Assembly (NCBI GenBank): GCA_964016885.1
Contig: OZ024754.1
Coordinates: forward strand, 44,702,001-44,766,000
Length of the DNA: 64,000 nt
Direction of reading: 5' to 3'
Origin: Eledone cirrhosa
Taxonomy: Eukaryota
Shown here: piece after piece, positions 1 to 64,000 of the stretch
How the letters are laid out: every line of letters starts with the position of its first letter
How positions within the stretch are numbered: position 1 is the first letter of the stretch
Translations under genes and position numbers: made by a program
Notes under the pieces: generated by a model
What the model was told of the DNA's origin: nothing
The model's input: the letters and a program-made list of their open reading frames with translations, nothing else
Databases searched by the model: none

Positions 1-892
1 AGAAGAAAATGTGCTTACAATATTTACAGGCCACCCCACTCTCTCTCCCCCCCTCTCTTCCCCCCCCCCCCCTCGCTCACCTACACCCATATCACCACCC
101 CCCTCTCACCCCCCTCTCTCTCATACAACCCCCCTCTCACACCACCCACCCTCTCACCTTCACCCCAGCTCAGTGTTTATGTATATAACATTATTAGAAT
201 TCAATATGACAATGACAATGATGATGATGATGGACATGGTTTTTAAAAAATATATATATAACATGCTAGAATTCAATATGATGTTGATGATCATGATGAT
301 GGTGATGGTGGTGATGATGATGATGGTGGTGATGATGATGGTGGTGATGATGGTGATGGTGGTGGTGATGGTGGTGATGGTGGTGATGGTGATGGTGGTG
401 ATGGTGGTGATGGTGGTGGTGATGATGGTGGTGCTGGTGGTGGTGGTGGTGATGATGGTGGTGATGGTGATGGTGGTGATGATGATAGTGATGGTGGTGA
501 TGGTGATGGTGATGGTGATGATGATGATGGTGGTGATGATGGTGATGATGATGATGATAGACATGTTATTCCCAATATATATAACATTATGTTATGAATT
601 CAATATGGTTCAAATAGCAACTAAAACTCTGTGATTCCTTCACATCTTCGTTTGTCTCCCAACACAATATACATTCAATACACATTCAATAGTCAATATT
701 GTAATATCAATTATTCATGTACAGATCTTATTTCTGTTGTTGTTGGTGGTTGATTGATTGATGTTTGGCAAGTAAATATGCACATTTGCATATATATATA
801 TATATATATGTGTGTGTGTATGTATATATGTGTATGTATATATATGTATGTATGTATGTATTTATGTGTATGTATATATATGTATGTATGTA

Positions 893-933
<41 letters not shown>

Positions 934-958
934 ATATGTATATATATGTATATATGTG

Positions 959-997
<39 letters not shown>

Positions 998-1837
998 ATA
1001 TGTGTATGTATATATATATGTATATATGTGTATATATATATATGTATATATGTGTATATATATATATATATGCATGTATATATGTGTATGTATATATATA
1101 TATATATGTATATGTATGTATATGTATGTATGTATGTATGTATGTGTGTGTGTGTATGTATGTATATATATATATATGTGTGTATATGTATGTATATATG
1201 TATGTATATATATGTTTATATATATATATATGTAAATATGTTTATATATATCTATCTATCTAAGGCGGGTAAAATTCCCGAGATCCATGGACGAGTTCTC
1301 TCCAGCGGTCTCTGTCCCTCATTATCGCTGCCATATCCTGCATCTCCAACAGACCAGTGTCTGTCCTTAGGGCATCAACATATGTTAACCTTGGTCTTCC
1401 TCTTCTAGTGTGTCCATGTAGGGGCTCCCAATATATATATATATATGTTTATATATATGTTTATATATATATATATATATGTTTATATATATGTTTATAT
1501 ATATATATATATGTTTATATATATATGTTTATATATATATATATATATATGTTTATATATATATGTTTATATATATATGTTTATATATATATATATATGT
1601 TTATATATATATGTTTATATATATATATGTTTATATATATATATATGTTTATATATATATATATATGTTTATATATATATATATGTGTTTATATATATAT
1701 GTTTATATATATATATATATGTTTATATATATATTTATATATGTTTATATATATAATATATGTATATTTGTATATATATGTATACATATGTATATATATG
1801 TGTGTATATATATATATATTTGCATATACATATATGT

Positions 1838-2188
1838 TATCATCATCATTTTACGTCCGCTTTTCCCTGCTTGCAAGGGAGGGACGGGTCTTATTCAGCA
1901 CAGCATCTCTCCACTTGTCACGGTCCTTCGTCATCTCCACCGTGAGCTTCAATGATCTGAGGTCTGTTCTCACCACCTCTGCCCATGTTTTTCGTGGTCT
2001 ACCTCTACCACGTCTTCCTTCAACTGGTATTTCCTGGCACTTCTTCACCCATCGGTCATCCTCCATGCGCATCACATGTCCATACCACCTCAGTCTCTTC
2101 TCTCGCACACTACATTCTATCCCTCTCAGACACAGTTTCTCATGCTGGGTCGTTCATGCACATTGACATTGCACATCCAACGGAGCAT
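1838..2188 (-). mobile_element. 3' fragment of a second RTE-like LINE
   Basis: [32 protein letters not shown], ending in ggacgtaaaa(tga)n. Confidence 0.85.
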
Positions 2189-2684
2189 GTGTGTGTGTGT
2201 ATATAAACATACATACATACAGACAGACAATATACTAGCCTGTCTCTCTAATAAAGTTTCATAGAATATCTAGGTGAAGGGTTTCAACCATGCCACCTTT
2301 GCTCTACCTGTGTCTTATAAACTATTTGACTATAGCCCATGACAGGAGAACTTCTCTCTTGGCCCGGCCATTCTCTGGCTATTTAACCATGAAATACAAT
2401 AATGTAAAGGTGCATGGCTTCGTGGTTAGAGCTTCGGGCTTCCAATTGTGAGGTTGTGAGTTCAATTCTAGGACACCATGCTTTACAGCATAGAGTTACA
2501 TCCCTTTACGGTCTGAGTTCAAATCCTGTTGAGATTAACTTTGCCTTTCATCCTTATGGGGTCGATAAAATAAAGTACCAGTAATGTACTGGGTATTTGC
2601 TGGCCTTGTACCAAAAGTGGAAACAATTATTATTATTTTATTTCTTGTTAGAGTTTCAAAAGTGCAATTAAAAAGTTGCAATGT

Positions 2685-2723
<39 letters not shown>

Positions 2724-4725
2724 TGTGTATCTGTGTGTGTGTGTTTGTCTGTGTATCTGTGTCTGTTTGTATGTAAGGGTTTGTATGTGTATGTGTGTGT
2801 GTATTTGTGTACATGTGTGTATCTATTCTTGATGTGACCATGAGAGGGGGGAGAAGGAGGTGAGCTGGTGTGAGGAGAGGAGGGGTGAGGTGGTGAAAGA
2901 ATAGGAGGAGGGGTGAGGTAGTGTAAGAGAGAGGGAGGAGGTGAGGTAGTGAAAGAATGGGAGGAGGGGGAATTGGTGTAAGAGAGGGGGAGGGGGTGAG
3001 GGGGTGTAAGAGAGAAAGTTTGATCAAAATATATCTATTATTGGAACTCTTATATCGGTGAAGGTGAGAGAGGGGGGGAGTAGAGGGAGAGTGGGAAGGA
3101 GAGAGGGGGAGAGTGGGAAGGAGAGAGAGGGGGAGAGGTAGAGGGAGAGTGGTGAAGGTGAGAGAGAGAGAAAGAGAGCAATAAAGGGATAGAAAAAGAG
3201 AAAGAGCTATAAAGAGAGAGGCTGATATATATATATGTATATATATATATAGAGAGAGAGAGAGAGGGAGAGACAAAAGAGAGAGAGGGGGGATAGCTGA
3301 AGTGTGAGAAGGAGAAATGAGGTGAGGTGGGAGAGAGTTGTGTTATTGATACCGGTTAATAAAGGGGTTAAAACTAAATGTAGAGACTGAATGATGTGGG
3401 GGACCCTGGGTAAGGCAGGGGTTAAGTGCTAGGGTGGGGAGCTGGTGAGGGTGGAGACCCGGTGAGGGTGGGGACCCGGTGAGGGTCGGGGTTAAGTGCT
3501 AGGGTGTCTCTTACTCATGAAATTCAATTCTTAGAATATAGTAGAGTTTCACTGATTGATTTTCCATCAGAATCAGTTATTCCTTCTTTTTAATAGAGAA
3601 TCAGTTTTTGCCAGATCGGCAGAAGTATCAGTAGTTATTGATCTGACAGGCAGAGGTTATTGATCAGCAGAGGATAGCACAGCCTATAGAAGATATCAAC
3701 TACATAGACAGAGACTGTTGTTGATAGAGTTCCAATACAGCAGTGGGGGGGGGGGGGACAGTGGTGGTGGTGGTGGTTGTGAAGTGGACAGTGGTGGTGG
3801 CTGGTTGTAAGGTGGACAGTGGTGGTGGTGAGGTGGACAGTGGTGGTGGCTGGTTGTAAGGTGGACAGTGGTGGTGGTGAGGTGGACAGTGGTGGTGGCT
3901 GGTTGTAAGGTGGACAGTGGTGGTGGTGAGGTGGACAGTGGTGGTGGTTGTGATGGTGGTGGTGGTGGTTGTGAAGTGGACGGTGGTGGTGGTGGTGGAC
4001 AGTGGTGGTGGCTGGTTGTAAGGTGGACAGTGGTGGTGGTGAGGTAGACAGTGGTGGTGGTTGTGAAGTGGACAGTGGTGGTGGTTGTGAAGTGGACAGT
4101 GGTGGTGGCGGCGGCAGCTGGTTGTGAAGTGGACAGTGGTGGTGGTGGCGGCGGCGGCTGGTTGTGAGGTGGACAGTGGTGGTGGTGGCGGCGGCGGCTG
4201 GTTGTGAGGTGGACAGTGGTAATGGTAGTGGTGATATATACATGTACACATACCCCTCATACATGTACACGCACACACACTTACACAACACAGCCCACGA
4301 ACTAAATACAACAAACCTAAAGCAGCCAAAATATACCAAACAGAAAACACAAAATACTATTAACCAATTAATTCATAATAAAATCAAAGCCACGACAGAA
4401 AAACCTAGAAAACCGTGTAAAATATGAAGAGGTATCGCCATTAAATTATTTACTTATATGAACCATAACTTAGGGGAGGCAACTCTTCACTGAATATTTA
4501 ATTTTGTAATTTTCTTTCGCTCTCTCTAAACTTGTTGATAGGTAAGGATGTCTATAAGCAGTTAGTTCCCGTCCTACCTACCATGTTTTCTCGGTTTCGG
4601 TTATAAAAAACACTGGCCTATAAAACGCCCTGGTGTATAAAACGCTCTGATGTTATACATCTGAAGAACCCTCTCTGCTCTACAGTGAGCGGGGAGGAAG
4701 TCACACTCACATATATATATGTATG

Positions 4726-4820
<95 letters not shown>

Positions 4821-5017
4821 GTATATGTGTATATATATGTATATATATATATATGTGTATATATATGTATATATATATATATGTGTATATATATGTATAT
4901 ATGTGTATATATATGTGTATATATGTGTATATATATGTGTATATATGTGTGTGTATATATATATATATGTGTATATATATATATGTGTATATATATATAT
5001 GTGTATATATATATATG

Positions 5018-5048
<31 letters not shown>

Positions 5049-5057
5049 CTTTCCCAC

Positions 5058-5089
<32 letters not shown>

Positions 5090-5384
5090 CAAATGTGAAG
5101 GTATGTGGCTGAGTATCGGTTTCGCAATTGTGAGGTTGGGCGTTCTATTCCTGGAACGGGTGATGTGTTATGTCCTTGAGCAAGACACTTTATTTCACGT
5201 TGCTCCTTCTGCCTGGAGTTGTGGCCAGTAGATAGTATTAGCAATTGGATAGACTAATGGAAACATTGTTTCCTCGGTCAAGGAAAACAGGTGCAAAATG
5301 ATGGTATATGTGCATGTGTGTGTGGTTAAGTATGTATGTGTGTGTGTATGTGTGTTACTTTAAATAATTCTAAAAAAAAATAAA

Positions 5385-5407
5385 TCATTTTTTCTTCTCT
5401 TTCACAG
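5385..5407 (+). other. Splice acceptor of a 5'-UTR intron of the ASL-like gene
   Basis: Strong polypyrimidine tract tcatttttttcttctctttcacag ending at 5407, about 190 nt before the ATG. Confidence 0.6.
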
Positions 5408-5596
5408 GTTGATAACTTCAAAGAACACTGACAACTTTCATCCTGTTATTGTAATTGTCTAATTTTGTTTGTTTGTTTTATTTTCTGTATCTACGTGGTT
5501 TTTATTATCATTGTTACAGCATCAGATTGTCTTGAAAACAAGTCACCATACTTGTTTCCTTATTGTGTTCCTCCTCATTCAATTATTTGAGTCATC

Positions 5597-7234
5597 ATGC
5601 AGAGTCTTTACCGTTCCTTCATGAAATCATTTATTATGATCATCTTCACCGTCACCTTACTGCTGCTCATTTTTGTTCTGGGTCCAATGAGTGCTTTCTA
5701 TAGCAAGACAAGAGTTTCAACGCAGACATCTGCCATTAAGAAGACACCCCGATCTAATGTTACCAACAGTACCAGGTTCAAACAGAATTCTACTAAAAGC
5801 TTCCGAGAAATATTACATTTGACCGTGAGAGATACTACCACTCATCCGTCGGTGATAAACGGTTCCAAATTCCATGCAGCACATCTTATAACAACTCCAA
5901 AAGACAATCTACAGAACTATGGCATTGCACAAATTGTTGATTACAATCTCTTCAAAGAGGATATTGAATGCAGTAAGGCATATGCCAAAAGTCTGACGCG
6001 GGTTGGTCTGCTCACAAAGAAAGAATGCCATAATATCTTGGATGGGCTTGAAATGATTGGAATGGAATGGGAAAACGGAACATTTGACCTAAAGCCAGAT
6101 GATAAAGATGTCCATGCTGCCAATGAACGGCGCCTTGCTGAGTTGATTGGTTCTGCAGCAAGTAAGTTAAATGCTGGTTGGGATCGCAATGACCAGTTAG
6201 CAACAAGCCTGAGACTATGGCAAAAAAATGCCATTGATGTTCACAAGAATGATCTTATTGCACTGTTGGGAGTTATCACCGAGCGTGCTGAGAAGGAACT
6301 TGGAGTACTTATGGCTGGCTACACCGTCATGCAGCAAGCTCGACCAATTCGATGGAGTCATTGGCTGCTTAGCTTTGGCTGGAAAATCAAGAGAGATATT
6401 GAAAGACTCATGGATCTACTTTCAAGAGTTGACTTGCTCCCACTTGGAAGTGGGGCTCTAGCAGGAAACCCTTTCGGAGTTGACAGAATGTTTCTAGCCA
6501 AAGAACTCGGTTTTGCTGATATCATTGAAAACAGCATCGATGCTGTTAATGACCAAGATATCATCTTTGAATATGTTGCATGGGCATCAATTATGGCAGC
6601 TCATTTTCACAATTTGGCCGACGATCTTATTTTATACAGTACGAAAGATTTTGGCTTTGTGGAACTTTCCAATCCTCTTCACAATGCCAGTACCCCTTCT
6701 AATGAGAATGCACGAAGCTTGGAAGAAATCCGTGGCAAAACTAATTATATCTTCGGTGAATACACCGAGATGTTGAGTGTCTTGAAAGAATTCTCAAACT
6801 TACACAACAATGATTTTCTGTCAAATGCAAAAGGCATGTTTGATATTTACAGAACAATTGTCAATGCTTTGCCAATAACCAGAACAATCCTTTCTTCTTT
6901 GAAAATAAACCCAGACAAAATGGAAGCATCCCTTAGTGAAGACATGTTATTACCAGACTTGGAATATTATATGGTACGGAAAGGGTTACCTGCAGACAAA
7001 GCCCATAGCCTTGTTGGTTTGTGTGTTGGGTTGTCACAGAAAAAAGGTGTAACGTTCTCAAAACTCTCCTTGGCTGAACTGAGATCAGTTAGCCCAGTTT
7101 TTGAGCTTGATGTGAAGTCAGTATGGAATTATAACAACAGTGTTGAGCAGTATTCAGTACCAGGAGGAACAAGTCATGCTAGTGTACAGCGCCAAATAGG
7201 TCAGTTGAAGAAATGGATGTCATTCCAAAGATAA
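5597..7234 (+). CDS. Argininosuccinate lyase-fold protein with N-terminal signal/anchor and degenerate active site (ASL-like probable pseudoenzyme), 545 aa, single coding exon
   Basis: Intact ORF collinear with animal ASL from about aa 115: SKAYAKSL, HAANERRL, RNDQ, PIRWSHWLLS, LPLGSGALAGNP, DLILYSTKDFGFV, YYMVRKG, VWNYNNSVEQY..GGT. Hydrophobic run FIMIIFTVTLLLLIFVL at aa 12-28. GYTHLQ is GYTVMQ and the GSSLMPQKKNP signature is absent. Gene symbol withheld because it is probably not the ASL orthologue. Confidence 0.9.
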   Translation: MQSLYRSFMKSFIMIIFTVTLLLLIFVLGPMSAFYSKTRVSTQTSAIKKTPRSNVTNSTRFKQNSTKSFREILHLTVRDTTTHPSVINGSKFHAAHLITTPKDNLQNYGIAQIVDYNLFKEDIECSKAYAKSLTRVGLLTKKECHNILDGLEMIGMEWENGTFDLKPDDKDVHAANERRLAELIGSAASKLNAGWDRNDQLATSLRLWQKNAIDVHKNDLIALLGVITERAEKELGVLMAGYTVMQQARPIRWSHWLLSFGWKIKRDIERLMDLLSRVDLLPLGSGALAGNPFGVDRMFLAKELGFADIIENSIDAVNDQDIIFEYVAWASIMAAHFHNLADDLILYSTKDFGFVELSNPLHNASTPSNENARSLEEIRGKTNYIFGEYTEMLSVLKEFSNLHNNDFLSNAKGMFDIYRTIVNALPITRTILSSLKINPDKMEASLSEDMLLPDLEYYMVRKGLPADKAHSLVGLCVGLSQKKGVTFSKLSLAELRSVSPVFELDVKSVWNYNNSVEQYSVPGGTSHASVQRQIGQLKKWMSFQR

Positions 7235-7716
7235 TCTATAGATCAATAAGTGATCATTGAAATCCTATTGATTGTGTTTGTGTATGTTTTATTTTTATCA
7301 CAGCCACTGACACCTCTCACCGTTTGCTAATAGAAAACTTTGATTTCATCAGAATCTCTCAAGATTTAATTATTTTATTGTATCTATTGTCATAGATTGA
7401 CTTTTGTTGTTGATGTTTTTGGGAAAATATAATTGTGTGTATGTGTGTGTGTATAGGTATGTATACATGTATGTATATATATATATATACACAGGTATAT
7501 AGATATAGGTATATGTACATATATATATATATATATATATTTACATATATATATATATAGGTACATGTACATATTTCTTTCCATATACTGTACCGATTGC
7601 ATTGTTATTTCTGTTTACCTTTTATATATATATATACACATACACATACATATATTTATAACATATACCCACACTAGCTCGCAATAACTACATAACTACA
7701 AACAATCATCAAGAAC

Positions 7717-8280
7717 CTTCACTGCTGTCCTCACAGGAAGTGAACCCAGCCCCATGTGAGTCCATGTTATTCACTGCTGTCCTCACAGGAAGTAACCCCT
7801 GCTTCATGTGATTTCCATGTTATTCACTGCTGTCCTTACAGGAAGTCAACCCAGCCCCATATGAGTCCATGTTATTCAGTGCTGTCCTCACAGGAAGTCG
7901 TCCCAGCCACATGTGATTTCATATTCTTCACTGCTGTCCTCACAGGAAGTCATCCCAGCCCCATGTGAGTCCATGTTATTCACTGCTGCCCTGACAGGAA
8001 GTCATCCCAGCCCCATGTGAGTCCATGTTATTCGCTGCTGCCTTGACAGGAAGTCATCCCAGCCCCATGTAAGTCCATGTTATTCACTGCTGTCCTCACA
8101 GGAAATCAACCCAACCTCATGTGATTTCCATGTTATTCACTGCTGTCCTCACAGGAAGTCATGCCAGCCACATGTGATTTCCATGTTATTCACTGCTGTC
8201 CTCACAGGAAGTCATGCCAGCCACATGTGATTTCCATGTTATTCATTGCTGTCCTCACAGGAAGTCATTCCAGGCCCATG
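7717..8280. repeat. 52-bp minisatellite, about 11 copies
   Basis: Unit ttattcactgctgtcctcacaggaagtcatcccagccccatgtgagtccatg. Confidence 0.9.
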
Positions 8281-8956
8281 GCACCCAGACACGAATCCTG
8301 TCATGGGAAACTCTTATCAAACCATATTTAAGATACACTTTCAAAACCTAGTTTGAATTGTTTCATAAGACCATGTTGATGTCACTGTTGTTGATGTACT
8401 TATTATTGATGTTGCTGTTATTGTTAATGTTGTTGCAGATGTTATTGCTGTTGATGTTGTAGTTTTGCAGTTATTATTGATGTTGCCGATGTTGTTGTTG
8501 ATGATGTTTGATGTAAAACAGTCTACTTACTATAAAATTTGTCTTCTTATCGTACAATTAGATCAGATCAGTTCTCTTTAACTTTTAACATCCTCTAAGG
8601 ATTTCACAGAAAACATCTTAAAACTAGGTTTGTTAATTCAAATGTTTATAGTGTCTTTACGAGAGGACAGATCATTGTGAAAAGATGCAGTATTAGAGTA
8701 AAGACTTCAATAATGTGATGCAGTCGTTAGGCTGTTTAATATTTTTCATGTATGTCTTGCTAAGGTGGTTTCATGTGGTACAGGGCATTAAGAGATAAAG
8801 AAACTTTCCAAAATTGCATGCTAGCAGAACACTTGTAAATATTACAGTGCTCCCCCTGTCCTTCTTATTTGTCTACAGGGGTGATTTATAAAGAATGTCA
8901 TAGAAAGTGGGTAGATAGGTAGAGAAAATGTTTAAATGTCTTCTCTATGCAGATGT

Positions 8957-9172
8957 TTAACCCTTTAGCATTTACATTACTCTATATTTACTATTGTATT
9001 TTCACAGTAAAGGCTTTACCCCACATAATATCAAATCTATGAGATTTTGATATTATTTATTTTGAGAACAATACCATAACATCAGGATGAGTGGCCAGTT
9101 ACGGCTGGTTTTAACAGAGAGAGGTGAGAGAATTCTGGCCAGATATGACCGGTTTAAATGCTAAAAGGTTAA
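8957..9172. mobile_element. piggyBac-type MITE (TTAA TSD, CCC/GG ends)
   Basis: TTAA|CCCTTTAGCATTTA ... TAAATGCTAAAAGG|TTAA, 208 bp core. Partial relatives at 29619-31372, 31385-31446, 31968-32145, 44605-44809. Confidence 0.8.
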
Positions 9173-9853
9173 CACTACTGAGTAGGATGGCTTTGGCTCA
9201 ACATAAATTATCACCTAGGGTCATATTTTTTCTTCTTTTTAAATCTGAGTTCATCTGCTTTATAAAACTTTGATTATCTTAGTCAAGCATTACTCGATGA
9301 ATCTACAAAACTTACAAAACCTCTCTACCCCAGATAACACAGAAGAGGTTTACTTTTGTTGCTAATAATCTCCCTTGGAAAAGACATAAAATTCACATTG
9401 TCTTCCCATTTCTTCTGCTGCTTAAATCTATTATATTCTTTTCTTTGGAAAAGAATGAATGTTGCAAATTCTCATTTCTTTTCTTAGAAAAAAAACAAAC
9501 AAACATTCCCAACTATCATGATTTTGTAAGAAAATATGATAAACTTGTATAATTACACACGTCTTACTTTGGAGATGAAATATTTTTCTTGTGGTTTTTA
9601 ATGTGGTTTGATGTGGTCCAGGATGTTAAGAGATAAAAAAAGATTAAAGAAAGACAACATTCTACTTGCTTTATCAAGTGGACAAATGTTTCACCATCCC
9701 TGTTGTTGCCATCAACACTACCACCAACACCACCACCAACGCCATCAAAAACTCCACTGCTACCATCACCACCACAGTCACTGTCACAGATACCATCACT
9801 ACTGTGGCTACTACTACATCAAGTTAGACACTAGAATACCACTGTTGACATAT

Positions 9854-9909
<56 letters not shown>

Positions 9910-10059
9910 ATGCATACTTACACACACACACACATATATATATATATAATGAGGGAGAGAGTATGTGTGTATAGTAACATAAAAAGTGCTCCCCAATTTA
10001 CAAATACTGACTTTGGAGACCATAGTGGCTGTTAGATTAATACTGGATTATTACTGTGG

Positions 10060-10405
10060 ACAGCCGAGACTAAGATTGGTCCTAAATTATTGTTACCAAC
10101 AGCTAAAACTATGATAGGTCTTAGAATATTGCTGCCGACAGCTGAAACTAAGATAGGTCTTAGAATATTGCTGCCGACAGCTGAAACTAAGATAGGTCTT
10201 AGAATATTGCTGCCGACAGCTGAAACTAAGATAGGTCTTAGAATATTGACACCAACAGCTGAACCTACAATAGTTCTTAGATTATTGTTGATGACAGCCG
10301 AAAACAAGATAGATCCTAAAATATTGCCAGTGAAGCCGAAACTAAGATAGATCTTAGGTTATTGCTATTGAGAGCTAAAACTAAGATATGTCTTAGATTA
10401 TTGCC
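10060..10405. repeat. 39-bp minisatellite, about 9 copies
   Basis: Unit actaagataggtcttagaatattgctgccgacagctgaa. Confidence 0.9.
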
Positions 10406-11221
10406 AGGGTGGATAAAATAAAGTACCAGTAATGCACTGGGGTCGATTTAATTGGCTTTCCCCTCCCCTAAAATTGTTGGCTTGTGTTTAAATCAGAAAC
10501 CAATATTATTTAGTAGAGTTGTGGACAAAAGCTTTGCAGTATTCAGTAGTGACTATTTGTGTTGTGAGTTCAAACCCTACCAACATTGACTTTGTCTTTC
10601 ATCTTTCCTGAGTCAACAAATTAGTCACCATTGAAGTACTAATGTTGGTTTAGTTGACTAATCCTGTTCCCCAAATTGTTGGCCTTGTGTCTAAATCAGA
10701 AACCGTTATTATTGGTTATATAAATTCTGAGTTAAAATCCTGCCGAGGCTAGCTTTGCCTTTCATCTTTACGGGGTCGATAACATAAAGTACCAGTCACG
10801 TACTGGGGTCAATTTAATCAACTTTCCTCTTCCCTTCAGATTACTGACCTTACGCCAAAAGTGGAAACAGTTATTACTACTACTGCTGTTGTTGTTGTTA
10901 TTATTAAGGGCTGTGGATTGACATGATCATTAGAACATTGGACAAAATATTATGTGGTATGTAGTTATGTCCCTTTACATTCTGAGTTCAAGTCCTACTG
11001 GAGTTAGCATTAACTTCTATTTTTCAAAGGTCAGAGATGAAGGCTGATTAAAATAAGAAGCAGTCAAGTGGGAGAGGGTGGGTGCAGGAAGATTGATTAA
11101 ATTGACGGCACCCCTTCCACAAAAATGCGTAGCCATATGTTAATGTTACAAATTGTTGTTTGACTAAGTCTTTAAATATACCCCTGTGCTTTTCCACTTC
11201 CTTTATATATACAAATATGTA

Positions 11222-11252
<31 letters not shown>

Positions 11253-12913
11253 GTGTGTGCGTGTATATATATATATATTTGTGTATGTGTCCAAAATTTG
11301 TTATATCATGTATGAGTCCCAAATCAGTTATATTATGAATGTGTCTATATTTTGGTGGGAATGGACACAGATCAATTATATGTACATGTGTCCAAAATAC
11401 TGAAACCTGTCACTCTTCACTTGGCATCAGAGAAAAAAAAAACAGAAAAAAAACAAGAAAAAAAAACAATACGAATTCTGTTATTCTTTTCACTTCTATG
11501 AAATAAAAAGTGTTTTAAAAAATATGTTGTTTGTTTTTAATTTTGTTTTGAAGTATTACCAATATGATATGCTGTGGTAAATAAATATATACATATACAC
11601 CAGGTCCGAACACAAAGGGACCAAACTCCCACTGTCACTGCCTCCATCTCTCCTGTTCTCCTCATCTCTCACTATTCTCTGTTTGGTTTCAACATAATCA
11701 TGTTATATAATTCTGCAAATAACACCTGATGACACTACCCAGTCTTGCATCATAATCAGATGATAGGGCTCGGCCATTGAAATATGTACAGTGCTTTCAC
11801 AGAATTAAAATTCCAAAGTAAATTTTCCAGTCGACCTTCTGTTGTTGTTTTGATGAATATTTAACTCCGTTCCTGCACCAGTCACAGGATACCACATCTA
11901 AGATGGATGATTTACATAACGTTGAGTGCTTTTATTTTATTGCATCATCATTTACCAACACAAACCACCAGTTCTACTTATTGGTAAAGAGCCTAACATA
12001 GATGGTGTATATATATATAATTGTTTCTACTTTTAGCACAAGGCCAGCAATACCCAGTACATTACTGGTACTTTATTTTATCGACCCTGTAAGGATGAAA
12101 GGCAAAGTTAACCTCAGCGGGATTTGAACTCAGATTGTAAAGGGACGTAACTACGCTGGAAAGCGTGTCTTACCCTCTACCAATGCTGCCAATTCACACC
12201 GCCTGGTGTATATATTATATGATATATATATATAATGATAATTGTTTCTACTTTTGGCACAGGGCCAGCAATTATCTCAGTACATTACTGGTACAATTAT
12301 CCCAGTACATTACTTTATTTTATCGACCCCGTAAGGATGAAAAGCAAAGTTAACTTCGGCGGGATTTGAACTCAGAATGGCAAGGGCCGTAACTCTATGC
12401 TGCAAAGTATGGCGTCCGACCCTCTACTGATACTGCCAATCCACCATAATAAGTTGCTAGTACTAGTTGCATCTCAGGTAAGGTTATGTAAATTCCAGAG
12501 TAGACACAAGTTATTTGCCGCATTACAACAAACGTAAATGGGTACCATAAATTCAAACCCGTACTCGAGTTTCTGCCACACTTAATGCAGTAAGAAAGCA
12601 CTATATATATATGCCTGGCATACAACTTGGCACCAGTGACATCGCAACTCACTTCTACAGCTGAGTAAACTGGAACAACATGAAATAAAGTGCCTTGTTC
12701 ATCAATACAACGCAAAGTCCAGCCTGAGAATCGAACTCACAACCTCACGATTGAAAGCCCGACGCTCTAACCACCAAACCATGTGCCTTCACATTTAAAC
12801 ATGTATGGTTCTATATCCTACATACTACAAACTCTTAATATGTATAGTTCTATGTAGAAAAATAAGACTAGTTGACTATTGGTGGGGCTCGTTATAAAAA
12901 GGTATGGCAGTAT

Positions 12914-29045: not shown

Positions 29046-29251
29046 GTTTGAAATAGAAAAGAAATTGCGACAGGCAAAGAAGAAAGATCAAAAGGGGAAA
29101 AAGAAGTCTTCCTCCGACTCAGGTTCACGACAAGTTGCCACACCGAGTCAGCGGAGCCAAGAACGACGTAAAAACATTGAGGACAAGAGGGACAGCAAGA
29201 TGTCTGCCTTTAAGAATCTGAAGGCTAGGAGAGAAGAGAAGAAAACTAAAG
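29046..29251 (+). CDS. RTF1: Rtf1 coding exon 5
   Basis: ttag|G (R)FEIEKKLRQAKKK...LKARREEKKTK G|gtttgt. Confidence 0.92.
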
Positions 29252-29367
29252 GTTTGTATAGGGCTTTATACTCTCCCTCTCCTCACTCTTTCTCTCCCTC
29301 TCACTCACTTCCATCAGTCTATCATTAGACTGCAGTGTCATTCTCTTACTCTACTCTTTCTCTTCAG

Positions 29368-29599
29368 AGATTGCAATCAAAGAGCAACAGAAAAAGAAGC
29401 TGGCCGTGAACCACATCTACTCAGATGATGATGATGACGACGATGATGATGATGATGATGATGCTGCAGATAGTACTAATAAAGAAGAGAGCAGTCGGAA
29501 GAGTGAGCGAGAAGAAAAGCACAAGAAAGCAGACTCTTCATCATCATCAGACTCCAGCGATGATCGCTCATCAGCTTCCTCAGACTCCGACTCAAATGG
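29368..29599 (+). CDS. RTF1: Rtf1 coding exon 6
   Basis: ttcag| EIAIKEQQKKKLAVNHIYSDDDD...SDSN GG|gtaggt. Acidic, Ser-rich. Confidence 0.88.
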
Positions 29600-29618
29600 G
29601 TAGGTGTCCTCGCATCGC

Positions 29619-31240
29619 TATTGTATTGTCACAGTAAAGGCTTTACCACACATAATATCTCACATAACATTTACATTACTCTATATATACTATTGTATTT
29701 TCACAGTAAAGGCTTTACCTCACATAATATCTCACATAACATTTACATTACTCTATATATACTATTGTATTTTCACAGTAAAGGCTTTACCTCACATAAT
29801 ATCTCACATAACATTTACATTACTCTATATATACTATTGTATTTTCACAGTAAAGGCTTTACCTCACATAATATCTCACATAACATTTACATTACTCTAT
29901 ATATACTATTGTATTTTCACAGTAAAGGCTTTACCTCACATAATATTTCACATAACATTTACATTACTCTATATATACTATTGTATTTTCACAGTAAAGG
30001 CTTTACCACACATAATATCTCCCATAACATTTACATTACTCTATATATACTATTGTATTTTCACAGTAAAGGCTTTACCTCACATAATATTTCACATAAC
30101 ATTTACATTACTCTATATATACTATTGTATTTTCACAGTAAAGGCTTTACCACACATAATATCTCACATAACATTTACATTACTCTATATATACTATTGT
30201 ATTTTCACAGTAAAGGCTTTACCACACATAATATCTCCCATAACATTTACATTACTCTATATATACTATTGTATTTTCACAGTAAAGGCTTTACCTCACA
30301 TAATATCTCACATAACATTTACATTACTCTATATATACTATTGTATTTTCACAGTAACGGCTTTACCTCACATAATATCTCACATAACATTTACATTACT
30401 CTATATATACTATTGTATTTTCACAGTAAAGGCTTTACCACACATAATATCTCCCATAACATTTACATTACTCTATATATACTATTGTATTTTCACGGTA
30501 AAGGCTTTACCTCACATAATATCTCACATAACATTTACATTACTCTATATATACTATTGTATTTTCACAGTAAAGGCTTTACCACACATAATATCTCCCA
30601 TAACATTTACATTACTCTATATATACTATTGTATTTTCACAGTAAAGGCTTTACCTCACATAATATCTCACATAACATTTACATTACTCTATATATACTA
30701 TTGTATTTTCACAGTAACGGCTTTACCTCACATAATATCTCACATAACATTTACATTACTCTATATATACTATTGTATTTTCACAGTAAAGGCTTTACCA
30801 CACATAATATCTCCCATAACATTTACATTACTCTATATATACTATTGTATTTTCACGGTAAAGGCTTTACCTCACATAATATCTCACATAACATTTACAT
30901 TACTCTATATATACTATTGTATTTTCACAGTAAAGGCTTTACCTCACATAATATCTCCATAACATTTACATTACTCTATATATACTATTGTATTTTCACG
31001 GTAAAGGCTTTACCTCACATAATATCTCACATAACATTTACATTACTCTATATATACTATTGTATTTTCACAGTAAAGGCTTTACCTCACATAATATCTC
31101 ACATAACATTTACATTACTCTATATATACTATTGTATTTTCACAGTAAAGGCTTTACCTCACATAATATCTCACATAACATTTACATTACTCTATATATA
31201 CTATTGTATTTTCACGGTAAAGGCTTTACCTCACATAATA
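29619..31240. repeat. 72-bp minisatellite, about 22.5 copies, derived from the piggyBac-type MITE
   Basis: Unit tattgtattttcacagtaaaggctttacctcacataatatctcacataacatttacattactctatatatac. The array runs into the MITE right half ending ctaaagggttaa at 31372. Confidence 0.93.
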
Positions 31241-32206
31241 TTGAATCTACGAGTTTTTGATATTATTTATTTTGAGAACAATACCTTAATATCAGTATGA
31301 ATGGCCAGTTAAAGCCAGTTTGAACAGAAAGAGGTGAGAGAATTCTAGACAGTTTAAATGCTAAAGGGTTAACATAAGTATGAGCAGCCGATTTGAATAG
31401 AGGGAATTCTGGTCAGATACGGCTAGTCTAAATGCTAAAGGGTTAAAGTTGCTTGTTTTTACAATTTTATTCTTTTATTTAAATATAACTTCCTAGAACC
31501 CCCCCCCAAATAGAAAGAAAGAAAGTCCTGTCTTTATTGGCCCTTCAGATACATAACCATCTGTATTTCCTTCCCTTTCAGCTCCTCAGTTCACATATTC
31601 ACATGCATGAGATAACAATAGGAATCTCATTAAACTATAGTTTCAAATAATTTATTCAACTAATTCTCTATCTGCCCACAAGCTGTTCTACACAATTACA
31701 ATGTTCAACAGATTGACTGAAGAAGGTCAATTTATTGCAAAATTGAATCACAGAAAGAACGAAAAGAAAACTAAAATAGGAAGTTATCATAGCAAGAATT
31801 TAATTTTTTTTTTATTGTTAGTTGAAAATTAAAACAGTAATTACATTTAAATTACTTTTACAATTACTAATGCTACTAGTAAAATGTTAATAATGTGTGG
31901 CCTAGTGGTAAGGGTGTTGGACTTGTGATCATAATGTTGTGGGTTTGATTCCTGGGCTGTGTTTTGTGGTAAAGGCTTTATCTTACATAATTACCTCACA
32001 TAATATCGAATCTATGAGGTTTTGATATTTATTTTGAGAACAATACCTTTAACATCAGTATGAGTGGCCAGTTACAGCTGGTTTGAACAGAAAGAGGTGA
32101 GATAATTCTGACCAGATATGGCCAGTTTAAATACTAAAGGGTTAACACTCTTTTTCCTGTTGTAGCATAAAAATCAACTAATTCTTATCTGGTTCCTCTA
32201 TTGCAG

Positions 32207-32293
32207 TAGTCCAAAATCCCGCAAAAAAAGCACAGTTTATGCCACCAGAGATGATTTATCTAAGATACGACTTTCACGCAACAAAATGGAAAG
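32207..32293 (+). CDS. RTF1: Rtf1 coding exon 7 (start of Plus3 domain)
   Basis: ttgcag| SPKSRKKSTVYATRDDLSKIRLSRNKME R|gtgagt. Confidence 0.92.
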
Positions 32294-32927
32294 GTGAGTA
32301 TATTTTCATCACGTTACTATTTGAATTCTCGTTTCACCAGAGTTAACTTCCAGTATGTCATTCATCATTGTTACCATTTAACATCTGTTTTCCCTACTAG
32401 AAAGGGTTGGGCAGGTCTTCATGGACAGAGTCAGTACTGAAGCAGGTCTTACTGACCTCCCAGACAGGTCAGCACTTCCCATGTTCTACTGAGTACATAT
32501 TACTGTGGCACCAGCACTAGAGGTTGTCAAGTCATCGATACAACTGAGCGGTGTAGATCACCAACACTAGAGTGGCTGGGGGTGAGTTTAGTTGGTGATG
32601 TCCTCTTCTACAAATGTGTAACTGTATGTCAATATAAAGAACATTCTCAGGATTATTATCATCATCATCATCATTATTATTATTAGGGCGGTGGATTGGC
32701 AGTATTGGTAGAGCGTTGGACACCTACTTCGCGGCATAGAGTTATGGCCCTTTACATTTTGAGTTTAAATTCCACTGAAGTTAGCTTTGTCTTTCATTCT
32801 TAAGGGAGTCGATAAAATAGAGTACCAGTAATGCGCTGGGGTCGATTTAACCGATCCCCCCCCCTCCCCTTCAAATTGCTGGACTTGTGCCAAAAATAGA
32901 AACAATTGTTATGTTATTTTATTTTAG

Positions 32928-33018
32928 GTGGTGTCACATGCCCTTTTTCAAAAACACTGTCATGGGTTGCTTTGTACGGATTGGTATTGGAAACCATGAA
33001 GGCCGAGCTATATACAGA
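32928..33018 (+). CDS. RTF1: Rtf1 coding exon 8 (Plus3)
   Basis: [30 protein letters not shown] |gtgagt, characteristic Plus3 sequence. Confidence 0.95.
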
Positions 33019-33734
33019 GTGAGTAGAATACATCTCATCTTTTATTTTCAACTTTTCTCTGACAGACTCCCTTCCCCAACACTGTTTCTCTGCTCCTCAC
33101 CTCGACAGCAGGTCACTGCAGTCCTGCTCCTCTGACACCAGGTTTCTCTCAGTCCTCATGCTCCTTGCTGTAACATCAGGTGCCTCCGTAGTCCTTGTGC
33201 TGTGCTCCTTGCTCCTCACTCTGTACCAGGTCCCTTCCCCCCTCGTGCAGCCCTTCTGTTCTTCTGACACCCTGCTCCTCCCACTCCTTATGTTTCTACC
33301 TTTTGCTCCCCTATCATCTGTTGATGAACCCTGCTCCTACATTCAATAATGTCCTCACAATCACAGACTTTGTTTAGCCCTTAGTCAATGATTATGATCA
33401 AGCAGGCTTCTGGTCAGAATCTATGGCTATCTGATGTAGTTTAACCCCAGTTCCAGCCTTAGTCTGGTAGACACCCTGATCACCTGATAGAGCTCCAGCT
33501 CCTTACCCTACTTTCTTTACAACTGCTATTGTATGACACAGCTCCCCACACAGCTCCTTCCTCACCCCAGCTCATGTTGTATGATGCAGCACCACCCCTA
33601 CGCACACAACCACTGTTGTATGACATAGCCTCCCTACTCCCCATCATCTGTTATATAACCCTGCTCCCTCCCCCAGTCCTACAACCCCTGTTAGAGGTCA
33701 CACCCTCATCAATAACATTCTCCCTTCCTTTCAG

Positions 33735-33817
33735 GTGGCTGAAATAATTGATGTTGTGGAAACATTGAAAATCTATCAACTTGGCTCAGCTCGAACAAAT
33801 AAAGGTGTCCGACTAAG
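33735..33817 (+). CDS. RTF1: Rtf1 coding exon 9 (Plus3)
   Basis: ttcag| [28 protein letters not shown]|gtaaat. Confidence 0.95.
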
Positions 33818-34305
33818 GTAAATAGTTTGGAAAAGAGTTGTTGTGGTTGTGGTGGTACCGGTGGTTGTTGTGGTTGTGGTGGTACCGGTGGTTGTTGTGG
33901 TTATTGTCGTTGTGGTGGTACCGGTGGTTGTGGTTATTGTGGTGGTACCGGTGGTTGTTGTGGTTATTGTGATAGTGGTATCGTTATTGTGGTGCTAGAT
34001 CTAACTGTATATTATACTATTCTATGAACTCTCACTGTGTAGTACACTACTGTATGAGGTCTAACTATATAGTATACTATTCTATGAGTTCTAACTATAT
34101 GATATTCAATTCTATGACCTCTCTGTGCAATATACTATTCTACAAGGTCTAACTATATAGTATATTATTCTACAAGGTCTAACTATGCAATATACAAGGT
34201 CTAACTATATAGTATACTATTCTACAAGGTCTAATTATATGATATACTATTCTACAAGGTCTAACTATGTAGTATACTATTGTGTATTGGTTTTGTCTTG
34301 AGCAG

Positions 34306-34501
34306 GCATGGAGGTGCTGAACGAGTGTACAGGCTAGAGTTTGTATCAAATCAAGATTTCACAGAATCAGAATTCTTCAAATGGAAGGAAGCAATGGCTC
34401 ATGCAGGCATGACATTACCAACCCGAGAAGAAGTAGAGAAGAAAATCTCAGACATAAACAACGCCTTCAACTACAAATTCAAAGATAACGACATTGAAGA
34501 G
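34306..34501 (+). CDS. RTF1: Rtf1 coding exon 10 (Plus3 end)
   Basis: [30 protein letters not shown]...DIEE |gtatgg. Confidence 0.95.
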
Positions 34502-34741
34502 GTATGGTGCTCTTTTATTTTCTCTGGATTGGCAAAATGTTGTGGGGGTAGGGTAGAAGGTGTGGTGGGGTTGTGGTGGAAGGTGTTGTATGTCTTTGGG
34601 TTGTGGTACGTGTGGTGTGTCTTGGGGTTTGTGGTGGAAGGTGTGGTGTGTCTTGGAGGTATGGTGAGTCCTGAAGGTGTGGTTTATGAAGGGTAGAAAG
34701 TCTAATAATTGTTATATATTGTCTTATTTTTTAAATTTCAG

Positions 34742-34819
34742 ATCGTAGCCGAGAAACAGAAATTTAAGAAAAACCCCCATAATTATGCCATGAGGAAAAC
34801 CCTTTTAATGAAACAGAGG
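34742..34819 (+). CDS. RTF1: Rtf1 coding exon 11
   Basis: IVAEKQKFKKNPHNYAMRKTLLMKQR |gtatgt. Confidence 0.93.
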
Positions 34820-34914
34820 GTATGTTATTCTTTGTGTGCATTTTGTTACATACAGAAGTACTGGAGAGAGGAGTTTGATCTGATGACATGAGAATATTTA
34901 GAGCTGTTAGGTTC

Positions 34915-35430
34915 TAGTATAGCTGTAATATAGCTATAGTATAGCTGTAGTATAGCTATAGAATATCTACAGTATAGCTATAGTATAGCTGTAGAATATC
35001 TACAGTATAGCTATAGTATAGCTGTAGAATATCTATAGTATAGCTGTAGAATATCTATAGTATAGCTGTAGAATATCTATAGTATAGCTGTAGAATATCT
35101 ATAGTATAGCTGTAGAATATCTATAGTCTAGCTGTAGTATAGCTATAGTATAGCTGTAGTATAGCTGTAGAATATCTATAGTATAGCTGTAGAATATCTA
35201 TAGTATAGCTGTAGAATATCTATAGTATAGCTGTAGAATATCTATAGTCTAGCTGTAGTATAGCTATAGTATAGCTGTAGTATAGCTGTAGAATATCTAT
35301 AGTATAGCTGTAGAATATCTATAGTATAGCTGTAGAATATCTATAGTCTAGCTGTAGTATAGCTGTAGAATATCTACAGTATAGCTATAGTATACCTGTA
35401 GTATAGCTATAGTATATCTTATAGTATAGC
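34915..35430. repeat. 11/22-bp minisatellite
   Basis: Unit tatagctgtagaatatctatag. A related 30-bp array lies at about 34030-34280. Confidence 0.9.
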
Positions 35431-35645
35431 TACTGGGTTCTGTTGTATAGCTAGAGTATTTTATATGCCTCGACAAAGTTAAAATTCCTTCGGGCTGGGG
35501 GTAGGGGTAATTGACAATCTTGGTGGTGGTGGCGATGTATAGCTTGTCTGTCAAATGACTAGGGAACATCCAGAGATCCCTAAATTTGGAAATGGTATAA
35601 TCTCTGTCTAGTTGACAAGTGTAACTACATTTTGAGATGAAGTGG

Positions 35646-35677
<32 letters not shown>

Positions 35678-35778
35678 ATACGTGGTGAGGATGGGGAAAG
35701 CAGTCAGAGTAATGATGATGATGATGGTACTTATACTGAAAGTGGTGATGGTTGTTGTACTTGTGATGGTGTTGGAGG

Positions 35779-36263
35779 TACAGGTGAAATTCCGTTATAA
35801 CAAAGTTTTCAGTATAACAAAATTCTTCCACTCCCTGAGGTAACACTTGATGTGTTTCGGTCGATCTCGTTATAAAGAATTTTTTTTTATATGAAGGTAC
35901 ATAGCTTAGTGGTTAGAGCATTGGCCTTGGAATTAAAAGGTTGTGAGTTCAATTCTCAGACCGGGTGATGTGTTGTTTCCTTGAGCAAGACACTTTATTT
36001 CACATTGCTCCAGTTTACTCAGCTGTAGAAATGAGATGATAGGGACTGGGATCCCTATCATTCCACTGTAAAGTGGTCGTGTAGGTGCCACAGAAAAAAG
36101 CACCCAGCACTCACTGTAAATGAGGTTGATGTTAGGAAGGGCATCCAGCTGTAGAAATCAAGCCAGAATCAGTTCCCGTCCCACCCTTGAAAGCAGGGAA
36201 AAGTGGACGTAAAATGATGATGATGATTCTTCGTGAATTTCATTATAACAGAATTTCACTGTA
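35779..36263. mobile_element. TA-flanked Tc1/pogo-like MITE interrupted by a SINE
   Basis: Termini tacaggtgaaattccgttataac and attataacagaatttcactgta are imperfect inverted repeats. Related sequence at about 54775-54916. Confidence 0.6.
35895..36227 (+). mobile_element. tRNA-derived SINE with LINE-like (GAT)n 3' tail, nested in a TA-flanked MITE
   Basis: Family-A head, tail aggaagggcatccagctgtagaaa..ggacgtaaaatgatgatgat. Near-identical inverted copy at about 55084-55400. Confidence 0.85.
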
Positions 36264-36295
36264 GTTATGCTGTTGTTGTTGTTGTTGTTATCTAG

Positions 36296-36417
36296 GACCA
36301 GGCAGAAGTGGAAGGACTGAAAGACAAGGCTAAAGATCTGAATAAACAAATTGAAGAATTGGAAGAGAGGGCCACAGAGCTTGACCGGCGTCGTACTAGT
36401 AACATAAACTCAATTAG
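36296..36417 (+). CDS. RTF1: Rtf1 coding exon 12
   Basis: DQAEVEGLKDKAKDLNKQIEELEERATELDRRRTSNINSI S|gttggt. Confidence 0.93.
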
Positions 36418-36697
36418 GTTGGTCAATGTGATTTTATAATCTGTTTACACCCCCCCCCCCCCCCCCCCCCCGTCTCCACACACACACACCCTCTCCTCCG
36501 CTTACCCCCCACCGCATATTCCATCCCTCCCACCCACTCCCCCAATCCCTGCATATCCCCCATATACCCCCCTCACCCCCCCCCCCCCCAACACACACTC
36601 CATCGTCCCACTTATTCCACCCATCTCCCCCCCCCCCATATTTCACCCTCCCCTATTATTCGGGTCCTGAGAGTATATCTTCCATTTCTCTCTTCAG

Positions 36698-36833
36698 TTA
36701 CATTAACCAACGTAATAGAGAGCGAAATATGATAGAAGCTGAGAAGGCTGCCATAGTTGAGGGAGAGGCTGCACGTAAGGCTGAAGCTGACCCCTTCACA
36801 CGTCGAGCTTGTCGGCCCAGTTTAGTAACAAAA
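36698..36833 (+). CDS. RTF1: Rtf1 coding exon 13
   Basis: (S)YINQRNRERN...DPFTRRACRPSLVTK |gtaagt. Confidence 0.94.
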
Positions 36834-37212
36834 GTAAGTCTTTCTTTCTCTCTTTTCTTTCATTTCTATCTCTCTCTCTCTCTTTTCCCCCCTTTCTCTC
36901 TCTCTCTCTCTCTCTTTTCCCCCCTTTCTCTCTCTCTCTCTCTCATACAATTAACCTGTCTATGTAGAGGTTTAGTTTTCCAAACCTGGAGAGGTATGGA
37001 CTCCATCAGGCTTAAAATGCCTCCAAAACTCTGTATGTCAATAAGGCACCCCTACCACTCTATCAGGAGTTACTGGACCATACATACATACTTACATACA
37101 TACATACATACATACTTACATACATACATACATACATACTTACTTTATCACTGAATTCTTTATATGGTTTTAACTTCCAACTTTCATGGAATTCAATTCC
37201 TTTCTCTTGCAG

Positions 37213-37290
37213 GTTCGTGACCCTGAAATATCATCAATAGTAAAAGCCAAACTAGCAGAAGCTACAGCAGCTGAAGATAGGAAAAAACGA
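37213..37290 (+). CDS. RTF1: Rtf1 coding exon 14
   Basis: ttgcag| VRDPEISSIVKAKLAEATAAEDRKKR |gtgagt, phase 0-0. Confidence 0.82.
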
Positions 37291-37411
37291 GTGAGTGGTT
37301 ACTTATGTGGTTTTACTTGATACATTGTTATGGTTAGTTAGGCTCAGGTGAGCTTTGATCCAGCAAATATAATGATTAGAGACACAGGTAGGATTTTTAC
37401 AGTTAAGAAGT

Positions 37412-37845
37412 TTGCGTGGCCTAGTGGAAAGTGTGTTGAACTAACAATCATAATGTTGTGGGGTTTGATTACTGGACTGGGTTGTGTGTTGTGTGGAGTC
37501 TAGTTGGCCTAGTGGTAAGGTTACTTGACTTATGATCATAATGTTGTGGGGTTTGATTCCTGGACTGGGTTGTGTGTTGTGTGGAGTCTAGTGTGGCCTA
37601 GTGGTAAGGTTACTTGACTTATGATCATAATGTTGTGGGGTTTGATTCCTGGACTGGGTTGTGTGTTGTGTGGAGTCTAGTGTGGCCTAGTGGTAAGGTT
37701 ACTTGGCTTATGATCATAATGTTGTGGGGTTTGATTCCTGGACTGGGTTGTGTGTTGTGTGGAGTCTAGTGTGGCCTAGTGGTAAGGTTACTTGGCTTAT
37801 GATCATAATGTTGTGGGGTTTGATTCCTGGACTGGGTTGTGTTTG
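37412..37845 (+). repeat. 89-bp tandem repeat of a SINE head, 5 copies
   Basis: Each unit has tggcctagtgg (A box) and ggtttgattcc (B-box-like). Confidence 0.85.
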
Positions 37846-38623
37846 TGAGTGAAACACTTGATTTCATGTTGCTCCTCATTTCATAACAACTTGGATTTTG
37901 GTCTGATAGAACTGTGTGATGCCTTGGCCATTTGTCTTCTACCTCAACGGCTTGTGAGTGAAATTGTTAGGTGGGATGTGTATGGAAGACTGTTGCATGT
38001 GTGTATGTTTGTGTGTGTCTGCACGTGTGTGTTTGTGCTTGCATATTTCTTCAGGCTGACATTAAGTGATGTTTTAGCTGTGACCAATCAATATTACGAG
38101 ATACAAGCTAACAGCACGAGGCGCTTTGTCTGTTACTCTATCGATTCTGGCATTCATAACCCCTTTTTACCAACATGAGTGTCATGAAGTCATGAAGAGC
38201 GACATGTAGCCTGTTGAGATCTTCATGGCCATACAGTTGTTCCCCGGTAGTCATGAGGGTTACATAAAACTGCAAATATTGGAACAGGGTCCATAAAAAT
38301 GCCTATAAATGTTAAGACTATAACATAAAATATAATAAAAAAAGAGGGAGCGTCTTATGCGAAGGAGCATCTAATAGGCTGGCAAATACGGTATATTGTT
38401 ATTAATAATTTAGCATTAAATAGCGTGAAAAAATATATATTGCTATGAAAAAAGCCATAAAAATCGCAGAAGATATTTATGATTCCGTAAATATGCTGTG
38501 GTTGATTAAATAAAACACCAGTAATACATTGGGGGTTTATTTAATCGACTTTCCCCTTCTCTTCAAATTGTTGGCCTTGAGTCTATAGTAGAAACAGTTC
38601 TAATCATATCATCTCTTCTATAG

Positions 38624-38683
38624 CTGGAAGCAGAAGCCAATGGTGGAGAAGCAACAGTAGAAGCAACAGTGGAACCAAAGCTG
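38624..38683 (+). CDS. RTF1: Rtf1 coding exon 15 (60 nt, possibly cassette)
   Basis: ctcttctatag| LEAEANGGEATVEATVEPKL |gtgagt, phase 0-0. Splice sites are good but the sequence is not recognisably conserved. Confidence 0.65.
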
Positions 38684-39275
38684 GTGAGTGTTCAACCTTC
38701 GTCTACCTGTCCTACCTTCGTCTACCTGTCCTTCGTCATCACTAAGTCACTGTCCTAATCAGAACCACTGATTTGTCAGGTTGACTGTAACATCATCTCA
38801 CATACACTCCCACTCTCTATTGAGTGTGCTGTGTTTTATGGCACCAGTACTAGGGATGTCTTCATGTCCTTGACTCAACTGATGAGTCTTCTATATTCTT
38901 TGTTTGGCAAGTTTCCTGTGGCTAGATGCCATTCCTATGACTAACCATCTTACAAGGTGTATTAGAGAGGTTGTTGTGTCCTCGACACACCAGATAAGTC
39001 CTCTCAACCTTTTTTGGCAGGGTTACTATAGGTTGATACCCTTCATATCACCAACCACCTTTTAGGGTGAACTGGTGCTAATATATTTCATACTGAAAAT
39101 ATCAAGAACAATAACTTGAAATTATGCTGTGGGGATAAAAACATTGGTCCTCTGAGTTATTACAAGCTCAACACCTGAGCCTCAGTGTTACTAGTTCAAC
39201 ACCTTAACCTCACAGCTACTGAGCCTCAGTGTTGTTCTGTCTGTGAGTTAACAAGAGTAAATGATTGTTTTGTAG

Positions 39276-39399
39276 ATTGCTCCAATTGTGCCAGTAGAGA
39301 AACCAGAAGTGAAGAATGTTCCAGAACGGAGAGATTCCGAAGACTTATATGCTGTACATGATTTCGATATCAAAATAGATTTAGAAGTGCCCATGTCAG
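39276..39399 (+). CDS. RTF1: Rtf1 coding exon 16
   Basis: IAPIVPVEK...SEDLYAVHDFDIKIDLEVPMS G|gtgatt, matching the conserved DLFKVHDFDVKIDL motif. Confidence 0.92.
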
Positions 39400-41101
39400 G
39401 TGATTATTTTTTATATTGTTTTGACATTTCGTTATTTCACCCTTTCTTTACCATATTTATAATTAAAGAAGTTGCATATAATTTTTCTATAATTTTGCAA
39501 ATAATCAAGAATTTGGAGGGATTTAGTAATATAATTAATTTTCTCATTATTAAATTGATGTTTGGAACATATAGTTTTTTTTACATAAAATTATGATCGA
39601 AGGTTTATATGAACACTAGTTAAATATGAACACTTTAAAATAAATATTTTAGAACCAGGTTACTGTGCTCTTGCAGAAGTCGACTTTACCTTTCATCCTT
39701 TTGAGGTTAATAAATAAAGTACCGGTCGAATACTGGGGTTGATTCTTCCTCTATATATTTTTCTCACTTCCCCTCTATCACTGTCTCTCTTTTACTTTCT
39801 CTGGAAGAAATTAGACCTGGAGAGAGAAGAGTTGCGCTAAGTTGAAAATGCTGAAACATGCTGTGATAGTACGGCGCCTCTACGACTCCATAAGGAGTTA
39901 TGGGCCTTTGGTTTAAAATGCTGGAGATATGCTGTCAGGACGTTGCCCCTACGAATCAATCATGAGTTATGGGCCTTCTACCTTTCTTTAGAACCAGAGG
40001 TGGTTTGGTATTGGTATCAAAAGGGTTTAACTTATTACTTGCCGTTGGGCTGATGGTAATATCGATAGCGATGGTTTGTTGTTGTCTAGTCCCAGGTCAG
40101 TTCAATCCAGAAAATCCATCATCACAGTTAGGGCCATGTTCTGATCTGGAGAGTGTCAGGAAGGCGTCCCTTTGTGAATGTGCACAGTTAATGTGTTGGG
40201 CTCATGATTGATATGTTGTGGATTGTATCACAAGAATATTGAGTTCTTGAGCAAGGTACACCATTTCTTCAAGTTTATAGTCCAGTCCACTCAGCTTTCA
40301 GAATGAGTACTAGTAACAGCTGGGAGCTGACCTTGTGAGGGATGACATCCTGTCTAGTCGAGTGGAGGGGATGACTTCTCTGTGTATTTGGGAGTCTTGT
40401 ATTCTCAGTTGTTTTCTGGAGGTCGGATTATATCGGCGCTGCCCCAGCACGGCCGTAGTCTTATATGACAGAAACCATTTAAAAAAAAGAAAGAAAAAGT
40501 GATCGAAGTGCGTTAAGACAAAAGTTTAACACAGTATTATCTCCCCTTTACACTTAATACCAGTTGAGACTCACTGTATTACCTCCCTTGTCATTTATTG
40601 CCGCCAGGGTGACTACAAGAAAAAGAGAGAGATGTTTCTGAGTGGCAGATACTAACGGAGGTTACTACTGATCTAAACTGACCTCAATAATGCCATGAGG
40701 TTAACTTTGCCTTTCATCCTTACGGGGTCGATCAAATAAAGTACCAGTAATACACTGGAATAATTGCTGGCCTTGTGCCAAAAGTAGAAACAATTATTAC
40801 TATTATCAATTGGTAGAGGGTTGGATGCCTTGCTTTGCAGCATAGAGTTACGGTCTGAGTTCAAATCCCCGCCGAGGTTAACTTTGCCTTTCATCCTTAC
40901 GGGGGTTGATAAAATAAAGTTCCAGTAATACACTGAGGTAATTGCTGGCCTTGTGTCTAAAGTAGAAACAATTATTGTCGATAAAATAAAGTATCAGTAA
41001 TAAACTGGAGTAATTGTTTGCCTTGTGCCAAAAGTAAAAACATTATTTTTAGTTATGTATATGATGTGGAGTTAATTTCTCTTCAATTCCATCAATTTCA
41101 G

Positions 41102-41208
41102 GATCGTCCATCGTGGCTTACAACCGAACAGCACAGCCAGTAAAAGAAGTGACACCACGAAGGTCATTAAATTTAGAAGACTACAAGAAGCGGCGAGGTT
41201 TAATATAA
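41102..41208 (+). CDS. RTF1: Rtf1 coding exon 17 (terminal)
   Basis: [38 protein letters not shown], the conserved RTF1 C-terminus. Summed CDS is 2109 nt = 702 aa plus stop. Confidence 0.95.
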
Positions 41209-41457
41209 TATTGTTTGAAGGGGGTCGACGAGTGAGCCTGTTATCAGGGGGCACTTTGTATGATAAAAACAAAACAAACAAAAAAATTCAAAAAGGAAAA
41301 GAAAAAAAAAACATTACTAGACTTTTGGTAGATGTGTTTTTTTTTTTTTTAATCTTTTTTCAAGTTTCCAGTTGACTTTCTGGTTGGAGTTGGTCTTATT
41401 TTTCAAATATCATAATTGAACCATGATTTCCTCATCCATTTATTGTCTACACACATA

Positions 41458-41509
<52 letters not shown>

Positions 41510-55651: not shown

Positions 55652-57391
55652 TACCCCAGTGATATATCATATGATAACAGTCCTAGACTATACCCCAGTG
55701 ATATATCATGTGATAACAGTCCTAGACTATACCCCAGTGATATATCATATGATAACAGTCCTAGACTATACCCCAGTGATATATCATGTGATAACAGTCC
55801 TAGACTATACCCCAGTGATATATCATATGATAACAGTCCTAGACTATACCCCAGTGATATATCATGTGATAACAGTCCTAGACTATACCCCAGTGATATA
55901 TCATATGATAACAGTCCTAGACTATACCCCAGTGATATATCATGTGATAACAGTCCTAGACTATACCCCAGTGATATATCATGTGATAACAGTCCTAGAC
56001 TATACCCCAGTGATATATCATATGATAACAGTCCTAGACTATACCCCAGTGATATATCATGTGATAACAGTCCTAGACTATACCCCAGTGATATATCATG
56101 TGATAACAGTCCTAGACTATACCCCAGTGATATATCATGTGATAACAGTCCTAGACTATACCCCAGTGATATATCATATGATAACAGTCCTAGACTATAC
56201 CCCAGTGATATATCATGTGATAACAGTCCTAGACTATACCCCAGTGATATATCATATGATAACAGTCCTAGACTATACCCCAGTGATATATCATGTGATA
56301 ACAGTCCTAGACTATACCCCAGTGATATATCATATGATAACAGTCCTAGACTATACCCCAGTGATATATCATGTGATAACAGTCCTAGACTATACCCCAG
56401 TGATATATCATATGATAACAGTCCTAGACTATACCCCAGTGATATATCATGTGATAACAGTCCTAGACTATACCCCAGTGATATATCATATGATAACAGT
56501 CCTAGACTATACCCCAGTGATATATCATGTGATAACAGTCCTAGACTATACCCCAGTGATATATCATATGATAACAGTCCTAGACTATACCCCAGTGATA
56601 TATCATGTGATAACAGTCCTAGACTATACCCCAGTGATATATCATATGATAACAGTCCTAGACTATACCCCAGTGATATATCATGTGATAACAGTCCTAG
56701 ACTATACCCCAGTGATATATCATGTGATAACAGTCCTAGACTATACCCCAGTGATATATCATATGATAACAGTCCTAGACTATACCCCAGTGATATATCA
56801 TGTGATAACAGTCCTAGACTATACCCCAGTGATATATCATGTGATAACAGTCCTAGACTATACCCCAGTGATATATCATGTGATAACAGTCCTAGACTAT
56901 ACCCCAGTGATATATCATATGATAACAGTCCTAGACTATACCCCAGTGATATATCATGTGATAACAGTCCTAGACTATACCCCAGTGATATATCATGTGA
57001 TAACAGTCCTAGACTATACCCCAGTGATATATCATATGATAACAGTCCTAGACTATACCCCAGTGATATATCATATGATAACAGTCCTAGACTATACCCC
57101 AGTGATATATCATGTGATAACAGTCCTAGACTATACCCCAGTGATATATCATGTGATAACAGTCCTAGACTATACCCCAGTGATATATCATGTGATAACA
57201 GTCCTAGACTATACCCCAGTGATATATCATATGATAACAGTCCTAGACTATACCCCAGTGATATATCATGTGATAACAGTCCTAGACTATACCCCAGTGA
57301 TATATCATGTGATAACAGTCCTAGACTATACCCCAGTGATATATCATGTGATAACAGTCCTAGACTATACCCCAGTGATATATCATGTGAT
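55652..57391. repeat. 39-bp highly homogeneous minisatellite, about 44 copies
   Basis: Unit cagtcctagactataccccagtgatatatcat(a/g)tgataa with a single variable site. Confidence 0.96.
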
Positions 57392-57467
57392 GATATAGCC
57401 GCAAAACTCTACCATGGCGATATATTTAGCCTAAAAATCTATTTTGATTCTCATACTGTTTTATCTA

Positions 57468-57731
57468 TCTTCTTCTTCTTCTTCTTCTTCTTCTTCACCG
57501 CCCACTTATTCCTGAGAGGGTCGTGGGGGCCAGAGTCCTCAAACACCCCTTCCAGCAAGTCCTGTCAGAAGCAACCCTCTCCAACTGATCCTGCTGGATC
57601 CCCAAGCGTGACCATCCAAGCTCATGTATGTTATCCAACCATCTTACTCGGGGTCTACCCCAGGGTCTACCCTTGGGTCTCCTGGCGGTTGCTTTTGCCA
57701 GAGACATTCTACTTTGTCTTGTGTCCCGCAA
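57468..57731 (-). mobile_element. 3' fragment of a third LINE with (GAA)n tail
   Basis: RPKGRPWGRPRVRWLDNI..GWSRLGI C-terminal LINE motif followed by (gaa)9. Confidence 0.7.
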
Positions 57732-57968
57732 ATAAATAATGATGCCAACATTCCAAACAATTCTTTATATATATATAAAGGAGCGATCGACTTTCGTCAA
57801 ATCGGACCGAGGAAACAGTGTTTCCATTGGTCTTTCCAGTTGCTAATACTATCTATTGGTCACAACTCCAGGTAGAAGGAGCAACGTGAAATAAAGTGTC
57901 TTGCTCAAGGACATAACGCATTTCCCGGTCCGGGAATCGAACTCACAACCTCACGATTGTGAATCCAT

Positions 57969-58035
<67 letters not shown>

Positions 58036-58092
58036 GGAAAAAATGAAATTTCATTTCTCACTCTTAGTACGGCTGATACTTAAATATAAGTA

Positions 58093-58739
58093 TGTATACG
58101 TACATACATATATGTATACAGACGTACAGTAGTATGTATGTACATACATACATGCACACATATATATATCTACGTATGGGTTTACCGAACATTTATTATA
58201 ATGTTCGGTTTGTTTGTAAACAAACAGCCCGAATTAAGCCGTACAGTGTTCGGCAACCATCGTTGCTCTTTTGTTCAACACTGACAAGGGAACGATGAAC
58301 TAGTTTCTAGCTTATTAGCTGTCATCAGCACCGTAAAGCTTCCTGTCAGTCGATTGAACGTTTGAAAGTATATACTTTCCTTATGCATATTAACGGCTGA
58401 GCAGCCTAATTTGCATATTGAGTGAGTTAGTCGGCCGGGCGTACCGAAAACGATAAATGGTATATACTTTCAAACGTTCAATCGACTGGCAGGAAGGTAT
58501 ACGGTGCTGATGACAGCTAATAAGCTAGAAACTAGTTCATCGTTCCTTTGTCAGTGTTGAACAAAAGAGCAACGATGGTTGCCGAACACTGTACGGCTTA
58601 ATTCGGGCTGTTTGTTTACAAACAAACCGAACATTATAATAAATGTTCGGTAAACCCATACGTACATATATATATGTGTGCATGTATGTATGTATATACA
58701 TACTACTGTACGTCTGTATACATATATGTATGTACGTAT

Positions 58740-58742
<3 letters not shown>
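58093..58742. repeat. Long foldback inverted repeat (283-bp arms, 84-bp spacer)
   Basis: 58093-58375 is the reverse complement of 58460-58742 with only a handful of mismatches. The ORF track gives near-identical peptides on opposite strands. Confidence 0.95.
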
Positions 58743-58787
<45 letters not shown>

Positions 58788-59124
58788 ATCAATATCTATG
58801 TGTGCGTGTGTGTGTGTATCAATATCTATGTGTGCGTGTGTATGTGTGTCAATCTGGGTGTGTCTATGTATACATCTGTATGTGTAACTGTGTGTATCTG
58901 TGTGTGTGTGTGTCTGCAAATAAGTATCTGTGTATCTGCGTATGTGTTTGCAACATATACATGCTTTCGTTTTCTTTTCTTAGAGAAACCCAATCTCAAG
59001 ATGTTTTCATTTTCTGTTTTGATTCTGTTTCAGCTTTCCTTTACCAAAGTTGGGTTGACGTAGCGTTCTTGGAGGTTGTGACGTTGGCAGCGGAGGCGGT
59101 GCTGGTACATTGCTGTTACACAGA

Positions 59125-59900
59125 ACAGCCACAGGAGACTGGATTATACGGGGTAGTTTTAATACCCGAGATTAACAGTCACAGGAGACTAGAATATACT
59201 GGGTAGCGTTAATACCCGAGATTAACAGTCACAGGAGATTGGAATATACTGGGTAGCGTTAATACCCGAGATTAACAGTCACAGGAGACTGGAATACCCG
59301 AGATTAACAGTCACAGGAGACTGGAATATACTGGGTAGCGTTAATACCCGAGATTAACAGCCACAGGAGATTGGAATATACTGGGTAGCGTTAATACCCG
59401 AGATTAACAGTCACAGGAGACTGGAATATACTGGGTAGCGTTAATACCCGAGATTAACAGTCACAGGAGACTGGAATACCCGAGATTAACAGTCACAGGA
59501 GACTGGAATATACTGGGTAGCGTTAATACCCGAGATTAACAGCCACAGGAGATTGGAATATACTGGGTAGCGTTAATACCCGAGATTAACAGTCACAGGA
59601 GACTGGAATATACTGGGTAGCGTTAATACCCGAGATTAACAGTCACAGGAGACTGGAATACCCGAGATTAACAGTCACAGGAGACTGGAATATACTGGGT
59701 AGCGTTAATACCCGAGATTAACAGCCACAGGAGATTGGAATATACTGGGTAGCGTTAATACCCGAGATTAACAGTCACAGGAGACTGGAATATACTGGGT
59801 AGCGTTAATACCCGAGATTAACAGTCACAGGAGACTGGAATACCCGAGATTAACAGTCACAGGAGACTGGATTATACTGGGTAGCGTTAATACCCGAGAT
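59125..59900. repeat. 50-bp minisatellite with 182-bp higher-order repeat
   Basis: Unit acaggagactggaatatactgggtagcgttaatacccgagattaacagtc. A 32-bp deletion variant recurs at 59281, 59463, 59645 and 59827. Confidence 0.92.
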
Positions 59901-60354
59901 ATCACCACGATACTTTATCAAATACTGTGATTGCGTTTTCTCATCTTGTGACAATTGTTGATGTTTTGCTGGTGATTAAAACGACGGATTTACTTGGCAT
60001 GAACAACGACAGTCTTGAAACATTTTCCAGTTTCTGACACACTCATTCTATATTCTTTGTTTCATATTCTTTCATTTATGTCGAGTTTATGTTTTGAAAA
60101 AAAAAAAGGACCTTTTTTAACTTTTTAGAATCATTGAAAAATTTTTTTTTTTTTTTTTTTTGCAAATAAATTAGCAATTATTACATAATTATTAAGCACC
60201 CTACCCCCATAAAAAAACAAAACAGACAAAATCAGAAAATTCAAAATAGATATTTTACATTGTCAAATGAAATCTGAGAAAGAGTTCATTCTTAGTTGCC
60301 AACTCAAAATAAGATAAAATATAAAGTTTTCTTTTCTTTTTTCATTTAACATAA

Positions 60355-60445
60355 TTTAACCACGGATTTATAGCCTTTTAATTCTCACAACCAAGAGTTA
60401 AGAATTACCTATATATATATATATATATATACCAAGAGTTAAGAA

Positions 60446-60481
<36 letters not shown>

Positions 60482-60528
60482 TTCTTAACTCTTGGTCGTG
60501 AGAACTAAAGACTATCAGTTTGTGATTA

Positions 60529-60568
<40 letters not shown>

Positions 60569-60612
60569 TAACCACGAACTGATAATCTTTAGACTATCAG
60601 TTTGTGGTTAAA

Positions 60613-60650
<38 letters not shown>

Positions 60651-60700
60651 TAATCACAAACTGATAATCTTTAGTTCTCACAACAGTTAAGAATTACCTC
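60355..60700. repeat. Cluster of inverted duplications centred on (TA)n
   Basis: For example accaagagttaagaatgtgc(at)n gcacattcttaactcttggt (60431-60496), and atcagtttgtg.ttaaact(at)n agtttaa.cac.aactgat twice. Confidence 0.9.
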
Positions 60701-60979
60701 CCTTATTTTATGACCCCCCCCCCTCCTCCACCCAAGATTGTAATGATGTCACATTATCTTAACTAACTTCATACGCTGTTATCTATTGTTTCATTTAAAG
60801 TAGTAGTAACTATTTTCTTGTTCTTTTGAACTGCCGCCTGAAGCCACTTCATTTCTACACCAGAATTTTATTTCCTCTTATTTAAACAAAACAAATCTGA
60901 ATTAAATCCATATCTATATTAAAACAATAGTGCAGTAGGTTCTACTTACATACTTCAAGTGATTTTAAAGAAACTGCAA

Positions 60980-61043
<64 letters not shown>

Positions 61044-61199
61044 TAATAATAATAAAAAGGACGGAGTGTTAGATCTTGATTACATTTGATGAGCGTTTCG
61101 CGATTGATCAAGGTTCAATCTGTATCGATTTGTCCCCACTCTGGAATCCGAAGCTCGTCGGACTTCTGTGAACCTACAGTAACTGGACGTAACAATCCC

Positions 61200-61248
<49 letters not shown>

Positions 61249-61350
61249 ATATATAGGAAAAGAGTCAGGACCCCGACGGCTGATCTCCGGCCGTTTTGAC
61301 AGCTAGAGCCGAACTAAGCCACCAATAGATATATATATACTGACTAAAAA

Positions 61351-61989
61351 ATGAGACATTCAAATTGTCAACCAAGCATGTACTGTCACACAGCTCCAAC
61401 GTCATCGTCTGATACCAAGTCGAAGGTTTTACAAATTGTTTTAGATAACAAACAATATTTAAACGAAGGGAAGTGGTACTATGTCGAACTAGACATGGAC
61501 AAGGCGCACCATAAATTATTAAATACTAAAAATGGAACATTTCTCTTAAGAAACAGTCTGAATTCGAACAGTAGGTTTGCTCTGTCAGTGAAAACTTTCA
61601 ACAAAGTTGTCAGTATGAAAATCGTTTCTCGCTATAATTTCTTCCATATAGATTGTGTAAAAGAAGCGGAAAATAGGATACCTCTTTTCCAAACTGTTGT
61701 TGAACTTGTACAGTTTTATTCCAGGCGGCCCTCAAACCAAAACCAACATGGGCAAGTGTTACAACATCGTTGGTGTTGGTTTGATAAATCTGCAAAGAAA
61801 CATATTCCGATAGTGCTAGGAGTTCCATTGAAACACTCAATACCGACATTGAAACATCTCTCTAGGCTTGTGGTCAATCAAACTGTAGAGGAAAATGAAG
61901 TAGAGATCCCACTTCATTATTTAGTAAAAAAACTACCCCTACCAACCTACCTTAAAGACTATATCAGTTCCTATCCATTTGTTATTTAA
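61351..61989 (+). CDS. Suppressor of cytokine signalling (SOCS2/CISH-like), SH2 + SOCS box, 212 aa, single coding exon
   Basis: SH2: KWYY...AHHKLLNTKNGTFLLRNS...FALSVKT...F.TVVELVQFY. SOCS box: PTLKHLSRLVVNQ...LPLPTYLKDYISSYPF. Confidence 0.9.
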   Translation: MRHSNCQPSMYCHTAPTSSSDTKSKVLQIVLDNKQYLNEGKWYYVELDMDKAHHKLLNTKNGTFLLRNSLNSNSRFALSVKTFNKVVSMKIVSRYNFFHIDCVKEAENRIPLFQTVVELVQFYSRRPSNQNQHGQVLQHRWCWFDKSAKKHIPIVLGVPLKHSIPTLKHLSRLVVNQTVEENEVEIPLHYLVKKLPLPTYLKDYISSYPFVI

Positions 61990-62150
61990 TGCTTCCATTA
62001 ACACACTCAGATTAACAAAAACCTGCATGAAGAGAAACTAAACCAGGCAACATATCAACATTTAAAACGAAATCACGTAAAATGCTTTCTATTTATTTAT
62101 CCACAATATTTATTATCAAAATATTTAATTGAAATTTTCGACCTAAAAAC

Positions 62151-62369
62151 GGGCGGTGGATTGGCAGTATCGGTAGAGGGTCGGACGCCATGCTTTGCAG
62201 CATAGAGTTACGACCCTTTATGATCTGAGTTCAAATCCCGCCGAGGTTAACTTTGCCTTTCATCCTTACAGGGTCAATAAAATAAAGTACCAGTCACGCA
62301 CTGGGGTCGATTTAATCGACTTTCCCCTCCCCACAAAATTGCTGGCCTTGTGCCTATAAAGAAAAAGAG
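62151..62369 (+). mobile_element. tRNA-derived SINE (family B), full length
   Basis: ggattggcagtatcggtaga..tctgagttcaaatcccgccgaggttaactttgcctttcatcctt..aaagtaccagt. Imperfect TSD attttc(g/a)acctaaa. Many copies at about 2470, 10720, 12020(-), 12240(-), 28810, 32685, 40700-41040, 54305, 62825. Confidence 0.85.
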
Positions 62370-62519
62370 ATTTTCAACCTAAATATATATTAAAAGGCAA
62401 ATAATTGTTTGTTTTTAGCGTAATCTGTATTTGATTAATTACATTTGTTAATTAGTGTTTATTTCTGTTGTTGGTAAGCCTTAAGTTTAAGTTCTTTATC
62501 TTTACCTTTAATAACCTTC

Positions 62520-62550
<31 letters not shown>

Positions 62551-63175
62551 ACTGGGACGTTAAAGTCAAAGATCACCCTATTGTTATCCAAGATATTATT
62601 AGACGACGGCTTATTGCCCGAAGCACCAATATTCACATTTCTCCATAACATAGTAACTTATCTGTTAAGAACTTTACTAACTCAAAGACTTTTGTCTACA
62701 TATTCTCCATCATCCACAGTGGTCACAGTTTTCCTCGAACGGGTTCTTATTCACAACATATTTATGTATTTATGTATGTTTTTAAAAAAAAATGTGTAAA
62801 TTTTTATTATTATATCCGAGTGTAGGGCAGTGCATTGGCAGTATCGGTAGAGCGTCGGACACCATGCTTTGCAGCATAGAGTTACGGCCCTTTACGGTCT
62901 GAGTTCAAATCCCGCCGAGGTTAACTTTGCCTTTCATCCATACAGGGTCGATAAAATAAAGTACCAGTAATACACTGATATAATTGCTGGCCTTGTGCCA
63001 AAAGTAGAAACAATTATTATTTAATTGGAGTGTGTGTTTGTGGGGAGGGCTTCAGAAAACGAATAATTTACGATAGTTTTGAAGGCTTCGTTCAAAAGAC
63101 ATGTTAAAAATCATAGAAAAACACATATTTCACCTTCAAAATTTTAACCAATCCTATCAACTAACTACCTTTAAT

Positions 63176-63848
63176 ATCATCATCATCATCATCATCGTTT
63201 AACGTCCATCTTCCACACTTGCATGGGTTTGGACGGGAATTTTCCCACTTGAGGCAAGATTGGTTGTCTTGCTCGTATAGGACTGTCTGGCGGGTTTTCT
63301 ACGGCTGGATGCCCTTCCCAACGCCAACCACATTTACAGTGTGAACTGGGAGGTTTTTACCGTGTTACCTACATGGCCACATTACAGCGTGGACTGTGTG
63401 TCTTTTTTTGTCGTGACACCTACATGACCTCATTTATTCCGGACTGGATGTTGTGGTACCAACATAACTTTACATTGAAAGGGGTGGTGTGGATGAGGTG
63501 GGGGTGGTGGAACGGGGGGGGGGGTATTTTTGTTAGAGGTGCCTACTGACTGTAGGTTTCGCTTTGTACTTAGGCAAGGCGGGTCTTCCATATTACTGTG
63601 TAGCGCCAAAGATCTCGGTCCAGTGACATTGTCTTGGAGAGGTGTAAGTGTGTGAGGTCGGAATTTATCAAGTCGTCCCAGGTTTTTCTGGGTCTGCCTA
63701 CTCCGTGGCTACCGTCTATTTTGATCGCCCTGCACTTTTTTATACAGCTGTCGTCTTTCATGCGCATCACGTGACCATACCAACATAGTCTTCTCTCGAG
63801 TAAACAACATCTGATCCCTCTTATTTCTAATTTCTCCCTTAGTTCATT
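63176..63848 (-). mobile_element. 3' fragment of the same RTE-like LINE family with complete 3' UTR and (GAT)n tail
   Basis: [52 protein letters not shown], nearly identical to 26480-26903. Continues to ggacgttaaac(gat)n. Confidence 0.9.
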
Positions 63849-64000
63849 TATATATATATATATATATGTGTAAATGAAGTAATTCCATCGGAAAAGTCCA
63901 GGAAAAAAGAGTGCTCTATGTAGGTAACAGAGCTTAATAGTTATGTAATAAACAACATAAGACAATTATTCCATTTACCAGTGGTTTCTTAAAAGCAAAA

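Follow-up and report, generated by a model that had tools for sequence, protein, structure and literature searches.

An argininosuccinate lyase paralogue of octopods with a replaced substrate site and a predicted membrane anchor

One 545-residue open reading frame in the window, the 64,000-nucleotide stretch of the Eledone cirrhosa genome analyzed here, raises the question of why the fold of argininosuccinate lyase (ASL; EC 4.3.2.1; TIGR00838, PF00206 and PF14698) should be kept when the residues that make it an enzyme are not. A preliminary description of this DNA had read the locus as a candidate pseudoenzyme under selection for a new or altered role. Octopod ASL2, as we call the paralogue, is apparently real, selected and undescribed; in the literature that we searched, which covers few subscription journals, neither an ASL paralogue of cephalopods nor a membrane-anchored ASL was found to be described.

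Fold and substrate site of ASL2

The frame contains no internal stop codon and no intron. That it is an unbroken frame with ASL structure, as first described, was borne out by a domain search (Lyase_1 at aa 114-387, E = 3e-57, and ASL_C2), by the argH profile TIGR00838 (390 bits against a cut-off of 279.5) and by the alignment of residues 113-544 to duck delta2-crystallin and human ASL (E about 1e-119). Because the profile score exceeds the argH cut-off, the orthologues are named 'argininosuccinate lyase(-like)' in databases. The AlphaFold model of ASL2 has a mean pLDDT of 80, and Foldseek matched it to duck delta2-crystallin with TMt of 0.90-0.93 and an rmsd of about 2.5 Å, so that the all-helical three-domain fold of the aspartase/fumarase superfamily is predicted to be present. 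The core is 49% identical to that of octopus ASL1, the canonical enzyme. The host genome measures 3.0 Gb and is AT-rich and rich in microsatellites; positions 6007-7101 of the window are reproduced almost continuously, with 0-1 differing letters per piece and no gaps, by contigs of two sequencing runs (X3 and X4) that come from one study and possibly from the source sample itself.

Table 1 Features of the ASL2 locus, in window coordinates.
Feature	Position	Strand	Evidence
Polypyrimidine tract and AG, likely splice acceptor of a 5' UTR intron	5388..5407	+	sequence only
ASL paralogue ASL2, single-exon CDS, 545 aa	5597..7234	+	ORF, domain and profile matches, orthologues
Short basic tail and hydrophobic helix (aa 11-29, nt 5627-5683), predicted type II signal anchor	5597..5698	+	hydropathy, conservation, model
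Ser/Thr-rich stem, aa 35-112, with sequons N54, N57, N64 and N88; contains decayed WGGRF arm	5699..5932	+	model, alignment
ASL-fold core, aa 113-545	5933..7231	+	AlphaFold model, Foldseek against duck delta2-crystallin
Remodelled region C1, NAGWDRNDQ, aa 192-200 (duck H110N, T111A, R113W, S114D; R115 and N116 kept)	6170..6196	+	alignment
Val244 (GTC) for catalytic His162 (human H160)	6326..6328	+	alignment
Former SS loop, Lys289 to Asn369, sequon N363-A-S365	6671..6715	+	alignment; pLDDT <50 at aa 360-369
Remodelled arginine-site and dimer-dimer segment (duck Y323H, K325N, Q328L, E329S, D330N, K331A)	6788..6829	+	alignment

Residues are numbered as in duck delta2-crystallin unless stated otherwise, and the register was checked on the S283A chain. 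Five ASL motif patterns were scored on 6 octopod ASL2, 8 decapod and 118 canonical ASL sequences. All five were failed by 6/6 octopod proteins, whereas each was matched by 105-118 of the 118 canonical ASLs and by 8/8 decapod orthologues. Most of the individual changes first described were recovered: LWGGRF is absent, the WGGRF arm having decayed; region C1 reads NAGWDRNDQ; the codon at nt 6326 specifies Val; and EFSNLHNNDFLSN occupies aa 398-410. At the position of His162, 6/6 octopod ASL2 proteins carry Val and 170/170 other ASLs carry His. In the available part of PMC2779060, H162 is a catalytic residue that touches the fumarate moiety.

Loss of both the catalytic Ser and Lys from the C3 loop had also been claimed. 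For the Lys this stands; the Ser, however, has probably not simply been replaced, with Ser365 in register with duck Ser283 in a loop that is two residues shorter in this genome. Ser365 doubles as the +2 position of the N-A-S sequon. The loop signature GSSxxPxKxN, described in the accessible portion of PMC13411527 as essential throughout the aspartase/fumarase superfamily, has lost its Gly, Met and Lys and changed in length, while one Ser and the Asn remain. This loop is the most variable segment of the core, measuring 15, 19 or 24 aa in octopod ASL2 versus 17 in 156 of the 157 matched canonical rows (13/170 were unmatched), and an N-x-S/T sequon lies within it in all six octopods.

Changes extend to the arginine site, which we take to comprise S29, R238, Y323, Q328 and K331, the last three with roles there: 5/5 are replaced in 6/6 octopods. 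Among the 21 positions that we assume to make up the active site, 11 (S29, S114, H162, R238, T281, M286, K289, Y323, K325, Q328 and K331) are lost in 6/6 octopods. D33, D89, H91, R115, N116, T161 and E296 are kept; 5/6 octopods retain N291 and a Ser at 283, and 4/6 a Ser at 284. For goose K323 and E327, which belong to the remodelled arginine-site and dimer-dimer segment, we follow the roles given in the available parts of PMC2779060 and PMC4701392. Judged from these replacements, ASL2 very probably has no argininosuccinate lyase activity.

How focused is the loss? Positions conserved in at least 97% of 170 other ASLs were counted as near-invariant (161 positions), and 60/161 are altered in all octopods, versus 8 in the decapod orthologues. 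The claim that loss is concentrated in the active site holds only in a loose sense. Losses are clustered along the chain (58 runs versus 75.9 shuffled, p = 0.002), in the N-terminal arm and at human 275-301 and 316-330, and a wider set of cleft segments is enriched (43/69 versus 17/92), although that set was drawn partly after the data had been seen. On the other hand, the 21-position list showed no enrichment over other invariant sites (11/21 versus 49/140, p = 0.15). Nor did regions C2 and C3, as delimited in the available part of PMC2779060 (9/21 versus 51/140, p = 0.63). R302, E327 and E330, which are dimer-dimer contacts according to the accessible text of PMC4701392, are lost as well, and the interface residues K315, D237, R182, Y158, K299 and E294 are retained. 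Because C2 and C3 are not enriched and dimer-dimer contacts are lost too, the change, as read from the alignment, is one in which constraints specific to the enzyme were relaxed around the cleft and at one subunit interface, rather than a surgical removal of catalytic residues.

Canonical ASL, constraint and orthologues with the predicted anchor

A separate, intron-containing canonical ASL, whose existence the preliminary description had made a point to check, was found on contig C22 of this genome (G000:C22:18.779-18.796 Mb, minus strand). Its coding exons number 16 or more, and its motifs are unaltered (HTGRSRNDQ, GYTHLQ, STGSSLMPQKKN and PSTYNKDLQ). The genome search returned no third ASL-like locus, which leaves two in total. 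The proposed search of related genomes also succeeded: orthologues of ASL2 are present in Octopus bimaculoides (92%), O. sinensis, O. vulgaris, a Logan cluster member and Argonauta hians (86%), all without the motifs and with the same lesions, and the frame is open in 6/6 octopods. In RefSeq, an identical O. bimaculoides ASL2 protein is listed under two accessions, which hints at transcripts differing in their UTRs. Two O. vulgaris rows were excluded from the counts, namely P0123, a model fused to a repeat, and P0133, an ASL1 model missing an exon. In the former (CAI9730668.1), the ASL2 frame is joined to a 14-aa repeat tail, probably through an annotation error, and a normal 549-aa model exists.

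ASL2 is better conserved among octopods than the enzyme. Core identity between O. bimaculoides and Argonauta is 92.6% for ASL2 versus 88.6% for ASL1; between O. bimaculoides and O. sinensis it is 99.8% versus 97.7%, and between this genome and O. bimaculoides 95.1% versus about 90.8% (the latter from exon matches). In the quick tree, the stem branch to octopod ASL2 is very long (2.35), and branches within octopods measure at most 0.09. When octopus was compared with decapod, enzyme-invariant sites had changed at 57/158 in ASL2 versus 3/160 in ASL1 (p = 8e-17) and variable sites at 95/163 versus 87/163 (p = 0.44), the decapod ASL1 being a sequence (P0025) assigned by tree position. Between Octopus and Argonauta, only 17/163 variable sites had changed in ASL2 versus 41/163 in ASL1 (p = 0.0008), and invariant sites at 14/158 versus 1/160; all these counts are at the protein level and from few related species. 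The constraint map is thus flipped: sites critical to the enzyme have been released, and sites free in the enzyme are now held. From these comparisons, octopod ASL2 is almost certainly under purifying selection. That enzyme-variable positions are the most strongly held hints that binding takes place on a surface away from the former active site. The reading of a selected pseudoenzyme rather than a decaying copy is accordingly supported by the canonical ASL elsewhere, the shared lesions and a conservation exceeding that of the canonical gene, yet it was incomplete, lacking the anchor and the intact motifs of the cuttlefish form.

The first 112 residues (anchor and stem) were overlooked in the preliminary description. 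In a Kyte-Doolittle 19-residue window, the ASL2 N-terminus reaches 2.79, versus at most 0.95 in 118 canonical N-termini, and the model has a helix across aa 2-34. None of the 34 positions of the anchor region varies among 6 octopods, and 26/34 are identical to the decapod orthologue. The stem, by comparison, varies at 38/78 positions among octopods, and pLDDT falls below 50 for aa 33-112; nevertheless N54-x-T56 and N64-x-T66 are common to octopod ASL2 and the decapod orthologue despite this drift. ASL2 carries seven sequons, versus a mean of 1.9 in canonical ASLs; that at N160 is common to octopods and decapods (14/14 ASL2 rows versus 15/170 others), and that at N513 is found in 6/6 octopods versus 4/170 others. 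Type II membrane glycoproteins are organized as a short basic tail, a single helix, a stem and sequons, and each of these, the helix being N-terminal and hydrophobic, can be recognized in the ASL2 sequence. The charges flanking the helix are +3 before and -1 after in the decapod orthologue, and balanced (+2/+2) in octopods. On account of the conserved sequons and the decapod charges, the ASL domain is likely to be luminal. All 6 octopod ASL2 proteins have Cys125 (5969-5971), which the two listed decapod rows lack; in the model its helix adjoins Cys144 (6026-6028), and a luminal disulfide is possible.

Of 84 candidate clusters searched with the N-terminal region, only 3 matched; at the 50% level there was 1 representative, and Atlas gave no usable match. 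No squid, vampire squid, cirrate or Nautilus orthologue appeared by name in these searches, which does not imply absence. The decapod orthologues form a 90% cluster of 8 proteins (P0004) that includes Sepia (Acanthosepion) pharaonis CAE1276449.1. The anchor is present in 7/8 rows; the S. pharaonis record (472 aa) begins at a downstream Met and so has none. Automatic annotation thereby conceals an anchored ASL, since octopus records are named simply ASL and that of the cuttlefish is anchorless. In the quick tree, the decapod cluster and octopod ASL2 form one clade, with 58% core identity. Only 8 invariant sites are changed in decapod ASL2, including K325R, and it is probably an active enzyme of the secretory pathway, to judge from its motifs and anchor. 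Near the cleft, K325R, N27G and Y279F were noted in the decapod rows (P0126-P0132). The same anchor on a cuttlefish protein with intact motifs points to two steps, relocation and then catalytic loss in octopods. Moreover, 33 ASL2-specific residues are common to all 14 octopod and decapod rows, which suggests that a surface role was already present in the active ancestor.

Origin and proposed role of ASL2

ASL2 is probably a retrocopy, given that its CDS is intronless and that its parent, ASL1, lies elsewhere with its many coding exons. Against regarding this as demonstrated, ASL2 branched in two free quick trees as the sister group of all remaining animal ASLs (SH-aLRT 90 in one), that is, outside its supposed parents. 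This basal placement is probably a long-branch pull, because a tree constrained to join decapod ASL2 with cephalopod ASL1 scored 12.9 lnL above the free quick tree (p-AU 0.70). Horizontal transfer from Chloroflexota was considered because ASL2 is intronless, is 60-63% identical to Caldilineae-like proteins and has signature residues in common with them (10, versus 5 with molluscs, in a bacterial set that had been chosen by likeness to ASL2 and includes 2 misflagged animal rows). Such a transfer is unneeded: ASL2 and the animals grouped apart from 20 bacterial rows in the quick tree (SH-aLRT 98), and the cephalopod-duplicate tree scored better. Fungi and protists were not deliberately included in the sampling, and a donor among unsampled eukaryotes may have supplied ASL2. 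Animal ASLs as a whole nest inside Chloroflexota ASLs beside Caldilineae-like proteins, at about 60% identity (tree rows L022-L034 and P0137-P0192).

Based on these data, we propose the following course of events. In a coleoid ancestor, an ASL mRNA would have been retrocopied, and the copy would have gained a type II signal anchor and a stem; this form would persist, with its motifs, in cuttlefish. On the octopod stem, catalytic constraint would then have been released, with changes to His162, Lys289, the arginine-site residues, the N-terminal arm and some dimer-dimer salt bridges. The SS loop would have become a length-variable loop whose predicted N363 glycan would likely cover the old cleft. 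Strong purifying selection, strongest at enzyme-variable positions, would have followed, and the tethered dead ASL fold would bind a putative partner via its outer surface. We thus favor, on the sequence evidence, octopod ASL2 as a membrane-tethered, glycosylated, non-catalytic binding or scaffold protein of the secretory-pathway lumen (Golgi) or cell surface; that it works through its outer surface is evenly balanced in our judgment. The broader statement, that coleoids moved a cytosolic arginine-synthesis enzyme to the secretory pathway and octopods made from it a glycan-capped, membrane-tethered binding or receptor module, is one that we advance tentatively, with slightly more doubt than belief.

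The remodelled cleft might instead be the business end of the protein, either as a luminal enzyme with new chemistry or as a small-ligand binder, an unlikely alternative. It would use the site residues retained throughout (listed above) and N291, together with the fixed new W195, D196, Q320 and H403. Ten of the 21 listed site residues are kept, and, leaving aside the arm and loop, 37/41 replaced invariant sites carry the same new residue in all octopods, which is why the cleft may itself bind or catalyze; such fixation is, however, expected given 92% overall identity. CreD, a superfamily member without the His, is still active according to the available part of PMC13411527, but the same text reports that a Lys-to-Ala change kills its activity, and the SS-loop Lys is gone from ASL2. 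The sequon-bearing, length-variable state of the loop likewise speaks against a working cleft.

In a second alternative, which we hold improbable, the helix would be a cleaved signal peptide, and ASL2 would be secreted as a bulk or structural protein of mucus, skin, egg case or reflector, the extracellular counterpart of delta1-crystallin. ASL was recruited as a structural crystallin in birds, as the accessible part of PMC2779060 relates. The Gly-Pro-Met-Ser-Ala stretch after the helix looks like a cleavage region and could be a signal-peptidase site, though a Met at -3 agrees poorly with the cleavage rule. Harder to reconcile are the first 34 residues, which are invariant in octopods, largely decapod-identical and better conserved than the core. 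Conservation beyond that of the core is unusual for a discarded peptide.

A cytosol-facing ASL domain, tethering an arginine/NO metabolon or acting as a regulator that mixes with ASL1 subunits, appears very improbable. A non-catalytic scaffold role of human ASL was reportedly described by Erez in 2011, and the interface residues named above are kept. The active sites of ASL span subunits and complement in trans (PMC12818424, in the part available). This orientation is nonetheless opposed by sequons conserved within an otherwise drifting stem, by decapod flanking charges that favor a cytosolic N-terminus, and by the lost dimer-dimer contacts. Finally, an intronless CDS and 60/161 lost invariant residues might be cited in favor of an assembly artefact or of a processed pseudogene in decay; both can be largely dismissed, with the frame open in every octopod, conservation above that of the active gene and contigs of separate runs agreeing with the window.

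How does the tethered binding protein compare with known systems? Relative to the ASL enzyme, ASL2 has His162, Lys289, Tyr323, Gln328, Lys331, Arg238, Ser29 and Ser114 replaced, a decayed N-terminal arm, a new anchor, stem and sequons, and an intronless CDS. Avian delta1-crystallin, invoked in the preliminary description as a precedent, is inactive, and to that extent the precedent stands: in both cases an ASL duplicate was retained after loss of activity. Delta1-crystallin is, however, found in soluble form in the cytosol of the lens, resembles delta2 to about 90% and keeps most motifs, whereas ASL2 is anchored and predicted to be luminal, with over a third of the invariant sites changed. The cytosolic analogy therefore fits poorly, because a conserved hydrophobic helix, the predicted anchor, and sequons are found in ASL2 in place of the soluble, anchor-free state. 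The available part of a 2026 review of aquatic lenses lists, for cephalopods, only the S-, omega-, O- and L-crystallins (PMC13643694). Closer in kind, with unrelated folds, are Cosmc (C1GALT1C1) and FAM20A, dead luminal paralogues such as octopod ASL2 is proposed to be; Cosmc is a single-exon type II membrane protein. Cosmc and FAM20A, however, act on an active luminal paralogue, and the sole active ASL that the search of this genome yielded is anchorless.

If the proposal is true, cuttlefish would carry out a luminal or extracellular arginine/fumarate chemistry that is so far undescribed, and today's cuttlefish and octopuses would naturally display the states before and after the birth of a pseudoenzyme. 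With the enzyme intact in cuttlefish and its orthologue dead in octopuses, relocalization is separated from catalytic loss, and it becomes testable whether a non-catalytic role preceded the loss of the active site.

Other features of the window

Upstream of the start codon, a weaker acceptor-like site than that in Table 1 ends at 5519, and no ATG lies between 5407 and the ASL2 start codon. Contigs of four runs without a library record contained no informative splice joints. Just 5' of the acceptor, at about 5147-5280, lies a very high-copy short element, probably a SINE, with a summed contig depth of 1e5-1e6. About 480 nt past the ASL2 stop codon, a 52-nt tandem repeat extends over 10.7 copies (7718-8280). 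An open 680-aa frame of a LINE-type reverse transcriptase, followed by a PHD-like finger, occupies 24267-26309 (+), and related fragments are found elsewhere in the window. The exons of an RTF1-like gene lie at 27542-37317 (+), with a Plus-3 domain match at 34265-34693. An exon at 61348-61989 (+) carries SH2 and SOCS box domains of the SOCS/CIS family.

Follow-up and report, generated by a model that had tools for sequence, protein, structure and literature searches.

A coleoid argininosuccinate lyase paralogue with a predicted N-terminal signal anchor and an altered active site in octopods

Why does a protein with the fold of argininosuccinate lyase (ASL), a cytosolic enzyme, begin with a membrane helix? 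The question is raised by an open reading frame in the window (the whole stretch of 64,000 nucleotides of Eledone cirrhosa DNA that was analysed). A preliminary description of the locus had proposed a luminal, surface or secreted ASL-fold protein. From the comparisons below, membrane entry of the protein is well supported and the lumen is favoured for the ASL fold, while "secreted" became the weaker option, since an uncleaved anchor is favoured. We propose an anchored type II ASL-fold protein whose octopod form is non-catalytic, and we give this proposal as a whole a probability of about 0.6. Pfam identified Lyase_1 (E=3e-57) and ASL_C2 (E=7e-14) in the 545-aa protein (P0001). The features of the gene are as follows.

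5389..5407 (+), candidate 3' splice acceptor of a 5' UTR intron (pyrimidine tract and CAG; sequence)
5597..7234 (+), single-exon open reading frame of an ASL paralogue with an N-terminal anchor (reading frame, Pfam, structure matches)
5597..5629 (+), N-terminal tail, aa 1-11, net charge +2, predicted to be cytosolic (sequence, alignment)
5630..5680 (+), hydrophobic helix, aa 12-28, predicted signal anchor (hydropathy, AlphaFold, alignment)
5681..5701 (+), conserved juxtamembrane segment, aa 29-35 (alignment, cleavage-site rule)
5702..5866 (+), disordered S/T/K-rich stem, aa 36-90 (composition, sequons, AlphaFold)
5867..5932 (+), degenerate ASL N-terminal arm, aa 91-112 (alignment)
5933..7231 (+), ASL-fold core, aa 113-545 (structure match)
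6179..6184 (+), conserved region 1, altered: R111 to W195, S112 to D196 (alignment)
6326..6328 (+), catalytic His160 replaced by Val244, codon GTC (alignment)
6671..6715 (+), remodelled signature loop, aa 359-373 (alignment)
6797..6832 (+), altered substrate-binding segment, aa 401-412: Y321 to H, K323 to N, Q326 to L, K329 to A (alignment)

Residue numbers for the conserved-region changes follow vertebrate ASL P0099. The ATG at 5597 is the first in frame, with an in-frame TGA 9 nt upstream and an A at position -3. Two candidate splice acceptors with pyrimidine tracts lie upstream of it (ending at 5407 and, weaker, at 5519), and none was found between the ATG and position 6000. Contigs from four sequencing runs (low depth, library type unrecorded) contained no splice joint within the gene, which has no bearing on its expression. 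One contig, of run X3, spans 5415-5880 gap-free, and none of these low-depth contigs bridged 5881-6006 or 7102-7430. No AATAAA or ATTAAA was found in 7235-9500. An assembly artefact was ruled out, since gene models of O. bimaculoides, O. sinensis, O. vulgaris, and Argonauta hians show this architecture as well. The anchored ASL paralogue at 5597-7234 is real and conserved. Two repeats flank the gene. A very high-copy SINE-like short repeat is at 5147-5280, just upstream of the candidate acceptors (summed contig depth about 1e5-1e6), and a minisatellite with units of roughly 57 bp, as judged by eye, lies downstream at about 7720-8270.

The helix at aa 12-28 had a best 19-residue Kyte-Doolittle mean of 2.79. 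By the same measure, 139 other ASLs had a mean of 1.27 (SD 0.19) and a maximum of 2.03, which belongs to an internal helix. The 17-residue hydrophobic helix of the preliminary description was borne out. N-terminal hydropathy was at most 0.95 in the 23 ASLs outside the clade described below that are shown with long or atypical N-termini (of 203 with at least 400 aa). The summed insertion energy of aa 11-29 was -4.2 kcal/mol and the best value elsewhere in the protein was +7.7, indicating one membrane-spanning segment and no second. AlphaFold2 with a 28-row alignment predicted one helix at aa 2-34, disorder at aa 33-112, and then the ASL fold (mean pLDDT 77), with high confidence in the core helices and low confidence in the active-site loops. 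The short basic tail is present but only mildly basic, with a net charge of +2. One detail needed correction here, in that the extension absent from ASL is about 90 aa rather than about 110 aa, since aa 91-112 align with the ASL N-terminal arm. This arm is decayed in the window protein and intact in decapodiform orthologues. A Pfam match of aa 8-80 to Fijivirus_P9-2 was dismissed, its 15.3 bits falling short of the cut-off of 27.

To find relatives, 8000 candidates were scored. The closest were from O. bimaculoides (92% identity, full length) and Argonauta hians (86%), followed by a Logan protein, P0004 (54%, full length). The remaining matches, among the best 120 of 3468, had at most 85% query coverage and 43-50% identity. 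The clade contains 15 sequences. Seven are from octopods (the window protein, O. bimaculoides, O. sinensis, two O. vulgaris models, one Logan protein, and Argonauta) and eight are in the P0004 cluster. One member of this cluster carries a species name, Sepia pharaonis ('argH', CAE1276449.1), and the rest were therefore taken as decapodiform. Both forms are labelled merely ASL or ASL-like in databases. Ordinary ASL without the helix is present separately in these animals (P0018, P0134, P0023). A search with aa 1-130 of P0004 returned only three clade clusters and six weak ASL-core matches (167 candidates). A 122-column profile of the N-terminal region, searched against 1.84 billion representatives, matched only the P0002 cluster and P0230, a 6310-aa repeat protein that lacks the ASL motif and was rejected as unrelated. 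The ESM Atlas yielded no usable match. Ordinary cephalopod ASLs (P0018, P0023, P0134, P0154) have a hydrophilic N-terminal extension of their own, 30-60 aa long, with a basic KRPR cluster that we take to resemble a nuclear localisation signal. In P0123 (O. vulgaris CAI9730668.1), the first 464 residues of the orthologue are fused to a repetitive tail, which is probably a gene-model artefact.

The helix was carried by 14 of the 15 clade members and by 0 of the 139 other ASLs, so the conservation in orthologues on which the preliminary description depended was found. The exception, P0126, is the Sepia pharaonis annotation. It is identical at 472/472 positions to the helix-bearing P0130 and P0132, which extend the same sequence through the helix, and it lacks the anchor because the annotation starts further downstream. 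A main product without the helix, by a start at Met31 or by splicing, would be cytosolic. Met31 (5687-5689) lies just past the helix and is conserved in all five aligned sequences, octopod and decapodiform, and the Sepia annotation does begin past the helix. Three in-frame ATGs precede Met31, though, the first with A at -3, whereas Met31 has C at -3, a weak context for initiation. Splicing in downstream of the helix was tested indirectly, and the region from the ATG to 6000 offered no acceptor. Since the helix is also more conserved than the core and P0130 and P0132 restore it in Sepia, we regard a helix-less main product as very improbable.

Conservation was highest at the extreme N-terminus. 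Residues 1-35 are identical among Octopus, Argonauta, and the window protein (35/35) and match decapodiform P0004 at 27/35. Within them, the tail (aa 1-11) is 11/11 identical with Octopus and Argonauta and 8/11 with P0004, and the helix is 17/17 identical among the octopods compared and 13/17 in P0004. Between the window protein and P0004, the 27/35 exceeds both the stem (15/51, Fisher p=2e-5) and the core (247/431, p=0.03). Cleaved signal peptides evolve fast. The pattern here is unlike that of a cleaved signal peptide, and an uncleaved signal anchor is favoured. By the (-3,-1) rule of thumb, the window protein offers a single cleavage site, in the juxtamembrane segment, and this site is followed by Pro at +1, so no unblocked site is present, while the decapodiform orthologues have two permissive sites (in P0004, after aa 36 and 38). 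Cleavage or shedding would release a soluble glycoprotein into haemolymph, mucus, or gland secretions, where it could serve in structure or binding as the secreted equivalent of delta-crystallin. A tail and helix at the extreme N-terminus, the sequons, the permissive sites of P0004, and a long disordered stem that could be cut are all compatible with it. We consider such a product improbable, given the 17-residue hydrophobic core, its conservation among octopods and coleoids, and the blocked site in the window protein.

The helix-bearing sequences formed one clade with support of 100/99 (97 in a 70-row, unfinished tree with long-branch joins), and this clade was nested inside animal ASL with support of 98. 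It was sister to the ordinary cephalopod ASL in two trees (support 91 and 83/86) and this relationship was not recovered in two free searches. In one of the latter analyses, a tree constrained to the sisterhood had a higher likelihood than the free search. We favour a duplication of cephalopod ASL on the cephalopod stem, as these trees suggest. A topology test rejected descent of the octopod copy solely from the ordinary ASL of octopods (p-AU 5.5e-5). The coding sequence is intron-free, a single reading frame colinear with ASL. The ordinary ASL model P0133 of O. vulgaris lacks a 36-aa block of P0134, as exon skipping would give. The single coding exon together with this missing block suggests retroposition, and the gene is probably an ASL retrocopy.

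In a Foldseek search, the core matched duck delta2-crystallin (1hy1_B) with a target-normalised TM-score of 0.90, an rmsd of 2.7 A, and 44% identity. The window protein has the fold and domains of ASL, and it has neither the superfamily signature nor the catalytic His. The GSSxxPxKxN signature with the catalytic Ser is kept in the decapodiform orthologues and replaced in octopods, where the loop (aa 359-373) varies in length. Eight residues that we take to be the substrate-binding residues of ASL (S27, R111, S112, R236, K287, Y321, Q326, K329) are all changed in the window protein. The losses recorded for octopods cover seven of these, K287 being the one not listed, together with the catalytic His and the entire GSSxxPxKxN loop. 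The Val244 codon GTC contains no A, and A-to-I RNA editing therefore cannot restore the His. The PDB title of 1dcn reads 'inactive mutant H162N'. We also defined 144 columns that are at least 97% invariant in 199 ordinary ASLs. Of these positions, 136 are kept in all five decapodiforms aligned, 83 in all five octopods, and 86 in the window protein. The best reading of these alignments is that the octopod copy is a pseudoenzyme that has lost catalysis, and the decapodiform copy, with its full active site, is probably still a lyase.

The octopod pocket might instead have been rebuilt to bind or convert another small molecule in the lumen. D171, H173, R197, N198, T243, and E376 are retained, and six replacements (W195, D196, V244, Q320, H403, L408) are identical in the window protein, O. 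bimaculoides, and Argonauta; shared replacements are, however, expected at 93% identity, and the loop differs in length among octopods. Moreover, neither the His nor the signature Ser, which PMC5806193 gives as the catalytic groups of this superfamily, is left. We judge a rebuilt pocket to be decidedly unlikely.

The loss of active-site residues does not reflect decay of the gene. The core is more conserved between O. bimaculoides and Argonauta (404/433, 93%) than that of ordinary ASL (381/430, 89%; p=0.018), and a decaying pseudogene was ruled out because the octopod core is more conserved than the housekeeping enzyme. As far as sequence comparison can tell, the octopod product is now under tight constraint. 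The octopod stem branch carried 0.81 changes per column, against 0.03-0.08 on the tips. Since decapodiforms are anchored and have an intact active site, octopods have lost it, and the octopod stem is long, the anchor came first and catalysis was lost later, in a burst.

On which side of the membrane does the fold lie? The S/T/K-rich stem and its four sequons, N54 (5756), N57 (5765), N64 (5786), and N88 (5858), are all present as first described. Between aa 30 and 105, there are 23 S/T and 12 K/R in 76 residues. Four stem sequons compare with 1.4 expected from 20,000 shuffles (p=0.02; p=0.004-0.09 per sequence). N54 and N64 are kept in 14/14 helix-bearing sequences, decapodiforms included, and 10 of the 16 identical stem columns fall in two 5-residue blocks around them. 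The chance of retaining two sequons was about 0.04, with an alignment that favours matches. A second correction concerns the sequon at N160, which is present but gives no evidence for targeting, as it also occurs in 15/199 ordinary ASLs. Among these are P0153, P0154, and P0037, which have no helix and fall with the ordinary ASLs of cephalopods in the tree. N363 does lie inside the remodelled catalytic loop, and the preliminary description had missed a further sequon at N513. The rebuilt loop contains a sequon in each of the five octopod sequences, and none of the 199 ordinary ASLs has one in the same columns; in Argonauta, whose loop is Asn-rich, it may be a chance occurrence.

A sequon has also been lost. 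Gly109 replaces the Asn of an active-site N-x-S sequon that is present in 191/199 ordinary ASLs, and this position is Gly in 10/10 clade members aligned. The Gly variant is also found in one animal and five bacterial ordinary ASLs, the bacterial ones having been chosen for similarity to this region. Horizontal transfer from such bacteria is unlikely, since identity is 50-55% to them and 60-61% to animal ASLs and the clade lies inside animals; a forced bacterial grouping was 24 log-likelihood units worse, though not rejected (p-AU 0.196). Cysteine counts were discarded as uninformative, with 2-3 in the clade and a mean of 4.0 in ordinary ASLs, 44% of which have three or fewer.

The charges of the N- and C-terminal flanks of the helix are +2/+2 in the window protein, +2/+1 in Argonauta, and +3/-1 in decapodiforms. 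The lumen is favoured by the conserved N54 and N64, the decapodiform flanks, the lost active-site sequon, and the sequon gained in the octopod loop. Loss of the active-site sequon would be expected if a glycan there blocked an enzyme newly placed in the lumen. Against this, the window protein has balanced flanks, the p-values for the sequons are modest, and Asn-to-Gly is one event. We regard a luminal or extracellular position of the ASL fold as quite likely on these grounds.

When a short tail precedes a long and strongly hydrophobic helix, insertion in the opposite orientation can occur. The N-terminus would then be outside and the fold in the cytosol, at the ER or another membrane. ASL has a structural role in the NOS complex, and a tethered decapodiform ASL might feed arginine to a local ASS/NOS complex, while the dead octopod copy might keep the ASL scaffolding or dampen ordinary ASL in mixed tetramers. 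The substrate and partners of ASL are cytosolic, the decapodiform active site is intact, and the balanced flanks of the window protein would fit. We know of no luminal source of argininosuccinate, and an active luminal ASL in decapodiforms is thus hard to explain. Nevertheless, the conserved stem sequons, the loss and gain of sequons at the active site and loop, and the decapodiform flanks speak against a cytosol-facing fold, and we consider this orientation, together with the roles just described, unlikely.

For the anchored type II protein with a luminal fold, we suggest the following course of events. A coleoid ASL duplicate, probably a retrocopy, would have acquired its N-terminal signal anchor before the octopod and decapodiform lineages diverged. 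SRP would recognise the helix, which would not be cleaved, and insertion would be of type II, with the tail in the cytosol. The disordered stem, bearing N-glycans, and the ASL fold would face the ER/Golgi lumen or be exposed on the surface of the cell. Decapodiforms retained the full active site and their protein would probably still be a lyase. On the octopod stem, a burst may have removed catalysis and substrate binding and brought a glycan site into the old catalytic loop, after which constraint returned. The octopod protein is predicted to be a membrane-tethered non-catalytic oligomer that serves as a scaffold or binding protein. The D2 tetramer of ASL has N-termini at both ends. As a speculation, stems of 55-75 residues could let four anchors reach one membrane or two facing ones. 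To our knowledge, no other member of the fumarase/aspartase superfamily is in the secretory pathway. We offer only tentatively, as a doubtful possibility, that this is such a member, with a working luminal or surface lyase in squid and cuttlefish and a glycan-plugged octopod tetramer that clusters or bridges membranes.

ASL and delta2-crystallin (1aos, 1k7w, 1hy1) share the fold, the Lyase_1 and ASL_C2 domains, and the animal-ASL descent of the window protein, which differs from them in about 90 additional N-terminal residues (helix and sequon-rich stem) and in the loss of the His, the signature loop, and the binding residues. The delta1-crystallin of birds (1hy0, 1i0a) is likewise an ASL duplicate reused non-catalytically, with metabolism left to another gene. 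This lens protein is inactive, soluble, and cytosolic, and the sequence of its active site is nearly intact, whereas the octopod protein has an anchor, glycosylation sites, wholesale loss of the active site, and an independent origin. Delta-crystallin is an abundant soluble lens protein, and the membrane helix argues against such an identity here. Type II Golgi and surface enzymes (glycosyltransferases, sulfotransferases, and ectoenzymes) have the same layout, with a short tail, one helix, a disordered glycosylated stem, and a globular C-terminal domain. However, the N-terminal profile search gave no sequence link to them, and the globular domain here is a cytosolic lyase fold. The decapodiform orthologue (P0004 cluster) has the same tail and helix and two stem sequons and forms one clade with the octopods. 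Unlike the octopod protein, it keeps the catalytic His, Ser, and Lys and the signature motif.

In the full-text literature on ASL in cephalopods or on membrane paralogues of ASL, mostly open papers, we found no account of this gene. The accessible part of PMC10211241 mentions ASL only as delta-crystallin. An ASL entry was not found in the supplements of PMC10142993, PMC6397165, and PMC9839350, nor in the accessible parts of those of PMC10138644 (argininosuccinate synthase instead), PMC9712504, PMC12240821 (fly asl/CEP152 only), and PMC12607849; none of these absences has evidential weight.

A gene novelty of coleoids is concealed under the label 'argininosuccinate lyase-like'. A pathway annotation that credits octopus with two functional ASL genes would be wrong, and the Sepia model is without its anchor. 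The gene provides a rare staged series that leads from a cytosolic enzyme through an anchored one with an intact site (cuttlefish) to the anchored pseudoenzyme of octopus and argonaut, which is more strongly constrained than the housekeeping ASL. A luminal fold would mean that a central metabolic protein of the cytosol has been carried across a membrane, and that there is either arginine chemistry in the lumen or some new structural function for the ASL tetramer. Should decapodiforms have a luminal or surface lyase, arginine/argininosuccinate chemistry outside the cytosol would have gone unrecognised; it might supply nitric oxide or octopine metabolism.

The window DNA is repeat-rich. A non-LTR retrotransposon frame at 24267-26736 (+) contains a reverse transcriptase and a PHD finger and is interrupted close to its 3' end. 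Similar non-LTR elements are represented by shorter 3' fragments at 1854-2153 (-), 57498-57764 (-), and 63573-63965 (-). A multi-exon gene at 27616-41200 (+) has RTF1-like exon translations (Paf1 complex), the name being presumed from motifs. At 61351-61989 (+), a single exon encodes a 212-aa SOCS/CIS-like protein with an SH2 domain and a SOCS box.
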